A stretch of 64,000 nt of DNA, from assembly GCA_963666515.2 (NCBI GenBank), contig OY762897.2:3744001-3808000 (forward strand), given 5' to 3'. The position numbers and the translations under genes are program-made. Under the pieces are notes generated by a model. The model was given only the letters and a program-made list of their open reading frames with translations, was not told the DNA's origin and ran no database searches. This DNA is from Candidatus Binatia bacterium (GTDB lineage: Bacteria > Desulfobacterota > Binatia > UBA9968 > JAJDTQ01). Every line of letters begins with the position of its first letter. Positions within the stretch are counted from its first letter, which is position 1. This document shows, piece after piece, positions 1-64,000 of the stretch.

Positions 1-1293
1 CAGGATGGGATCCGGCACGAATCCGTGGTGCGTGAAGAACAGGTCCCACTGGTCGGGTTGGCCGCGCTTCTTGATCAGCGTGGCCCAGTCGACCACGATC
101 ATCTCGACGTTGATGCCGGCGTTCAGAAGCTGCCGGGTGAACACCACCGCCTGATCGTAGTGGAAAGCGTAGTTGGTGGAGACCAGGAACTTGATGGGCG
201 TGCCGTCGTATCCCGCCTCCTTGGCGAGGGCCTTGGCCTTGGCGGCGTCGCCTTCGCTGAACCGGTCCGCGCCGGACTCCGAATACCAGGCGTTGCCCTT
301 GGGCAGGAACGAGCCGTTGGCGCGCCAGAGCTTCTCGGGACCGATGGAAACGCGCAGGGCGTCTTCCTTGTTGAGCGCGGTCTGGATGGCTTGGCGCAGC
401 TTGAAGTTGCTTTGCAGCGGACCGGCCTTCGAGTTCATGAACACGAGCCCGAAGATCGGCCCGCCGTTCAACACCACGTTGGCCGCGGCATCCTTGTCCA
501 GCTCGTCGATCAGGTCGCTGGGCATGCTTTCCGCGTAGTCGTAGTCTCCGGCCTTGACGCCGTTGACGCGCGTGCCCGGGTCCGGCACCGGGATGAAGCG
601 CAGGCGCTCGAAGTGCGCCGCCCGCTTGCCCGCGTATCCGCTGGCTTCACCGGCCGGACTGGCGTAGCCGTCGAATCGCACCAGCTCGACGTGACGGTTC
701 GGCTTCCACTCGTTGAACCTGTAGGGACCGGTGCCGATGTAGTCCTTCACGTCGATGGGCTTCTTGCCGGCCTTGGACGCGACCCTGGCCGGATAGATCG
801 CCGGCCCGCCGTTGATGAAGGCCATCAGGTTCTTCCACGGGCCGAAGGGCGTCTTGAACGTCAGTCTGACGCTGTGGGCGCCCGACGCCGCCACTTCGGA
901 GACGTTGGAGAACAAGAGCTTCCCGCGCGACCCGTGCGCGCCCCAGCGTTTCAGCGACGCCACCACGTCCGCCGACGTCATGGCCTGGCCGTCGTGGAAC
1001 TTCACGTCCTTGCGCAGGTGGATGGTGATGGTCTTGCCGTCCTTGCCGACTTCTTCTCCGGAAGCGAGCAGCGGCCGGGGTTCGTAGCTCGCGTCGAACG
1101 TGTACAGGCCCTCGAACATGTGGTGCGCTATGGTGGTGGCGAGGTCGGAAGTGATCACCTGCTGGTCGAGGCTGGGCGGCTCGCCCACGGTGGCGTAACG
1201 CAGGGTGTCCGCGGCCGGCAGGGAGGCGGCGGAGCCGAGCGCCAGCAGCGCGACCGCGGCAGCGATTCGTGCGGAGACTTGAATGATCTTCAT
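1..1293 (-). CDS. ABC transporter substrate-binding protein, family 5 (peptide/nickel type); runs off the window edge
   Basis: Not in the ORF track. Manual translation from ATG at 1293 (AGGAGG upstream): MKIIQVSARIAAAVALLALGSAASLPAADTLRYATVGEPPSLD...MFEGLY...LRKDVKFHDGQAMTSADVVASL...YIGTGPY; signal peptide plus SBP_bac_5 motifs. Confidence 0.9.
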   Translation of the reverse strand, partial: MKIIQVSARIAAAVALLALGSAASLPAADTLRYATVGEPPSLDQQVITSDLATTIAHHMFEGLYTFDASYEPRPLLASGEEVGKDGKTITIHLRKDVKFHDGQAMTSADVVASLKRWGAHGSRGKLLFSNVSEVAASGAHSVRLTFKTPFGPWKNLMAFINGGPAIYPARVASKAGKKPIDVKDYIGTGPYRFNEWKPNRHVELVRFDGYASPAGEASGYAGKRAAHFERLRFIPVPDPGTRVNGVKAGDYDYAESMPSDLIDELDKDAAANVVLNGGPIFGLVFMNSKAGPLQSNFKLRQAIQTALNKEDALRVSIGPEKLWRANGSFLPKGNAWYSESGADRFSEGDAAKAKALAKEAGYDGTPIKFLVSTNYAFHYDQAVVFTRQLLNAGINVEMIVVDWATLIKKRGQPDQWDLFFTHHGFVPDPIL

Positions 1294-1494
1294 GATATTC
1301 CTCCTGGTTAAAGGATTCAGACGGCGACTCATGGGACCACAACGGCGCCCATCGTAAAAAGTATTTTCATGAATTGCAAGGAAATTGATGGACTCGCGCA
1401 AATTTTTTTCATATAGAGATTTCTACCCGGTTTCATCGACATCGCAACCGGGAAAGGCGATACTCGGTATCCGAATCCGGGTTCGAAGCACGGG
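1294..1494. promoter_or_regulatory. AT-rich divergent promoter region between the SBP gene and the RpiR regulator
   Basis: AT-rich intergenic stretch (gtaaaaagtattttcatgaattgcaaggaaatt) between divergent genes; operator not pinned down. Confidence 0.5.
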
Positions 1495-2397
1495 TTGGAC
1501 AGGCTCTTGTCAAGCAACAACAGAAGCGTCGCCGAAGACCTGCTCTCGCGCATCGTGAGGCTGCGCCCGACCATGCACCCGGCCGAGCGGCGCGTTGCAG
1601 ACTTGGTGCTTTCGGACATGGACTTCGCCGTCCACGCCCGGACCACCGACATCGCGGCGCGCGCCGGGGTGAGCGCTGCCTCCATTACCCGCTTCTGCCG
1701 TACCGTAGGCTGCGAGGGGCTGCGCGAACTGAAGCTGGACCTGGCGAAGATCCTCGCCATCGGGAACCGCTACCTTCACCCCCGGACCGTCCCGCTCGGG
1801 GCCTGCGAAGCGGTGACGGAGATCGTCTCGCAGATCCAGCGTTCCCTCGCTTCCCTCGTCGAGCAGGTCGCCGATGAGACGCTGACACAGGTGGCCACGG
1901 TCATCGCCGGAGCGCAGCGGGTGATGATCTTCGGGGGCGGCGGCGGCTCCTCGATGGCCGCCATGGAAGCCGAGAACCGCCTGTTCCGCCTGGGGCTGCA
2001 TGCCTCCTCGTGCAACGATTCGCAGCTCCAGTTGATGATGGCGGCAACCTTGAAGACCGGCGACGTGCTGCTGGCGCTGTCCATCACCGGGAAATACGAA
2101 CCGATCATCCGGGCCGCCGAGGTGGGCGGCCAGTACGGCGCCCACACCATCGCCATCACCTCGCCCGATTCACCGCTGTCCCGGGTGACGTCCCACACGC
2201 TGCCGTTCCTCGCCGAGGAACCGGAGAATATCCTGTCCCCGACGCCCGCCCGCTACGTCCTGCTGGCGCTGATCGACATCCTCGCCTACGAGGTGGCGAA
2301 ATTGCGCGGCGAGACCGCGGTGGAGTCCATGCGCCGCATCAAGTACCAGTTGGTCCACACGCGCGACGAAGACGACTCGAAGCCGCTGGGGGACTGA
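1495..2397 (+). CDS. MurR/RpiR family transcriptional regulator (HTH + SIS)
   Basis: AERRVADLVL...AGVSAASITRFCRTVGCEGLRELKL HTH; SIS domain with LSITG and IAITSPDSPL; start uncertain. Confidence 0.92.
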   Translation: MDRLLSSNNRSVAEDLLSRIVRLRPTMHPAERRVADLVLSDMDFAVHARTTDIAARAGVSAASITRFCRTVGCEGLRELKLDLAKILAIGNRYLHPRTVPLGACEAVTEIVSQIQRSLASLVEQVADETLTQVATVIAGAQRVMIFGGGGGSSMAAMEAENRLFRLGLHASSCNDSQLQLMMAATLKTGDVLLALSITGKYEPIIRAAEVGGQYGAHTIAITSPDSPLSRVTSHTLPFLAEEPENILSPTPARYVLLALIDILAYEVAKLRGETAVESMRRIKYQLVHTRDEDDSKPLGD

Positions 2398-2421
2398 CCG
2401 GGTCGCTGGGGGATTGACCGG

Positions 2422-3321
2422 GTGTTCGAGCTGTTTGCCATCGGCGAGGTCATGGCAGAGATCCGGCGGGAACCGCAGCTCGGATTCCGGGTCGGTTTCG
2501 CCGGCGATACATTCAACACGGCCGTCTACTGCGCCAGACAACTGGCCGCTCCCGGCCGCGTCGGCTACTGCACCCGGATCGGCCTCGATCCGCTGTCCGA
2601 CGCGTTCCTCGCCATGGCCGCGGAAGAGGACCTCGACCTGTCGCACGTCGCCCGCGACCGGGGACGCTTCATCGGCATCTACACCGTGTCCACGGATACC
2701 GCCGGTGAGCGCAGCTTCCACTACTGGCGCAGCAACTCCGCGGCGCGCCGGCTGTTTTCTTCCGGCGACCCCATGGGCGTGCTGCCGGAGGCGCGGATCG
2801 TCTTCGTGTCGGGCATTACGCTCGCGATCCTGGAGCCCCTGGCCCGCCGGCGCCTCATCGACCAGTTGCGCGCCTTGCGCGAGCGCCGCGGCGGCCTCGT
2901 CGCCTTCGACTCGAACTACCGGCCGCAGCTATGGAAGGATGCGGAGACCGCGCGCCGGATCATCGGCGAGATGTGGGAGGTCGCCGACATCGCCTTGCCC
3001 TCGATGGACGACGAGATGGCGCTGTTCGGCGATGCCGGCGAGGAGGCGGTGGTCGCGCGCTTCGGCGCTCGGAGTTGGACCGCGTGCGCCATCAAGCGAG
3101 GCGCCCGCGGGCCGGTTTCGCCGCACCTCGCCCGTGACGCGCATCCCCGCTTTCGCCCGGCCTCCAGGGTGGTCGATACCACCGCGGCCGGAGACAGTTT
3201 CAACGGCGGCTACCTTGCCGCATTCATTCGCGGTCAGGATGAACCGCAATGCCTGTTGACGGGGCACGAGATTGCATCGCGGGTGGTCGGCGCCGCGGGC
3301 GCAATCCTGTCACGGTCCTGA
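2422..3321 (+). CDS. kdgK: 2-dehydro-3-deoxygluconokinase (PfkB family)
   Basis: AGDTFNTAVY, FDSNYRPQLW, VVDTTAAGDSFNGGYL; adjacent to eda. Confidence 0.88.
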   Translation: MFELFAIGEVMAEIRREPQLGFRVGFAGDTFNTAVYCARQLAAPGRVGYCTRIGLDPLSDAFLAMAAEEDLDLSHVARDRGRFIGIYTVSTDTAGERSFHYWRSNSAARRLFSSGDPMGVLPEARIVFVSGITLAILEPLARRRLIDQLRALRERRGGLVAFDSNYRPQLWKDAETARRIIGEMWEVADIALPSMDDEMALFGDAGEEAVVARFGARSWTACAIKRGARGPVSPHLARDAHPRFRPASRVVDTTAAGDSFNGGYLAAFIRGQDEPQCLLTGHEIASRVVGAAGAILSRS

Positions 3322-3348
3322 AGCACGCCATTTAACGGAGCGAGACAC

Positions 3349-4026
3349 ATGTCCAGTGGCACATCGGAAGCCGTCGCCCGAATCGGGGCTTCAAGGGTCC
3401 TGCCCATCGCGACCCTGGACACACCCGACCAGGCCGCTCCCCTTGCAAGGGCGCTTCTGGCGGGCGGCCTGACGGTGGTCGAAATCACCTTCCGATCGGA
3501 AGCAACCGCGGATTCGGTCCGAATCATACGCGAACGGTACCCGGACATGCTGGTGGGCGCCGGGACGGTCCTCGGCGTCGAGCAGGTCGGGATCGCACAT
3601 CGGGCAGGCAGCCAGTTCATCTTGACTCCCGGTTTCAATCCGGCCGTGGTCGGGGCAGCCCTCGATGCGGGCTTGCCGATCTTTCCCGGCATCAACAATC
3701 CGACCGGCGTGGAACAGGCGATGGGCTTCGGGCTCGATACGGTCAAGTTCTTTCCGGCCGAGGCCGGCGGCGGCGTCCCGTTCATCAAGGCCTTGTCCGG
3801 TCCCTACGCGGACATGCGGTTCATACCCACCGGCGGCATCGGCCCGGCCAACTTGGCGGCTTACCTGGCCCTTCCCAGCGTTCTTGCCTGCGGAGGCTCC
3901 TGGATCGCGGACCCCGCGCTCACGCGGGCAGGCCGCTTCGATGAAGTTGCCCGGCTGGCTGCCGAAGCGGTCGCCCTGGCCGCGCCGGCGGCCTCGACCA
4001 CCGGGCAAACTTCGACGGCCACGTAG
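3349..4026 (+). CDS. eda: KDPG/KHG aldolase
   Basis: VEITFRS, VGAGTVL, VKFFPAEAGGG, FIPTGGI, ACGGSW. Confidence 0.93.
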   Translation: MSSGTSEAVARIGASRVLPIATLDTPDQAAPLARALLAGGLTVVEITFRSEATADSVRIIRERYPDMLVGAGTVLGVEQVGIAHRAGSQFILTPGFNPAVVGAALDAGLPIFPGINNPTGVEQAMGFGLDTVKFFPAEAGGGVPFIKALSGPYADMRFIPTGGIGPANLAAYLALPSVLACGGSWIADPALTRAGRFDEVARLAAEAVALAAPAASTTGQTSTAT

Positions 4027-4104
4027 GCGAGGTTCTCCAACGACGCGGATTTCTGTTAGGAAACAGTCTACCCGACACTCAAGCAGCACAAAGGAGGCAT
4101 TACC

Positions 4105-4689
4105 ATGGCAAACAGGCTCTTCAACTCGAAAAATTCGATGTTCTGCGAGAAGCTCCGCGTGGTCCTGACCATGAAGAAGGTCCCGTACGACGTGGTGGAC
4201 GTCCGCGCCGACAACCGCGAGTCGCTGATCGCGTTCTCCAACCAGCGCAAGGTCCCCACCATGGACATCGACGGCCGGTGCGTCCAGGACTCCACCATCC
4301 TGGCCAAGTACTGGGAGGAGCAGGTTCCCGAGCCCACCATCTACCCGGACAACCCTTCGGACAAGGGGCTGTGCCTGATGCTGGAGGACTGGGCCGACGA
4401 GGACCTCAACGGCGCCGTCATGGCTTTCCGCCGGGCCCAGAACGACGATGACGTGAAGAAGGCCGAGGAGGCACTGGCGGTCCACCTGGAGAACCTGGAC
4501 CTGCTCTATTCCGGCAAGGACTTCATCTTCGGCCGCATGACCCTGGCCGACATCTCCATCTACGCGCAACTCCACTACCTATACACCGCCCTGGACCGCG
4601 AGATCGAGGCCAGGTACACCCACGTGCACGCCTTCCTGGAGCGCATGATGAAGGCCACGGGCGTGTCGTCGATCAAGGAGGTGGCGTAG
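4105..4689 (+). CDS. Glutathione S-transferase family protein
   Basis: SMFCEKLR, KVPTM, DSTILAKY, MTLADI; GGAGG RBS. Confidence 0.85.
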   Translation: MANRLFNSKNSMFCEKLRVVLTMKKVPYDVVDVRADNRESLIAFSNQRKVPTMDIDGRCVQDSTILAKYWEEQVPEPTIYPDNPSDKGLCLMLEDWADEDLNGAVMAFRRAQNDDDVKKAEEALAVHLENLDLLYSGKDFIFGRMTLADISIYAQLHYLYTALDREIEARYTHVHAFLERMMKATGVSSIKEVA

Positions 4690-4692
4690 GCG

Positions 4693-5112
4693 TCAGATCG
4701 CGCCCCAGCGAATCCACCGCACCGCCCGGATGCAGATCACGGGCCGCTCGTCCAGGGCCATGGCGCGGTACTGCGGGTACTTCCGGCGAAGCAGCCGGAC
4801 GGCCTTCCGGTGGGCCTCGCCGCGGGTCAGGATGCTGGCCTTGCCCTGGATGATGACGTGGGCAAGTCGGGACCAGTCCTGGTCGTCGTAGCGGTGGATC
4901 GCCACGGACACGCGGGGGTTGGCGCGGATGTTGCGAATCCGCTTCAACTCCCGGGTCGTCGCGGCCTTGGGCTTCTCGTCGATGGGGGAGTACAGGCACT
5001 CGCCGTCGAAGGCGAAGCAGAAGGGCAGGTTGAGGGGCTGGCCCTGCTCGTCAACGGTCGCCAGATGCCCCACCCGGGCTTGCCGGATGAACGCGGCTTC
5101 CTTGCGGGTCAT
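4693..5112 (-). CDS. PPOX-class F420-dependent oxidoreductase (TIGR03668-like)
   Basis: C-terminal part of ORF 4693..6168; ATG at 5112 gives MTRKEAAFIRQARVGHLATV...SPIDEKPK...RNIRANPRVS...LRRKYPQY. Confidence 0.85.
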   Translation of the reverse strand: MTRKEAAFIRQARVGHLATVDEQGQPLNLPFCFAFDGECLYSPIDEKPKAATTRELKRIRNIRANPRVSVAIHRYDDQDWSRLAHVIIQGKASILTRGEAHRKAVRLLRRKYPQYRAMALDERPVICIRAVRWIRWGAI

Positions 5113-5134
5113 GGTCTCAGCCGCCCCACCCCTC

Positions 5135-5162
5135 CTGGATTCCGGCTTTCGCCGGAATGACG
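5135..5162 (-). repeat. CGTC-type REP palindrome, single copy
   Basis: ctggattccggctttcgccggaatgacg; same unit recurs near 30.0, 40.8, 50.9 and 60.1 kb. Confidence 0.9.
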
Positions 5163-5198
5163 TATCCGGCGTTTTCACAAGATTTACGGTTCCCGCGA

Positions 5199-6194
5199 CT
5201 ACAGCTTGTAGTCCCCCAGCAGCGTCGGCGCGAACAGCTCTTCCACTGTGGGCACCTTGTCGCCCAACAAGCCCTGCTCGCCCATGTAGCGGGTGAGCGC
5301 CTCGATGACGTGGCGGTTGGGCTCGATGCCGTAGGGCCACCAATCGTTGCCGAAGACGTCCCGGAGCAACGCGATCTCGGCCTGGAGCCATGGGAGCGTG
5401 CTGGCCATGGTGTTGTCGATGTCCATGCGGGCGAAAGCGTCGTCCTTGGATCGGCAGAAGGCCTTGTAGAGGCTCCGGGCCACCCAGGGGTTGGCCTCGA
5501 ACACGTCGTTGCGGATGCAGACGGTGTGCATGATCGGGAAGATGCCGGTGCGCCGGTAGTAGTCGATCTCCACGGACTTGAAATCGGGGAACAGGCGGCG
5601 GACGTGGGGCGCCCCGGCGGCGTGGCACGAGGGGATGCGGGCGGTGACCAGCGCGTCGATCTCGCCCTTGTCCAGCATGGCGTTCAGGGTGCGGTCCTGG
5701 GGGATGGGCTGCACCTTGATCTCCGGCGGCAGCCTCAACTCGATGCGCTCCTTCCGCCCCGGCACTTCCTGGCCGCCGGTGAACCACTCGACGTCGCTGG
5801 CCTTGACGCCGTAGTCGTCGCTCATGAAGCCGCGGATCCACACCGCCGCGGTGATGGAGTATTCCGGCACGCCGACGCGCCTGCCGCGCAGGTCCTCGGG
5901 CTTGTCGAGCCCCCGGTCGGTGTTGATGAACACGCAGGAGTGGCGGAAATAGCGGGAGGGGAACACCGGGATGGCCGTGAACGGGCTCTCGCCCCGGGAG
6001 GTCATGGTGATGTAGTTGGCCAACGACATCTCCGAGGCGTGGAATTCCTGGTGGTGTCCCATGCGCCAGAATATCTCCTCGGCCTGCATCGGCAGGTAGT
6101 TGAGGGAAATGCCGTCGGGGCTCAGCGAGCCGTCCTGCAGCGTCTTGGTGCGGTCGTAGTCGCCGCACGCCAAGGTCAGGTGCAATTTCGACAT
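5199..6194 (-). CDS. 4,5-dihydroxyphthalate decarboxylase-like protein (PBP2 fold)
   Basis: LTLACGDYDRT, PVFPSRYFRHS, GRRVGVPEY, TGIFPIMH, WPYGIEPNR. Confidence 0.8.
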   Translation of the reverse strand: MSKLHLTLACGDYDRTKTLQDGSLSPDGISLNYLPMQAEEIFWRMGHHQEFHASEMSLANYITMTSRGESPFTAIPVFPSRYFRHSCVFINTDRGLDKPEDLRGRRVGVPEYSITAAVWIRGFMSDDYGVKASDVEWFTGGQEVPGRKERIELRLPPEIKVQPIPQDRTLNAMLDKGEIDALVTARIPSCHAAGAPHVRRLFPDFKSVEIDYYRRTGIFPIMHTVCIRNDVFEANPWVARSLYKAFCRSKDDAFARMDIDNTMASTLPWLQAEIALLRDVFGNDWWPYGIEPNRHVIEALTRYMGEQGLLGDKVPTVEELFAPTLLGDYKL

Positions 6195-6206
6195 AACAGT
6201 GTTCCT

Positions 6207-7511
6207 CTAAACCTCTACCTTGTGGATCACCAGCCCCGTGACCAGCTTGGGAAAGAAGTACGTGGACTTCTGGGGCATCTTCTCCCCCTTGAGGGAGACC
6301 GCGATCATCTCGGCGGCGCTGGGCGGATTCAGGATGAGGGCGGCTTGGCAGCGGCCGGTCTCCGCCTCGGCGAGTGCCTCCTCGGCGTCGTGGGTGTACG
6401 CTACGGCGTCGGTGTTGACGGCGTCACGGGTGGACACGCCCAGGATGTGCTCCATCAGCAGGACGTGCAGCGTGGTCACGTCCAGCCCGCGCAACTCGGG
6501 GCTCATGTCCGGCGCTAGTCGCTCCATCGCTTTCGCGTCCCGCGGCCGCAGCGCCAGATAACGTGCGTCGTCCCTGAAAGCGACACCGAGCACGCGCTCG
6601 CCGTCCTTCGGGTGTTCGAGGGCCTCCAGGAAACGCCGCCGGCCGTCGGCATCTCTGGAAAATGCCTCCACGTGGAAGGACTGCCGGAGCTTCTCTTCCA
6701 CCTCCGCGGACGGCACGGGCGGCATCTCGCGTACCAGCCGGTGGGTGGGCAGGATCACCACGCCTTCCTCGTTCAGGTTGGCGAAGTACATCATCACCCG
6801 GTTGAACCCCTCGTCCCCGGTGGTGCCGGGCCGTTCTGCCAGGCGCCGGCGCCGGTAGTTGCAGGCAGCCTCGTAGCGGTGGTGTCCGTCCGCGATAAAG
6901 ACGGCGCGTTCGCGCAGGGCCTCCCGCACCATGCCGATGAGCCCCGGGTCGGTGACCGCCCACAGCCGGGAGGTGCCAAACTCGCCCAACTCGGCCTCGA
7001 CCTTGGGCTTCACGGAGCGCACATGCTCGCGCAGAGCGTCGGTGAGAGTAGGCTTCTCGTCGGTATAGAGCGCCAGGATGGAACTGAACTGGGCGTCGCA
7101 GGCCAGCATCAGCTTCAGCCGATCCTCCCTGGGCTCGGCCATGGTGGCCTCGTGCCCGTGGATGGCGCCGTCACCGAAGTCTTCGATGGCGGCCAGCGCG
7201 ATGAAGCCGCGTCGCTCCCGCGTGATCCCGTCCCGCAGTCGGTATTCCTGGCTCAGGTAGTAGATGGCCGGGGCATCCTCCACGACCAGCGTGTCCTCGT
7301 CCTGCCACTCCCGGAAGCGTTGCGGCACGGTGGCGTAGGGGTCGGCGTCACGGCTGAAGTCGATGCGTACAACGTTGCGCGGCGAGCGCGCGTAGAGCTC
7401 GGCTTGGTGCTCGGGAGAGATGACGTCGTAGGGCGGCGCCATCACGCTGGAGAAATCACCGACCTTGCCGGGGTCGTAGGTCAGGCCGCGGAAGGGGTAA
7501 ATCTTGGCCAT
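6207..7511 (-). CDS. DUF1015 family protein
   Basis: PFRGLTY, APPYDVIS, HEAT, IADGHHRYE, LPTHRL, MPQKSTYFFPKL. Confidence 0.9.
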   Translation of the reverse strand: MAKIYPFRGLTYDPGKVGDFSSVMAPPYDVISPEHQAELYARSPRNVVRIDFSRDADPYATVPQRFREWQDEDTLVVEDAPAIYYLSQEYRLRDGITRERRGFIALAAIEDFGDGAIHGHEATMAEPREDRLKLMLACDAQFSSILALYTDEKPTLTDALREHVRSVKPKVEAELGEFGTSRLWAVTDPGLIGMVREALRERAVFIADGHHRYEAACNYRRRRLAERPGTTGDEGFNRVMMYFANLNEEGVVILPTHRLVREMPPVPSAEVEEKLRQSFHVEAFSRDADGRRRFLEALEHPKDGERVLGVAFRDDARYLALRPRDAKAMERLAPDMSPELRGLDVTTLHVLLMEHILGVSTRDAVNTDAVAYTHDAEEALAEAETGRCQAALILNPPSAAEMIAVSLKGEKMPQKSTYFFPKLVTGLVIHKVEV

Positions 7512-7524
7512 TGCGCGTTCTCGT

Positions 7525-8037
7525 CTATGCCTTCAGGCTTTCCTGAAGCTTGGCGTCCCTGGCCTCCACGCCAGCCGCCAGATCCTCCTTGAAGCGGGCC
7601 AGCTTGGCCGCCAGTTCCGGGTCCTTGCGGGCGATGATCTGGGCCGCGAAGATGCCGGCGTTTGCGGCGCCGCCCTTGCCGATGGCCATGGTGGCCACCG
7701 GGACGCCGGCCGGCATCTGCACGGTCGCCAGCAGCGCGTCCATGCCGTCCAGCGCCGACGCGCTCAGCGGCACGCCGATGACCGGCAGCGTGGTGACCGC
7801 CGCGACCACCCCCGCCAGATGCGCCGCCGCGCCGGCGCCCACGATGAACGCCTCGATGCCTCGGTCCGCCGCGCCCTTGGCGTAGGCGTGGGTCCGCTGC
7901 GGCGAGCGATGCGCCGAGGATATGTGCATTTCGTAGGAGATGCCGAAGGATTCCAGCCGCGTCGCGGCCTCCTTCATGACCTCGACGTCGGAATCGCTGC
8001 CCATCAGTATCGCGACCTTCGGATTCTGATCCGTCAC
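7525..8037 (-). CDS. purE: N5-CAIR mutase
   Basis: [35 protein letters not shown]. Confidence 0.97.
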
Positions 8038-8178
8038 TGTGCTTCTCCTTCTTCGGTTTTACCGTTACCCAGGTTCCACCTGTTACCCGCGGGCTTTCGC
8101 TTCGCCAATTCGACCTGCGCAGGCTGGAGGCGCCTTCACTTCCACCTCTTCCACGGGCAGAAACCAACGTCGCCGCCG

Positions 8179-9450
8179 TCAGCGGCGCTCCATCGCACGC
8201 CGGGCGATATCCTGGCGGTAGTGCATCCCCTTCCAGGCGATCCTGCCTACGCCTTCATAAGCCTCCCTCGTGGCCGACGCGATGGTGTCCCCCAACGCGG
8301 TCACACCCAGCACGCGGCCGCCGGCGGTGTGCCAGCGGTTTTCCCGGCGGGTGGTGCCGGCGTGGAACGCGTATCCCCGTTCCCAGGAGTCGAGCGCATC
8401 CAGCCCCTCTATCTCCATACCTGTTCGATATTCGCCCGGATAGCCCCCGGACGCCAGCACGATGCACACTGCCGCCTGATTGGACCACTCGGCAGCCGCT
8501 TCCCGCAACCGGCCCTCGGCGGTGGCCATGAGCAGCGGCGCGAGGTCGGAGTTGAGGCGCATCATGATGGGTTGGCACTCCGGATCGCCGAAGCGGCAGT
8601 TGAACTCCAGCACCTTGGGGCCGTTCTCGGTGATCATGAGGCCCGCGTAGAGCACCCCGCGATACACCAAGCCGCGACGCTTGAGCCCGGCTGCCAGCGG
8701 CTTGAGCACCCGCTCTACCACGGCGTCGTGCACGGCCGTGTCCACCACCGGCGCCGGTGAGTACGCCCCCATGCCTCCGGTGTTAGGCCCCTCGTCGCCG
8801 TCGAAGACGCGCTTGTGGTCTTGGGACGATGCCAGCGGCAGAAAGTCGTCGCCGTCCATCAGGGCCATGAACGAAGCCTCCTCGCCCACTAGCAGTTCCT
8901 CGATGACCACCCGCTCGCCGGCGGCGCCGAAGACCTTGCGCCCCATGATGGCGTCGAGGGCCTCTTCGGCCTCGGCTCTGCCGGAGCAAAGGATCACACC
9001 CTTGCCCGCGGCCAAGCCGTCAGCCTTGACCACGCAGGGCAGGTCGCGTGCCACGTACTTCCTGGCTTGTTCGATAGCGGAAAACACCTCGCACGCCGCC
9101 GTGGGGATGCCGTTCTCCAGCATGAGCTTCTTGGCGAAGGCCTTGCTGCCCTCGAGCCGCGCCGCCTCCCGGCTGGGCCCGAACACCTTGAGGGCACGAC
9201 TCGCGAACTGATCGGCGATGCCCGCGACCAGCGACTGCTCCGGTCCCACCACCGTGAGGTCGATGCCTTCCCGCGCGGCGAAGTCCGCCAGCTTCTCGAC
9301 CTCGCCCGCACCGATATCCACCCGCTCCGCCTGCCGGCCCATGCCGTCGTTGCCGGGCGCGCAGTAGAGCTTCTCTACTTGCGCGCTCTGTCGCAGCTTC
9401 CAGACCAGCGCATGTTCCCGTCCGCCGCTGCCGATGACGAGGATTCTCAT
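8179..9450 (-). CDS. purD: Phosphoribosylamine--glycine ligase
   Basis: ATG at 9450: MRILVIGSGGREHAL; KADGLAAGKGV, GPNTGGMGAY, EFNCRFGDPE. Confidence 0.97.
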   Translation of the reverse strand: MRILVIGSGGREHALVWKLRQSAQVEKLYCAPGNDGMGRQAERVDIGAGEVEKLADFAAREGIDLTVVGPEQSLVAGIADQFASRALKVFGPSREAARLEGSKAFAKKLMLENGIPTAACEVFSAIEQARKYVARDLPCVVKADGLAAGKGVILCSGRAEAEEALDAIMGRKVFGAAGERVVIEELLVGEEASFMALMDGDDFLPLASSQDHKRVFDGDEGPNTGGMGAYSPAPVVDTAVHDAVVERVLKPLAAGLKRRGLVYRGVLYAGLMITENGPKVLEFNCRFGDPECQPIMMRLNSDLAPLLMATAEGRLREAAAEWSNQAAVCIVLASGGYPGEYRTGMEIEGLDALDSWERGYAFHAGTTRRENRWHTAGGRVLGVTALGDTIASATREAYEGVGRIAWKGMHYRQDIARRAMERR

Positions 9451-9537
9451 TGGTCCTGTGTTGTTCTCACTGGCCGATCCACTATGTCCATGCTGGCTCT
9501 CGCCCCCCACCACTGTGGCAGCAGACCCGCTCCGCCT

Positions 9538-10086
9538 TTACGACTGTTTCACCCCTGACGGTCCATCTTTGCCAGACCTTAGGACCACCAACTTAACGCC
9601 CTTCTCTAGGCAAACCCGTTCAACTGCTCGAACCTCCTCCAAGGCCGTCTCATTCGTGGACAACCCGTTAGTCCTTTGTATCAATGCGAGCACAGCCATT
9701 CGATCGGAAGCGTGCCGATAATCGACCGCACGATTCAGCGCCTCCTCCCATTGTTCCACGAAATCAATCTCAATTGAGTAAGCGTCAGTTAGAACGTCCA
9801 CCGTTCCACCGTCGACAAGGGCATTCATTCGTCCGCCAAGTACCTTGGCAAGAGCGTCTCGCCAGTGCCGTTCCTCAGCGTCCTTGTCTACGGGGAGTCG
9901 GATGATCTGAACCAATGCTCCCGGACTCTGCTCAAAAGGGGAGGACCTGAGCGCCACTTCTGATAGCGACGTATTGGTCTGCAGTCCGCGCAACAAGAAC
10001 CCTAGCACGACAGACGACACAACTATCGCGAGACCAACTTTCACCGCAAAGGACAGCGGTCGCCGATGTTTGACCTCGACTGTCAT
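9538..10086 (-). CDS. Hypothetical membrane-anchored protein with a degenerate PD-(D/E)XK-like domain
   Basis: N-terminal TM helix; GGTVDVLTDAYSIEIDF...W..AL..A..Y resembles the nuclease-fold pattern G.IDvLT...iIEvK...W..A.GQ..Y; lower GC; ATGA overlap with upstream ORF. Confidence 0.65.
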   Translation of the reverse strand: MTVEVKHRRPLSFAVKVGLAIVVSSVVLGFLLRGLQTNTSLSEVALRSSPFEQSPGALVQIIRLPVDKDAEERHWRDALAKVLGGRMNALVDGGTVDVLTDAYSIEIDFVEQWEEALNRAVDYRHASDRMAVLALIQRTNGLSTNETALEEVRAVERVCLEKGVKLVVLRSGKDGPSGVKQS

Positions 10087-11207
10087 ACTGAAGTGATAAA
10101 CGCCAGGACTACAATAGCGATGGCGATGGCGATGACGATAATAACGGTATTGTTGTTTTTCTTTACCTGAATGTTGGTTTTACCACTGGCTGTCTCAAAA
10201 GAGGATGTGATTTCGTAGTCACTCTTGCTGGCCTGTTCCAGTTCGGTCACACGCTGAACCGTCTGCTGCATATCTCGCGTGCTGTTCTTAAATCGCTGGT
10301 CGGCTTTCGCCTGGGACACAGCCAAATCGACGCGGGCGGCGAGAAGTTGTCGGAGCAGTTCTCTCTTGTCCTCTCTAGTGAGGTCTTGGACACTGAAGTC
10401 CAACAGCTTGCCTTGGGCATGTTCGGCATCGAGGGCTGCCTTGAGTTGGTCGAACTGCGGGGCTTCGGTATCCTTGGCTTTCACTTGGGCACCTCCGATA
10501 AAGGGATGGAACCACGGCTCTTTCTCTCGGTCAATAACGACGTCGATAGTTCCCTGTGGTAGTGTGATTGAATGGCGGATGCGCTGTGTGTTCTGGATAC
10601 AGTTCACGAGTTTTTCAATGCGCGCAAACTCGGAAAACAAATAGTCCGAACGCACCTTGGCTTCTCGGTGTTCAATTGACGCGAGGATACGGTTGGCTGC
10701 TACTACATCACCGTTGGATAGCCAAGTGGCCGATTCCTTTAGGGACGAAGGTAACTGAAACTCACGTGATGACCTAATAAGCTGCGTTATGACCGGGAGG
10801 ACGTCGTTCCGCCACTTGGTATGCGTGGTGCTGATAGTGGCGTGTATCGGCGGTAAGTAGTGCCTTCTGAGCTTTTTTATCAGGCGATACCTAACGGAAA
10901 GAGGCAAATGTGGTGGAAGGAGGGCGAGGAGTCTCTCAGAGGTTTGCCCACTCAACTGGACAAGACCTGTTTTCCAGCTAGGATATGTCTGGCGCGCATA
11001 GTCCTCGGCCTGTTTCCCGTAGAGCCTACCGTACTGCTTGAACAGGAACTCAAGAGAGCGGTCCGATAGGTTAAAAAAGATCTTTTGGACGTCGTGATCT
11101 ATCCCGGCAAACAGGATGGTTAACTTCCGCCTTTTGCTGAGGCGGCGGAGTCGGGGATCGTTAGCTGGATCGGGTCGCATCGCTGGGAAAGGGTCTAACT
11201 CGTCCAA
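10083..11207 (-). CDS. Hypothetical protein with coiled-coil region and C-terminal TM helix
   Basis: 374-aa ORF in the lower-GC segment; ends [26 protein letters not shown]; start could instead be ATG at 11180. Confidence 0.75.
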
Positions 11208-11304
11208 GACGACCGCTGATAAAGGGACCGGATGCTATTCGGTCCGCATTGTACCGCAAAGGGATGCAGTGGGCTAACGCTGATGCTGGCCGTAGACTTC
11301 CGCA

Positions 11305-12879
11305 TCAGTGCCGAAAGTGCCGTATACCGGTGAAGATCATGGCCAGGCCGTGCTCGTCCGCGGCGGCGATGACCTCCTCGTCGCGGATGGAGCCGCCCGG
11401 CTGGATCACCGCGCGGGCGCCCGCCTCCGCGGCCGCGTCCACTCCGTCCCGGAAGGGGTAGAAGGCGTCCGAAGCCACCACGGAGCCCGCTAGGTCGAGA
11501 CCGTGGGTCTTGGCGCGGGTGACGGCGAGCTGGGCGGAATCCACCCGGCTCATCTGGCCGGCGCCCACGCCCAGCAACTGGTCGCTGGAGGTGAACACGA
11601 TGGCGTTGGACTTCACGTGGTGGCACACGCGCCAGGCGAAGCCCAGGGCCTTGTACTCGTCGTCGGTGGGCTGGCGCTCGGTGACCACCTTGCACTCCCG
11701 GACGTCGATGGGCTGGTGGTCCCAGTCCTGCACCAGCACGCCGCCGTGGACACGCCGCAGATCGTGGGTCGCGTCCGCGGCCGGGGCCATGTCGATCTCC
11801 AGCAGGCGGATGTTCAGCAGCCGCTTGGCCGACGACAGGATCTCCCGTGCCTCGGGGGTGAACGAAGGGGCGATGACGATCTCCAGGAAGATCTGCTTCA
11901 GCTCCTCCGCGGTCTCCGCGTCCACCGGGCGGTTGAGTGCGATGACCCCCCCGAAGATGGACACCGGGTCCCCGGCCTTGGCCTTGCGGAAGGCGTCGGC
12001 CAGCGAGACGTCCGAGGTGGCCAGACCGCACGGGTTGGTGTGCTTGATGGCCACGGCCGCGGTCTCGGAGAAGTCCAGCACGGTGCTCAGGGCGGCGTCC
12101 GCGTCCAGGATGTTGTTGAACGAGAGCTGCTTGCCCTGGACCTGCGTCGCCCGCGCCACCGACGGGACGCCGCCGTCGCCGTGGGCATAGAACGCCGCGC
12201 TCTGGTGCGGGTTCTCCCCGTAGCGCAGCTCCTGGAGCCTGGAGAGCTGGAGGTTCAGCTTCTCGCCCCACGGCCCGGCTTTTCCGTCCCCGTCGAGCCG
12301 CCCGAGGTAGTTGGAGATGGCGCCGTCGTACCGCGCCGTGTGGTGGAAGGCCAGGCACGCCAGCCGGAAGCGCGTGTCCGCCGACAGCTCGCCGCCGCCG
12401 GCTGCAAGCTCTTCGGCCACGGCCCCGTAGTCCGACGGCTCCACCACCACCGCCACGTGCGGGTGGTTCTTGGCCGCGGAGCGGATCATGGCGGGGCCGC
12501 CAATGTCGATCTGCTCGATGATCTCGTCGAAAGGCGCTTCGCGCGCCACCGTGGCCTCGAACGGGTACAGATTCACCACCACCATGTCGATGGCGCCGAT
12601 GCCCAGCTCTTCCATCTGGGCGCGGTGCTCGGGCTTGTCCCGCAGCGCCAGGATGCCGCCGTGGATCTTGGGGTGGAGCGTCTTGACCCGGCCGTCCATG
12701 ATCTCCGGGAACCCGGTGACGTCCGCCACCTCGGTCACGTCGATCCCCTGCTGCCGCAGCAGCCCGGCCGTCCCTCCGGTGGACAGTATCTCGACGCCCA
12801 ACCCCGCCAGCTTCCCGGCGAAATCGACGATGCCGTCCTTGTCGGATACGCTGATCAGTGCCCTTTGAATCTTGCCCAC
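11305..12879 (-). CDS. purH: Bifunctional AICAR transformylase/IMP cyclohydrolase
   Basis: [51 protein letters not shown]. Confidence 0.98.
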
Positions 12880-12945
12880 AGGTGCCCCGTCCCTCCCTAT
12901 CCCGGCCCGCGTATCCCGTGAAGGGACGAGATGATCGCGCGCGGG

Positions 12946-14142
12946 CTAGAAGTAGTAGCGTGGAATGCCCGGACTGATGGATGTGAGAATCTCGTAGGAG
13001 ATCGTGTCCGCCCAGCCGGCCATCTCTTCCGCGGAGACGGTTTCGCGGCCCTGCGTCCCGATCAGGACGACCTCGGCCCCCGGCTGAACACCGGCTATAT
13101 CGGTAACGTCCGCCATTGTCAAATTCATGGTCACACGGCCCACCACGGGCGCCCGCCGGCCGTGGATCAGCACCGCGGCCTTGTTGGAAAGAGACCGTTT
13201 GTAGCCGTCCGCGTAGCCCACCGGCAGGGTCGCGATGACGCTCTTGCGGGCGGTGATGAAGGTGCCGCCGTAGCTCACGGGCGAACCCTCCGGCAGTGTC
13301 TTGACCTGCAGCACGCGGGTCTTCCAGGTGAGCGCCGGCGCAAGGCGGGCGTGTTTCGCAAGCTGCGGATGGGAGTAGAGCCCGTAGAGCATGCCGCCCG
13401 GCCGCACCATGTCGAAACGGACCTCGGGCAGCCCCAGGAGGGCGGCGCTGTTGGCCATGTGCGCCGCCGACGGCAGGTGTCCTGCCGCGCGCAGCCGCTC
13501 CAGGGTGCCGCGGAACGCCGCCAGTTGCCCGCGGCACGACGGCGAGTCCGGCTGCTCGGCCGCGGCGAAGTGGGACATGATCCCTTGCAGCTCGACCGCC
13601 TGGAGCCCGCTCAGCGCCGGCGCCCATTCCTCGACCGCGTCCGGCAGAAGCCCCAGCCGTCCCATGCCGGTGTCCACCTTGAGGTGGCAGGCGACCGCGA
13701 CGCCGTGTCGTGCGCCGAAGGCGTCTAGGCGCCGCAAGAGGTCGAGACTCGGTACCACGGGCGTCAGCGAATGCCGGACGAGGTTGGCGGCATCGTCCGG
13801 CCAGACGCTTCCCAGGACGACGATCTCGCCTTCGATTCCCGCCTCCCTCAGGCGCGCCCCTTCCTCCACCGTGGCGACCCCGAAGCGGCGCACCCCTTCG
13901 CCGGACAGGACGCGGGCGCACTCGACGTCTCCATGGCCGTAGGCGCCGGCCTTCACCACCGCGAGGACGTCCACCCGGTCGCCTGCCAGGCGGCGCGCCG
14001 TGGCCAGGTTGGCGCGCAAGGCCGACAGGTCGACCAGACAGCAGGTCCCCGCGGGCTCGCGAGCGGGAAGCGATGTCGATGGCGGTGATATTTCTTCTCG
14101 GGACTCGTCGTGCACGCCGGGTGTGGCCGAAGGGAAGCGCAA
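12946..14142 (-). CDS. alr: Alanine racemase
   Basis: AVVKAGAYGHG (PLP lysine), HLKVDTGMGRLG, PVGYADG, TISYEILT; start uncertain. Confidence 0.95.
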   Translation of the reverse strand: MRFPSATPGVHDESREEISPPSTSLPAREPAGTCCLVDLSALRANLATARRLAGDRVDVLAVVKAGAYGHGDVECARVLSGEGVRRFGVATVEEGARLREAGIEGEIVVLGSVWPDDAANLVRHSLTPVVPSLDLLRRLDAFGARHGVAVACHLKVDTGMGRLGLLPDAVEEWAPALSGLQAVELQGIMSHFAAAEQPDSPSCRGQLAAFRGTLERLRAAGHLPSAAHMANSAALLGLPEVRFDMVRPGGMLYGLYSHPQLAKHARLAPALTWKTRVLQVKTLPEGSPVSYGGTFITARKSVIATLPVGYADGYKRSLSNKAAVLIHGRRAPVVGRVTMNLTMADVTDIAGVQPGAEVVLIGTQGRETVSAEEMAGWADTISYEILTSISPGIPRYYF

Positions 14143-14158
14143 GTCCCCGAAGCCGTGG

Positions 14159-14488
14159 TCAGGAAACCCTGGCGCCGGGGGCGATGGCTCGCTCCGGCGC
14201 CAGGATGACGAGTTGGTCGTCGGTGGATGCGGCGAGGATCATGCCCTGGCTCTCGATGCCTCTCAGCTTCGCGGGCTTCAGGTTCGCCACCACCACGAGC
14301 TGCCGGCCCGTGAGTTCCTCCGGGCTGTAGTGGCCGCGAATGCCGGCCACGAGCTGGCGCTCCTCCGAGCCCAGGTCCACCTTGAGCACCATGAGCCGGT
14401 CGGCATTGGGATGCGGTTCGGCGCTGGTGACCGTGCCGATGCGCAGGTCCAGCGCTTGGAAGTCGTCGATGGTGATCATGCCGTCCAT
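14159..14488 (-). CDS. Stand-alone tRNA-binding OB-fold protein (MetG C-terminal/Trbp111/CsaA-like)
   Basis: ITIDDFQALDLRIG, HPNADRL, VANLKPAKLRGIESQGMILAA; ATG at 14488. Confidence 0.88.
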   Translation of the reverse strand: MDGMITIDDFQALDLRIGTVTSAEPHPNADRLMVLKVDLGSEERQLVAGIRGHYSPEELTGRQLVVVANLKPAKLRGIESQGMILAASTDDQLVILAPERAIAPGARVS

Positions 14489-14581
14489 GGGTGCTGACGG
14501 AGGTTTATCGGTTTGTAGAAGGATAACAAAACTCGGCTTGCCAACCAAACCACGGGCGGCCATCGCGGCATCGGAGATGCG

Positions 14582-14848
14582 TCAATAGTGATACCGCGCC
14601 TGCAGGAAGTCCACTCGGTCTTCGCTGACCAGATAGACGAGGCGATGTGCTTCCGTGAGCCGGCGCGACCAAGTCCCCGACAGCAGGTACTTGAGCGGCT
14701 CGGGCTTCCCGATCCCGGAAAACGGGTCGCGCATCACGGCCTCGACCAGGTTGAGGACGCGCAACGCGACCTTCCGGTCCGTCCTGACCCAATAACGCAG
14801 GTCCGAAATGAATTCGGGGTGGAAAACGGAGGATCGTGGAGCTTTCAT
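14582..14848 (-). CDS. yoeB: Txe/YoeB family toxin
   Basis: DPFSGIGKPEPLKY, WSRRLTEAHRLVY, QARYHY. Confidence 0.93.
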   Translation of the reverse strand: MKAPRSSVFHPEFISDLRYWVRTDRKVALRVLNLVEAVMRDPFSGIGKPEPLKYLLSGTWSRRLTEAHRLVYLVSEDRVDFLQARYHY

Positions 14849-14918
14849 ACCCACCCCGGACATATAACGTGTTGAACACTTCTGAGGCGGCGCACGGTTG
14901 GGTCAGGCAGGTCCGTGT

Positions 14919-15197
14919 TCAACCAAGGCCGAGTTTCTCGCGCAGGTCTTCCACCGAAGATGACGGGAGTTCGCGACTCTGGGCGCGGTTGATGGCGGTG
15001 AGAAGACGTTTCGCGTTCCGCGGGGATCTGAGGAGGTGGGCCGTTTCCAGAAGGCTCGCCAGCTCGTCTGCCGAAACCAATGCCACGTCCTGGGCGTTGC
15101 GTCGCCGGATGATGACGGGCTCGCGCGTGTCGGCTACTTGGGCACAGAGCGAGGCAAATTCCGCTCTCGCCCTTGTGTACGTAGTCGTGCTTGCCAT
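14919..15197 (-). CDS. yefM: Phd/YefM family antitoxin
   Basis: TYTRARAEFASL...EPVIIRR...SLLETAHLLRSPRNAKRL; upstream of yoeB. Confidence 0.93.
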   Translation of the reverse strand: MASTTTYTRARAEFASLCAQVADTREPVIIRRRNAQDVALVSADELASLLETAHLLRSPRNAKRLLTAINRAQSRELPSSSVEDLREKLGLG

Positions 15198-15216
15198 GAC
15201 TCCACTATCCCCCCTT

Positions 15217-15238
15217 ACTGTACTCCAATACTGTACAG
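15217..15238. promoter_or_regulatory. Putative YefM operator (paired TGTAC(A) cores)
   Basis: actgtactccaatactgtacag just upstream of yefM; TGTACA is the established YefM operator core. Confidence 0.6.
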
Positions 15239-15325
15239 GTGAGATGACGTTTTGTCCATCGAGTGGCGGCTCTGACAGGGTATTCCCGCTTACCCCCCCT
15301 CTTGACTCACCGGAAGCCGGCGGCT

Positions 15326-15348
15326 ACTAATCAGAACCATTACTGTTA
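15326..15348. promoter_or_regulatory. Putative PerR/Fur box upstream of rubrerythrin
   Basis: actaatcagaaccattactgtta; imperfect AT-rich dyad between a TTGACT -35-like hexamer and the AAGGAGG RBS; Fur-family gene in the same cluster. Confidence 0.45.
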
Positions 15349-15360
15349 AGGAGGCACCCT

Positions 15361-15804
<444 letters not shown>

Positions 15805-15829
15805 TCGTGCCGGTCCGCTGACCCGGACG

Positions 15830-15906
15830 TTTGCCGCCTCGGACCCGCGGGAAACCCTCGCGGGGTCGGGGCGGCAAAGGACGGTCTCTTTCGGACGGTC
15901 TCTTTC
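15830..15906. repeat. Hairpin followed by a perfect 14-bp tandem duplication
   Basis: tttgccgcc...ggcggcaaa stem (15830-15878), then ggacggtctctttc twice (15879-15892, 15893-15906). Confidence 0.75.
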
Positions 15907-15911
15907 GCGCA

Positions 15912-16484
15912 ATGGAAAAGGTCACGCTGAACGACATCGTCGGCGCCAGCGCCTACGAGCAGAAGCGCGACGCGTTCCGCCGCGAGATCATCGATCTCAA
16001 GAAGCACCGGCGGGTGTCGGTGGGGGACAAGGTCTCGCTGGTGTTCGAGAACCGGGCCACGGTGATCTTCCAGATACAGGAGATGCTGCGGGCCGAGAGC
16101 ATCCGTGACCTGGACAAGATCCGCGAGGAGATCGACGTCTACAACGAGCTGATTCCGGCGGCCGGGGAACTGAGGGCGACCCTTTTCCTGGAGATCGAGG
16201 ACCAGACCAACCTGCGCGAGGCGCTGCTGAAGTTTCTCGGCATCGACGAGCGGGTCTTCCTCAAGATCGGCGACGGTCACACCGTTCGCGCCCGGTTCGA
16301 GGAAGGCCGCAGCAAGGAAGACAAGATCAGCGCGGTGCAGTACATCACCTTCGGCTTCACCGCGGACGAGGCCGAAGCGTTGCGGGACCGGGACGCCTGC
16401 ATCGTGGTCGACCACGAGAACTATCACGCCGAGGTCCTCTTGACCGCCGAAACCAGGGCGGAGCTGCTCCGGGACCTGGCGTAG
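15912..16484 (+). CDS. DUF3501 family protein
   Basis: [44 protein letters not shown]; usual rubrerythrin neighbour. Confidence 0.9.
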
Positions 16485-16515
16485 CGTCCCGCGGAACGGG
16501 CCGGGGGATCGTTCC

Positions 16516-16890
16516 ATGTCCACGAGACGGACACGACAGCTCCAGGTGATATGGGACGTCCTGAAGGACGAAATGTCCCATCCCACCGCGGACCAGATAT
16601 ACGAACGGGTGCGGCGGGACCTGCCGCACATCAGCCTCGGCACCGTCTACCGCAACCTCCAGAAGCTGGCCGCCGACGGCAGGCTTCAGATCCTCAACAT
16701 CGAGCGCACGCAGCACTTCGATCCCATCCTGAACAAGCACCCGCATTTCATTTGCGAAAGCTGCGGAAAGGTCTATGATGTCACCCTCGACCGTAGGGAC
16801 GAAGCGGAGCCGGTGCTGTCGCCGGACACGGGCTTTACGGTGACTTCCCACCAGCTCTCGCTCTACGGCACGTGCGAGACTTGCTCTTGA
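16516..16890 (+). CDS. Fur family regulator, PerR-like
   Basis: [32 protein letters not shown]. Confidence 0.9.
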
Positions 16891-16929
16891 TGCCTGCGGC
16901 CGTCACGGCCGAGGCCCGCGGGAGGAGCC

Positions 16930-17799
16930 ATGTCAAGACGTGATCTTATCGGTCTCGTGCTCGGTCTGGCGGTGCTTTTGAGCGCACAGGGCGCGGCCGC
17001 CATCTGTAATCCAAACGTGGTCAAGACCCTCGATGCGGGACCCCACCTGGCCCGGTCCGTCGGCCTGCTCGCGGGCGCGACCGCCCCGTCCGGCGCGGAC
17101 ATCGGTCTCGGCCAGTACAGCATCCGCTGGTTCGGCCACTCCAGCTTCGCCATCCGCTCCGGCACCGGCACCCGGGTGGTGGCCGATCCCAACTTCGACG
17201 TCACGCCCGGCATCGCCGCGGACGCGGTGACGGTGAGCAACGACCACTACACCCACAACAACGTCGATGCGGTGCGCGGCAACCCGCTGGTGCTGAGGGG
17301 CATCACCCTGGACCAGCGCTGGCAGCCGGTGCGGCGGAAGGTCAAGGACATCGTGGTGGTGAACCTGCCCAGCGCCCGCAACTACGACTTCACCCGCATC
17401 GCCAACTCGATCTTCGTCTTCGAGATGGGCAGCCTCTGTCTCGCCCACCTGGGCAACATCGGCCACCTGCTCACCGAGAAGCAGCAGAAGCTGCTGCGCC
17501 GGGTGGACGTCATGATGATCCCCATCGACGCCCGCAACAACCTGGGATTCGGCGACCTCGTCAAGGTCATCGAGCAGGTGAAGCCGCCCATCGTGCTGCC
17601 GATGCACTACGACGACCCGCACCAGGCCGAGTACTTCGCGTCCTTCCTCGACGGCCGCTATCCGGTGCGCCCGCAAGCCGATTCCCGGCTCGTGCTCACG
17701 CGCCGGATGCTGCCCAAGAGCACGGAGCTGTTCATCCTGCCCCACCCCAACCCCTACGCCATGAGGCGCCGCTGGGGCGGCTGGGACGACGACCGGTAG
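16930..17799 (+). CDS. Exported metallo-beta-lactamase-fold protein (degenerate metal motif)
   Basis: Signal peptide; IRWFGHSSF, VADP, VTVSNDHYTHN, HLGNIG, VLPMHY. Confidence 0.8.
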   Translation: MSRRDLIGLVLGLAVLLSAQGAAAICNPNVVKTLDAGPHLARSVGLLAGATAPSGADIGLGQYSIRWFGHSSFAIRSGTGTRVVADPNFDVTPGIAADAVTVSNDHYTHNNVDAVRGNPLVLRGITLDQRWQPVRRKVKDIVVVNLPSARNYDFTRIANSIFVFEMGSLCLAHLGNIGHLLTEKQQKLLRRVDVMMIPIDARNNLGFGDLVKVIEQVKPPIVLPMHYDDPHQAEYFASFLDGRYPVRPQADSRLVLTRRMLPKSTELFILPHPNPYAMRRRWGGWDDDR

Positions 17800-17816
17800 C
17801 ACCGCGTTCCTCCGCT

Positions 17817-19724
17817 TCAGGACTGAAACCGATCCACTCTCGATCGCAGGTAGTCAATGACTTGGTCCGCCACCTCGTCGACGCTCCGTTCGCCGGTTTT
17901 CAGCACGATGTCGGGATTATCGGGCGGTTCGTAGACGCTGTCGATGCCGGTGAAGTTCCTGATCTCGCCGGCGCGGGCCTTGCGGTAGAGCCCCTTGGGG
18001 TCGCGTTGCTCGCAGACCTCGATGGGGCAATCGACGAAGATCTCGACGAACTCGCCTTCCTCCATCATCTCCCGGGCCATGCGGCGCTCGTCGCGGAACG
18101 GCGAGATCACCGAGACCAGGACGATCAACCCGGCGTCCACGAACAGCCTGGCGGCCTCGGCGATGCGGCGCACGTTCTCCACCCGGTCCGCGGCGGTGAA
18201 GCCCAGGTCCCGGGTCAACCCGTGGCGCAGGTTGTCGCCGTCCAGGGTGTAGCTGTGCCGGCCCATGGCGTGCAGGCGCCGCTCCACCGCGTTGGCGGTG
18301 GCCGACTTGCCTGCGCCCGACAGCCCGGTGAGCCACAGGACGCAGGCTTTCTGGTTCTTCTGCGCCGCCCGCGCAGGTTTGTCGATGGCGAGCGGGTGGA
18401 GGGTCAGGTTGGAGCCGCGCCACAGGCCGAAGTCGATCATGCCGGCGCCCACGGTGTCGTGGGTGTAGCGGTCGATGAGGATGAAGCCGCCGGTCTCCCT
18501 CGACTCCCGGTAGGGATCGAAGGCGATCCGGCGGTCGAGGCCGATGTTGCAACAGGCGATGTCGTTGAGCCCCAGCGTCCTGGCCGCGGCGTGCTCCAGG
18601 TTGTTGACGTTGAGCTTGTACTTGATGGCTGTGATCTGTGCCCCGGCAAGGCGCGTGCCGATTTTCAGCAGGTACGGACGCTCCGGCAGCAGCGGGTTCT
18701 CGTGCATCCAGACGATGTGGCAGGCGAACTGGTCGCTGAAGCTCGGCGGCTCGGTGGCGGAGGCGATGATGTCGCCGCGGCTCACGTCGGCCTCGTCGGC
18801 GAGGGTGAGGGTTACGGCCTGGCCGGCGCGCGCGCCGTCGAGGTCTCCGTCCGGACCGACGATCCGTTTTACCGCCGAGGTTCGCCGGGATGGGCAGAGC
18901 ATCACGGAGTCGCCGGGGCGCACGAGCCCGGACGCGATGGTGCCGGCGAAGCCGCGGAAATCGGCGCTGGGACGGTTCACCCACTGCACGGGCATGCGAA
19001 AGGGCGCGCTCTCGAGGCCGGCGGCCACCTCGGCGGATTCCAGGGCCTGGAGGAGCGTCGGCCCGTCATGCCAGTCCATGGCCGTTGACGGTCCGGTGAC
19101 GTTGTCGCCGGTGAGAGCCGATACCGGAATGCAGGTGACGCCGGTCACGTCCAGCCGCCGCGCGAAGTCGCGGTAGGCCGCGACGATGCCGTCGAAGACT
19201 TCCCCGGACCAGTCCACGAGGTCCATCTTGTTGACGGCGGCGATCACGCGGCGAACGCCCAGGAGGGAGAGGATGGTGGTGTGGCGGCAGGTCTGCGGCA
19301 GCACGCCCTTGCGGGCGTCGATGAGCACCACCGCCAGATCGGCGGTGGAGGCGCCGGTGGCCATGTTGCGCGTGTACTGCTCGTGCCCGGGCGTGTCGGC
19401 GACGATGAATTTGCGCTTGTCGGTTGAGAACGTGCGGTAGGCGACGTCGATGGTGATGCCCTGCTCGCGCTCCGCCTGGAGGCCGTCCACCAGGAGCGCC
19501 AGGTCGAGGTCGTCGCCCTGGGTGCCGTGCCGCCTGCTGTCGGCCGCCACCTTCGCGAGCTGGTCCTGGAACACCAGCCGCGATTCGTAGAGCAGGCGGC
19601 CGATCAGCGTGGACTTGCCGTCGTCCACGCTGCCGCAGGTGATGAAGCGTAGGATGTCCGTGTCTTCGCGGACGTTCGCGTAGGCTTGGAACTCCCGGCC
19701 GCCCGGCGAGGGGTTCCTGGACAT
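17817..19724 (-). CDS. cysNC: Sulfate adenylyltransferase subunit 1 / adenylylsulfate kinase fusion
   Basis: GSVDDGKSTLIG, EREQGITIDVAY, DTPGH, NKMD; C-terminal WLTGLSGAGKS, LDGDNLR, RDPKGLY. Confidence 0.96.
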   Translation of the reverse strand: MSRNPSPGGREFQAYANVREDTDILRFITCGSVDDGKSTLIGRLLYESRLVFQDQLAKVAADSRRHGTQGDDLDLALLVDGLQAEREQGITIDVAYRTFSTDKRKFIVADTPGHEQYTRNMATGASTADLAVVLIDARKGVLPQTCRHTTILSLLGVRRVIAAVNKMDLVDWSGEVFDGIVAAYRDFARRLDVTGVTCIPVSALTGDNVTGPSTAMDWHDGPTLLQALESAEVAAGLESAPFRMPVQWVNRPSADFRGFAGTIASGLVRPGDSVMLCPSRRTSAVKRIVGPDGDLDGARAGQAVTLTLADEADVSRGDIIASATEPPSFSDQFACHIVWMHENPLLPERPYLLKIGTRLAGAQITAIKYKLNVNNLEHAAARTLGLNDIACCNIGLDRRIAFDPYRESRETGGFILIDRYTHDTVGAGMIDFGLWRGSNLTLHPLAIDKPARAAQKNQKACVLWLTGLSGAGKSATANAVERRLHAMGRHSYTLDGDNLRHGLTRDLGFTAADRVENVRRIAEAARLFVDAGLIVLVSVISPFRDERRMAREMMEEGEFVEIFVDCPIEVCEQRDPKGLYRKARAGEIRNFTGIDSVYEPPDNPDIVLKTGERSVDEVADQVIDYLRSRVDRFQS

Positions 19725-20647
19725 CAGAAGTATCCCTCCTGCTTCTTGCGCTCCATGGAGCCTTCCCCGTCGTGGTCGATGACGCGACCCTGGCGCTCGG
19801 AGTGCGTGGACGTCAACATCTCGCGGATGATAGCGGGCACGCTGCCGGCGTCCGACTCGATGGCGCCCGACAGCGGGTAGCAGCCCAGCGTGCGGAAACG
19901 CACCCGCTTCATCTCCGGCTCCTCGCCGGGCTCCAGCTCCATGCGCTCGTCGGCCACCATGATCAGCGTTCCCGATCGGCGCACCACCGGACGCCGGGCC
20001 GCGAAATAGAGCGGCACGACGGGGATGTCTTCCCGGTCGATGTAGTTCCAGACATCCAGCTCGGTCCAGTTGGAGAGCGGAAAGACGCGCATGGATTCGC
20101 CGTCGCGGACATGGGTGTTGTAGAGGCGCCAGAGTTCGGGGCGCTGGTTCTTGGGGTCCCAGCGATGCCCCCGCGTGCGCAGGGAGAACACGCGTTCCTT
20201 GGCCCGGGACATCTCCTCGTCGCGCCGCGCCCCCGCCAGCGCCGCATCGAAGCCGTGCCGGTCGAGCGCCTGCTTCAACGCCTGGGTCTTCATCACGTCG
20301 GTGTGGAGAGCCGACCCGTGGGTGAAAGGGTTGATGCCTTGAGCCAGTCCCTCTTCGTTCACGTGGACGATGATCTCCATTCCGGTCTCGCGCGCCATGC
20401 GGTCGCGGAACGCGTACATCTCCGGAAACTTCCAGGTGGTGTCCACGTGAAGCAGCGGGAAGGGCGGCGGCGCCGGATGGAACGCCTTCTGCGCCAACCG
20501 CACCAGGACCGAGCTGTCCTTGCCGATGGAGTAGAGCACGACCGGCTTCGAGAACGCGGCAGCCGCCTCGCGCATGATGTGAATCGACTCGGCCTCGAGC
20601 TCGTCGAGATGGCTGAGTCCTCTTCGTTGCGACATGGGTTCGTCCAT
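19724..20647 (-). CDS. cysD: Sulfate adenylyltransferase subunit 2
   Basis: [45 protein letters not shown]; ATG at 20647 or 20635. Confidence 0.96.
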
Positions 20648-20723
20648 TATCCTCTCGAAGCCGGGGTTGTCCACATTTGCAGGGTCCAGCACTGCGGGAG
20701 AGGCCGTCAACCGCCTTCGCCGG

Positions 20724-21995
20724 CTAGCCCTTCGGGTTGAAGAACGCCTTGGTGCCGCGGGCCTCCACCGCATGGCCGATGCGTTCGAGGGCGTGGACGT
20801 ACGCGGCCGTGCGCATGCTGACGGCCTTGTCCTTGGCTACTTCCCACACCCGCCGGGTCTCGGGCTCCAGGATGGCCTTGAGTTTCGCGTGCACCTCTTC
20901 CTCCGGCCAGTAGTAGCCTGCCTTGTTCTGCACCCACTCGAAGTAGGACACCGTCACCCCGCCCGAATTGGCCAGGATGTCGGGGATGACCAACGTGCCC
21001 TTCCCGTCGAGAATGGCGTCGCCCGCCGGGGAGACCGGGCCGTTGGCCAGCTCCAGGACGACCGGCGCCTTGATCCTGGCCGCGTTGGCTTCGGTGATCT
21101 GGCTCTCCACCGCCGCGGGGATCAGCACGTCGCACTCCGCTTCCAGCAGCGCCGCGTTGTCGAGCTGTCGCGCGGCGCCGTTCGTGGGGGCGCCGGCGAT
21201 GCTCCGGGTGCGGTCCTTGTGCTCCATCACCGCGTACGGATTCATGCCCTCGGGGTCGTAGAGGGCGGCCGTCGAGTCCGACAGGCCGACGATCCGGTAG
21301 CCGTCGTCGTGCAGCAGGCGCGCGCAGTGGAACGAGGCGTTGCCGAATCCCTGGAGGACGATCCGCGACTTCTCCGGGCTCACCTTCAACTCCTCCTTCA
21401 GGCGCCGCAGCACGTAGAAGCCGCCGCGGCCGGTGGCGTCGTCGCGCCCCAGCGAGCCGCCCAACTCCACCGGCTTGCCGGTGATGATGGCCGGGCTGGG
21501 ATGGCCGCTGATGGTGCCGTACTCGTCGGCCATCCAGGCCATGACGATGCCGTTGGTGTACATGTCGGGGGCGGGGATGTCCCGCTCGGGTCCGATGAAG
21601 CGCGAGAACGCCTCCACGTAGGACCGGCTCAGGCGCTCCAGCTCGGCACGGGACAGGGTCTTGACGTCCACCGCCACGCCGCCCTTGGCGCCACCGAAGG
21701 GGAGGTTCACGACCGCGCACTTGAAGGTCATCCAGAACGCCAGCGTCATCACCTCGTCCACGTTCACCGCGGGGTGGAAGCGGATGCCGCCCTTGGTGGG
21801 GCCGCGGGTGTCGTCATAGCGGCAGCGCCACGCCTTGAACGCCTTGCGCGAACCGTCGTCCATGCGCACCAGCAGGGTGGCGGCCAGCGTTTCCTTGGGA
21901 TACCGGAGCTGGTCGATGACTTCGCGCTCGATATCGAGATAGCGGGCGGCGTCTTCGAGGCGCTCCCGTGCGGTGGAAAAGAGATCGGTGGCCAT
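20724..21995 (-). CDS. gdhA: Glu/Leu/Phe/Val dehydrogenase, probably glutamate dehydrogenase
   Basis: [52 protein letters not shown]. Confidence 0.9.
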
Positions 21996-22127
21996 GGACG
22001 TTCGCTCCTTTCAATTCTTTTGCTTGAATTTCCATACCTCTTTCGTCTTTCCTATTCGGGCAGTTGGAGTATACTGGATTGAGAATCGAGTATTGAGAAG
22101 AGTCACGACAAATATTGGAGGTGAGTC

Positions 22128-23567
22128 ATGAGCAAAGTCCCGTCGGAACCCGGCAACGAGCCCGGACGCGACCCGGGGATGATGGCCCTTCAGGCGGAGG
22201 AAGAAACCCTCACCCAAGAGGCGCCGATCTTTCCGTCCCAGCGCTACAAGGCGCTGTCGACCAAGCATCTCGACGAGATCACGCAACTCGAGAGCCTGCC
22301 CAGCGACGACCGGTTCGCCATGAAGGTGGTGGCCAACGTGCTGCCGTTCCGCTCCAACCGGTACGTGATCGACCATCTCATCGACTGGGACCGGGTCCCC
22401 GACGATCCGGTCTTCCAGATGACCTTTCCGCAGCAGGGGATGCTCGAGGAGGTCGACTTCCTGCGCATGGCCGACCTCTTGCGGCGCGACGCATCGGCAA
22501 ACGAGATCAAGGCCGGCGCCCACGAGATCCGCGAAAAGCTCAACCCGCACCCTGCCGGGCAGCGGGAGCTCAACATTCCCAAGGTGGCGCAGGAGACGAT
22601 TCACGGTCTTCAGCACAAGTACCGCGAGACCGTGCTGTTCTTCCCCAGCCAGGGGCAGACCTGCCATGCCTACTGCACCTTCTGCTTCCGCTGGGCGCAG
22701 TTCGTGGGCGACAACGAGCTCAAGATCGTCGCCAAGGAGGCGGACGGCCTGCATGACTATCTGGCCACGCATCCTGACGTCACCGACCTCCTGGTGACCG
22801 GCGGCGACCCCATGATCATGAAGACCGCGGTGTTCGCCAACTACCTGGAGCCGTTGGTGGACGACCCGCGGTTCGCTCACGTGCAGGACATCCGCATCGG
22901 CACCAAGGCCTTGACGTTCTGGCCCTACCGTTTCGTCGGCGACGAGGACGCGGACGACATGCTGCGCCTGCTGGAGAAGATCGTGAAGGCCGGCAAGCAC
23001 GTCGCCATCATGGCCCACTTCAACCACTGGAGGGAACTGGAGACCAACGTGGTCCGGGAGGCGATCCGCCGCCTGCGCGACGCCGGCGCGGTGATCCGCT
23101 GCCAGGCGCCGCTGCTCGCGCACATCAACGACTCCTCGGACGTGTGGATCCGCATGTGGGAGGAAGAGGTGCGGCTGGGGATGATCCCCTACTACATGTT
23201 CGTGGAACGCGACACCGGTGCCCGCAACTACTTCGAGGTGCCGCTGGAGCGCTGCTGCGACATTTTCCGGAACGCCTACAAGCACGTCTCCGGCCTGGCC
23301 CGCACCGTGCGCGGCCCGAGCATGAGCGCCACCCCGGGCAAGGTGGAGGTCCAGGACGTGCAGGAGATCGCCGGCGAGAAGGTGTTCATCCTCCGCTTCC
23401 TGCAGGGACGCAACCCCGACTGGGTCAGCCGGCCGTTCTACGCCGCCTACGACCCGGAGGCCACCTGGTTCGACCAGTTGCGCCCCGCCTTCGGCCAGGA
23501 GAAGTTCTTCTACACCGACGACTTCAACGCCATGGTCCAGGGGAGGTGGCCCACCACGAAGCACTGA
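22128..23567 (+). CDS. KamA-family radical SAM amino-acid 2,3-aminomutase (substrate unknown)
   Basis: GLQHKYRETVLFF, CHAYCTFCFR (CxxxCxxC), TGGDP, IRIGTK, PYYMF, GPSMSATPGKV. Confidence 0.88.
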   Translation: MSKVPSEPGNEPGRDPGMMALQAEEETLTQEAPIFPSQRYKALSTKHLDEITQLESLPSDDRFAMKVVANVLPFRSNRYVIDHLIDWDRVPDDPVFQMTFPQQGMLEEVDFLRMADLLRRDASANEIKAGAHEIREKLNPHPAGQRELNIPKVAQETIHGLQHKYRETVLFFPSQGQTCHAYCTFCFRWAQFVGDNELKIVAKEADGLHDYLATHPDVTDLLVTGGDPMIMKTAVFANYLEPLVDDPRFAHVQDIRIGTKALTFWPYRFVGDEDADDMLRLLEKIVKAGKHVAIMAHFNHWRELETNVVREAIRRLRDAGAVIRCQAPLLAHINDSSDVWIRMWEEEVRLGMIPYYMFVERDTGARNYFEVPLERCCDIFRNAYKHVSGLARTVRGPSMSATPGKVEVQDVQEIAGEKVFILRFLQGRNPDWVSRPFYAAYDPEATWFDQLRPAFGQEKFFYTDDFNAMVQGRWPTTKH

Positions 23568-23584
23568 GCCCGCACGCCATCAGC

Positions 23585-23620
23585 GAAAGGGGGGCGGTGC
23601 ATGCACCGCCCCCCTTTCTT
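23585..23620. terminator. Intrinsic terminator, probably bidirectional
   Basis: gaaaggggggcggtgc-at-gcaccgcccccctttc between convergent genes. Confidence 0.85.
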
Positions 23621-23652
23621 GTTCCGCCGGTAGACCAAGCCCTCGTCCCTGT

Positions 23653-24315
23653 TCAAGCGAGAGAATCGGCCACCTTGACAATCGCGGTTACCGTAAAGTC
23701 CCAAGCCGCAGCCTGCTGCGATAGAAATACCTGCGTCGCGGTATCCACGTTCTTGGCGTCGCCTTCCTCGAAGTAGGACAACGCCTTGACCGCCTCTGTC
23801 GGAGGGAACGGCGGTCCGTAAAGGGCGCCGGCCGCGCCAAGACCGTCCTTGAGCGGCACCCCGGATCGCAGAATGGCGGCCAGATCGACATAGTCGCGGG
23901 CAGCGACGCGTTGCAGCAGCACCTTGAGCTTGGTGCCGAACAGGTCCAACAGCGAGGCGACTCGCAACACTCCATCCTCCGTTAGCTCCGGATTCCCTAC
24001 GCGGCCCGTGTCGATGCCGCCGAAGAACGAGACCTTTACCGAATTCGTTGTACCCCCGTGCACGGTAGACAAAGTCAAGGTGTCGGGTTCCCTCTGGAGC
24101 ACATCGGCCCGTATCACGAAAGGGAGGCGGAATAGCGCATCGAAATCAATGGCGCCTGACGAGAAGAAGTCGAAGTCGACCGACGAGCGATGGCCCAATC
24201 GCAGCGCCAGAGCGGTACCGCCGTAAAGGACAAAGGAATCGGGAATGTCCGCGAGCACGGGCCATAGTTCCCGTTGCTCGTCGGGCAGAACGTCGAGAAA
24301 CGGCTTGAACGTCAC
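23653..24315 (-). CDS. AbiEii/AbiGii-family nucleotidyltransferase (type IV TA toxin)
   Basis: FVLYGGTALALRLGHRSSVDFDFF, GTKL, RVAARDYVD; GTG start at 24315 overlaps the upstream stop. Confidence 0.88.
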   Translation of the reverse strand: MTFKPFLDVLPDEQRELWPVLADIPDSFVLYGGTALALRLGHRSSVDFDFFSSGAIDFDALFRLPFVIRADVLQREPDTLTLSTVHGGTTNSVKVSFFGGIDTGRVGNPELTEDGVLRVASLLDLFGTKLKVLLQRVAARDYVDLAAILRSGVPLKDGLGAAGALYGPPFPPTEAVKALSYFEEGDAKNVDTATQVFLSQQAAAWDFTVTAIVKVADSLA

Positions 24316-24650
24316 CGCGGGATCTCCCGCGGGAGACGCCGTGCCGGCAACTCGGGTGGTGGCGTCAAACCAAGGCGCAGGTGCCAGAAATTCCAGGAAC
24401 GGCGGTTGAAAATGCCGATGGGCGGGTCGCGCAGCACATCGCGCAGTTCGGAGGTGGAAACGCGGGCGAGCAGCCAGCGGACATCGGCGGCGGTGCCGAG
24501 GTTCATCATCTGCGCCAGGAAAAGCGACCGGTCTGCCAAGGCGCGTTCCGGCGGTTGCCACCAGACGTACTTTCTGGCCATGGACGGCGCGCGCTCGTCA
24601 CTGGTCAAACGGTCGGTGTTGCGCTCCTGGACGTGCTGCTTCGTGTCCAT
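24312..24650 (-). CDS. Putative cognate antitoxin of the AbiEii-type toxin
   Basis: End of ORF 24312..25706; ATG at 24650: ...ARKYVWWQPPERAL...LAQMMNLGT...GIFNRRSWNFWHLRL; GTGA coupling to the toxin. Confidence 0.75.
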   Translation of the reverse strand: MDTKQHVQERNTDRLTSDERAPSMARKYVWWQPPERALADRSLFLAQMMNLGTAADVRWLLARVSTSELRDVLRDPPIGIFNRRSWNFWHLRLGLTPPPELPARRLPREIPR

Positions 24651-24757
24651 CAATACCAGAATGTAGGCTTCCAGCGCTGTTTGCAACAAGCATTGTACGG
24701 CCCGAAAAGCGCCGTCAGGAGGGAGCGGCCAAGCCGTGCCCCCGACTCGCCAAACGC

Positions 24758-29341
<4,584 letters not shown>

Positions 29342-29398
29342 TGCGGTAGAGTTTAGAGTCTGTCCGAGCCGTTGTCCATGATTCTGCTGTCACCTGGG

Positions 29399-29971
29399 AT
29401 GGGCGTGACCGTTTCGTTCACGCCGCAGATGGAGAAGCGCCTCACCCAGCGCGCCGCGCGCATGCTCAAGCAGTCGCTGCGGCAGTTCCCCGAGTTGCGG
29501 AACCTGGAAGTCCGGGTCGGCCACACCAGGACCAAGCTCGGGGTCGCATTCATTCCCCGGCAGCTCCGGTTGCCGTTGTACATCCGCCTCCGGGTCCGCG
29601 GCCTGACCTACAACACCATCGGCCACGAGCTGACCCATCTGCTGCAAGGGCTGACGAAGCTGCCGCCGCCGGACGGCGCTCCCGCGTGGGAGCCTCTCCC
29701 CGTCGGCGAGACCCAGTGCGACATCTGGACCCTCGCCCGCAGCGAGCTGTTCTGCGACGACGCCCCCACCTATCTGCGGATGCCGCGCACGGTGCGCGAG
29801 AACTGGCGGCGCTACGCCCGCCGGGTGCGCTCCCTGTGCGTCGAGGCCATCCGCCAACGCCCGGTCCGCCGCACCTACATCCGCTGGCTCGAGTCGCGGA
29901 TCGCCGAGCTGCCGGAGCGCGCGCCCGCGTCGCGGCCAGATGCTCCGGAGCAGATGTCGTTGTCACTGTGA
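29399..29971 (+). CDS. Hypothetical HExxH zinc metallopeptidase-like protein
   Basis: IGHELTHLLQ followed by GETQCD; Arg-rich; ends QMSLSL; start 29372-29429 uncertain. Confidence 0.7.
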   Translation: MGVTVSFTPQMEKRLTQRAARMLKQSLRQFPELRNLEVRVGHTRTKLGVAFIPRQLRLPLYIRLRVRGLTYNTIGHELTHLLQGLTKLPPPDGAPAWEPLPVGETQCDIWTLARSELFCDDAPTYLRMPRTVRENWRRYARRVRSLCVEAIRQRPVRRTYIRWLESRIAELPERAPASRPDAPEQMSLSL

Positions 29972-29980
29972 CGCACCGAA

Positions 29981-30082
29981 GTCATTCCGGCGAAAGCCGG
30001 AATCCAGGCGGGGTGGGGGCCGGGGCGACATGGCGTGGCACCCCTCCACCTCTCCTGGATTCCGGCTTTCGCCGGAATGACG
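29981..30082. repeat. Inverted pair of CGTC-type REPs
   Basis: gtcattccggcgaaagccggaatccag ... ctggattccggctttcgccggaatgacg between convergent genes. Confidence 0.92.
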
Positions 30083-30121
30083 GATTGGGGCCGGGACGAC
30101 GGTACGGCCTGTCGAGGGGGA

Positions 30122-31027
30122 TCAGCGGATGGCGTCGTCGTGGTACGAAACGTCGATATACTTCTCCGGCGGAGGCGGGGGAGAGGCGATGTAGCCCATG
30201 CCGGCCCTGAGATCGAGGGCGGCGGCGATGCCCGGGACGTTCAGCGCGGCCTTGGGGTAGAGGCCGTGGCGGGGGTCGAGCAACGCGTCCAGGGTCTCCT
30301 CGGCGGCGGTGCCGGTGAGCCCGTTGTGCCGCTCCAGTATGTCGAGGCAGCGGGACCGGTTTTCGGGCGCGAAGCACCATGCGGTGGCGGCCACGTAGCA
30401 GCGGATGTAGTCCACCAGGTGCGTGCGTTGCTCCTGCGCCCAGGAGCGCCGGGTCAGACCCACGGTCGCCTGATACACCGGCGCCATCTCCTCGCCCCGG
30501 GCGATGACGTGGCAGCCCCGCTCCAGGGCGGCTCCCACGAAAGGCGGCGTGAGCAGCGTGGCGTAAAGCTTCCCCGCGATGAGAGTCTCATAGCGGCTCT
30601 CCCAGCCGCCCACCTCCACCAACTCGTACTCGTCCGGGCCGAAGCCGTGGTCGCGCAGGGCCTTCTCCAGGATGAAGACGAAGCCGCTGTCGCGGGCGTC
30701 CACGGCCAGGGGCTTGCCGCGCAACGACTCCATGTCAGGACATCCCGGCGCGCCGACGAGGCTCAACAGGCCGCTGTGAAGCCCCATGAACGCGAAGACG
30801 TCGGAGCCGGACTGGTTCTCCACGTCGCAAACCACGTCGTCCGCGGCCGCGTGGCCGATGGTGCAGCGCCCCGTACGCACCGCCTCCACCAGATACGCGG
30901 AGCCCGGCGTGTACTCGACCTCCACGGCGAGCCCCGCGCCGGTGAAGATTCCGTGCTCCACCGCCGCGTGCACCGGCAGGTTGTAGGCGGCGCGGAACTG
31001 GATGAGCCGGATAGTCTCCAAGGTCAT
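30122..31027 (-). CDS. NMT1/THI5/SsuA-like substrate-binding-fold protein, no signal peptide
   Basis: End of ORF 30122..32227; ATG at 31027: MTLETIRLIQ...GIFTGAGLAVEV...LRGKPLAVD...LLTPPF. Confidence 0.8.
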   Translation of the reverse strand: MTLETIRLIQFRAAYNLPVHAAVEHGIFTGAGLAVEVEYTPGSAYLVEAVRTGRCTIGHAAADDVVCDVENQSGSDVFAFMGLHSGLLSLVGAPGCPDMESLRGKPLAVDARDSGFVFILEKALRDHGFGPDEYELVEVGGWESRYETLIAGKLYATLLTPPFVGAALERGCHVIARGEEMAPVYQATVGLTRRSWAQEQRTHLVDYIRCYVAATAWCFAPENRSRCLDILERHNGLTGTAAEETLDALLDPRHGLYPKAALNVPGIAAALDLRAGMGYIASPPPPPEKYIDVSYHDDAIR

Positions 31028-34000
31028 TCGTTGCGTCCATCGACGATCATCACAAGCGCCGGCAGGAGGAACAGGATGAAGATCGTCGACAAGACGAGCC
31101 CGCCCAACATGCTGACCACGAACGGCACCAGGAAGATCAGCTCGTCGCCGCGTTCGTAGAGCAGCGGCGACAGTCCCACCACCGTGGTCAGGCTGGTCAG
31201 CAGCACCGCGCGGAAACGGTGGCGGGTGGCCGCGGACGCCGCGGCGATGGCCGGAATCATGTCGTCTTCCCGGCGGAGCTGGTTGTAACGGTCCAGCAGA
31301 ACCAGCGCGTCGTTCACGATGATCCCGCCCACCGCCACGATGCCGAACAGCGACATGGCGGAGAAGTCCCACCCGAGGACCCAGTGGGTCAGCACCGCTC
31401 CGGCGAACGACACGGGAATGCCCACCACGGCCACCAGGGGTTTCCAGTAGCTGCGCAGGAACGCCGCCATCAGCGCGTACATGGCCAGCAGCACGACGGG
31501 GACCAGCACCCCCAGCGTTCCCAGCAGCTCCCTCTCGTCGCGGGCGGCCCCGTCGGGCTCGATCTTCAGGCCGGGGTATTTGGCCAGCAATCCGGGGATG
31601 ATTTCGTCCCGGGCTGCGCGCCTGGCCTGGCGGGGTGTGGTGACGACGGCGTCGGTGCGCGCGTCCACGAACGCGGCCTTCTTGCCGTCGATCCGGGTCA
31701 ACGTCGTCAACTCGCGCGTCTCGATGAGCGTAGCCACGGTGGAAAGAGGAACCTCGCCGCTGCCCGCCCGGCCGCGGTCCCGGCCTCGCCGCCCGCCGCC
31801 GCTCGCGCCCCCGCCGCTCGGCCGGCGGATGCGTTCGCCGGCCAGTTCCCCCAGGCTTCGCCGGCGTTCCGCCGGGTACCGGACCACCACCTTGATTTCC
31901 TCCCGGCCGCGCTGAATCCGCTGGACCTCCACGCCGTGGAAATTGGCGCGCAACTGGGCGCCGATGGCCGCGGGCGTCAATCCCGCCGCCTTCCCGGCCG
32001 GCGTCAGCCGGATCTCGAAGTGCCGCTTGCCGGCCGACAGGCTGTCCGATATCCCGAAGATCCCCGGCACCGCGGCCAGGGAGGCCCTCAGCTCGGCAGC
32101 GGCGTTTTTCAACACCTCCGTGTCGGGGTGCTTCAACGCATACGAAACGGCCGGCTTGGGTTTTGCACGCGCGCTGTGGAACTCGACGGCTTCCAACTCC
32201 GAAGTGTCGCCGACCTTCCGGCGCCATGCCCGCTCGATGTCCCTGGGCGAAGCGGTACGGATGGGACGCGGGTGGAGATGGATGCGCACCGAGGCCAGGT
32301 GGCTTCGGTTGTTTCCGATGTCCGCGGTCCGAAAGGCCGCGAGATTGCCGGCGAAGACGGCAACGGACTTGATCGACATTCCGTCGAGATCATCGTTGAC
32401 GGCCCGGGCCGCGTCCGCAAACCGCTCCGCCGCGGCCAGAGTCTTCTCGAAGGGCGCGCCAGCCGGCAGATGCAGGTCGGCCTGAATGCTGTCGGAAGCG
32501 ATGGCGTCCTGGTCGATGATCACCACCCGGACGTTGCCGGACCGCAGGAGCAGCAAGCCGACGAGCACGGCCGCGGCTGCGACGGCCAGCGTCAGCCAGG
32601 GATGCTGCACGGCCCGCACGACCGACGGCGCCACGATGGTGTCCCGGGCCCGGTCGATCAAGCCGTTCACCCACCTCTGGATGTCGCTCAACGGTGAGAG
32701 GCTCCAGGGCTTCGGGCGCGACAGGTGCGCGGGCAGGATGAAGAAGGATTCGATGAGCGAGACCGAGAGCACGAAGAACGCCACGTAAGGAAAGACGTTG
32801 GCGAGCTGGTAGTTGCCCGTGGTGACGAAGAGAAACGGCACGAAGGCGAGCATGGTGGTGGCCGCGCCCACCGTTATCGGGCCCACCATGATCCTTGCGC
32901 CCGAAATCGCCGCCTCCAGCGCGCTCTTGCCGCTGTCGCGTTCCGCGGCGATGCTCTCGCCCACCACCACGGAGTCGTCCACGACGATGCCGATCAGCAG
33001 GAAGAAGGTGAAGATCGTCCCGATGTTCAGGGTCAGGTCCGCGGCCCCGAAGAACATCAGCGAGCCGATGAAGGACAGGGGTATGCCCACGGTGATCCAG
33101 GTTGCGACGCGAAGGTCGAACACGAGGACGAGGACGAGGAAAACCAGCAGCGCGCCGAGCACGCCGTTCCTGAGGATCTCCCACAACCGGTCCAGGGCGG
33201 GCGTCGCCCGGTCGTTCCAGACGCTGACCGTTATGTGGTCGGGCGCCTTGCGATCCGCCAGCCACTTCGCTATCGCGTCGCCGATCTCCACCACCGATTG
33301 GTGCTCGTGCGCGTTGACCCGAACGAACACAGCGGACTTGCCGTTGACCTGGGAGACCACGTCCTCGTCGACGAACCCGTCACGGACCGTCGCGACGTCG
33401 CCCAGCCTGACGATCGCGCCGCTGACCCGCGTGATCAGCGGAATGTCCTCGAACTCGGCGCCGGTGCTCCGCTTGGTGACGGTATGCAGCACCACGCCGC
33501 CCGCTTCGGTGCGCAGTTCGCCGAACGTTAGGTTGAGGGAGGCCCGTCTCACGATGCGGGATATCTGGGCGATGGACAGATTGTGCCGGCGCAACTCTTC
33601 CTCGCTCAACTCGATGGTGATCTCCCGGTCGCGGGTGCCCAGGAGCGTGACTTGGGAAACCGACGGCAGCGCCAGCAGCTCGTCGCGCACGTTTTCGGCG
33701 GCGAGGCGCAGCTCGTTCTCGGAAGCGCGGGACGATGAAACCGCCAGCGTCAAGACCTCCACGGCGATTCGGCGCAGCTCGACCTCGGGTTTCTCCGTGT
33801 TCGGCGGCGGGAAGTTCTCGATGCCGTCTACCGCGTTCTGAACATCGTCCAGGACGGCGTCGCCGTCGGCGAAGGCGGCCAACTCGACCGTCAGCCGGCC
33901 GAGGCCCTCGGTGGCGGTCCCGACGACACGTTCGACCCCCCTGAGCCCGACCACGGCTTCCTCGATGCGGCGGTTGATGTCTTCCTCGACCTCTTTCGGT

Positions 34001-34203
34001 GACGAGCCGGGCGCGGGCACCGTTATGGTGATGGTTCTGAGGTCGAAGTACGGGTAGAGTTGGACCGCGAGGTGCCGTCCGGCGATGACCCCGCCAATAA
34101 TCAGAAACAGAAGCAGCAGGTTGGCCGCGACGGGATTTCGGGCGAACCAGGCGATCAGTCCCCTGGTGGCGGCAGCTCCGGCTCCGGAGTCGGTGGTGCT
34201 CAT
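31024..34203 (-). CDS. RND efflux transporter permease subunit
   Basis: IAWFARNPVAANLL, GIVVDDSVVVGE, RFRAVLLTSLTT; 1059 aa. Confidence 0.93.
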   Translation of the reverse strand: MSTTDSGAGAAATRGLIAWFARNPVAANLLLLFLIIGGVIAGRHLAVQLYPYFDLRTITITVPAPGSSPKEVEEDINRRIEEAVVGLRGVERVVGTATEGLGRLTVELAAFADGDAVLDDVQNAVDGIENFPPPNTEKPEVELRRIAVEVLTLAVSSSRASENELRLAAENVRDELLALPSVSQVTLLGTRDREITIELSEEELRRHNLSIAQISRIVRRASLNLTFGELRTEAGGVVLHTVTKRSTGAEFEDIPLITRVSGAIVRLGDVATVRDGFVDEDVVSQVNGKSAVFVRVNAHEHQSVVEIGDAIAKWLADRKAPDHITVSVWNDRATPALDRLWEILRNGVLGALLVFLVLVLVFDLRVATWITVGIPLSFIGSLMFFGAADLTLNIGTIFTFFLLIGIVVDDSVVVGESIAAERDSGKSALEAAISGARIMVGPITVGAATTMLAFVPFLFVTTGNYQLANVFPYVAFFVLSVSLIESFFILPAHLSRPKPWSLSPLSDIQRWVNGLIDRARDTIVAPSVVRAVQHPWLTLAVAAAAVLVGLLLLRSGNVRVVIIDQDAIASDSIQADLHLPAGAPFEKTLAAAERFADAARAVNDDLDGMSIKSVAVFAGNLAAFRTADIGNNRSHLASVRIHLHPRPIRTASPRDIERAWRRKVGDTSELEAVEFHSARAKPKPAVSYALKHPDTEVLKNAAAELRASLAAVPGIFGISDSLSAGKRHFEIRLTPAGKAAGLTPAAIGAQLRANFHGVEVQRIQRGREEIKVVVRYPAERRRSLGELAGERIRRPSGGGASGGGRRGRDRGRAGSGEVPLSTVATLIETRELTTLTRIDGKKAAFVDARTDAVVTTPRQARRAARDEIIPGLLAKYPGLKIEPDGAARDERELLGTLGVLVPVVLLAMYALMAAFLRSYWKPLVAVVGIPVSFAGAVLTHWVLGWDFSAMSLFGIVAVGGIIVNDALVLLDRYNQLRREDDMIPAIAAASAATRHRFRAVLLTSLTTVVGLSPLLYERGDELIFLVPFVVSMLGGLVLSTIFILFLLPALVMIVDGRNE

Positions 34204-34215
34204 GTCCCGGCTCCG

Positions 34216-35385
34216 TTACCTTGACGACGACGCGTCCGCCACCGTCACCGCCAGACCTTTTCTGGCTCCGGGCGGTGCGCCCACGACCACGCCCGCGCCC
34301 GCGTCGAACGCCTCCACGACCCAACCCGCGCCCGCGCGCCCGAGGGTCTTGGGCACGACGGACTTCAACGCGCCCTTGTCGACCACCCAGGCGCTGCCGC
34401 TTTCCTGCAGAACGGATTCTGGCAGCACGTACACGTTTTCATACGAAGGCCCCTCGATCCGGACTTCCGCGAACATGCCCGGCAGCGGCAGTGCCTCCTT
34501 TGGGACATCTTCCGAAAACTTGAGGAACAACCGGGCGAGGCGCGTGCTCGGGGCCACGACCGATGACACGCGCTCCACCGTCGCGTCGTACGCTCCCAAC
34601 TGGGTCCGGACGCGGGCCGAACGGCCGATCACCGGGGAGAGGTACTCCAGGTCCTTCGGGTCCACCGGCACTCTCACCCTGATCGCATCGGTTCGATACA
34701 CGGTGCCCAGCCTCGCCGCGCGGCCCGCCGATCTGGCGGGCCCTACGAACTCGCCCACCTCCAGCTCGGTGGCCAGCACGCGGCTGTCGTACGGCAGGGA
34801 AATTTTCGTCTGTTTCAGCCGTAGCTTCGCCAGCTTCAGCACCGCTTGCGCCTGCGCCAACTCGGCTTCCATTTCCGCTATCGACGGCAAGCGGCGCACC
34901 GAGTCGGACACCTCGGCGCCCGGGTTCGCGCGCAAGAATGCCTTCGCGTCCTCTTCGCCGCCGGCCTTCTCGACCCACACCCGGGCTTCCGCGGCCTTCA
35001 CCGCCATCGTCGCCCTTTCCACCCGAAGCTCGTGCTCGGCGGTATCGATCCTGATGAACGTCTCGTTGGCCGGTATCGATCCGCCGTTGCTGAACTTCGG
35101 TGAAATCCACACCACGCGACCCGCCACCTCGGACACTACCCGCGCCCGCTCTTCCACCCGGACGGAACCCGTCAACCGGACGGTAAGCGCTTGGCTGGTC
35201 GGCTTGGGCTTGATCACGCTGACGGCGGGTTTGCCTTTCTCAGCGGTCAGGTCGGGCGCGGCGTCGAGGGCCACGCGATCAGGCGCGCGCGCGAAGTAGA
35301 GAGCGATTACGATTACGAGGAGTATTGCGGCCAATTGAACGACGCCGAGCCATCGAGGCCGATCGGATGCATTTCCTTGTGCCAT
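34216..35385 (-). CDS. RND periplasmic adaptor (membrane fusion protein)
   Basis: N-terminal TM, VSEVAGRVV, coiled hairpin, ISLPYDSRV, LPGMFAEVRI. Confidence 0.9.
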   Translation of the reverse strand: MAQGNASDRPRWLGVVQLAAILLVIVIALYFARAPDRVALDAAPDLTAEKGKPAVSVIKPKPTSQALTVRLTGSVRVEERARVVSEVAGRVVWISPKFSNGGSIPANETFIRIDTAEHELRVERATMAVKAAEARVWVEKAGGEEDAKAFLRANPGAEVSDSVRRLPSIAEMEAELAQAQAVLKLAKLRLKQTKISLPYDSRVLATELEVGEFVGPARSAGRAARLGTVYRTDAIRVRVPVDPKDLEYLSPVIGRSARVRTQLGAYDATVERVSSVVAPSTRLARLFLKFSEDVPKEALPLPGMFAEVRIEGPSYENVYVLPESVLQESGSAWVVDKGALKSVVPKTLGRAGAGWVVEAFDAGAGVVVGAPPGARKGLAVTVADASSSR

Positions 35386-35504
35386 CTCTTATCTCCACCA
35401 TCTATGAAGATTGTACATTCAATCGTACCTTCACAATATCATACATTGTGGCAATGGTAAGGTCGGCGGTGTTAGGTTGAGGATACGGAGGACAACGAAG
35501 AACA

Positions 35505-37790
35505 ATGCCGCAATCAAGGTTCCAGCACGTCGGCCGGGATGTTCCCCGGGTGGACGGCGTCGACAAGGTGACGGGGCGGGCAAAGTACACCGGCGACGTC
35601 GTGCTGCCCGGGATGCTCGAAGGGCGCATCCTGCGAAGCCCGTTGCCGCACGCGCGCATCCGGGCCATCGACACGTCGCGGGCGGAGGCCCTTGACGGCG
35701 TGCGCGCGGTGGTCACCGCGAGCGACCTTTCGGGTCTGGATCCCTTCTACAACGGCCGTCCGGTGGTGGCCCTGGAGAAGGTGCGCTACGTAGGCGAGCC
35801 GGTGGCCGCGGTGGCCGCGGAGGACGAGCACACCGCCGAGGCGGCCCTCGCCCTCATCGACGTGGACTACGAGGAGCTGCCTTCGGCGCTGGGCATGGCC
35901 GCGGCGCTGGCGCCGGGGGCGCCGCTGATCCACGACGAGGCGCCCGGCAACGTGTGCGCCCATGAACGGGTGGAGCAGGGCGACGTGGAACAGGGCTTTG
36001 CCGCCTCGGACCGGGTCTTCGAGGCGCGGTACACGTTCCCCAGCGTCTACCACTACAGCATGGAGCCCCACGGCGCGGTGGCCCGTTGGGGCGCGGACCG
36101 CATCGACCTGTGGTCGTCGGCGCAGCACCCGTTCCTCGTGCAGGGGGACATCGCGCGCATCTTCGGCGTCGCCCGCTCCCAAGTGCGGCTGCAAGTTTCT
36201 TTCCTGGGCGGCGGTTTCGGCGGCAAGTCCTACAGCAAGTTCGAGCCCCTGGTGGTGCTGCTGTCGCGCAAGGCGGGCCGACCGGTGCGGCTGTGCCTGT
36301 CGGTCCCCGAGGCCATGGTCACGGTGCGGCGGCACGGCGCCGCGGTGAAGCTCAAGACCGGGGTGATGAACGACGGCGCCCTGGTGGCCCGGCAGGCGGA
36401 GATACACCTCGACACCGGCGCCTTCACCGAGAACACCCGCATGGTGGCGCAACTCGCCGCCACCCGGGTGCTTGGACCCTACCGGATTCCGCATCTCAGG
36501 AGCGACGTCTACTCCGTCCACACCAACGCCGGCTCCGCTGGCTCGTTCCGCTCGGTGGCCGCGCCCCAGACGATCTTCGCCTGCGAGTCACAGATGGACG
36601 AGATCGCCGCGGAGTTGGGCATGGACCCGGTGGAATTGCGCGACCGGAACCTGCTCAAGAAGGGCGAGAGGCTCCAGCCGAAGCTCCGGCCCGTGGACGT
36701 GGACCTGCATTCGAGTCTCCGGCGGCTTGTCACGGGCGCCCGCTGGCGTCGTCGCGCCGGCCGCGGGAAAGTCGCCGGGAAGGGTGGTGCGAACGGCGCT
36801 GGAACGGGCGGCGGAACCGAGACTCGCGGACGCGAGCCCGGCGGCCCGCCCCTGGGCATGGCCTGCGGCTCCACCAACGCCGGCGGCGTGTTGCCGGTGT
36901 CCGTGGCGCTGGTGCGGCTAGGCGCCGACGGCTACGTGTCGATCCTGGCGGGCAGCACGGAGATGGGCCAAGGTGTCAGGACGACGTTCACACAGATCGT
37001 CGCCGAGGAGTTGGCGCTGTCGCGCGAGCGGGTCCAAGTCGTGCCCGTTGACACCACCGTCACGCCCTATGACCACTCCACCGGCGCCAGCCGCTCCACC
37101 ACGGTCATGGGCCGGGCGGTCCAGGCCGCGGCCCGGGACCTCAAGCGGCAGTTGCGCGCCATCGCGGCCAAGGCCTTCGGGGTCACGGCCGGGAAAGTGA
37201 AGGTGTCCGAAGGGCGGCTCGTCGCCGGCGAACAGGCCATGTCATTCACCGACGCCCTTGCTCACCGTTTCGGCGCCGTCGCCGGCGAGATCGTCGGGCG
37301 CGGCACCATGGGCCCCGAGATGGTGGCATGGAAGACGCCGGTGCTCTGGGAAGTGGGCATGGGGGTCGCCGAGCTGGACATCGACCGCGACACCGGCGCG
37401 TTGAAACTGGTCAGCTACGTTTCCGCGGCCGACGTCGGCAAGGCCATCCATCCCCAGCACTGCATCGGACAGGAGGAGGGCGCGGCCATGATGGGCATCG
37501 GCCACACCTTCATGGAGCAGATGGTGCACGACGAGAACCAGTTGCTCAATCCCAACCTGGTCGATTACCGCGTGCCCAAGTTCGAGGACCTGCCAGCGGA
37601 GTATCACACGTACCTGGTGGAGAACCGGGACGGCATCGGCCCCTACGGCAGCCGCGGCATGGGCGAGGGCGGCATCTTCTCCGTGGCGCCGTCAGTGGTC
37701 AGCGCCCTGGCCCGGGCCACCGGCGTGCGCATTCGCGACTTGCCGCTGACACCGGAACGGGTGTGGCGGGCGCTCAGGGACGAGGGGTGA
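35505..37790 (+). CDS. Xanthine dehydrogenase-family molybdopterin-binding subunit
   Basis: KVTGRAKYTGD, LRSPLPHARI, GGGFGGK, EMGQG, GSRGMGEG, LPLTPERV. Confidence 0.92.
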   Translation: MPQSRFQHVGRDVPRVDGVDKVTGRAKYTGDVVLPGMLEGRILRSPLPHARIRAIDTSRAEALDGVRAVVTASDLSGLDPFYNGRPVVALEKVRYVGEPVAAVAAEDEHTAEAALALIDVDYEELPSALGMAAALAPGAPLIHDEAPGNVCAHERVEQGDVEQGFAASDRVFEARYTFPSVYHYSMEPHGAVARWGADRIDLWSSAQHPFLVQGDIARIFGVARSQVRLQVSFLGGGFGGKSYSKFEPLVVLLSRKAGRPVRLCLSVPEAMVTVRRHGAAVKLKTGVMNDGALVARQAEIHLDTGAFTENTRMVAQLAATRVLGPYRIPHLRSDVYSVHTNAGSAGSFRSVAAPQTIFACESQMDEIAAELGMDPVELRDRNLLKKGERLQPKLRPVDVDLHSSLRRLVTGARWRRRAGRGKVAGKGGANGAGTGGGTETRGREPGGPPLGMACGSTNAGGVLPVSVALVRLGADGYVSILAGSTEMGQGVRTTFTQIVAEELALSRERVQVVPVDTTVTPYDHSTGASRSTTVMGRAVQAAARDLKRQLRAIAAKAFGVTAGKVKVSEGRLVAGEQAMSFTDALAHRFGAVAGEIVGRGTMGPEMVAWKTPVLWEVGMGVAELDIDRDTGALKLVSYVSAADVGKAIHPQHCIGQEEGAAMMGIGHTFMEQMVHDENQLLNPNLVDYRVPKFEDLPAEYHTYLVENRDGIGPYGSRGMGEGGIFSVAPSVVSALARATGVRIRDLPLTPERVWRALRDEG

Positions 37791-38163
37791 GGGGGCGGAT
37801 CTTCTCCTCGAGCCAGGAGTGCAATTCAGTGAACCGGAACGAGCCGGTCTCGAAGAGGTGCATGAAGAAAGCGTATGCTTCCTCGTTGTCGCAGTCGATG
37901 AATCGACCATTCATGCGCAGGAAGGTGTCGGTGACAAAGAACGCGATCCGTTTGTTACCGTCCACGAACGCGTGATTGTTGGCCAGGCTCTCCATGAGCG
38001 CCGCCGCTTCCTGGATGAATGTGTCGTAGTACCCAAGTTGGGGTCGCATGAGCGCGGCGGCCAAGGCCCCCTCGTCACGGATACCCATGGTCCCGCCGAA
38101 TTCGTTGATCAGGGCGTCGTGCATGGCGATGACTTCCTGGATGGTAGGGAAGTCATGATTCAT
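37774..38163 (-). CDS. doc: Doc (death-on-curing)/Fic family toxin
   Basis: GIRDEGAL, NHAFVDGNKRIA Fic/Doc motif. Confidence 0.9.
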   Translation of the reverse strand: MNHDFPTIQEVIAMHDALINEFGGTMGIRDEGALAAALMRPQLGYYDTFIQEAAALMESLANNHAFVDGNKRIAFFVTDTFLRMNGRFIDCDNEEAYAFFMHLFETGSFRFTELHSWLEEKIRPLTPRP

Positions 38164-38387
38164 TTGGCCAGCAACTCGCCCAGGCGACGGTTTCTTTCCA
38201 CGCTGGCCTGGAAATGGGCCATGACGGCGGAGCGAGGCTTGTCGCGAGAGCGGTTTTCGACGTACTCCCGCAACGCATCCTCCAGAACGGCCTGAAAGTG
38301 CCGCCCTTCCTTCTGCGCGATCTCACGAATCGTCGCCAGCAGTTCCTGGGGCGCCTGACTGGAGAATTTTTCGCGTGGCATCCGCAT
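38160..38387 (-). CDS. Putative ribbon-helix-helix antitoxin for Doc
   Basis: KFSSQAPQELL...EGRHFQAVLEDALREY...LGELLAK; ATGA overlap with doc. Confidence 0.78.
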   Translation of the reverse strand: MRMPREKFSSQAPQELLATIREIAQKEGRHFQAVLEDALREYVENRSRDKPRSAVMAHFQASVERNRRLGELLAK

Positions 38388-38471
38388 GACCGCTCCCTAT
38401 CTGCCCTATTATGTATGCGGCGGTGGCGGCCTGTCAAGAAATGACCTGACAGAGATGGATGCGCTCTCGGC

Positions 38472-40802
38472 TCACAGAGGTGGCGTCGACGAGCCGTCGT
38501 TGCGGGCGCGGAGCCAAGCGCGGATGCGGTCGGGGCTGAGGGGGAGGTCCTTGACCTCGATGCCGAGGGCGTTGCTGACGGCGTTGCCCAGGGCGCCGGC
38601 GGTGCCGACGATGCCGCCTTCTCCGGCGCCCTTGACGCCCAGGGGGTTGTAGGGTGAAGGCGCCTCTTCCAGCACCAAGTCGTCGATGGGGGGGACGTCG
38701 GTGCTGGTGGGCAGCAGGTAGTCCAGGAACGTGGTGGTGAGGAGCTGGCCGCCCTCGCCGTACACGAGTTCCTCCAGCACCACGCCGCCGATGCCCTGCA
38801 CCGCGGCGCCGACCGTCTGGCCGTGCACCATCAGCGGGTTGACCATCCGGCCCACGTCTTCCACCACCAGGTACTTGAGCACCTCCAGCATGCCGGTCTC
38901 GGGATCCACGGCCACCTGGGCCAGGTGCACGCCGTAGGTGTGGGTGATGTTGTCGGAGTTGTAGTAGGCGGTGGCCTCCAGTTCGGGGACGCCCTGCTCG
39001 GGGATGATGGACTCCCGCATGTGCGCTACCAGTTCGCCCAGTGGCAAAGCCGGCGCCTCGGTGCCCGGCTGGACGATGTTGCCGTCCTCCAGCGACAGGC
39101 TCGCCGCGTCCGCGTCCAGGTGCCGGGCCGCCGCCGCCAGGATCTTATCCTTGAGCTGCAGCGCGGTGATGTGCACGGCGTTCCCCGCCATCACGGTGCC
39201 GCGGCTGGCAAAGGTGCCCCAGCCGAAGGGCGAGAGGTCGGTGTTGCCGTGGAACACGGAAATGGCGTCCATGGGAACGCCCAGGGCGTCGGCGCAGATC
39301 TGTGCCATGGCGGTCTCGTGTCCCTGGCCGAGTTGGGCGATGCTCAGGAACACGGTGACCCCGCCGCCTTCGCCCACCACCATGCGGGCGCCTTCGTAGG
39401 GCTCCAGCCCACCGGTGTTCTTGACGAAGTACGAAAGGCCGACGCCGTGGTAGCGGCCGTCCTCCCGGAGCCCCTGACGCCCCAGCATCTCGTCGTAGTC
39501 AAACCGTTCCAGGGCCTGCCTGAGGGCGCTCGGATAGTCGCCGCTGTCGAGGATGGTGGGGTGCTTGCTGGGCCGGGTGAAGCCGATCTCGTACGGGATC
39601 TCCTCCGGCTTGACCAAGTTCTTCCGCCGCAGTTCCACCGGATCCAGGTCCAGGTCCCGGGCCATCATGTCCAGCATGCGCTCGCGGTAGAAGCACGACT
39701 CCACCCGTCCGGGAGCCCGCAGCGTGCCCATGCCGGTCTTGTTGGTCATGATGCAGTGGATCCTGGCCTCGTAGTTTGGGATGCGATACGGTCCGGTCAG
39801 CAAGGCCGCGGTGGAGCAGGGCACCAGCCCGCCGTGGGTGCGCACGTAGGCGCCCATGTCGCCGAAGATTTGCGCCCGAACCGCCAGCAGCGTGCCATCC
39901 TTGCGCGCCGCGATCTCCAGCTCGCAGGTTACCTGTCGCGAGTGGTTGGCCGCCAGCAGGTGCTCGCGCCGGTCTTCGATCCATTTCACCGGAACGCCGA
40001 GCCGCACGGTGGCGAAGGGAATCAGGAAGTCCTCGGGATACAGCTCGCCGCGGATGCCGAAGCCGCCGCCCACGTCGTTCTCCTCGAAGTGGCACTTGTG
40101 CTCGGGCAGTTGCAGGAAGGCGGCGATGGTCTGGCGGTTCAGGTGCGGCAGCTTGGTGGCGCCGTAGACCCGAAGCTCGCCCTTGCCCCGGTCGAAGTGG
40201 GCCAGGATGCCGCGAGTCTCCATCGGGTTGCCGGTGAAGCGGTGTACCCGGAACTCCTCCCGGCGGGTGTAGTCGGCTTCCTCGAACGCCTTGTCGGCGT
40301 CGCCGATGTTGACGTGGTGGACGCCGGCCAGGTTGGTGCCGTTGTCTTCGTGCACCAGCACCTTGTCCTCCAGCGCCTCGCGCACGTCCATCACTTCCTG
40401 GAGCACCTCGTAGTCGACGTCGATGGCGTCCAGGGCGTCCTCGGCCAGGTAACGGCTCTCCGCCACGGCCACGGCCACGGGCTCGCCCACGTAGCGCACC
40501 ACGTCACGCGCCAGCGACGGCTGAAGGTACTTGTCGAGGCCCGGAATCTTGTACATGCGGATGGGCACGGTGGCGTCCAGCTCGCCGATGTCCTTGAGCG
40601 TGAACACCGAGACGACACCGGGCAGGGCCTCGGCCCGCTTGGTGTCAATGTTCAGAATGCGTGCGTGAGCGTGGGGGCTGCGAAGGATGGCGGCATGGAC
40701 CATGTGGGGCAGCTTGATGTCGTCCACGTAGGTGCCCGCGCCGGTAATGAACCGCACGTCCTCGCGCCGCCTGATGGGAGCGCCGATGTATGATTCCGCC
40801 AT
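38472..40802 (-). CDS. CoxL-like xanthine dehydrogenase-family large subunit
   Basis: RREDVRFITGAGTYVDDI, VGGGFGIRG, LGQGHET, GVKGAGEGG; loop TLRAPGR. Confidence 0.92.
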   Translation of the reverse strand: MAESYIGAPIRRREDVRFITGAGTYVDDIKLPHMVHAAILRSPHAHARILNIDTKRAEALPGVVSVFTLKDIGELDATVPIRMYKIPGLDKYLQPSLARDVVRYVGEPVAVAVAESRYLAEDALDAIDVDYEVLQEVMDVREALEDKVLVHEDNGTNLAGVHHVNIGDADKAFEEADYTRREEFRVHRFTGNPMETRGILAHFDRGKGELRVYGATKLPHLNRQTIAAFLQLPEHKCHFEENDVGGGFGIRGELYPEDFLIPFATVRLGVPVKWIEDRREHLLAANHSRQVTCELEIAARKDGTLLAVRAQIFGDMGAYVRTHGGLVPCSTAALLTGPYRIPNYEARIHCIMTNKTGMGTLRAPGRVESCFYRERMLDMMARDLDLDPVELRRKNLVKPEEIPYEIGFTRPSKHPTILDSGDYPSALRQALERFDYDEMLGRQGLREDGRYHGVGLSYFVKNTGGLEPYEGARMVVGEGGGVTVFLSIAQLGQGHETAMAQICADALGVPMDAISVFHGNTDLSPFGWGTFASRGTVMAGNAVHITALQLKDKILAAAARHLDADAASLSLEDGNIVQPGTEAPALPLGELVAHMRESIIPEQGVPELEATAYYNSDNITHTYGVHLAQVAVDPETGMLEVLKYLVVEDVGRMVNPLMVHGQTVGAAVQGIGGVVLEELVYGEGGQLLTTTFLDYLLPTSTDVPPIDDLVLEEAPSPYNPLGVKGAGEGGIVGTAGALGNAVSNALGIEVKDLPLSPDRIRAWLRARNDGSSTPPL

Positions 40803-40830
40803 TTCAGGGAGCCTCTCGTTCGGGAGAGTA

Positions 40831-40858
40831 CGTCATTCCGGCGAAAGCCGGAATCCAG
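40831..40858 (+). repeat. CGTC-type REP palindrome, single copy
   Basis: cgtcattccggcgaaagccggaatccag between the small and large subunit genes. Confidence 0.9.
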
Positions 40859-40866
40859 TCAGATGG

Positions 40867-41355
40867 TCAATCCTTGTCCGTGCCGCCCACCTCCGGGGCC
40901 GCCTGGGCGATGGCCTCGATGATGGGTTGGTAGCCGGTGCAGCGGCAGATGTTGCCGGAGATGGCCTCGCGGATCTCGGCATCGTTGGGGCTGGGGTTTT
41001 CCTTGAGGAAGGCGGACGCGGTCATGAGGAACCCCGGGGTGCAGAAACCGCATTGGAGCGCATGGCGATCCTGGAACGCCGCCTGCAAGGGATGCAATTG
41101 GTCGCCGTCCGCCAGCCCCTCCACCGTCTCCAGGGTCGCCCCCTCCGCCTGAACCGCCAGCAGCAGGCACGAGCGCACCGCCTCGCCGTTCATGATCACG
41201 GTGCAGGCGCCGCACACGCCGTGCTCGCAGCCCAGGTGGGTGCCGGTGAGGTCCAGCTCGTTACGGAGGAAATCGGCCAGCGTCATGCGCACTTCCACGA
41301 GCTTCTCGTAGGCCTTGCCGTTGACCGTCAGGTTGAGGATGCTCTTGGTGCTCAT
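40867..41355 (-). CDS. CoxS-like [2Fe-2S] small subunit
   Basis: ATG at 41355; GCEHGVCGAC, RSCL, QCGFCTPG, GNICRCTGY. Confidence 0.93.
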   Translation of the reverse strand: MSTKSILNLTVNGKAYEKLVEVRMTLADFLRNELDLTGTHLGCEHGVCGACTVIMNGEAVRSCLLLAVQAEGATLETVEGLADGDQLHPLQAAFQDRHALQCGFCTPGFLMTASAFLKENPSPNDAEIREAISGNICRCTGYQPIIEAIAQAAPEVGGTDKD

Positions 41356-42236
41356 GACGCGCCGTCCTCTCCGTTGGCCCGGGCCGAGGCCGCGCGGAGC
41401 GCGCGCCGGGTGAGCACGCCGCCCACCTCCTTGCGGTACAGCGCGGATGCGTGGATGTCCGAGTCGGGCTCCAGTTCCTCGAAGACGATTCGCTCCACGT
41501 CCTTGAGTGTGGCATCGTCCAGGGCGGCGCCCTTCAAGCGCTGCTCGGCCTTCTCCACCCGGACGGGCCGGCCGCCCACGCCGAACAGCGTGATGCGGGC
41601 GTCCTCGCAGGCGTCCCCGTTCATGTCCGCCCACAGCGCCACCCCCACCATGGCGAAGTCGCCCTTGCGGCGGGACACCTCGTCGATGGCCCACAGGCGG
41701 CCCGCTTTCCAGGCCGGCAGGCGTACCTCGGTCAGCACCTCGTTGGCCTCGACGGCCGTGGCCATGTAGCCCAGGTAGAGATCTTCCGCGCTCACCACCC
41801 GCTCACCGGCTGCGCTGGCGAGCACGAACTCCGCGCCCAGCGCCACGGATACCGCCGGCAGCTCCGCGGCCGGATCGGCGTGGACAAGGCTGCCGCCCAC
41901 CGTGCCGCGGTTGCGTATCTGGAAGTGGCCGATCAGGGGCACGGCCGCGGCCAGCAGAGGGTTCCGTGCCGGCAGGCCGGCGTCCCGCTCCAGCGCCCGC
42001 TGGCGCGTCAACGCCCCTATACTGAGGCCGCCGTCGCCGCTGGCGGCCACGCGGTCCATGCCGGGCACCCGGTTCAGGTCCACGATAACCGCGGGACGCG
42101 CCAGCCGCAGGCTCATGAGCGGCATCAGGCTCTGTCCGCCGGCGAGGATCTTGCCGTCGTCGCCGTGCTCATCGAGCAGGCGGACCGCCTCGTCGAGACT
42201 TTCCGGGCAGTAGTAGGAAAAAGGTGCGGGTTTCAT
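41352..42236 (-). CDS. CoxM-like FAD-binding medium subunit
   Basis: MKPAPFSY, LAGGQSL, IRNRGTVGGSLVHADPAAE. Confidence 0.93.
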   Translation of the reverse strand: MKPAPFSYYCPESLDEAVRLLDEHGDDGKILAGGQSLMPLMSLRLARPAVIVDLNRVPGMDRVAASGDGGLSIGALTRQRALERDAGLPARNPLLAAAVPLIGHFQIRNRGTVGGSLVHADPAAELPAVSVALGAEFVLASAAGERVVSAEDLYLGYMATAVEANEVLTEVRLPAWKAGRLWAIDEVSRRKGDFAMVGVALWADMNGDACEDARITLFGVGGRPVRVEKAEQRLKGAALDDATLKDVERIVFEELEPDSDIHASALYRKEVGGVLTRRALRAASARANGEDGAS

Positions 42237-42356
42237 GAGGATGGAGATGCTTTCACGGGGACCTAGCCAATTAGCCCGGGCTTGTCAAGAACGCGGGAAC
42301 GCTCCCGGTTGGGTTCTTTCGCTTTGCCGCGACATGGCATAGTATGGAGCCTCGCC

Positions 42357-43094
42357 ATGTCGAAGACCGCCGGCATCATCATCATCGGCAACGAGGTCCT
42401 CTCCGGCAAGACCCAGGACATCAATTCCACCTTCCTGTGCCGCGAGTTGCGGCTCCTGGGCGTCGACGTGCAGCGCGTCACGGTGATCCCGGACGACCGC
42501 GACCTCATCGGACGCACCGCGGCGCGCTTCTCGGCCAGATGGGACCTCGTCTTCACCACCGGCGGCGTCGGCCCGACCCACGACGACGTCACCATCGAAG
42601 GCATCGCCCAGGGCTTCGGGGTCGAGGCCGTCATCCACCCGCGCCTGGAACGCCGGCTATTGGAGCGCTACGGCGACGACCTGAATCCCGCGCGGCTGCG
42701 CATGGCCATGGTGCCGGAAGGAGCCGAGCTGCTGGGCGGCGAAGCCCTGTTCGCACCGGTGGTGCGGATGAAGAACGTCTACGTTTTCGCCGGCGTGCCC
42801 CGGATCCTCCAGGACCGCTTCAACGCCATCAAGGAACGTTTCCGCGAGGCCCCCTACCACCTCACGAACATCTACATCCGGGACGGCGAAGGCGCCATCG
42901 CCGGGACGCTGAACGACCTGCTGGAGCGCTTTCCCGAGATCATGCTGGGTTCCTATCCGGTGCTGGACAACCCGGACTACAAGGTGAAGGTGACGGTGGA
43001 ATCCAAGAGCGGCGAATACCTGGAGAAAGCGGTTACGTGTCTCCTGGAAAACCTTCCCGAATCAACCGTCCTGCGCATCGAAAGGGCTGACTAG
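42357..43094 (+). CDS. CinA-like molybdopterin-binding domain protein
   Basis: IIIGNEVLSGKTQDIN, TTGGVGPTHDDVT, GVP, GSYP. Confidence 0.87.
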   Translation: MSKTAGIIIIGNEVLSGKTQDINSTFLCRELRLLGVDVQRVTVIPDDRDLIGRTAARFSARWDLVFTTGGVGPTHDDVTIEGIAQGFGVEAVIHPRLERRLLERYGDDLNPARLRMAMVPEGAELLGGEALFAPVVRMKNVYVFAGVPRILQDRFNAIKERFREAPYHLTNIYIRDGEGAIAGTLNDLLERFPEIMLGSYPVLDNPDYKVKVTVESKSGEYLEKAVTCLLENLPESTVLRIERAD

Positions 43095-43537
43095 GACTTG
43101 GCGGCCGGGGCCTCCGCGAACCGCTCGCCGGTCTGGCTGCCGATCCAGATCTCGCCGCCCTCGTAGATCTCCTTCTTCCAGATGGGCACGCGCTTCTTCA
43201 GTTCGTCGATGGCATAGCGGCACGCCTTGAAGGCGTCGTCCCGGTGCGGCGCCGAGGCCGCGATGACCACGCTGGCCTCGCCGATGGGCACGTTGCCGAC
43301 GCGGTGCACGATGGCCATGCGGGTGATCTCCCACTTCCCGGCCGCCTCGTCCCCGAGCCTGGCCATCTCCTGCTCCGCCATCCCGGGGTAAGCTTCGTAG
43401 TCCAGCGAGCGAATGGAACGGCCCTCATTGTTGTCGCGGGTCGTGCCGATGAAGGTCGTCACCGCGCCGGCGCCGGGGTCGCCCACGAACACCAGCAACT
43501 CGTTCACGTCGATGGGTTTGTCGGTCAGCCTGTACAC
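43091..43537 (-). CDS. moaE: Molybdopterin synthase catalytic subunit
   Basis: FIGTTR, YEAYPGMA, HRVG, IDELKKRVPIWKKE. Confidence 0.95.
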   Translation of the reverse strand: MYRLTDKPIDVNELLVFVGDPGAGAVTTFIGTTRDNNEGRSIRSLDYEAYPGMAEQEMARLGDEAAGKWEITRMAIVHRVGNVPIGEASVVIAASAPHRDDAFKACRYAIDELKKRVPIWKKEIYEGGEIWIGSQTGERFAEAPAAKS

Positions 43538-43538
43538 G

Positions 43539-43784
43539 TCACCCTCCGCTCACCGGCGGTATGAAGGCGACCTCGTCGCCGTCGGCCAACTCGTGGTCCA
43601 GCGTCACGTATTCGCTGTTGACGGCGTAGAGCAGCTTCAACTGGACGCCGGCGAGTCCCGTGTACTCCCGCCGGAGCTTGTCCCAGAGTTCCTTCACCGT
43701 GGCCCCGTCGGGCACCTCGTGCCGTGCATCCGCGGTACCCGCCCGCTCCCGCAGCATGGCGAAGAGTTTGACCCTGACCTTCAT
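43539..43784 (-). CDS. moaD: Molybdopterin synthase sulfur carrier
   Basis: VKLFAMLRE, AVN, C-terminal PPVSGG. Confidence 0.95.
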   Translation of the reverse strand: MKVRVKLFAMLRERAGTADARHEVPDGATVKELWDKLRREYTGLAGVQLKLLYAVNSEYVTLDHELADGDEVAFIPPVSGG

Positions 43785-44287
43785 AGTCCGCGGGCTTGCG
43801 CCACCATGTGGCCCAACTGCGGCAGCAGGAGGCCGGTCATGGCCAACTTCACCGCTCCGCTGGAACCCGGCACGGAAACCACGACACGGGAGCCCGCGGT
43901 GCCGGCGACGGCGCGGCTCAGCATGGCCGCCGAGCCGATTTCCTCGTAGCTGAGGAAACGGAACAGCTCGCCGAAACCGTCGATGCGCTTCTCCAGCACG
44001 TCGCTCACCACCTCGTAGGTCCCGTCCCTCGGCGCGACGCCCGTGCCGCCGTTCAGGATCACCGCGTCCACCGCTTCCTGGGCCAGGGCCTTGGCGATGA
44101 GAGCGCGGACGTCATCCGGCTCGTCCTTGACGATCTCGTAGCCGGCCACCGTGTGGCCGCTTTCCTCCAGGAGCTGCTTGATGGTGGCGCCGCTCCGGTC
44201 GGTGGCCTCGTCACGTGTGTCGCTCACGGTGATGACGAAGCAGGCTACGGTCTTGAGGCTTCTCTCGGTATGGGACTTCTCTGCCAT
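43781..44287 (-). CDS. moaB: MoaB/MogA family molybdenum cofactor biosynthesis protein
   Basis: ITVSDTR, GGTGVAPRD, GFGELFR, AMLSRA, PGS. Confidence 0.92.
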   Translation of the reverse strand: MAEKSHTERSLKTVACFVITVSDTRDEATDRSGATIKQLLEESGHTVAGYEIVKDEPDDVRALIAKALAQEAVDAVILNGGTGVAPRDGTYEVVSDVLEKRIDGFGELFRFLSYEEIGSAAMLSRAVAGTAGSRVVVSVPGSSGAVKLAMTGLLLPQLGHMVAQARGL

Positions 44288-44296
44288 GATCGCTGA

Positions 44297-45403
44297 CTAG
44301 ATGCGCATCGGCATGACCACGTAAAGCAGGCTGTCGTCGCCGCCGCGCTTCAGCAGGGTGGGACTCTGGTCGTCCTTGAGCGCCATGCCGATCTGGTCCT
44401 CGCGTTCCAGGACGCCGAGAATCTCCAGCAGGTACTGGGCGTTGTAGCCGATGGCGAGCTGCTCGCCCTTGTACTCCACCTCCAGTTCCTCCGCCGCCTC
44501 TCCAAGGTCCGGGTTGTTGGCCGAGATGGCCATGCTTCCATCCTGCAACTCCACCCTGACGCCCCGGTAACGGTCGCTCGACAACAGTGATACCCGCCGC
44601 AACGCCCGGTAAAGGCTGTGTTGCGCCACGGTGGCCTCGCCGGTGTTGTCGCTCGGTATGACCTTGTCATAGTCCGGGAACTCGCCGTCGATCAACCGGA
44701 TCGACATTTCCACGTCCCCGGTCCAGACGAACACCATGTTGCCGCTGAAGCCCAGGGACACCGCCTCGTCCGCCGGGTCTTCCAGCAATCTGCGGAGTTC
44801 AGCCAGCCCCTTCCGCGGTACGATCACGCCCTTTTCGAGACCGAACGGGCCGATGTCCCGCTGTACCAGGGACAGCCTGTGACCGTCGGTGGTGACCATC
44901 CGCACGGATGACTCTCCCGACTCGTGCAGCAGCGCGCCGTTGAGGTTGGAGCGGGTCTCGTCCGAGGAGATGGAGAAGATCGTCTTGTCGATCATCTCCT
45001 TCAGGACCTGGGCCGGACACTCCTTCCGGTCGCTCTCCGCGTTTTCGGCGAACACCGGAAACTCCTGGGCGTCGAGGCCCACCATCTTGAACACGGACTT
45101 GCCGCTCTGAATCTCCACCCGGTCGTTGTCCAGGCGCTTCAGCTCGATCATTTCCTCCGACAGCTCGCGCACGATCTCGTAGAGCTTCCGGGCGTCCACG
45201 GTGACGCGGCCGGAGGTGACGATCTCGCCGCCGAGACTCGCTCGAACTCCCACTTCGAGGTCGGTCGCGGTGACGCGGACACGGTTCGCGTGGGTTTCGA
45301 TCAGGACGTTGGCAAGGATCGGCATGGTATTGCGCCGTTCCACCGTGCCCTGGATCCTGGACAACGCGTTCAGGAAGTCTTCGCGTCTGGTTCTGATCTC
45401 CAT
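44297..45403 (-). CDS. dnaN: DNA polymerase III beta sliding clamp
   Basis: TMPILANVL, ATDLE, TTDGHRL, LIDGEFPDY, VVMPMRI. Confidence 0.97.
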   Translation of the reverse strand: MEIRTRREDFLNALSRIQGTVERRNTMPILANVLIETHANRVRVTATDLEVGVRASLGGEIVTSGRVTVDARKLYEIVRELSEEMIELKRLDNDRVEIQSGKSVFKMVGLDAQEFPVFAENAESDRKECPAQVLKEMIDKTIFSISSDETRSNLNGALLHESGESSVRMVTTDGHRLSLVQRDIGPFGLEKGVIVPRKGLAELRRLLEDPADEAVSLGFSGNMVFVWTGDVEMSIRLIDGEFPDYDKVIPSDNTGEATVAQHSLYRALRRVSLLSSDRYRGVRVELQDGSMAISANNPDLGEAAEELEVEYKGEQLAIGYNAQYLLEILGVLEREDQIGMALKDDQSPTLLKRGGDDSLLYVVMPMRI

Positions 45404-45644
45404 GGGTCCTCCTGGATCACGAGCCCTTCTGTCTCTTTATTGAATTAATGGAAACAGGAGTAGTAGCAGGGCCTGTGAATATCGGGATAGGCGTCACAAC
45501 CTGCCGGTATTTAACCATCTTTCGGGTGGAAAAAAAATCACGGCCACGCGCGTTCTTCACAGGACGGGTTGCCGGGGGCCGGAGCGGTGTCAGGGTTTCA
45601 ACAGTCTGTGACGGTTTCTCCACAGCGTTTCCACGCGGTTTTCC
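45404..45644. other. oriC: Probable oriC unwinding region (dnaA-dnaN spacer)
   Basis: AT-rich patch (45436-45449), trinucleotide run cag-gag-tag-tag-cag (45455-45469), ggcc, DnaA-box-like TGTGAATAT (45474-45482), further boxes TTCTTCACA and TTCTCCACA. Confidence 0.8.
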
Positions 45645-46955
45645 TCAGTTCTTGAGTTGGCGAACGATGCGGTCCATCGTGGCCTTGACGTAGGGGTCCG
45701 TCAAGGTCTTCTTCTCGATGGACTTCGATGCATGGATGACCGTGGAGTGGTCCCGGCCGCCGAACTCGGCGCCGATGGCCGGAAACGACGTGGATGTGTA
45801 CTTTCGGCACAGGTACATGGCCATCTGGCGCGCGAGGGCGACGTCCTTGGTGCGGCGCTTGGACTTGAGGTCGCTGATCTTGAGGTCGAAGTGATCGCAG
45901 ATCGCCTTCTGGATATTGCGCACGGTGACCTGTTTCTCGTTGTCCTTGAGGGTGTCGCGCAGCACCTCGGTGGCGAGGTCGATGGTCATGTCGGCCTTGG
46001 TCAGGGAGGCGAAAGCGCCGAGGCGGGTCAGCGAGCCCTCCAGTTCGCGCACGTTCGACCAGATGTTGGTGGCGAGGAAGTTGGCGACGTCCTGCGGCAG
46101 GTCGATTTCCTCCTCCTCGGCCTTCTTCATGAGAATGGCAATGCGGGTCTCGATGTCCGGCGGCTGGATGTCGGCGGTCAGGCCCCACTCGAAGCGGTTC
46201 CGCAGCCGGTCCTCCAGGTTGGGGATTTCCTTGGGGAAACGGTCTGACGTGATGATGATCTGCTTGTGGTTCTCGTACAGCGAGTTGAACGTGTGAAAGA
46301 ACTCCTCCTGGGTCCGCTCCTTGCCGGCGATGAACTGGATGTCGTCCAGGATCAGCACGTCGATGTTGCGGAAATGGTGCTTGAACTCGTTCATGCGGTC
46401 GCGGCGCAACGACCCGATGAGCTGGTTCATGAACGATTCGAAGGTGATGTACACCACCTTCTGATGCGGGTTCTGCTGGAGCAGCCGGTGCCCTACGGCG
46501 TTCACCAGATGGGTCTTGCCCAAGCCGACGCCGCCGTAGATGAACAGCGGGTTGTAGTGGTCCGCCGGCTTGCTGGCGACCGCCAGACAGGCGGCGTGGG
46601 CGAACTGGTTGCTCGCGCCGACGACGAAGTTCTCGAACGTGTAACGCGAGATCAGGGTCGATTCCGGTTCCCGTTTTCGCGGCTCGGGGCGTGCGCCCTC
46701 GCTCGCGTTCCGGGAGGCGGGGTTGACCAATATGGTGACGCGGACCGGCTTGTCGTGGTGACGGGAAACCTCGTCCTGGATGCACTCCAGGTAGTTATCG
46801 TTGAGCCAGTCGCGAAAGAGCGTGCTGGGCACCTCGATGGTGGCCGCTCCCTGCCTGACCTCGCTAACTCTCAGAGGTTTGATCCATGTCTGGAAATTGT
46901 GTAAGCCGATCCTTTCCTTGAGGCGATCCTGTATCTCACGCGGAAGCGGTTTCAT
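45645..46955 (-). CDS. dnaA: Chromosomal replication initiator
   Basis: YTFENFVVG, YNPLFIYGGVGLGKTHL, DDIQF, NVRELEG, FGGRDHSTV; ATG at 46955 preferred. Confidence 0.98.
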   Translation of the reverse strand: MKPLPREIQDRLKERIGLHNFQTWIKPLRVSEVRQGAATIEVPSTLFRDWLNDNYLECIQDEVSRHHDKPVRVTILVNPASRNASEGARPEPRKREPESTLISRYTFENFVVGASNQFAHAACLAVASKPADHYNPLFIYGGVGLGKTHLVNAVGHRLLQQNPHQKVVYITFESFMNQLIGSLRRDRMNEFKHHFRNIDVLILDDIQFIAGKERTQEEFFHTFNSLYENHKQIIITSDRFPKEIPNLEDRLRNRFEWGLTADIQPPDIETRIAILMKKAEEEEIDLPQDVANFLATNIWSNVRELEGSLTRLGAFASLTKADMTIDLATEVLRDTLKDNEKQVTVRNIQKAICDHFDLKISDLKSKRRTKDVALARQMAMYLCRKYTSTSFPAIGAEFGGRDHSTVIHASKSIEKKTLTDPYVKATMDRIVRQLKN

Positions 46956-46995
46956 CTTTACATGACCCTCGTTCGAGCGCTTGCGCGGGCGTAGG

Positions 46996-47027
46996 TTATC
47001 AACAAAATTGTCAACAGTTGTGGACAA
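46996..47027. promoter_or_regulatory. DnaA box cluster upstream of dnaA
   Basis: TTATCAACA (46996), TTGTCAACA (47008), TGTGGACAA (47019); 1-2 mismatches to TTATCCACA. Confidence 0.8.
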
Positions 47028-47208
47028 CCCGTCATCGTCCTGACCGTGGTTTCAAGCCGCACGAAGCCCGTCTTGCGCGCGCAAAGGTCCTGGTGACGGC
47101 GGCAAGTTTTCGCCCGGTCGAGCTTCTGAATGGGTCCAAGAAAAGGGGTTCTTGTAATGGTTTTCGGCGCGCATTGCAAGGACAAAAACAGACGGATTAT
47201 TTTCTGCA

Positions 47209-48507
47209 ATGAATTCCATGATATCGGCGTCGCCTGATCTCTTCGAGCGCTCGAAGCGGGTGGTGCCCGGGGGGGTCAACAGCCCCGTCCGGGCATGGGG
47301 GGCGGTCGGTGGCGAGCCTCTGTACGTCGCCCGCGGCGACGGTTCCAGGGTCTTCGACCGGGACGGCCGCAGCTACATCGACTATGTCTGCGCATGGGGC
47401 CCGTTGATCCTGGGGCATGCGCACCGGGCGGTGGTGGACGCGGTCGCCGGCGCGGCGCGCGAGGGCCTGGGGTTCGGCGCCCCGACGAGCGGGGAACTGG
47501 AGCTGGCGGAGTTGGTGAGCGAGCGGATCGGCGGCGTAGAGCAGTTGCGGCTGGTGAACTCGGGCACCGAAGCGACCATGAGCGCCCTGCGGGTGGCGCG
47601 CGGGTACACCGGCCGGAGCAAGGTCCTGAAGTTCGACGGCTGCTACCACGGGCACGCGGACGGCCTGCTGGCGAAGGCTGGCTCGGGCGTGGCCAGCTTT
47701 TCCTTGCCGGACAGCGCCGGGGTGCCGGAGAGCTTCACCTGCGAGACCCTGATCGCGGCCTTCAACGACGTGGATTCGGTACGGCGCGCGATCCGGGAGA
47801 ATCACGAGGATCTGGCGGCGGTGATCGTCGAGCCCGTGTGCGGCAACATGGGCGTGATCCCGCCGGAACCCGGCTTCCTGGAGTCGTTGAGGGAGCTTAC
47901 CGGCCGGTACGGCGTGGTGCTGATCTTCGACGAGGTGATCACCGGGTTCCGGGTGGCCCGGGGCGGCGCGCAGGAACGTTACGGCGTGGTCCCGGACCTC
48001 ACTTGCCTGGGCAAGATCCTGGGCGGCGGGCTGCCGGTGGGGGCGTTCGGCGGCCGACGGGACATCATGAGCTGCCTTGCGCCCGTGGGCCCGGTCTACC
48101 AGGCCGGCACGCTTTCCGGAAACCCCGTCACGGCGGCCGCGGGACTGGCTACACTGAAGGCCCTGGAGGGGCCGGGCGTGTACCGGGAACTGGAGGAGAA
48201 GGGGCGGAAGCTCGAGGAGGGGCTCAGGGGAGTGCTCGACCGCGGCCTGCGGGGCACGGTGAACCGGGTGGGCTCCATGTTGACCCTGTTTCTCGGCCCC
48301 GACCGGGTCGCCGGAGCGGACGATGCCCGGGCCTGCGACCGGGAACGCTTCGCCCGCTTCTTCCACGGCATGTTGGCGCGAGGCGTCTACCTTCCGCCCT
48401 CGCCGTTCGAGGCGCTGTTCGTGTCGCTGGCCCACGGCGAGGACGACATCGCGGCAACGGTGGAAGCCTTCGCGGACTGGGCCGCGGAAGAGTCCGCGCG
48501 GCGTTGA
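47209..48507 (+). CDS. hemL: Glutamate-1-semialdehyde 2,1-aminomutase
   Basis: PGGVNSPVRA, VNSGTEAT, GCYHGHAD, FDEVITGFR, GKILGGGLP, YQAGTLSGNP. Confidence 0.97.
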   Translation: MNSMISASPDLFERSKRVVPGGVNSPVRAWGAVGGEPLYVARGDGSRVFDRDGRSYIDYVCAWGPLILGHAHRAVVDAVAGAAREGLGFGAPTSGELELAELVSERIGGVEQLRLVNSGTEATMSALRVARGYTGRSKVLKFDGCYHGHADGLLAKAGSGVASFSLPDSAGVPESFTCETLIAAFNDVDSVRRAIRENHEDLAAVIVEPVCGNMGVIPPEPGFLESLRELTGRYGVVLIFDEVITGFRVARGGAQERYGVVPDLTCLGKILGGGLPVGAFGGRRDIMSCLAPVGPVYQAGTLSGNPVTAAAGLATLKALEGPGVYRELEEKGRKLEEGLRGVLDRGLRGTVNRVGSMLTLFLGPDRVAGADDARACDRERFARFFHGMLARGVYLPPSPFEALFVSLAHGEDDIAATVEAFADWAAEESARR

Positions 48508-48542
48508 CCGGCCGTAGCCCGCATGTTAGAAAACCCTCCCCA

Positions 48543-48794
48543 GTGAGCAACGGAACCGAGGGCGGAGACGCATCGTCCCCAAAGAGTCCTTTTCTCTTTC
48601 GTGCCGCCAAGTACACGGCGGTGGGCTTTGAATTCCCCTCAACGGTCGGAGCCGGTCTGGTCCTGGGTTACTTCGCGGATCAGTACCTCGACACCTCCCC
48701 GTGGATGGTTCTGGTGCTGGGCCTGTCGGGGCTGGTGCTCGCTTTCTACCGGCTGGTGCTGCTGTTGCGGCACTTCTCGGCGGAGCGGAAATGA
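48543..48794 (+). CDS. AtpZ/AtpI family small membrane protein
   Basis: End of ORF 47295..48794: VGFEFPSTVGAGLVLGYFADQYLDTSPW; GTG start inferred. Confidence 0.8.
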   Translation: MSNGTEGGDASSPKSPFLFRAAKYTAVGFEFPSTVGAGLVLGYFADQYLDTSPWMVLVLGLSGLVLAFYRLVLLLRHFSAERK

Positions 48795-49168
48795 GCTGGG
48801 AAGCTCAGGGTCTGCCGGTGTTCCGGGTGGAGCTGTGGCACGGGCTCCTGGTGCTGGCGTGCATGGCGCTGGCGCCGCTGGACTGGGTGGAGCCGGGCGG
48901 CCTGTTGCTGGGCGGCCTGTTCATGGGCGTCAACTTCCTGCTGCTGGCGGTGGGCGTCCGCTGGGTCATCGCCCCGTTCGCGAGCAAGGGCAGGGTGCGG
49001 GCAGGGGTCGCGTTGCTGATCCTGAAGTTCTGCTTCCTGCTGGGCGCTTCGTGGGTGCTGTTGACCCGCATCGCGCCGGACGCCCTGTCCTTTGCCCTGG
49101 GGGTCAACTGCCTGATCCTGGCGATCTTGTGGGATCGGCTCTACGATACGAAGTTGAGCAAAAGCTGA
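48791..49168 (+). CDS. atpI: ATP synthase subunit I-like membrane protein
   Basis: Four hydrophobic segments, GGLFMGVNF; ATGA overlap; directly before atpB. Confidence 0.75.
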   Translation: MSWEAQGLPVFRVELWHGLLVLACMALAPLDWVEPGGLLLGGLFMGVNFLLLAVGVRWVIAPFASKGRVRAGVALLILKFCFLLGASWVLLTRIAPDALSFALGVNCLILAILWDRLYDTKLSKS

Positions 49169-49177
49169 GCAAGCACG

Positions 49178-49879
49178 ATGGGACATCATCCGTTTACCTG
49201 GTATGACCTGCTGCCCGCGGCCTTGCAAGGCGTGTTGCCGCTGCAGATCTTCTTCTCGGTGGTCAGCATGGTGCTGCTGGTCTGTCTGGCGCTGGGCGTC
49301 CGGCGCCGTCTGCGGGACACCCACAACGCGGTGATCCCCAGCGACCGCATCACGCTGGTGAACGTCTTCGAGCTGCTGATCGAGTTCGTCATGGGCTTGA
49401 GCGACAGCATTATCGGCCACAAGGGGCGGCAGTACCTCCCGCTCTACGGGACGTTCTTCATCTTCATCCTGCTGTCCAACTTCATCGGGCTGGTGCCGGG
49501 CTTCTCGCCCCCCACCAGCAATCTCAACATCACCCTGGGGATGGGGCTGATCTCGTTCGGCGCCTATCACTACTTCGGCATCCGGGAGCACGGCGGCGGC
49601 TACCTCAAGCAGTTCATGGGGCCGTTCCTGGTGATCGCTCCGCTGTTCTTCCTGATCGAGGTGTTCTCGCACATGTTCCGGCCGCTCACGCTGGGCCTGC
49701 GGCTGGCCTTCAACATGTTCGCCGACCACCTGGTGGTGGAAATCTTCACCGGCCTGACCTACGTGGTGATCCCGGTGCTGTTCTACCTCCTGGGGGCGCT
49801 GGTCTCGGTGATCCAGGCGTTCGTTTTCACCCTGTTGAGCATGATCTATGCATCCCTGGCGTTGAGCCATGATCATTGA
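49178..49879 (+). CDS. atpB: F0F1 ATP synthase subunit a
   Basis: SNFIGLVPG, PPTSNLN, RPLTLGLRLAFNM, IQAFVFTLLS. Confidence 0.96.
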   Translation: MGHHPFTWYDLLPAALQGVLPLQIFFSVVSMVLLVCLALGVRRRLRDTHNAVIPSDRITLVNVFELLIEFVMGLSDSIIGHKGRQYLPLYGTFFIFILLSNFIGLVPGFSPPTSNLNITLGMGLISFGAYHYFGIREHGGGYLKQFMGPFLVIAPLFFLIEVFSHMFRPLTLGLRLAFNMFADHLVVEIFTGLTYVVIPVLFYLLGALVSVIQAFVFTLLSMIYASLALSHDH

Positions 49880-49954
49880 GCGCCGCGGCGGCATGCGGAG
49901 AGGATGATGAGGAGAGGCGGGCCGGCATCCGTAGCGCCGGAAAGGAGGAAACAG

Positions 49955-50281
49955 ATGACGCAACTCACAGCCTTCGTACTCACGGGACTCTTCGTGCTGA
50001 TCCTGTCGGGCGTGGCCGCTGCCGCGGACGCCGCTGCCGGCGGCTCGGCGAGCATGGTCCCGGGCATCGTTGCACTGGGCGCCGGCCTCGGCATCGCCAT
50101 CGCCGCGTTCGGCTGCGCGCTCGCGCAAGGCCGGGTGGGCGGCGCGGCCATGGAAAGCATCGGCCGCAACCCCAACTCCGCGGACAAGATCTTCACCCCG
50201 TTGATCCTGTCCCTGGCCCTCATCGAAGCGCTGGGCATCTACGCCCTGATCATCGCCTTCATCCTCGCGGGCAAGGTGTAG
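49955..50281 (+). CDS. atpE: F0F1 ATP synthase subunit c with N-terminal extension
   Basis: AGGAGG RBS; IGRNP loop, LALIEALGIYAL. Confidence 0.95.
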   Translation: MTQLTAFVLTGLFVLILSGVAAAADAAAGGSASMVPGIVALGAGLGIAIAAFGCALAQGRVGGAAMESIGRNPNSADKIFTPLILSLALIEALGIYALIIAFILAGKV

Positions 50282-50293
50282 TCGCGCCGCGGC

Positions 50294-50347
50294 GCGCAAA
50301 ACAAGGGCAGGGGCCGCTACTGGTGGCAGCCCCTGCCCTTTTTGCGC
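50294..50347. terminator. Intrinsic terminator, probably bidirectional
   Basis: aagggcaggggc...gcccctgccctttt between convergent atpE and deaminase. Confidence 0.85.
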
Positions 50348-50358
50348 AAATCCCCCAG

Positions 50359-50823
50359 TTACGGCATCGCCACCGGGTGCAGCCCGACACCCGTGTGCTC
50401 CAGGATGTCCGCGACGGTATCGAGCTTGTAGGGTTTCTCGTAGTAGATGTCGCCGATGCCGGTGTTCACCAGCACCTTGAGGCAGTGGATGCAGGGGGTG
50501 TGGGTGATGTAGATGGAGGCGTCCTTGATGCTGGCGCCGTTCTTGGCGGCTTGGGCGATGGCGTTGATCTCCGCGTGGATGGTGCGGAAGCAGTTCTGCT
50601 CGACCTCCCCGCCGGGGTTCCTGGACTCGTAGACCAGGCAGCCCACTTCCGTGCAATGGGGCATGCCCGCGGGCGAGCCGTTGTAGCCCGTGGCCAGGAT
50701 GCTCCGGTCCCGGACGATCACCGCGCCCACCTTGGCGCGGGTGCAGGTGGACCGTTCCGCCACCTGCCGGGTGATGGTCATGAAGTACTGGTCCCAGCTC
50801 AGCCGTTCGTCTTGAGTGCTCAC
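50359..50823 (-). CDS. dCMP deaminase / ComEB family protein
   Basis: SWDQYFM, RSTC, TGYNG, HAEINA, PCIHC. Confidence 0.92.
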
Positions 50824-50905
50824 CGCGGTGACCTTTCGTTCAGCCCCGTCAGTATTCGAGGGGGCACTATACCATGCAGCCTCTTCGTATCGCGGCGCCC
50901 TGCGT

Positions 50906-51068
50906 CGTCATTCCGGCGAAAGCCGGAATCCAGGACGGGCGGGGCGGGGAATCACTCTCGTCTGCCCCTCCCCACCCCTGGATTCCGGCTTTCGCCGGAA
51001 TGACGATTTCGGAGGTCATCGCCTATCTCGGACGACGTTTTGGCACCGCCTGGAAAGCGGGAATCCAG
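50906..51068. repeat. Inverted REP pair plus a degenerate third copy
   Basis: Copies at 50906-50933 and 50978-51005; partial gaaagcgggaatccag at 51053-51068. Confidence 0.9.
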
Positions 51069-51860
51069 GGGAGGAGGGGGCGCAAGCAGCACCCGCGTCC
51101 CCGTTCCCGCGCCGAGGCCCGCCTGGGCGCTGCCGTTGCAGCGGGATATCTCCAGCAGTCCCCAGCTATTGACCAAGGCTAGGTAGTTGCCGGCGCCGGC
51201 CGAGGCGTAGTTGTCCGACAGGCCCCGGATGACGCTGTCGCCGACCCGCACCGAAACGCTCTCCGTGTCGAGCCGGCCCAGGTGCTCGCGGCGGATGTTG
51301 GTGGTCAGGTTGCCGAAGCCGTCGACATAGATCACCTGGCCGGCGATGCCGCCCCCGTCTCGTATCTCCGGGTCGGGAACATGCAGGCTCTCGAAGCTTT
51401 CCACGGTCTCGCCCAGCTTCTCCAGCCGAACACCCGCCGACAGGTGGGCGGCCACGGGTGCGAAGACGTCTCGGCCGTGGAACGTCGTGCTGGTGGGCTG
51501 GAGGTGATACTCGGGTTTGGAAAGGTGGATGATGCGGCGCAGGCGTTGCCGCCCGGCCGCGAGGCTCAGGAGCCCGTTGTCCGGGCCCACGTAGCAGGCC
51601 CGGTCGGTTTCGAGCAGGATGGGCCGCCGGTCGCCGCCGACGCCGGGATCCACCACCGCCACGTGGACCACGCCCTCCGGAAAGAAGTCCACGGCGGACG
51701 CCAGCGCCAGCGCGCCTCCGGTGACGTCCTGAGGGGCGACGCCGTGGGTCAGGTCGATGAGGGTGGCGCCAGGGTCGATGGCGGCCACCACCCCCTTCAT
51801 GATGCCGACGAAGGGGTCGCGGTAGCCGAAGTCCGTGGTCAGGGTGATGATTCTTGACAC
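50952..51860 (-). CDS. SAM hydroxide adenosyltransferase (DUF62 family) with REP-derived C-terminal tail
   Basis: ITLTTDFG, VVDPGVGGDRR, GPDNG, STTFHGRDVFAP, YVDGFGNLTTN. Confidence 0.9.
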   Translation of the reverse strand: MSRIITLTTDFGYRDPFVGIMKGVVAAIDPGATLIDLTHGVAPQDVTGGALALASAVDFFPEGVVHVAVVDPGVGGDRRPILLETDRACYVGPDNGLLSLAAGRQRLRRIIHLSKPEYHLQPTSTTFHGRDVFAPVAAHLSAGVRLEKLGETVESFESLHVPDPEIRDGGGIAGQVIYVDGFGNLTTNIRREHLGRLDTESVSVRVGDSVIRGLSDNYASAGAGNYLALVNSWGLLEISRCNGSAQAGLGAGTGTRVLLAPPPPLDSRFPGGAKTSSEIGDDLRNRHSGESRNPGVGRGRRE

Positions 51861-51977
51861 GAGAGCCGACCCTAACGAATAACCCCCACCCGGTAAAGGC
51901 TTCCGAGGCCGCCTTGCGGAGCGGGTCCGGTAGCGGTTAGCCTACCCCCACATCCACCAGTTCCGAGGAGGACCGCC

Positions 51978-52664
51978 ATGATCGAGCTCTACACCAGCGC
52001 CACCCCCAACGGCCAGAAGATCCACATCATGCTGGAGGAGACCGGCCTCCCTTACCGTCTTCACTGGGTCGATCTCAGGAAGGGCGAGCAGTTCGATCCG
52101 GAGTTCCTCAAGATCAGCCCCAACAACAAGATCCCCGTCATCTTCGACCGGGACGGCCCCGGAGGGGAGCCTATCTCGGTGTTCGAGTCCGGCGCCATCC
52201 TGGTCTACCTAGCCGAAAAGACCGGGAAGTTCCTGCCCACCGAAACCCGTGCCCGCACCCGTGTGCTGGAGTGGCTGATGTTCCAGGTGGGCGGCGTCGG
52301 TCCCATGCTCGGCCAGGCGCACCACTTCCGCGCCTACGCGCGCGAGAAGATCCCCTACGCCATCGAGCGCTACACCAGCGAGGGGGCGCGCATCTACCGG
52401 GTGCTGGACAAGCGGCTGTCCGAGAGCGAGTACCTGGCGGGAGACTACTCCATCGCCGACATGGCGGTGTTCCCGTGGATCCGTCTGCACGAGCGGCAGG
52501 GCCAGGACATGGCCGACCACCCCCATCTGAGCCGGTGGTTCAACACCATTGCCGCGCGGCCCGCAGTGGCCAGGGACATGGAGAAGACCCGGGACGTGGT
52601 GGGTGCCATCACCGACGAGATGTGGGACAATCTCTGGGGCAGGAAGCAGTTCGAGCGGCGCTGA
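51978..52664 (+). CDS. Glutathione S-transferase, YfcG-like
   Basis: ATPNGQK, ISPNNKIP, FESGAIL, GPMLGQAHHF, YSIADMA. Confidence 0.92.
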   Translation: MIELYTSATPNGQKIHIMLEETGLPYRLHWVDLRKGEQFDPEFLKISPNNKIPVIFDRDGPGGEPISVFESGAILVYLAEKTGKFLPTETRARTRVLEWLMFQVGGVGPMLGQAHHFRAYAREKIPYAIERYTSEGARIYRVLDKRLSESEYLAGDYSIADMAVFPWIRLHERQGQDMADHPHLSRWFNTIAARPAVARDMEKTRDVVGAITDEMWDNLWGRKQFERR

Positions 52665-52678
52665 CCGGGGGCCGCGGC

Positions 52679-53116
52679 CTACGAGCTGCTGTCCATGGGG
52701 TAGCCTTTCTCGGTCCAGCCGGGAAGCCCCTCGTACAACACCCTCATGTTGCGGTGGCCCTGCTTGTGGAGAATCTCGTAAGCCAACCTGGACAGGTGGC
52801 GAGGGCACTGTCAATAGAGGACGACGAGACCTTCTTTCGGCACGAGGTCCTTGCCCCGGAAAAAGGCGCCCAAGGGTATGGAGAGGGCGCCCTTGATGTG
52901 CCCCGCGTCATAGCTGCGGCGCTGCCGGACGTCCACCAGGGTGATCGGCTTGCGGTCGAGGATGTGCTGGACCAGCTCTTCCACCCGGATATACCGGACC
53001 GCGATCTTGTCCGAGGTCTCTACTTTGGCGTACTCGGGGTATATCCCCGGGTCGCCCCAGGCAGGCGCCGCCGCCATCAACAGCAGCGCCGTCAGTCCAA
53101 CCGCAAGGCGTCGCAT
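52679..53116 (-). CDS. Exported rhodanese-domain protein, probable selenoprotein (UGA at 52811-52813)
   Basis: Signal peptide; LVDVR, YDAGHIKGALSIP, VVLY-TGA-QCP, then in frame RHLSRLAYEILHKQGHRNMRVLYEGLPGWTEKGYP to TAG at 52679. Confidence 0.85.
52775..52803 (-). promoter_or_regulatory. Putative bacterial SECIS element
   Basis: mRNA UGA-CAGUGCC-CUC-GCCACCU-GUCC-AGGUUGGC-UUAC-GAG; G-initiated loop 17 nt after the UGA, bulged U in the stem. Confidence 0.65.
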
Positions 53117-54012
53117 CAGCCGCCCTCGCTTTCCGGGGTCTTGACGCCCGCGAACCTAGCGCGGTCCGCCAGCATCGCCGGCGTCAGCACGCCGGTGTGG
53201 CGCCGGCCGTTGATGATCCACGTGGGATAGGAACGGACGCCGGCCGCCAGACACTTGGACGCCACCGGTCCGCTGCGTCCCGCGGGACTGCATTCGACGT
53301 AGGGAATGCGGTGGGCGGACGTCCCGAACAGTTCCTTCTGGCTCTCGCAGGCCGGACACCAGAACGCCCCGTACATCTTGACGCCGGTCTCTTCCAGGTG
53401 GGTGGCCAGCCCCTTCATCCAGGGGTCCTCCTTGCCCGAGGCCCCCACGGAGACGCCCGAATAGAAGACCAGGTGCAGCGCCACCACCGCGACCCCGGCC
53501 GCCAGGAAGCTCGATCCCAGCCAGGGCTGCCACGCAAGCCGGCGGCTCACCTGCGGGATCTGGAACAGGGTGACGACGAAGATGGCCGCAAGAAGCCCGA
53601 GGGACGTCAGGCAGTACGGACAGGCCGCCTCCAGCCGGAACACCGAAATGGCCGTGAGATACACGCTGTAGGCGACGCCGAACAGCGAGACCGCGGCGGT
53701 CAGTTTCCAGCGCTGGCTACGGCGTTTGCCGAAGGCCGCGGCTGCAAGCACCGCGTAGATGAAGAAACCCCAGAGCGACGTGGGCAGGCCCAGCAGCACC
53801 GACCAGCGGCTGTGCAGCACGATGTCGCAGTCGGCTCCCGCCTCGCAAAAGGCCGCCTTCTCCCCCAACCACGCGGTGCCGGTCAGATACCCCGCCAGCG
53901 CCAGCCCCACCACCGCCAGAGCCAGAACCGGCCAGTTCGGACTCGCGGACCCGGCCGCCGCCGGCTGCTGCCGGGGTCCTCGCCCGCCTTTCTTCCTCGA
54001 TGCCTTGGCCAT
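53116..54012 (-). CDS. VKOR-family protein fused to a thioredoxin-like domain
   Basis: Loop cysteines FCEAGADCDIVLHSRWS, ACPYC, then MYGAFWCPAC, YVEC, SYPTW. Confidence 0.92.
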   Translation of the reverse strand: MAKASRKKGGRGPRQQPAAAGSASPNWPVLALAVVGLALAGYLTGTAWLGEKAAFCEAGADCDIVLHSRWSVLLGLPTSLWGFFIYAVLAAAAFGKRRSQRWKLTAAVSLFGVAYSVYLTAISVFRLEAACPYCLTSLGLLAAIFVVTLFQIPQVSRRLAWQPWLGSSFLAAGVAVVALHLVFYSGVSVGASGKEDPWMKGLATHLEETGVKMYGAFWCPACESQKELFGTSAHRIPYVECSPAGRSGPVASKCLAAGVRSYPTWIINGRRHTGVLTPAMLADRARFAGVKTPESEGG

Positions 54013-54110
54013 GATCGCTCCTCCGGGACCTTCGCCCGGTGCCTGACACTACGTCGAAATTTAACAGACCCGCCGGTTCCAAGACAAGAAACCGGCCCTT
54101 TCGAACCGGC

Positions 54111-54749
54111 CTACCCCGTTCCCGTCAGCAAGCTTCGGGCGTTCCGGCGCAGCCGTTCCAACGCACGCGGGTTGCGGCTTTCGTAGTAGCCCCGGATGAT
54201 GCCGTCGCGGTCCACCAGCACGAACCGGGTGCTGTGGAAGACTACGGGATCGTGCGTGTGGCCGTCCACCGGGGCGGCGCTCAGGCGGAACCCGTCCTGC
54301 ACGATGCGGCGGATCTCCCCCAACTCACCGGTGAGGAACAGCCAGCGCTCGGGGTCCGCGCCGTACCGTTCGGCGTATCGCGACAACAACGCGGGCGTGT
54401 CCGTGAGCGGATCGACGGAGATGGAGACGGACCGCAGGTCGCCGTAGCCCTTCAGGTCCGTCCGCAGCGCCGCCATGGCGCGGCTCTGGAGCGGGCAGGT
54501 GTCCCGGCACTGGGTGTAGATGAAGTCCGCGATCCAGACCCGGCCGCGCAGGTCGCCGGCGGACACGGGCCTGCCGCTTCGCTCCACCAGCGAGAAGTCC
54601 GGCGCCGGACCGTACCGCGCGAGCTGCTCCAGGACGGGCTGGCGCGGAGCCGCAGGGGGGGTACGGAGTTGTTGGATGACAAGGCTGACGAGGACGATGG
54701 ACAAGACCGTCCCGACGGTCACCTGGAGCATGAAACGCCGCTGTGTCAT
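54111..54749 (-). CDS. SCO1/SenC family copper chaperone
   Basis: N-terminal TM, FIYTQCRDTCP, SISVDP, HSTRFVLVD. Confidence 0.93.
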   Translation of the reverse strand: MTQRRFMLQVTVGTVLSIVLVSLVIQQLRTPPAAPRQPVLEQLARYGPAPDFSLVERSGRPVSAGDLRGRVWIADFIYTQCRDTCPLQSRAMAALRTDLKGYGDLRSVSISVDPLTDTPALLSRYAERYGADPERWLFLTGELGEIRRIVQDGFRLSAAPVDGHTHDPVVFHSTRFVLVDRDGIIRGYYESRNPRALERLRRNARSLLTGTG

Positions 54750-54867
54750 GCTCCGGCCTCGCCCGGCCTATCCCGGGGGAATCTTCTGCAGCAGTCGGTC
54801 ATTTTCGTAAAGCTCGTACCGCGTATAAATTCCCATTAAAGCATGATCGCGGGGCAAGTGCAGGACA

Positions 54868-55683
54868 CTAGCGGTTCCGCCGCAGCCACCGGCGGCCACC
54901 AACCAGGAAGAAGACCAGCGTGAAGGTGAGGACGATCATGGCGCCGGAGGAGATGTCGATGAAGTAGCTGAGGTACATGCCGGCCGCCGCGCACACGGCG
55001 CCGATGATCGGGGTGATGACCAGCAGGGTCTGGAACCGTTGTGTCAGGTAGCGGCCTATGACCGGAGGGATGACCACGGCGGCGGACACGAGGGTGACGC
55101 CGAGGATGCGGGTGGACGCCACGATGGTGACCGCCAGCACCAGGATGAAGATCAGCTCGGTACGGCCGGTGGAGATGCCGTACACCGGCGCCACCTCCGG
55201 GTCGAAGGTGGAGAACAGGAGCTGGCGGCGGATGACGATCATGACGAGTACGACGGCGGCGGCGGTGGCCGCGATGACCCGGAGATCCACCGGCGTGATG
55301 CCCAGCAGGTTGCCGAAGAGCGCGGCCTCGAAGTCCAGCGTGAACTTCCGGTAGGTGGAGACCACCGCCACGCCCAGGGCGAAGCTCGCGGTCGTCACCA
55401 CGCCGATGGCGGCGTCGGCGCCCACCAGCCGGCGGTGGCTGATGAGGTGGATCAGCACCGCGCTCACCAGCGCCCACACGCCGGCGCCGATGAAGAAGTG
55501 GACGCCGACGATGGTGCTCAGCACCGCCCCGCCGAAGAGGGCGTGGGCCAGCCCGTGGCCGATATAGCTCATGCGCCGGAGCACCACGTAGACGCCGACG
55601 TAGCCGCACACCGCGCCGACGATGACCGAGGCGATCATGCCGTTGCGGAAGAACTCGTAGGCGAAGGGTTCAAGCGGACCCAT
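54868..55683 (-). CDS. Metal (Zn/Mn) ABC transporter permease
   Basis: GVYVVLRRMSYIGHGLAHA, LFGNLL, TFDPE. Confidence 0.92.
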   Translation of the reverse strand: MGPLEPFAYEFFRNGMIASVIVGAVCGYVGVYVVLRRMSYIGHGLAHALFGGAVLSTIVGVHFFIGAGVWALVSAVLIHLISHRRLVGADAAIGVVTTASFALGVAVVSTYRKFTLDFEAALFGNLLGITPVDLRVIAATAAAVVLVMIVIRRQLLFSTFDPEVAPVYGISTGRTELIFILVLAVTIVASTRILGVTLVSAAVVIPPVIGRYLTQRFQTLLVITPIIGAVCAAAGMYLSYFIDISSGAMIVLTFTLVFFLVGGRRWLRRNR

Positions 55684-55690
55684 GGAGGCG

Positions 55691-56563
55691 TCATCCGCCG
55701 TTGGGCGAGTGCGGCCGTTCGCCCACCATGATCATGTCGCCGTGCTGGAAGACCACCATCTCCCCCTTGTAGGTCTCTCCCAGCACTTCGGTGGTGAACA
55801 CCTGCTGGGGGTCGCCTTCGGCGATCACGCGCCGGTTCAGGCACACCACCCACGGCAGGTGCGCGGCCACCCAGTTGAGGTCGTGGCTGGTGATGAGGAT
55901 GGCGACGCCCGAGTGGTTGATCTCGTGAAGGAAATGGACCACCTCGTCGCGGGAGCGGATGTCGAGCCCGGAGGTGGGCTCGTCGAGCAGGATCAGCTCC
56001 GGCTCTCCCAGCAGCGCCCGGGCGATGAACGCGGCCTGCTGCTGTCCTCCGGACAGCTCCCGGATCTGGCGGTCCCGCAGCTCATGCAGGTTGAGCCGCT
56101 CCATGATCTCGTGGGCGCGGTCGCGGTCCTCCGGAGCGGTGCGCCGGAACCACCGGTGGCGCCGGGACAGGCCCAGCAGCACCACCTCCTCCACGGTGAT
56201 GGGAAAGCTCAGGTCGATCTGCTCAAGCTGCGGCACGTAGCCCACGGACCCGAGAGACCCGCCGCCAGCCGGCGCACCGTGGACGGTCACCCGCCCTTCC
56301 CTGGGCCGGATGTGCCCCAGGATGGTGCGCAGCAGCGTGGTCTTCCCCCCGCCGTTGGGTCCCACCACCGCCAAGAACTGCGCCGGCCAGAGCTTCAGGT
56401 TGACCCCGGCGATGCCCAGGGTCTGCCGGTAGCCGCTGGACACGTCCGTCAGCTCCACGATGGGCCGCCCCTGCTCGCTCCACTCCCGCCCGCCCGCATG
56501 CGGGTGCCCGTGCAGCCTGCCGTGGACGTGGTGGACCCGGTCGGTGTGCTTCTCGGAGGTCAC
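55691..56563 (-). CDS. Metal (Zn/Mn) ABC transporter ATP-binding protein
   Basis: GPNGGGKT, GYVPQ, LSGGQ, LLDEPT, SHDL; His-rich N-terminus. Confidence 0.92.
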   Translation of the reverse strand: MTSEKHTDRVHHVHGRLHGHPHAGGREWSEQGRPIVELTDVSSGYRQTLGIAGVNLKLWPAQFLAVVGPNGGGKTTLLRTILGHIRPREGRVTVHGAPAGGGSLGSVGYVPQLEQIDLSFPITVEEVVLLGLSRRHRWFRRTAPEDRDRAHEIMERLNLHELRDRQIRELSGGQQQAAFIARALLGEPELILLDEPTSGLDIRSRDEVVHFLHEINHSGVAILITSHDLNWVAAHLPWVVCLNRRVIAEGDPQQVFTTEVLGETYKGEMVVFQHGDMIMVGERPHSPNGG

Positions 56564-56763
56564 GGCAGAGAGGGTCGACCAGCCAGAAACTGGCGGGTCG
56601 TGAGCCCGCCATGGTGGCAGGGATGATATTTTGATCCGAGCATGGACATCCGTCTATCAGGTGGCGCTAGCGTAGACAATTCCGCTGAACCTGCCGAATG
56701 CTGAGCTATCAAAAAAACCTTGGCAAAGCCTCGACCTCGGACGTTCGGTTGTCATTGACGCCG

Positions 56764-56792
56764 TTGCATTTACTGCACTTATTTCACAGAAT
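56764..56792 (+). promoter_or_regulatory. Putative sigma70 promoter of the HTH-PIN pair
   Basis: TTGCAT-17 bp-CAGAAT, followed by a GGAGGT RBS. Confidence 0.45.
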
Positions 56793-56823
56793 GGTCGTGA
56801 AGGCAGTTTAAGGGGAGGTATCT

Positions 56824-57288
56824 ATGAATACGACAACCCATCGTCAACTCCCGCCCACGCCACGGGATGCCGCGATCGCCCGTAGTTCCCGCCAGATTCT
56901 TTCCCACTACGCCGGGATTCAGCGACCCTTGAGGCTCCGCGTGAGAGACCGCGGGCAGGAGGAGCCAATCGAGCTTCCAGCGGGTGCAGTCAGGTTGCTC
57001 ATGCACGTGCTGGAGGCCATGGCCGCGGGCCGGGGCGTAACGCTTGTTCCCGAGAGTGCAGAACTGACTACGGTCCAGGCAGCCGAGGTGTTGAACGTTT
57101 CCCGCCCTTTCCTGATCAAGCTTCTGGACGAGAATGCCATTCCGCACCGGAAGGTCGGCAAGCACCGCCGGGTTCGCATGGAGGACGTCATGGCGTACAA
57201 GGAGGCGATTGACCGGGAACGCGAGCAGGTTCTCGACCAGTTGACGCGGGAGGCCCAAGAACAGGGCTTGGGGTACCGTGTTCCGTGA
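56824..57288 (+). CDS. Excisionase-like HTH protein, putative antitoxin
   Basis: ELTTVQAAEVLNVSRPFLIKLLD...KVGKHRRV; GTGA coupling to the PIN gene. Confidence 0.88.
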   Translation: MNTTTHRQLPPTPRDAAIARSSRQILSHYAGIQRPLRLRVRDRGQEEPIELPAGAVRLLMHVLEAMAAGRGVTLVPESAELTTVQAAEVLNVSRPFLIKLLDENAIPHRKVGKHRRVRMEDVMAYKEAIDREREQVLDQLTREAQEQGLGYRVP

Positions 57289-57854
57289 CCCGTTACACGG
57301 CTCTTCTCGACGCCAACGTTCTCTACTCCGCGCCGATACGCGATATTTTTTTGCAGTTGGCCGTGAGCGATGTCTTCCGGGTGAGATGGACGGCGGATAT
57401 CCATCGCGAGTGGATTGATGCGCTCCTCCGCAACGAGCCTCATCGGAGTCGTACCGTCCTCGAACGCACGCGATCTCTCGTGGACCGCGCCACCCGCGAT
57501 TGCCTGATTACCGGATATGAGGCCCTGATCCCGACTCTCGACCTTCCCGACCCCGACGATCGCCACATTCTTGCGGCAGCGATCGCTGGTCGTTGCGACG
57601 CGATTGTCACCGCGAACCTTCAGGACTTCCCGAACGTCGTGGTCAATCCATATGGGATCGAAGTTCAACACCCGGATGAATTCCTGTTCAATCACCTCGA
57701 ACTGGCACCGGGGATTTTCTGCGAGGCCGTCCGCAAGGTACGCGCACGGCTGAAGGCGCCACCCTTAACCGTTGAAGAGTATCTCGCCAATTTGTCCAAG
57801 CAGGGGCTGGTCGCGACCGCCACGGAGCTGGAACGGTTTGCGGTGTCGATCTGA
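57285..57854 (+). CDS. PIN-domain protein, putative VapC-like toxin
   Basis: ALLDANVL, LPDPDDRHILAAA, IVTANLQDFP, HPDEFL. Confidence 0.9.
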   Translation: MTRYTALLDANVLYSAPIRDIFLQLAVSDVFRVRWTADIHREWIDALLRNEPHRSRTVLERTRSLVDRATRDCLITGYEALIPTLDLPDPDDRHILAAAIAGRCDAIVTANLQDFPNVVVNPYGIEVQHPDEFLFNHLELAPGIFCEAVRKVRARLKAPPLTVEEYLANLSKQGLVATATELERFAVSI

Positions 57855-57939
57855 CGCTCTCCGACGACAAGAGATCCGATCTCCCGGAGGCTCTGAATCC
57901 CTGTCATCGACACAAGACGTATGCTGCGGATTCAGTCGC

Positions 57940-58971
57940 TCAGATCTTGTACAGCCGCTTGGGGTTCTCCGACAGGATATTGCGCTTGGATTCGGCGGAG
58001 ACGTCCTCGCGCGCAAAAAAGGCGGGCAGGTCGTCGAAGAACTCGGCCCGCGTCCGCTCGTGCGGGTAGTCCGAAGGCCACACGAGCTTCTCGTCACCGA
58101 GGAGCTGGATGAAGAACGGCAGGGTCCGTTCCTCAATCTCGAACGAGAAGTAGACGTTGGGGTCCATCAGGTACTCGCTGGGCTTGCGCTTGAGGTCGCC
58201 GGCGCCCTTGCGCTCGAACTGCTCGTCGAGCACGTCCATCAGGTACGGCACCCAGCCGCAGCCTGCCTCCAGGTAGGCCACCCGCAGGTTGGGGTAGCGG
58301 TCGAACACGCCCTGGGAGATCATGCTGGTGGCGTGGCTCATGAGCGGGATCACGTGCTTGAGGGCGCGCACCTCACGATACGTGCGCATCGGGTCGGCGA
58401 AGTTGTGCGCCCCCACGAAGCCGCCGTGCACCGCGATCATGGTGTCCAGCTCGGCGGCCGTGGCGTAGATGGGGTCGAACTCCGGGTTGCCGTAGGCCAT
58501 GAGCGGCGACGAGATGGACGGCAGGATCGCGCCCACGAAACCCAGCTCACCGACGCAGCGGCGCAGCTCCGTGACGCAGGCGGCCACGTCGTGCACCGGC
58601 AGCAGCGCCACCCCGAGCAGCCGCTCGCTCTGGCGCAGGAACTTGTCGTGCAGCCAGTCGTTGTAGGCCCGCGCCAGGTCCACCGACCACTCCACACGGC
58701 GCACCATGCCCACGGCTGCGGCGTTGCTCGGGTACAGCACGGTGGCGCTGATGCCGGCCTCGTCCAGGAAGCTCAGCCACATGGCCGCGTCCGGCACGTC
58801 CTGCTTGTGCGGGTCCACCACGCCGAACGCCCAGGCGTCCTGCGGGAACAGGGAGTACTCGCGGTTGCCCGGAATGCGCCGGAACCGCTCCGGCAGGTAC
58901 TGGGCCATCTCCTTGTCCGGCTCCACCACATGGCCGTCACCGTCGATAATGGGGTAGTCCACGTCGATCAT
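57940..58971 (-). CDS. Amidohydrolase family protein (amidohydro_2)
   Basis: IIDGDGHVVE, ARAYNDWL, VHGG, LEAGCGW, SDYPH. Confidence 0.92.
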   Translation of the reverse strand: MIDVDYPIIDGDGHVVEPDKEMAQYLPERFRRIPGNREYSLFPQDAWAFGVVDPHKQDVPDAAMWLSFLDEAGISATVLYPSNAAAVGMVRRVEWSVDLARAYNDWLHDKFLRQSERLLGVALLPVHDVAACVTELRRCVGELGFVGAILPSISSPLMAYGNPEFDPIYATAAELDTMIAVHGGFVGAHNFADPMRTYREVRALKHVIPLMSHATSMISQGVFDRYPNLRVAYLEAGCGWVPYLMDVLDEQFERKGAGDLKRKPSEYLMDPNVYFSFEIEERTLPFFIQLLGDEKLVWPSDYPHERTRAEFFDDLPAFFAREDVSAESKRNILSENPKRLYKI

Positions 58972-58996
58972 CGGATTCCGTCCTTTCGTTCCGGGA

Positions 58997-59049
58997 AGAT
59001 GGCGCCGTTCGCCCTGAGCGTAGCGCAGCGAAGTCGAAGGGCGCCATCT
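58997..59049. repeat. Palindromic REP-like element of a second family
   Basis: agatggcgcc-gttcgccctgagcgtagcgcagcgaagtcgaag-ggcgccatct; 10-bp terminal inverted repeat. Confidence 0.6.
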
Positions 59050-59053
59050 CTCT

Positions 59054-60082
59054 CTACCGATAGCGCGCGTGATGGCCCGCCACCGGGGCCGGGTCCACGG
59101 CCTTCAGCGCGTCGGCCGAGCCGCCCAGCGCGGTCACGATGGTGCGGATGTTTTCGAGCATCATGCCGGTGTACGAGTGGATCGGGTCGCCGGACTCCCC
59201 GGGGAGGTCGTCGTCCCGCAGCTTGTCGATGAATACCGTCCCGGCTTCACGGGCGATCTGCGCGAGCACAGGGCTGGGAAACAACTCGGAGCCGAACACC
59301 GCCGGCACCCGCGCGCGGCGCAACTGGTCGATGAGCCGCGCCACCTCTCTGGGGCTCGGCTCGGAGAAGCTGGAGGGTTGCACGGCACCGATGACGGAGA
59401 AGCCGTAACGCTTGGCGAAGTAGGGCCACGAGTCGTGATAGGTGAGGAGGCGCCGGTTCTCCGGCGGCACCGTGGCCACGGCCGCGGCAATGGCCCTGTC
59501 CAGCGCTCCGAGCTGCTTCAGGTAGCGCTCCGTGTTGTCCCCGTACGCGGCCCGGCCCTCGGGGTCCGCCGCGGCCAGGGCATCACGCACCAGGCGGGCG
59601 TAGTTCATCACGAGCACCGGGTCGGGCCACAGGTGCGGGTTGGGGTGCCCCCGGTCCCTGGGGAAGCTGAAGTCGAAGACGTAGTCCGCTTCGCTGAGGG
59701 TGCGGTCGGCGAGCAGTAGAATCGGCGTCTCCGGCCGCTTGTTGGCGCGCGCCAGCTTCAGCGTCGGGATCTCCAGGTAGAGGCCGTTCATGATGATGAG
59801 GTCGGCCCGCGCCATGGTTCTGGCGTCCGACGGGACCGGCCGGAAGGTGTGGGAGTTCACCCCTTCCGGCACCATGCCCGTGACCCGCGCCCGGTCCCCG
59901 GCCACGTTCTCCACCATGCTGGTGATCGGCGCCACGGTGGTGACCACGCGTGGGGAGGCGGCTTGGAGTCGGCCGGGAAGCGCCAGCATCATCGCGAGCA
60001 GCAACGCCAGGACCACGCCGGTCTCCGCGATCCCGACGTACCGGCCGGTCTTTCCCGCGCCACGGCTCGGCTTCCCCGACAC
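59054..60082 (-). CDS. Metal (Zn/Mn) ABC transporter substrate-binding protein
   Basis: VVTTVAPI, NSHTFRP, NGLYLE, NPHLW, TYHDSWPYFA; start uncertain (frame open to 60244 through the REP pair). Confidence 0.9.
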   Translation of the reverse strand: MSGKPSRGAGKTGRYVGIAETGVVLALLLAMMLALPGRLQAASPRVVTTVAPITSMVENVAGDRARVTGMVPEGVNSHTFRPVPSDARTMARADLIIMNGLYLEIPTLKLARANKRPETPILLLADRTLSEADYVFDFSFPRDRGHPNPHLWPDPVLVMNYARLVRDALAAADPEGRAAYGDNTERYLKQLGALDRAIAAAVATVPPENRRLLTYHDSWPYFAKRYGFSVIGAVQPSSFSEPSPREVARLIDQLRRARVPAVFGSELFPSPVLAQIAREAGTVFIDKLRDDDLPGESGDPIHSYTGMMLENIRTIVTALGGSADALKAVDPAPVAGHHARYR

Positions 60083-60087
60083 TGTGC

Positions 60088-60188
60088 GTCCGTCATTCCG
60101 GCGAAAGCCGGAATCCAGAGGGGGAGGAGGCGGAGCATTCGCAACCCCGGCCCCCCTCTGGATTCCGGCTTTCGCCGGAATGACGGAC
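60088..60188. repeat. Inverted pair of CGTC-type REPs forming a long hairpin
   Basis: gtccgtcattccggcgaaagccggaatccagagggg ... cccctctggattccggctttcgccggaatgacggac. Confidence 0.92.
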
Positions 60189-60257
60189 ACGGACATCGGC
60201 GCACGGGTTGTGTGGCAGGGACGGTTTTGTGGCCTGAGTATCATTTTCGTGCGAATC

Positions 60258-63200
60258 CTATCCTTCTCCCGCCCGTGCCGGCTCGCTGGCGCTCACGAGC
60301 TGGGTCATCACCAGGTTGGCGTAGAGGCCGTTGGCGCGGAGCAGGTCGTCGTGGGCGCCCTGCTCCGCGATGGCGCCGGAGTCCAGCACCACGATGCGGT
60401 CGGCGTCGCGGATGGTGGACAGCCGGTGGGCGATGACCAGGGTGGTGCGGCCCTGCACCAGCCGGGCGACCGCTTGGTGGATCAGCTCCTCGTTGATGGC
60501 GTCGAGGTGTGAGGTGGCCTCGTCGAGGATCAGCACGGGCGCGTCCTTGAGCAACGCCCGGGCGATGGCGATGCGCTGCCGCTGGCCCCCCGAAAGCTGC
60601 ACGCCGCGCTCGCCGATGACCGTGTCGTAGCCCGCAGGCAGGCGGCTGATGAACCGGTGGATGTGGGCCAGCCCGGCGGCTTCCTCCACCTCTTCCTGGG
60701 TCGCCTCGGGCCGTCCCAGGCGGATGTTGTCGCGCAGCGTGGTGTTGAACAGGTAGGTGTCCTGGGACACCAGCGAGATCTGCTCCCGCAAGTGGTCCAG
60801 GGTGAACTCCCGGAGGTCCCGGCCGGCCAGCGTCACCGCGCCGTCGGCCGGGTCCCAGAAGCGCAGCAGCAGGTGGGCGCAGGTGGTCTTGCCGGCGCCC
60901 GAGGGGCCCACCAGCGCCACCGTCTGCCCCGGCTCCACCTCCAGGCACACGTCCCGTAGCGCGAGACCGCTGCCGGCGTCATAACCGAAGCACACGTGGT
61001 CGAAGCGGATGCCCGGCGGCGCGCCGCCGTTGGCCGCCAGCGCCCGCGTACCGGCCTCGTCCCGCGCCTCCACGCCGGCGCCGTCCCGGTCCTGCGGCGA
61101 CACTGTGGCCCGATCCCGCGCCTCCACGCCGGGGCCGTCCCGCACCGGCACGGGCTCGTCCTTGACCTCGAACACGCGGCGGCCGGACTCCAGCGTCTCC
61201 ATCAGCTCCTTGACCGTGCGGGCCACGTCGGTCACCGGCCCGAAGGCCAGCAGCGCCAGCACGGTGGCCAGCGGCAGCAGCGCCCGGTCCATCTCGGCCT
61301 GGCCCACCAGCCACACGCCGGTCGCTAGCACCGCCAGCGCGCCGATGCCGGTCAGCGCCTCGTTGAAGCTGGCCTGGAGCGCCTGGTCCTTGTGGAACGC
61401 GAGCTGCGCCCTGGCGAGGCGCAGGCTGTTGGCCAGGACCGAGGCGACCTGGTGCTTCTCGTGGCCGAAGGAGGCCACCTCGCGCATGCCCTGGATGCTG
61501 TCCACAAGGTGCGCGTTGAGATGCCCCAGTTCCCGGCGCACCGCGCCGCCCAGGCGGTCCGAGCGCTTCTGCGCCAGGAACGGCGACGCCGCCAGCAGCA
61601 ACAGGAAGGGGACCAGCGCCAGCATCAGCGGCCAGCCCACGAAGCCCAGCACCGTGAGGATCCCGGCGGGGACCACCACGGCGATGAACGCCGGGGTGAT
61701 GGTGTGGGCGAAGAACAGCTCCACCGTCTCCACGTCGGCGCCGGCGATGCTCACCAGGTCGCCGGAGCGGCGCCGGGTGAGGTAGGCCGGCGCCAGCGGG
61801 TCCAGGGTGTCGTAGATGTCGATGCGCATCTCCGCCAGGAGCTGGTAGGCGAGGTCGTGGGGCAGCCAGCAGTCGGCCCAGGCAAGCACGGATGCGAGCC
61901 CCACCATGGACCCCAGGAGGATCAGGTTGAAGGTGATGTCCCCGCCGCGGATCAACTGGCCCACCAGCAGCGCGCCGGCCGCGCCCGCGCCCACCACCGA
62001 CGCCTGGAACAACACCCCGGCGGAGAACGACACCGCGAGCTTGCGCAGGAACGGCCGCACCAGGGTTCCCAGCCGCCGCAGCACGGCAAGGGCGGGCAGC
62101 GGCGCCGTCGCGCCCGCGGTACGGGCCGCCGGCGCCCCGGCGGGTTCCGGGGCCTCGGCCGCGGCGGCCGTGGGCGGGGCCTCGCGCTCGACCATCGCCT
62201 CACTGTCGCCGGCCTGGGCCTGGGCGGCCATCAGCCGGGAGTAGGTGCCGCCGCTTTCCAGCAGCGCCCCGTGGCTGCCGGTCTCCGCCACCCGGCCCCG
62301 CTCCAGCACCACGATCCGGTCGGCGTGGATCACGCTCGACAGCCGGTGCGCGATGATCAGCGTGGTGCGCCCCTCCATGAGCTTGCGCAGCGCCTCGTTG
62401 ATCACCGCCTCGCTCTGGGCGTCCACGCTCGAAAGCGCCTCGTCCAGCACCAGGATCGGCGCGTCCTTGAGGATGGCCCGGGCGATGGCGATGCGCTGGC
62501 GCTCGCCGCCCGAGAGCCGCACGCCGCGCTCGCCCACCACGGTGTCGTAGCCGTCCGGCAGGCCGGCGATGAACTCGTGGACGTTGGCCGCCCGCGCCGC
62601 CCGCTCGATCTCTTCGAGCGTGGCCTCCGGCCTGGCCATGCGCAGGTTGTCGGCGATGGTGCCGTAGAACAGGTACATGTCCTGGGCCACCACCGCGACG
62701 TGGCGGCGCAGCACATGCAGCGGGATGGTGCGGATGTCCCGGCCCCCCAGCAGCACGCGTCCCTGCTGGGGGTCGGCGAAGCGCAGCATGAGCGACACCA
62801 GGGTCGACTTGCCGGCGCCGCTGGGACCCACCACGCCGAGCTTCTCGCCCGGGCGCAACTCCAGCGAGACCTCCCGGAGCGCGGGCCGGCTGCCCTCGCG
62901 GTAGGCGAAGCTCACGTCCTCGTAGCGGACCGCGGGCTCGAAGGAAGTCTCCTCCGCGGCCTCGCCCGGCGCCGGCTCCCGCACCGTCACCGGCGTCTCC
63001 AGCAGCGCGAATATCCCCTCGGCCGAGGCCATGGCGTTGATGCCCTGGTGGTAGAGGATCATCAGCTCCCGCGTGGGGCGGAAGAGCTCCGCGCCCATGA
63101 TCAGGATCACGATCAGCGAGCGGATATCCAGGTCGCCGGCGCTGACCTTGAGGGCGCCCCAGGCCAGCGCGCACGCGGTGCCGCCCAGGATGCCGAAGGT

Positions 63201-63938
63201 GGTGACGCCCACCGAGACCATGTTGACCGCCAGCACGCCCATGGTGGTGCGGTAGAGATGGCGCGCCCGTTCCGCGAGCGCCTTCCCTTGGCTGCGGCTC
63301 CGCCCGAAGATCTTGAGGGTGCCGATGCCCTGGATGCTGTCCAGGAAGTCGGCGCCGAAGGCGCCGTAGGAGGCGCGCCGTCGCCGGCTGCTCTCCCCGG
63401 TGAACATCAGGAACAGCGGCGTCTCCAGCAGCGTCACCAGCGCGAAGACCAGGAAGATGAGCCCGATGACCAGGTCGAAGGACGCCATCAGAAAGAAGAT
63501 CAGCACGGGCGCCACCGCGGCCACCACCAATTGCGGCAGGAACTGGCCGTAGAAGACCTGTAGCTGCTCCACCCCTTCGCCCAGGGACAGCAGCACGTCG
63601 CCGGTCCGTTTCTGGTCGAAGTGCCCGGGGCCCAGGTCCAGTGCGTGGCGGTAGAGCTTGTCGTGGAGCCCGGCTTTCACCCGGGCCGCGGTCTCCTGGC
63701 TCACCATGTCCCGCAGGTACTGGAACACCGCGCGCAGCGCGATGAAGCCGGCGACGGCCGCAAGATAGGGAATCAGCGACGAGAAGGCGGCGCCGGTGAG
63801 GACCCCGGCGATGATGAGGCCGGAAAAGGCCAGCCGCGAGATCCCCGCGGCCACGGCGAGCAGGCCGAGAACGGCGGCCGCGGCGATGCGCATGCGCACG
63901 CCGCGGGTGTGGGTCAACAGTCTTCGGTCCAGGTACAT
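60258..63938 (-). CDS. Fused ABC transporter, TMD-NBD-TMD-NBD (CydDC-like)
   Basis: Two GPSGAGK[ST] Walker A motifs, LSGGE and LSGGQ, LDEA twice, IAHRLS twice; 1226 aa. Confidence 0.92.
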   Translation of the reverse strand: MYLDRRLLTHTRGVRMRIAAAAVLGLLAVAAGISRLAFSGLIIAGVLTGAAFSSLIPYLAAVAGFIALRAVFQYLRDMVSQETAARVKAGLHDKLYRHALDLGPGHFDQKRTGDVLLSLGEGVEQLQVFYGQFLPQLVVAAVAPVLIFFLMASFDLVIGLIFLVFALVTLLETPLFLMFTGESSRRRRASYGAFGADFLDSIQGIGTLKIFGRSRSQGKALAERARHLYRTTMGVLAVNMVSVGVTTFGILGGTACALAWGALKVSAGDLDIRSLIVILIMGAELFRPTRELMILYHQGINAMASAEGIFALLETPVTVREPAPGEAAEETSFEPAVRYEDVSFAYREGSRPALREVSLELRPGEKLGVVGPSGAGKSTLVSLMLRFADPQQGRVLLGGRDIRTIPLHVLRRHVAVVAQDMYLFYGTIADNLRMARPEATLEEIERAARAANVHEFIAGLPDGYDTVVGERGVRLSGGERQRIAIARAILKDAPILVLDEALSSVDAQSEAVINEALRKLMEGRTTLIIAHRLSSVIHADRIVVLERGRVAETGSHGALLESGGTYSRLMAAQAQAGDSEAMVEREAPPTAAAAEAPEPAGAPAARTAGATAPLPALAVLRRLGTLVRPFLRKLAVSFSAGVLFQASVVGAGAAGALLVGQLIRGGDITFNLILLGSMVGLASVLAWADCWLPHDLAYQLLAEMRIDIYDTLDPLAPAYLTRRRSGDLVSIAGADVETVELFFAHTITPAFIAVVVPAGILTVLGFVGWPLMLALVPFLLLLAASPFLAQKRSDRLGGAVRRELGHLNAHLVDSIQGMREVASFGHEKHQVASVLANSLRLARAQLAFHKDQALQASFNEALTGIGALAVLATGVWLVGQAEMDRALLPLATVLALLAFGPVTDVARTVKELMETLESGRRVFEVKDEPVPVRDGPGVEARDRATVSPQDRDGAGVEARDEAGTRALAANGGAPPGIRFDHVCFGYDAGSGLALRDVCLEVEPGQTVALVGPSGAGKTTCAHLLLRFWDPADGAVTLAGRDLREFTLDHLREQISLVSQDTYLFNTTLRDNIRLGRPEATQEEVEEAAGLAHIHRFISRLPAGYDTVIGERGVQLSGGQRQRIAIARALLKDAPVLILDEATSHLDAINEELIHQAVARLVQGRTTLVIAHRLSTIRDADRIVVLDSGAIAEQGAHDDLLRANGLYANLVMTQLVSASEPARAGEG
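61060..61142. repeat. 29-bp direct repeat with 54-bp period inside the ABC transporter linker
   Basis: tcccgcgcctccacgccgg[c/g]gccgtcccg at 61060-61088 and 61114-61142; encodes RDG[P/A]GVEARD twice. Confidence 0.8.
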
Positions 63939-64000
63939 CGATCACCCATCCTCGTTTCAGAAAGTTAGAAGGTCATCGCACCGAATACAAGGCAGCCGGG

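Follow-up and report, generated by a model that had tools for sequence, protein, structure and literature searches.

Introduction

Rhodanese-like selenoproteins are catalogued in five forms, all of them without known function, in the table of a 2026 review (PMC13188914). Members of the NCBIfam family NF041203 (rhodanese_LYCAU) are small selenoproteins of the rhodanese type; their N-terminus is a hydrophobic leader, and Sec and Cys occur as an i/i+2 pair directly after the conserved L-Y of the active-site strand. In TsoB (NF045694, "form 5", UxxxxU) a Sec-containing rhodanese domain is joined to a membrane thiol-disulfide relay protein. Rhodaneses of the PspE, GlpE and Sud types carry a persulfide on Cys. 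Of these, E. coli PspE is a secreted single-domain protein with one Cys, no Sec and no Cys at i+2, and its overexpression reportedly restored disulfide-bond formation without DsbA in an E. coli study.

The VKOR-Trx fusion of Synechococcus, solved as 3kp9 and 4nv2, has two loop cysteines and a CxxC motif in the VKOR domain and a further CxxC in the Trx-like domain; we know of no rhodanese or SCO partner of this protein. In Bradyrhizobium, the CxxxC of SCO has its own dedicated redox protein in the periplasm, TlpA (TlpA-ScoI-CoxB), according to the accessible text of PMC6669012.

The locus described here was found in a genome of Candidatus Binatia bacterium, within a stretch of DNA of 64,000 nucleotides that was analysed as a whole (the window; assembly GCA_963666515.2, contig OY762897.2). 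It places a Sec-containing rhodanese gene next to genes for a VKOR-Trx fusion and for a SCO protein. The first-pass annotation knew of no described system that joins these three parts, and none was found in a literature search or in the table of the above review; a literature search for VKOR plus rhodanese gave incidental co-mentions only.

Results and Discussion

Gene Organization of the Locus

All the genes of the cluster are carried by the minus strand, and the open reading frames give the order ABC ATPase, ABC-3 permease, SCO, VKOR-Trx and rhodanese (Table 1). The best NCBIfam matches of the ABC ATPase were metal-type ATPases, all under their cut-offs, and the AztB, ZnuB and SloB-like matches of the permease were likewise under cut-off; the ATPase gene is retained upstream in loci of the same genus. 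The end of the permease gene is separated from the start of the SCO gene by 118 bp. The coordinates agree with the earlier description of a SCO gene 98 bp upstream of VKOR-Trx, on the same strand and behind a metal ABC permease, and with that of a VKOR stop and a rhodanese start overlapping as TGATG at 53114-53118 (plus-strand CATCA, minus-strand TGATG). Since the VKOR stop codon occupies 53118-53116 and the rhodanese ATG 53116-53114, the two genes have one base in common. From this overlap and the adjacency of the genes, the rhodanese gene is predicted to be translationally coupled to the cell's only VKOR-Trx gene in one order of Binatia.

A terminator-like hairpin was located at the SCO stop, within the gap before VKOR-Trx. 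The consensus scan gave one site against 2.1 in shuffles, so that the hairpin is non-significant alone and merely well placed. The promoter scan gave no sites. RNA-library contigs leave SCO and the 3′ part of the rhodanese gene uncovered, an observation with no bearing on expression.

Table 1. Features of the locus, with positions numbered within the window.
Feature	Position	Strand	Basis
ABC transporter ATPase, first gene of the cluster	55691..56563	-	Pfam ABC_tran 7.2e-30
ABC-3 family metal transporter permease	54868..55683	-	Pfam ABC-3 3e-60
SCO1/SenC copper chaperone, N-terminal membrane anchor	54111..54749	-	Pfam SCO1-SenC 1.1e-26
Terminator-like hairpin at SCO stop, within the 98-bp gap before VKOR-Trx	54089..54112	-	consensus scan
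VKOR fused to thioredoxin-like domain, Synechococcus type	53116..54012	-	Pfam VKOR 8.3e-25
Single-domain rhodanese selenoprotein, predicted secreted, 145 aa, LY-U-Q-C-P-R-H	52679..53116	-	read-through translation
Selenocysteine codon UGA (U102), aligned with the catalytic Cys of rhodaneses	52811..52813	-	profile alignments, Cys homologues
SECIS-like hairpin region, +14 to +35 from the U of UGA	52779..52800	-	fold and shared helix
Convergent GST gene, marks the 3′ end of the cluster	51978..52664	+	Pfam GST_N, GST_C

Selenocysteine Coding in the Rhodanese Gene

The rhodanese reading frame 52811-53116 closes at a TGA; with this TGA translated as U, the frame runs on to a TAG at 52679-52681 and encodes a protein of 145 aa with U102 within VVLYUQCPRH. 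Of 54 related loci, 52 have TGA at this codon, and the 43 codons that follow it contain residues invariant in 22 orthologues, so that the in-frame TGA is not a matter of chance. Over two clades it is carried by 52 genome loci and 74 metagenome contigs. Cys occupies the Sec position in the homologues P0090, P0138, P0132 and P0179 (C-x-C-P), in 6/80 metagenome loci and at the locus L083, and a single locus, adjoining VKOR, has neither U nor C (YGNRPRH).

When folded, the window's own hairpin forms a stem of 7 bp that contains a bulged U and is capped by a GUCC loop, and a shifted 7-bp register fits the window better. A helix from +19 to +35 was common to 99 distinct sequences, with 81% of the cells paired as compared with 24–54% when the partners were slid. 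Both sides had changed in four of its seven pairs, and the observed covariation score was reached by none of 500 shuffles, a control that related sequences may inflate. The final register is the one common to the window's clade and a second Sec clade; an earlier one, from +14 to +32, was rejected, since 84% of its cells were paired but it had zero both-side changes and no excess over shuffles. RNAalifold gave merely three pairs for the 22 orthologues, all invariant. In the proposed mechanism, Sec insertion at the UGA would be aided by this hairpin about 20 nt downstream. The genome contains selA (4.1e-155), selB (370.9 bits, above cut-off), selD (381.4 bits, with a TGA of its own) and a tRNA-Sec with anticodon TCA, and SelA was found in 38/40 relatives.

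Judged from these sequence comparisons, the rhodanese is a genuine selenoprotein. It is very hard to credit that the TGA could instead be a true stop, with a truncated rhodanese of 101 aa as the product and the downstream frame as a decaying remnant. This would fit the public gene calls, which end at about 101 aa (40/40 matches are 87–115 aa long and close at or near the Sec codon), the whole-region fold z-score of −0.41 and the result of the Rfam search, in which nothing in the window matched at gathering thresholds. It is contradicted by a frame that stays open past the TGA with its invariant residues, by a Pfam match that crosses the TGA, by the Cys homologues, the covarying hairpin and the full Sec machinery; moreover, truncation would deprive the product of its active-site residue and of the final third of the fold.

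The Rhodanese and Its U-x-C Motif

The Pfam Rhodanese domain (PF00581) was matched with 9e-15 and 55.4 bits (cut-off 22.2) over residues 46-136, and the match thus spans U102. Profile alignment places U102 where the active-site loops of PDB rhodaneses have their first Cys (e.g., CRTGGR; 3tp9, 6mxv), and the best Foldseek matches of the predicted fold were rhodanese domains (E 1e-6, TM 0.62; model pLDDT 70.6). As domain match, modelled fold and aligned position of the nucleophile all fit, the protein is assigned to the rhodanese family. A signal peptide, MRRLAVGLTALLLMAAAPAWG, was assigned by eye, and the protein has no membrane domain. L100, Y101, U102, C104, P105 and H107 are invariant in the 22 orthologues, which are 37–84% identical and read LYUAC, LYUQC or LYUEC. 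The window's genus has R at position 106, where H is found elsewhere, most orthologues having U-x-C-P-H-H.

Among NCBIfam models, NF041203 matched the window rhodanese best; the score was 47.6 bits (40.5 bits when the genome was searched), and the cut-off is 115. Being under this cut-off and reading LYUQC instead of LYCAU, the protein was not accepted as a member, and one pairwise match gave about 28% identity. The two families have in common their small size, the hydrophobic leader and the i/i+2 pair of Sec and Cys behind L-Y. The order of the pair is swapped between them, LY-C-A-U in NF041203 and LY-U-A/Q-C-P-H in the window's, which puts Sec at the catalytic position in the latter. LYCAU members above cut-off were detected in 48/301 genomes of the phylum sample and in 0 of the sample's 9 other Binatia, and neither VKOR nor SCO was found within about 1.5 kb at any of six LYCAU loci. 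The U-x-C-P-H motif is named here as a sixth form of rhodanese selenoprotein, the mirror of LYCAU, and it is absent from the table of the 2026 review (PMC13188914).

Assignment to TsoB was rejected as well, with 31.4 bits for the rhodanese part only (cut-off 805) and no DsbD-like fusion. TsoB carries two Sec residues and is fused to a reducing module of the DsbD type, whereas in the window a separate gene lies beside a VKOR that is probably oxidising; by analogy it may nevertheless serve as a precedent for the pairing of a rhodanese with a membrane thiol relay. For PspE and GlpE the scores were 23.4, 23 and 20.8 bits against cut-offs of 102, 102 and 126.3, the last two values being those of the NCBIfam PspE models, and this assignment too was discarded; the window's protein has in common with E. 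coli PspE that it is a single-domain rhodanese with a predicted secretion signal, and differs from it in the Sec and the i+2 Cys.

The VKOR-Trx and SCO Proteins

The VKOR-Trx protein gave 87.9 bits with Pfam VKOR and matched the PDB entries 4nv2 (E 3.3e-46) and 3kp9 (3.8e-46) over residues 31-282, that is, in both domains. Its six redox cysteines C56, C62, C131, C134, C219 and C222, invariant in 45 sequences, correspond to the two loop cysteines, the CxxC of the VKOR domain and the CxxC of the Trx-like domain of the Synechococcus type; the difference from the solved protein is that in the window a Sec-rhodanese gene overlaps the VKOR-Trx stop codon. Since no second VKOR and no DsbB were found in the genome, this protein is, as judged by homology, probably the cell's general disulfide oxidase, a quinone-linked equivalent of DsbB plus DsbA. 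VKOR-Trx was present in 36/40 relatives, irrespective of the presence of the rhodanese.

The SCO protein gave 93.8 bits with Pfam SCO1-SenC, and all 42 sequences compared share its C81, C85 and P86 (CxxxCP) and its H172. CxxxCP with a distal His is the definition of the SCO motif in the accessible text of PMC6669012. On the basis of its match to this family of thioredoxin-like fold and of these sequence features, the protein is identified as a SCO1/SenC copper chaperone; its membrane anchor was assigned by eye from the sequence. SCO precedes VKOR in 42/47 loci with the VKOR-rhodanese pair, the remaining five being cut by contig ends or too short, and the clusters of relatives also hold Cox11-like and DUF4382 genes. 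In another lineage, two metagenome contigs have a Cys-form homologue of the rhodanese beside SCO, and Cys forms adjoin SCO together with DUF4198, or a Fur-family regulator.

Linkage and Distribution

VKOR-Trx lies directly upstream of the rhodanese gene in 47/53 assessable loci, an arrangement seen in many uncultured Binatia. The neighbourhood survey proposed in the first-pass annotation thus carried the linkage past close relatives, to rhodanese identities as low as 37–40% and to three families. The downstream neighbour varies while the adjacency of VKOR and rhodanese holds: it is GST, in the window's own genus only, QueC or a SIS-domain gene, and one metagenome contig has the reversed order, rhodanese then VKOR. 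All the rhodanese orthologues found belong to these three families of a single order of Binatia; none was detected in 213 genomes from 17 other families of the class or in a 300-genome sample of the phylum. With no orthologue found beyond this order, the conserved gene order may be partly inherited.

The rhodanese was absent from 11/24 genomes of the same genus and 8/16 of the same order, i.e., from 19/40 relatives in all, although SelA is present in 38 of these 40. Among the 11 rhodanese-less genomes of the genus, SCO-VKOR was kept in 9/10 loci examined, and for genus and order together SCO stood beside VKOR in 14/17 VKOR loci examined of genomes without rhodanese, which makes the SCO-VKOR pair independent of the rhodanese. 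Conversely, in one genus SCO-rhodanese is kept and VKOR-Trx is found in 0/2 genomes, with only a remnant left, so that the rhodanese is also independent of VKOR-Trx. The earlier proposal of a new system of three parts is not supported in that form: the parts are not lost together, the rhodanese being absent from 19 of the 40 relatives and VKOR-Trx present in 36. Nor did the survey yield support for the earlier suggestion that the rhodanese may be a dedicated partner or client of VKOR.

Neither VKOR nor SCO was nearby at four loci of genome records with Sec or Cys (L051, L053, L083 and L084). The same applies to the second Sec clade of this rhodanese family, represented by 66 metagenome contigs and by metagenome contigs only, the pattern used for the genome scan being blind to this clade. 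Its motif is FY-U-T-C-P-H-A-L, with P-H-A after U-x-C, and 9/9 contigs examined have it beside PmbA/TldD-like genes.

Proposed Redox Role and Alternatives

The gene neighbourhood suggests a shared redox job of rhodanese, VKOR-Trx and SCO, and a dedicated redox link of VKOR-Trx to the rhodanese or to SCO is plausible from the gene arrangement. The reading tentatively preferred here, at somewhat less than an even chance, is that the rhodanese is an accessory and dispensable redox helper of a copper/thiol module, oxidised by VKOR-Trx, and not a core part of it. The rhodanese would be exported to the periplasm, where the Trx-like domain would oxidise Sec102/Cys104 to a selenenylsulfide, and the electrons would pass from this pair to the VKOR CxxC and on to quinone, in the presumed direction. 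The oxidised rhodanese might then exchange fast with the thiols of selected periplasmic clients, the best candidate being the CxxxC of SCO-type copper chaperones. TlpA, as described in the accessible text of PMC6669012, is likewise a redox partner for SCO cysteines; it differs in being a thioredoxin-fold reductase with CVPC, whereas the candidate in the window has a rhodanese fold and U-x-C and lies beside a VKOR-Trx that is probably oxidising and quinone-linked.

This role as an accessory helper is favoured by the invariant U/C pair, the VKOR adjacency including the reversed order, the SCO linkage and the TlpA precedent; the separate losses, the VKOR-less loci, the YGNRPRH form, the range of one order and the terminator-like hairpin count against it. 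No other oxidase of the VKOR-Trx kind was found, so that this protein could also act unspecifically on any Sec/Cys pair that is secreted. A bolder version, to which a rather small chance is given, is a quinone-linked periplasmic selenenylsulfide relay, in which the rhodanese, as a specialised catalyst, would rapidly oxidise or isomerise the thiols of the SCO CxxxC or of cuproenzyme targets, a selenium counterpart of DsbB/DsbA and of Erv1/Mia40 (CPC) dedicated to copper-site assembly. If such a relay exists, the U-x-C and C-x-U rhodaneses would together make up a new class of secreted redox catalysts with an i/i+2 pair.

Alternatively, the rhodanese could be an independent periplasmic sulfur/selenium transferase, with a persulfide or perselenide on Sec102 and small S/Se compounds as its substrates; its place next to VKOR-Trx would then reflect inherited order or the sharing of a promoter, VKOR-Trx would be a general oxidase and SCO would be unrelated. 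We regard this as unlikely, while allowing it a substantial share of the probability. The rhodanese fold, in which Sec takes the catalytic position, agrees with it, as do the loss of rhodanese and VKOR-Trx each separately, the other neighbours at the second Sec clade and at several loci, and the confinement of the rhodanese to one order; in addition, the QueC or GST gene downstream is also conserved within families, which indicates strong inherited synteny. However, the invariant +2 Cys and the P-H are absent from plain sulfurtransferase loops in the PDB alignments, the VKOR adjacency outlasts changes at both flanks and one inversion of order, the SCO adjacency recurs in the Cys-form lineage, and the VKOR stop overlaps the rhodanese start.

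An improbable alternative is a metal-site protein, in which Sec102, Cys104 and His106/His107 would bind Cu(I) or reduce Cu(II), so that the rhodanese would be a periplasmic copper chaperone or reductase feeding SCO and VKOR-Trx would only set the thiol state. The clustering with metal transporter, SCO, Cox11-like and DUF4382 genes points in this direction, and so do the retention of SCO-rhodanese without VKOR, the Cys forms beside SCO and DUF4198 or beside the Fur-family regulator and, according to the review text available in PMC13188914, the Sec motifs, U-x-C among them, that occur in metal transporters, with Sec as a possible metal ligand. On the other hand, position 106 is R in the window's genus, so that with R or H at this position a single His is invariant, and the second Sec clade has P-H-A. 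To our knowledge there is no rhodanese-fold copper protein, which was also counted against a metal site.

The U-x-C rhodanese form gains a testable setting, in which its gene overlaps that of the cell's only VKOR-Trx, probably a disulfide-forming protein, with SCO alongside. Should the redox link prove false, the locus would still be of use for annotation, the public calls stopping at or near the Sec codon in all 40 cases. Should it prove true, it would reveal how copper-chaperone cysteines are dealt with in the oxidising periplasm of a lineage that has no DsbB, and it would be the first role assigned to rhodanese selenoproteins.

Results and Discussion

The Gene Cluster and Hints of Its Expression

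The genes for an ABC-3 metal transporter, SCO, a VKOR-thioredoxin (VKOR-Trx) fusion and a rhodanese interrupted by TGA were located on the minus strand of the window. Pfam confirmed all four families, with the Rhodanese match (residues 46-136) spanning the TGA. When this TGA was read as selenocysteine (U), the frame remained open for 43 further codons up to a TAG at 52679-52681, giving a protein of 145 aa with U102 within VVLYUQCPRH. The first-pass annotation had described an overlap between the TGA that ends VKOR and the ATG that opens the rhodanese; this overlap, of one base, was confirmed (plus-strand 53114-53118, CATCA), as was the 98-bp gap noted there between SCO and VKOR-Trx; the permease and SCO genes are separated by 118 bp. 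This latter interval (54750-54867) is a bare gap where relatives carry genes for DUF4382 and a Cox11-like protein, present between the ABC-3 permease and SCO in 13/14 and 11/14 same-genus loci (L032-L045), respectively; neither was found elsewhere in the window's genome with the queries used.

Features of the SCO/VKOR-Trx/rhodanese region in the window
Feature	Position	Strand	Basis or remark
SAM hydroxide adenosyltransferase family gene	50952-51860		SAM_HAT_N 1.1e-52, SAM_HAT_C 7.3e-18; just past the convergent GST gene
SECIS-like hairpin region	52779-52800	-	both registers
Rhodanese ORF up to its TGA	52811-53116	-	ORF calling with TGA as stop
VKOR-Trx	53116-54012	-	ORF calling, Pfam family
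Terminator-like hairpin at the SCO stop	54112-54089	-	1 site vs. 2.1 expected by chance
SCO	54111-54749	-	ORF calling, Pfam family
ABC-3 permease	54868-55683	-	ORF calling, Pfam family
ABC ATPase	55691-56563	-	ORF calling

Two RNA-library assemblies of one study contain short contigs from a relative with about 92% identity. Two of these contigs (52949-53148 and 52973-53152) begin within the rhodanese and cross position 53116, extending 32 and 36 letters into VKOR-Trx, and further contigs lie within VKOR-Trx. Because DNA can be present in libraries of this type, and a contig is no proof of a single transcript, they give a weak hint of expression across the junction. The terminator-like hairpin at the SCO stop, one site where chance predicts 2.1, does no more than raise the possibility that SCO has a transcript of its own.

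The Rhodanese as a Selenoprotein

The genome search returned 22 places with one in-frame TGA (E ≤1.2e-26), in the window's own genome, 13/24 same-genus and 8/16 same-order genomes. In their alignment L100, Y101, U102, C104, P105 and H107 are invariant, and more invariant residues follow past the TGA. Public gene calls end at or near the TGA (40/40 matches, 87-115 aa). When 1.84 billion representatives were searched with a profile, full-length homologues were found that have Cys in this loop (YCACPHH, YCACPHE, YCACPNH and YCSCPHH). Profile alignment with solved rhodaneses placed U at the first Cys in their active-site loop, which is the established catalytic residue. The predicted model, of moderate quality (pLDDT 70.6), had rhodanese domains as its best structural matches, and the N-terminal leader resembles a signal peptide by eye. 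The genome encodes selA, selB, a selD containing TGA and tRNA-Sec; SelD is probably a selenoprotein itself, its match having one in-frame TGA. The selD, selB and selA genes lie side by side outside the window (own genome, G000:C1:4043412-4047477). These sequence data identify the rhodanese as a selenoprotein.

As to the SECIS, nucleotides are strongly conserved among the 22 orthologues by themselves, but no covariation was seen. When a second clade of Sec rhodaneses from metagenomes was added (99 distinct sequences), a helix from +19 to +35, counted from the U of UGA, had 81% of cells paired, versus 24-54% with slid partners. Four of its seven pairs change on both sides, one being A-U 55 times and C-G 40 times, and these values were reached in 0/500 shuffles, a control that kinship among the sequences can inflate. 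The window's own sequence folds better in a register shifted by five bases (7 bp, bulged U, GUCC loop), and the SECIS-like hairpin is therefore given as a region.

The best NCBIfam match was the selenoprotein family NF041203 (rhodanese_LYCAU), with 47.6 bits, short of its cut-off of 115. True members read LYCAU, with Cys as the catalytic residue and Sec at i+2, and the window's rhodanese is the mirror form, LY-U-x-C. LYCAU exceeded the cut-off in 48/301 phylum-sample genomes, with no match in any of the nine other Binatia genomes of that sample, and the C-A-U and U-x-C forms may replace each other. No VKOR or SCO gene was found within about 1.5 kb of LYCAU in six loci (L188-L193); DUF547 genes flank two of the six. 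A 2026 review table gives five rhodanese-like selenoprotein forms, UxxS, UxxG, CxU (NF041203), UxxG and UxxxxU (TsoB); in its passages the U-x-C motif is assigned to a thioredoxin-like protein and a Cu/Zn efflux transporter and to no rhodanese, though the present form may be listed under another motif label (PMC13188914). A full-text literature search for VKOR plus rhodanese returned nothing describing such a pair, and one on VKOR, Sco1, copper and disulfide nothing relevant among the matches listed.

Linkage, Distribution and Separability

Genome contigs were scanned with the pattern RNM[KR]VL[YDF]EG, which is blind to the second clade, keeping one genome per species. The 54 resulting loci, for the most part under Candidatus Binatia or 'Deltaproteobacteria' MAG titles, carry TGA in 52 cases, Cys in one (L083) and neither U nor C in one (L059, YGNRPRH). 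The linkage proposed earlier extends beyond close relatives: VKOR-Trx lies directly upstream in 47/53 assessable loci (one locus starts inside the rhodanese), and SCO precedes VKOR in 42 of these 47, the flank being cut or too short in the remaining five. The species collections behind these loci and behind those of the relatives search overlap, which leaves the two sets dependent on each other, and shared ancestry makes the tallies overstate independent support. For the window's genus the genes typically run ABC ATPase, ABC-3 permease, Cox11-like, DUF4382, SCO, VKOR-Trx, rhodanese and convergent GST, and in another family methyltransferase, Cox11-like, SCO, DUF4382, SCO, VKOR-Trx, rhodanese and QueC; since both flanks differ, the triad survives a change of flanks. 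At the Binatia locus L059 (2013-6441) the rhodanese without Sec or Cys (VVFYGNRPRH) stands directly behind VKOR-Trx, which an inserted 761-aa Thioredox_DsbH (DUF255) gene separates from SCO.

In wider samples of 250 class and 300 phylum genomes, the orthologue was found only in the window's order, with 7/15 and 10/19 genomes of families f1 and f3 in the class sample; family f2 had 2/5 in the relatives search. It was not found in 213 searched genomes of 17 other class families or in the 300 of the phylum sample.

SCO, VKOR-Trx and the rhodanese are separable. VKOR-Trx occurs in 36/40 relatives, including those lacking the rhodanese, and in genomes without it SCO still adjoins VKOR in 14/17 fetched loci (10 same-genus, 7 same-order). 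Short rhodanese remnants follow VKOR directly at L086 and L097 (compare genome G005). SelA is present in 38/40 genomes, so rhodanese loss does not reflect a lost Sec trait. VKOR-Trx was not found in one genus (0/2 genomes, 95% and 81% complete), where a Trx-domain remnant of about 48 residues (YPTWIIN...) lies between SCO and the Sec-rhodanese (L046:1291-1437, also L016). Neighbours are unrelated at the Sec loci L051, L053 and L084 and at the Cys locus L083.

Metagenomes were scanned with two Cys forms as seeds and 80 of 321 relatives were kept; TGA stands at the motif in 74/80 of these loci. The second clade (66/80 contigs, within L112-L187; e.g., L136:4911-5330) has a leader peptide and the motif FY-U-T/A-C-P-H-A/T, and sits between two PmbA/TldD-like genes (at least one such neighbour in 9/9 examined, both sides in seven), often with MoeA on the upstream and transketolase genes on the downstream side. 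Seven loci are Binatia-like; VKOR is adjacent in five, and in one of these (L111) the rhodanese comes before VKOR. Cys forms account for six loci, three adjoining a Fur-family gene like L083. In 4/4 loci (L083:5968-6947; L108, L109, L110), one being a MAG titled Rokubacteria, the Cys form VVYCACPHHLASLAY and the start of the Fur-family regulator gene overlap. Cys forms stand beside SCO at L116 and L128, probably one lineage. In addition, L116 (363-4593) carries a gene for DUF4198 and a pair of small ORFs sharing HSVHHL...EP.KA..C, which may be further metal-related genes.

Proposed Role and Alternatives

VKOR-Trx matched the solved Synechococcus VKOR-thioredoxin fusion over both domains (E 3.3e-46), and its loop C56 and C62, membrane CxxC (C131, C134) and Trx CxxC (C219, C222) are invariant in 45 aligned Binatia sequences; in SCO, the CxxxCP motif and the distal His are invariant (42 sequences). 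The own genome has no DsbB match, exactly one VKOR, and one CcdA/DsbD-type membrane protein away from the cluster, for which reasons VKOR-Trx, judged by homology, is most likely the general periplasmic disulfide oxidase.

The main rival to a redox role is that the rhodanese acts as an independent sulfur or selenium transferase whose place was merely inherited, which agrees with the separable losses of VKOR-Trx and rhodanese, the different gene context of the second clade and the confinement of the orthologue to one order. A second rival is a metal-site role with the rhodanese U, C and H as copper ligands. A redox-active selenenylsulfide appears to fit best, because the i/i+2 Sec-Cys pair belongs to a secreted protein whose gene overlaps that of a disulfide oxidase. 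C-x-C disulfides are strongly oxidising, and Mia40 uses CPC.

In the selenenylsulfide reading, whose steps beyond gene order we infer, the Trx-like domain would oxidise the Sec-Cys pair of the rhodanese, with electrons passing to VKOR and on to quinone. The oxidised rhodanese would then exchange with selected thiols, the SCO CxxxC being the first candidate; TlpA in Bradyrhizobium is a precedent for a dedicated redox partner on which SCO cysteines depend (PMC6669012). As SCO recurs beside a Cys form and the SCO-rhodanese pair persists without VKOR, SCO is at least as good a candidate partner of the rhodanese as VKOR-Trx.

Follow-up and report, generated by a model that had tools for sequence, protein, structure and literature searches.

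Selenocysteine (Sec) is known from several proteins related to rhodaneses. The text of a 2022 review (PMC9312934) distinguishes three rhodanese-like selenoprotein forms, and the text of a 2026 catalogue (PMC13188914) has five, with the motifs UxxS, UxxG, CxU (NF041203), UxxG and, in TsoB (NF045694), UxxxxU. Rhodanese-related sulfurtransferases, including a UxU form, are reported in the texts of the Sargasso Sea, GOS and Olavius studies (PMC1088965, PMC2398784, PMC1976440). The U-x-C motif is itself recorded in the text of PMC13188914 for a Cu/Zn efflux transporter selenoprotein. Neither a U-x-C rhodanese nor a VKOR context is found in the text of these five papers, the figures and supplements of which may hold one, and a literature search for rhodanese selenoproteins associated with VKOR, Binatota or a cytochrome c CxC returned nothing relevant.

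Here we analyze a gene of a Candidatus Binatia bacterium that, as judged from its sequence, is a new U-x-C form of this known selenoprotein group, set in a distinctive conserved redox neighbourhood. The gene lies in a window of 64,000 nucleotides (contig OY762897.2, positions 3,744,001 to 3,808,000), to which all coordinates refer unless stated otherwise. Its initial annotation invoked the existence of Sec-containing rhodanese-related proteins, and on this it was right, given the five forms listed in the text of PMC13188914; the emphasis needs correcting, since the protein would add a new form to the group and not found a new kind. It would be the sixth rhodanese-like selenoprotein form, defined by U-x-C with Sec at the catalytic position.

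Comparison with the described forms places the protein near, and outside, each of them, and none of the curated models compared describes a U-x-C rhodanese. For all 32 members of our family alignment the best NCBIfam match is NF041203, 'rhodanese_LYCAU' (rhodanese-related (seleno)protein), and the likeness is specific: both are small single-domain rhodaneses in which a Cys/Sec pair, one residue apart, follows an L-Y strand end. They differ in that Sec stands here at the first, catalytic position (L-Y-U-x-C) and in NF041203 at the third (L-Y-C-A-U). Membership in NF041203 was considered and rejected, as the window protein scores 47.6 bits against a cut-off of 115 and its motif is U-x-C, not C-x-U; all 32 family members score below the cut-off, the best E-value being no better than 3e-19. 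Membership in TsoB (NF045694) was rejected as well (31.4 bits against a cut-off of 805), TsoB being a DsbD-like fusion with two Sec, unlike the single 145-aa domain with one UGA described here. Forms 1 (UxxS), 2 and 4 (UxxG) and 5 (TsoB), as presented in the text of PMC13188914, likewise carry Sec inside the rhodanese homology domain, but their loop motifs differ. The UxU rhodanese-related sulfurtransferase of the Olavius algarvensis delta-symbiont (PMC1976440) has Sec at two positions one residue apart, so that the first position can be Sec; compared by its description, it has its second Sec where the Binatia family has Cys, and the text of that study makes no mention of a VKOR/SCO1 context.

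In the ORF listing of the window, the minus-strand frame opens with an ATG (53116-53114), preceded by GAGGG at 53127-53123, and ends after 101 aa at a TGA (52813-52811). Beyond this TGA the frame continues for 43 further codons and closes at a TAG (52681-52679). With the TGA read as U, the product is a protein of 145 aa that begins with MRRLAVGLTALLLMAAAPAWG/DPG, carries U as residue 102 in the context ...GLVVLY-U-Q-C-P-R-H-LSRLAYEIL... and runs on to EGLPGWTEKGYPMDSSS. The features of the locus are collected in Table 1.

Table 1. Features of the rhodanese selenoprotein locus and its upstream partner genes, in window coordinates
Feature	Position	Strand	Basis or detail
Rhodanese selenoprotein, full read-through CDS (predicted)	52679..53116	-	145 aa + TAG stop
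Signal-peptide-like N-terminus (MRRLAVGLTALLLMAAAPAWG, then DPG)	53054..53116	-	Sequence inspection
Rhodanese homology domain, residues 46-136	52709..52981	-	Pfam PF00581
UGA codon 102 at the catalytic-Cys position, predicted to be read as selenocysteine	52811..52813	-	Read-through and comparison
TGC codon of Cys104, the putative resolving residue in U-x-C	52805..52807	-	Orthologue conservation
SECIS-like hairpin, 7 bp and one bulged U, loop GUCC 52793-52790	52782..52800	-	Folding and comparison
VKOR + thioredoxin-like domain fusion, 298 aa	53116..54012	-	Pfam VKOR, E 8e-25
SCO1/SenC-family protein, first gene of the trio	54111..54749	-	Pfam SCO1-SenC, E 1e-26

The Pfam Rhodanese model (PF00581) matches residues 46-136 of the read-through protein (E 9e-15, 55.4 bits against a cut-off of 22.2), so the domain crosses the TGA, and HMMER alignments set residue 102 against the Cys that opens the YC(R/G)xG active-site loops of 3tp9 and 6mxv. 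Two statements of the initial annotation, that the ORF halts at the catalytic-Cys position of a rhodanese and that the 43-codon continuation completes the fold, are thereby borne out. The active-site loop reads Y-U-Q-C-P-R-H, with the predicted Sec102 at the catalytic-Cys position, and conforms to an unusual family pattern, Y-U-x-C-P-(R/H)-H. An AF2 model built on the 32 family members has a mean pLDDT of 85.5, with block means of 90-98 across residues 41-140; its N-terminus consists of a lone helix (residues 3-15) and a low-confidence linker. Among the listed Foldseek matches to the PDB, all are rhodanese-type domains with a probability of 1.00, headed by 6mxv, 3tp9, 3nhv and YgaP.

Conservation of the TGA and of the frame behind it was assessed at increasing taxonomic range. 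In a set of 41 related genomes, each of the best 22 matches contains exactly one TGA. Within the order, matches at E<=1e-15 occur in 82 of the 123 genomes, and exactly one TGA is present in 81 of the 82 matches with E<=1.8e-21, the remaining match having none; leaving out three genomes flagged as unpublished (G458, G461 and G478), the count becomes 78 of 79. A TGA-containing copy in 81 of the 123 genomes makes the gene widespread in this uncultured lineage. In a phylum-wide sample just 2 of 401 genomes match at E<=1e-15, which indicates that the Sec form is confined to the order and a few neighbours. The alignment of 33 orthologues, spanning 39-85% identity, has an identical TGA column in all 32 TGA-bearing rows, and residues encoded behind the TGA (H107, L108, E129, G130, W134 and P140) are invariant or nearly so. 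A TGA peculiar to one strain, or created by an assembly error, is excluded, both the TGA and the downstream frame being retained by 81 of the order's 82 best matches.

The same data bear on the simplest reading of the locus, in which the TGA is a true stop or the gene is decaying, the product is a 101-aa fragment and the downstream frame is open by chance in G+C-rich DNA. Gene callers do end the protein at the TGA, and long spurious ORFs are common in the G+C-rich DNA of the window. Against this, the 43 downstream codons complete a Pfam domain, the downstream frame is conserved down to 36-40% identity in the 81 TGA matches, E129, G130 and W134, all 3' of the TGA, are invariant among the aligned orthologues, and a 101-aa product would end just before residue 102, at the catalytic position. 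We regard a true stop as scarcely credible.

Recoding of the UGA to selenocysteine is the reading that we favour, and the genome has the corresponding apparatus: selA, selB and selD are clustered (C1:4043412-4047477), selD carries an in-frame TGA of its own, and ARAGORN detects a tRNA-Sec with anticodon tca. The search for selA, selB, selC and selD suggested at the outset thus found all four. Co-occurrence with SelB is not discriminating, SelB being present in 111 of the 123 genomes of the order; eight genomes with the TGA-containing gene yield no SelB match, and all eight are draft assemblies of 60-96% completeness.

The residue at the Sec column was followed further in a scan of named genome records, which returned 80 loci with TGA (50), Gly (1) or Cys (29) at the column of residue 102. 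The 51 Sec-type loci (50 TGA and the one Gly) come from records titled, for example, Candidatus Binatia or with the older MAG labels 'Deltaproteobacteria' and 'Thermodesulfobacteriota'. Homologues outside the lineage, from Methylomirabilota/Rokubacteria, Sericytochromatia, WOR-3, Eisenbacteria and Kofleriaceae/Myxococcota, have Cys in 29 of 29 cases, within the motif Y-C-A-C-P-H-H-L-S, and five more Cys-type proteins with a C-x-C-P loop come from a representative library. Homologues had been proposed as a check on whether this column holds Cys or TGA, and the answer is accordingly Cys in other phyla and TGA in 50 of the 51 Sec-type loci. In a maximum-likelihood tree the Sec forms and the Gly form make up one group (support 86/77), which is sister to the Cys forms of Methylomirabilota/Rokubacteria (95/93) and within which the Gly form is nested among Sec forms (99/88). 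The Sec, Cys and Gly labels require two changes on this tree, the minimum, so that one switch between Cys and Sec and one later loss suffice. Such a series of Sec, Cys and loss provides a natural set for asking why selenium is used.

The Cys-containing Y-C-A-C-P-H-H-L domains (loci L104-L132) are 31-48% identical, share the loop and occupy sister and outgroup positions on the tree. They differ from the Sec forms in having Cys for Sec, no SECIS-like hairpin and no VKOR or SCO1 neighbour that we could find, and also in architecture: unlike the Sec forms, 22 of the 29 are fused behind a dihaem cytochrome c, the reading frame encoding one or two CxxCH haem motifs ahead of the rhodanese domain. Two of these fusions were confirmed by Pfam as Cytochrome_CBB3 + Cytochrom_C + Rhodanese. 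Common to both forms is the second residue of the pair, Cys104, which all 29 Cys-form homologues and all but one of the 33 aligned orthologues retain. The single orthologue without Sec also lacks Cys104, its loop being Y-G-N-R-P, and this joint loss argues that Sec102 and Cys104 may act as a pair.

The initial annotation also placed a hairpin with a G-initiated loop 17 nt past the UGA. A hairpin is indeed found there, from G52800 to C52782 (GCCACCU-GUCC-AGG-U-UGGC, -8.7 kcal/mol), its GUCC loop starting 17 nt past the UGA. The 76-nt fold around the UGA does not stand out from shuffled sequences (z = -0.47; the energy is as low or lower in 60 of 200 shuffles). Folding energy was therefore dropped as an argument, and the significance of the hairpin was judged from comparative data. 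Every one of the 50 Sec forms has, 10-17 nt past the UGA, a hairpin with a GU-initiated loop that is missing from the Cys forms and the single Gly variant, and this distribution upholds the SECIS assignment made initially. The loop G is located 21 or 26 nt from the U of the UGA; the spacing rule of bSECISearch is 16-37 nt. In 44 of the 50 Sec forms, nucleotides 20-33 from the U of the UGA read U-GGCC-A-GU(U/C)-U-GGC(C/U) or a variant, with 4-5 bp and GU in the loop. The subclade of the window (5 of the 50, plus one intermediate) shows the linked changes G22U, U27G and C33U, which destroy the usual hairpin and create a shifted one, again with a GU loop. The folding energy of the 24-nt segment lies between -5.0 and -8.7 kcal/mol in the 50 Sec forms (mean -7.3) and averages -2.2 kcal/mol in the 29 Cys forms, one of which is at or below -7.4; the value for the Gly form is -4.4.

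Several observations locate this conservation in the nucleotides rather than in the peptide. The Cys form L105 encodes the identical peptide CACPHHLASLAYG with other synonymous codons (CTC GCG AGC CTC GCC) and has no such hairpin, and in the Gly form the hairpin is broken by one synonymous and one non-synonymous change. For the loop Ser, 44 of the 50 Sec forms use AGT and the other six have AGG (Arg) in its place; AGC or TCN never occur, even at about 65% G+C. At the conserved positions +5 to +10, codon usage is less diverse than at any other conserved column of the same amino acid: 0.33 bits for His, 0.82 and 0.70 for Leu and 0.75 for Ala, against 0.92, 1.39-2.28 and 1.40 elsewhere. In the first alignment of 33 orthologues, covariation analysis found zero pairs changed on both sides for either candidate hairpin; at locus L099 the closing pair G21-C33 is replaced by C21-G33 through two synonymous changes, a compensatory exchange. 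Structural support for the hairpin thus consists of its presence and absence, synonymous-site conservation and this one compensatory case. A 9-bp hairpin, its loop GUC, also occurs in the genome's selD gene. As a minimal GU-looped hairpin of 4-5 bp that tracks the UGA, the element would be an example of a compact bacterial SECIS within conserved coding sequence.

These comparisons also weigh on a further reading, in which the UGA is read through but not as Sec, either by near-cognate insertion of Trp or Cys or through a lineage-wide reassignment of TGA. It draws on the fact that selenium in the product is deduced from sequence and not from direct evidence. TGA nevertheless serves as the stop codon of the upstream VKOR gene and of 11 among 34 homologous genes inspected, and is therefore still an ordinary stop in these genomes; the Sec system is complete; the hairpin follows the TGA and not the peptide; and Cys occupies this position in relatives, the common pattern for Sec sites. 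We consider non-Sec read-through very improbable. By contrast, it is very probable that the locus is a real and conserved selenoprotein gene, and recoding, fold and Sec position are shown to the limit of what sequence analysis allows. Under the favoured reading, the UGA at 52813-52811 would be recoded to selenocysteine by SelA, SelB, SelD and tRNA-Sec, guided by the hairpin with a GU-initiated loop directly 3' of it. The 145-aa UxC selenoprotein proposed in the initial annotation is supported, as regards recoding, by Sec machinery, TGA conservation, Cys homologues and hairpin alike; with the short 3' GU-loop hairpin as its signal, the gene likely encodes a single-domain rhodanese of that length which is probably exported.

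By inspection, the N-terminus starts basic, goes on to a hydrophobic core of 14 residues and has A-W-G ahead of D-P. The pattern recurs in orthologues, whose n-region is basic and whose hydrophobic core is followed, ahead of D/N/E-P, by small residues at -3/-1 (S-L-A, S-A-A, A-R-A or A-T-A). We thus rate export of the rhodanese selenoprotein, which the initial annotation proposed on the strength of a signal peptide, as a likely outcome, probably via the Sec secretion pathway and with cleavage after residue 21. Tat export was considered and rejected: the R-R of the window protein recurs after the Met in just 8 of 33 orthologues (the others have LR, PR or K) and S/T-R-R-x-F-L-K is not conserved, which makes Tat unlikely and the Sec secretion pathway the likelier route. 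An envelope location is also suggested by the periplasm-facing partner genes and by the cytochrome c fusions of the Cys homologues, c-type cytochromes being matured outside the cytoplasm.

The start codon of the rhodanese gene overlaps by one base the TGA stop of an upstream gene for a VKOR-thioredoxin fusion (VKOR-Trx), to which, on this arrangement, it is predicted to be translationally coupled. The VKOR-Trx protein has invariant Cys pairs at C56/C62, C131-x-x-C134, C219-x-x-C222 and C241/C254, the four conserved pairs expected of bacterial VKOR-thioredoxin fusions, and its periplasmic thioredoxin-like domain could exchange electrons with the U-x-C pair; the VKOR of Synechococcus is a fusion of the same type. 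Partnership with a rhodanese is, for such fusions, suggested here by gene order. In tblastn searches with the window proteins as queries, VKOR-Trx was located immediately upstream of the rhodanese at 48 of the 51 Sec-type loci (at one of the 48 with the Trx-like part only, and at several truncated by contig ends) and SCO1 upstream at 43 of 51, while neither was found in any of the 29 Cys-type loci. Distant Sec-type loci have the order SCO1, DUF4382, SCO1, VKOR-Trx, rhodanese, QueC, in which SCO1 is duplicated around DUF4382, and one distant locus contains a weak Cox11-like match. In the window, the trio is adjoined by a Zn/Mn-type ABC importer (ABC-3 permease and ATPase), with ZnuA further on. 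VKOR-Trx enzymes are usually general disulfide-forming catalysts. The link of the rhodanese to VKOR-Trx and SCO1 is one of gene order, and it could stem from a common compartment instead of a dedicated relay.

A mechanism can be sketched from this arrangement. The selenolate of Sec102 would attack a sulfur or disulfide substrate in the cell envelope, and Cys104 would resolve the adduct to an Se-S bond. Recycling of this bond would fall to the VKOR enzyme translated alongside, through its thioredoxin-like domain, and would provide a link to the quinone pool, with SCO1/SenC as a further envelope thiol or copper partner; in Myxococcota the fused dihaem cytochrome c would be the equivalent electron partner. 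We put forward this exact version of the relay tentatively, as plausible at somewhat less than even confidence. Stated for the family at large, and held a shade more cautiously still, the Y-[U/C]-x-C-P-H-H rhodanese may be an uncatalogued extracytoplasmic redox module and not a sulfur carrier, occurring in Binatia as a selenoenzyme connected to the quinone pool by a dedicated VKOR-Trx partner, with SCO1, and in Myxococcota as a Cys form with haem c. On that view the trio would be an electron relay of the envelope based on selenium, which might act on a small substrate (sulfur, selenium or metal) by oxidation or reduction, or take part in the assembly of copper centres. The conserved coupling to VKOR-Trx and SCO1, taken with the fusion of Cys relatives to cytochrome c, turns the role of this loop in the cell envelope into a testable hypothesis.

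The protein could instead be a selenoprotein that works as a classical sulfane-sulfur carrier or sulfurtransferase of the envelope, like periplasmic PspE or Sud, forming an Se-S-S(H) adduct on Sec102 without any VKOR-Trx relay, the gene order then reflecting a shared compartment. A rhodanese fold with Sec at the catalytic position would suit such a role, the protein has weak NCBIfam matches to the PspE and GlpE thiosulfate sulfurtransferases, and the VKOR neighbour is missing in 3 of 51 Sec-type loci. A simple carrier, however, has no need of a second Cys, and here every Sec and Cys form has one, the single exception having lost it along with Sec; the dihaem cytochrome c fusion of the Cys forms points to electron transfer, and the one-base overlap of the start codon with the VKOR stop also counts against this reading. 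On balance the sulfur carrier appears rather unlikely to us.

Another conceivable role, again for a real selenoprotein, is in copper-centre assembly with SCO1, where the U-x-C-P-H-H loop would bind Cu(I) or another metal, or would carry out the reduction of a metal or metalloid. Such a role would agree with the retention of SCO1/SenC upstream and its duplication with DUF4382 in distant loci, the weak Cox11-like match at one locus, the Zn/Mn-type ABC importer next to the trio in the window and the FUR-family regulators located downstream of two Cys forms. Set against it are the tblastn count for SCO1, found at 43 of 51 loci and not at all of them, and the point that rhodanese domains are not known to act as copper chaperones. 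The U-x-C motif of the Cu/Zn efflux transporter selenoprotein, noted in the text of PMC13188914, would speak for it, but we judge the metal-binding role improbable.

The 40 relatives retrieved from a large protein collection all measure 87-115 aa and cover at most 70% of the query, which means that standard pipelines truncate the protein, as had been anticipated in the initial annotation. Public collections show it only in pieces of about 100 aa, which end a single residue ahead of the active site, and functional or metabolic inference drawn from them would be wrong.

Outside the window, its own genome (G000) carries selA, selB and selD in a single cluster, and the product of selD contains an in-frame Sec residue (KAAG-U-AAKL), so that SelD is itself a selenoprotein. 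A strong 9-bp hairpin with a GUC loop lies approximately 27-47 nt past the selD UGA.

Only one orthologue of the rhodanese gene lacks the TGA codon (locus L040/L080). Its loop reads Y-G-N-R-P, with both the Sec and its paired Cys substituted, and the SECIS-like hairpin is degraded. The gene encoding the VKOR-thioredoxin fusion is retained upstream and the frame has been kept intact, in what looks, from its sequence, like a catalytically dead derivative.

Among homologues with Cys at the Sec column, the rhodanese constitutes the C-terminal domain of proteins of ~370-540 aa at L107, L110-L112, L114-L118 and L120-L132, which derive from Kofleriaceae/Myxococcota and one Eisenbacteria MAG. Each of these proteins contains two CxxCH motifs, or one if cut by the contig end, and all are dihaem cytochrome c-rhodanese fusions. 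At the Methylomirabilota/Rokubacteria Cys-type loci (L104, L105), the genes that come after the rhodanese gene encode a regulator of the FUR family and a zinc-type alcohol dehydrogenase.

The neighbourhood also varies among Sec-type loci. For one sublineage (L021/L067), the thioredoxin-like part of the VKOR fusion (query residues 230-289) was the sole portion detected, lying between the SCO1 and rhodanese genes, and the partner may be split or shortened there. In four distant loci (L068, L073, L076, L081), the fusion gene is preceded by a SCO1/SenC pair flanking a DUF4382 gene. QueC lies downstream in L073, L076 and L081, followed in the last by DUF58, and an amidohydrolase takes its place in L068. 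A weak CtaG/Cox11-like match was observed upstream in L070.

Within the window, 14 nt separate the stop of the glutathione S-transferase gene (52664) from that of the rhodanese gene (52679), and this downstream neighbour is kept only inside the window's genus. The strings IPAKAGIQ and IPAFAGMT recur in ORF translations of both strands at ~50816-51182, near the end of a SAM hydroxide adenosyltransferase-like gene, which suggests that a short palindromic repeat is present there at least twice. One gene pair (HTH_17/PIN-domain) resembles a toxin-antitoxin module. It occupies the opposite strand, with the metal ABC-transporter genes to one side and the amidohydrolase/ZnuA genes to the other.

Coordinates of features in the window and at compared loci
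Feature	Location	Strand	Remarks
Sole TGA-less rhodanese orthologue	L040:3013-3483	(-)	locus L040/L080, G511:C39
selA, selB, selD cluster	G000:C1:4043412-4047477		outside window; loci L001-L003
Glutathione S-transferase gene	window 51978-52664	(+)	convergent with rhodanese gene
Metal ABC-transporter genes	window 55691-56563 and 54868-55683		one side of HTH_17/PIN pair
HTH_17/PIN-domain gene pair	window 56824-57854	(+)
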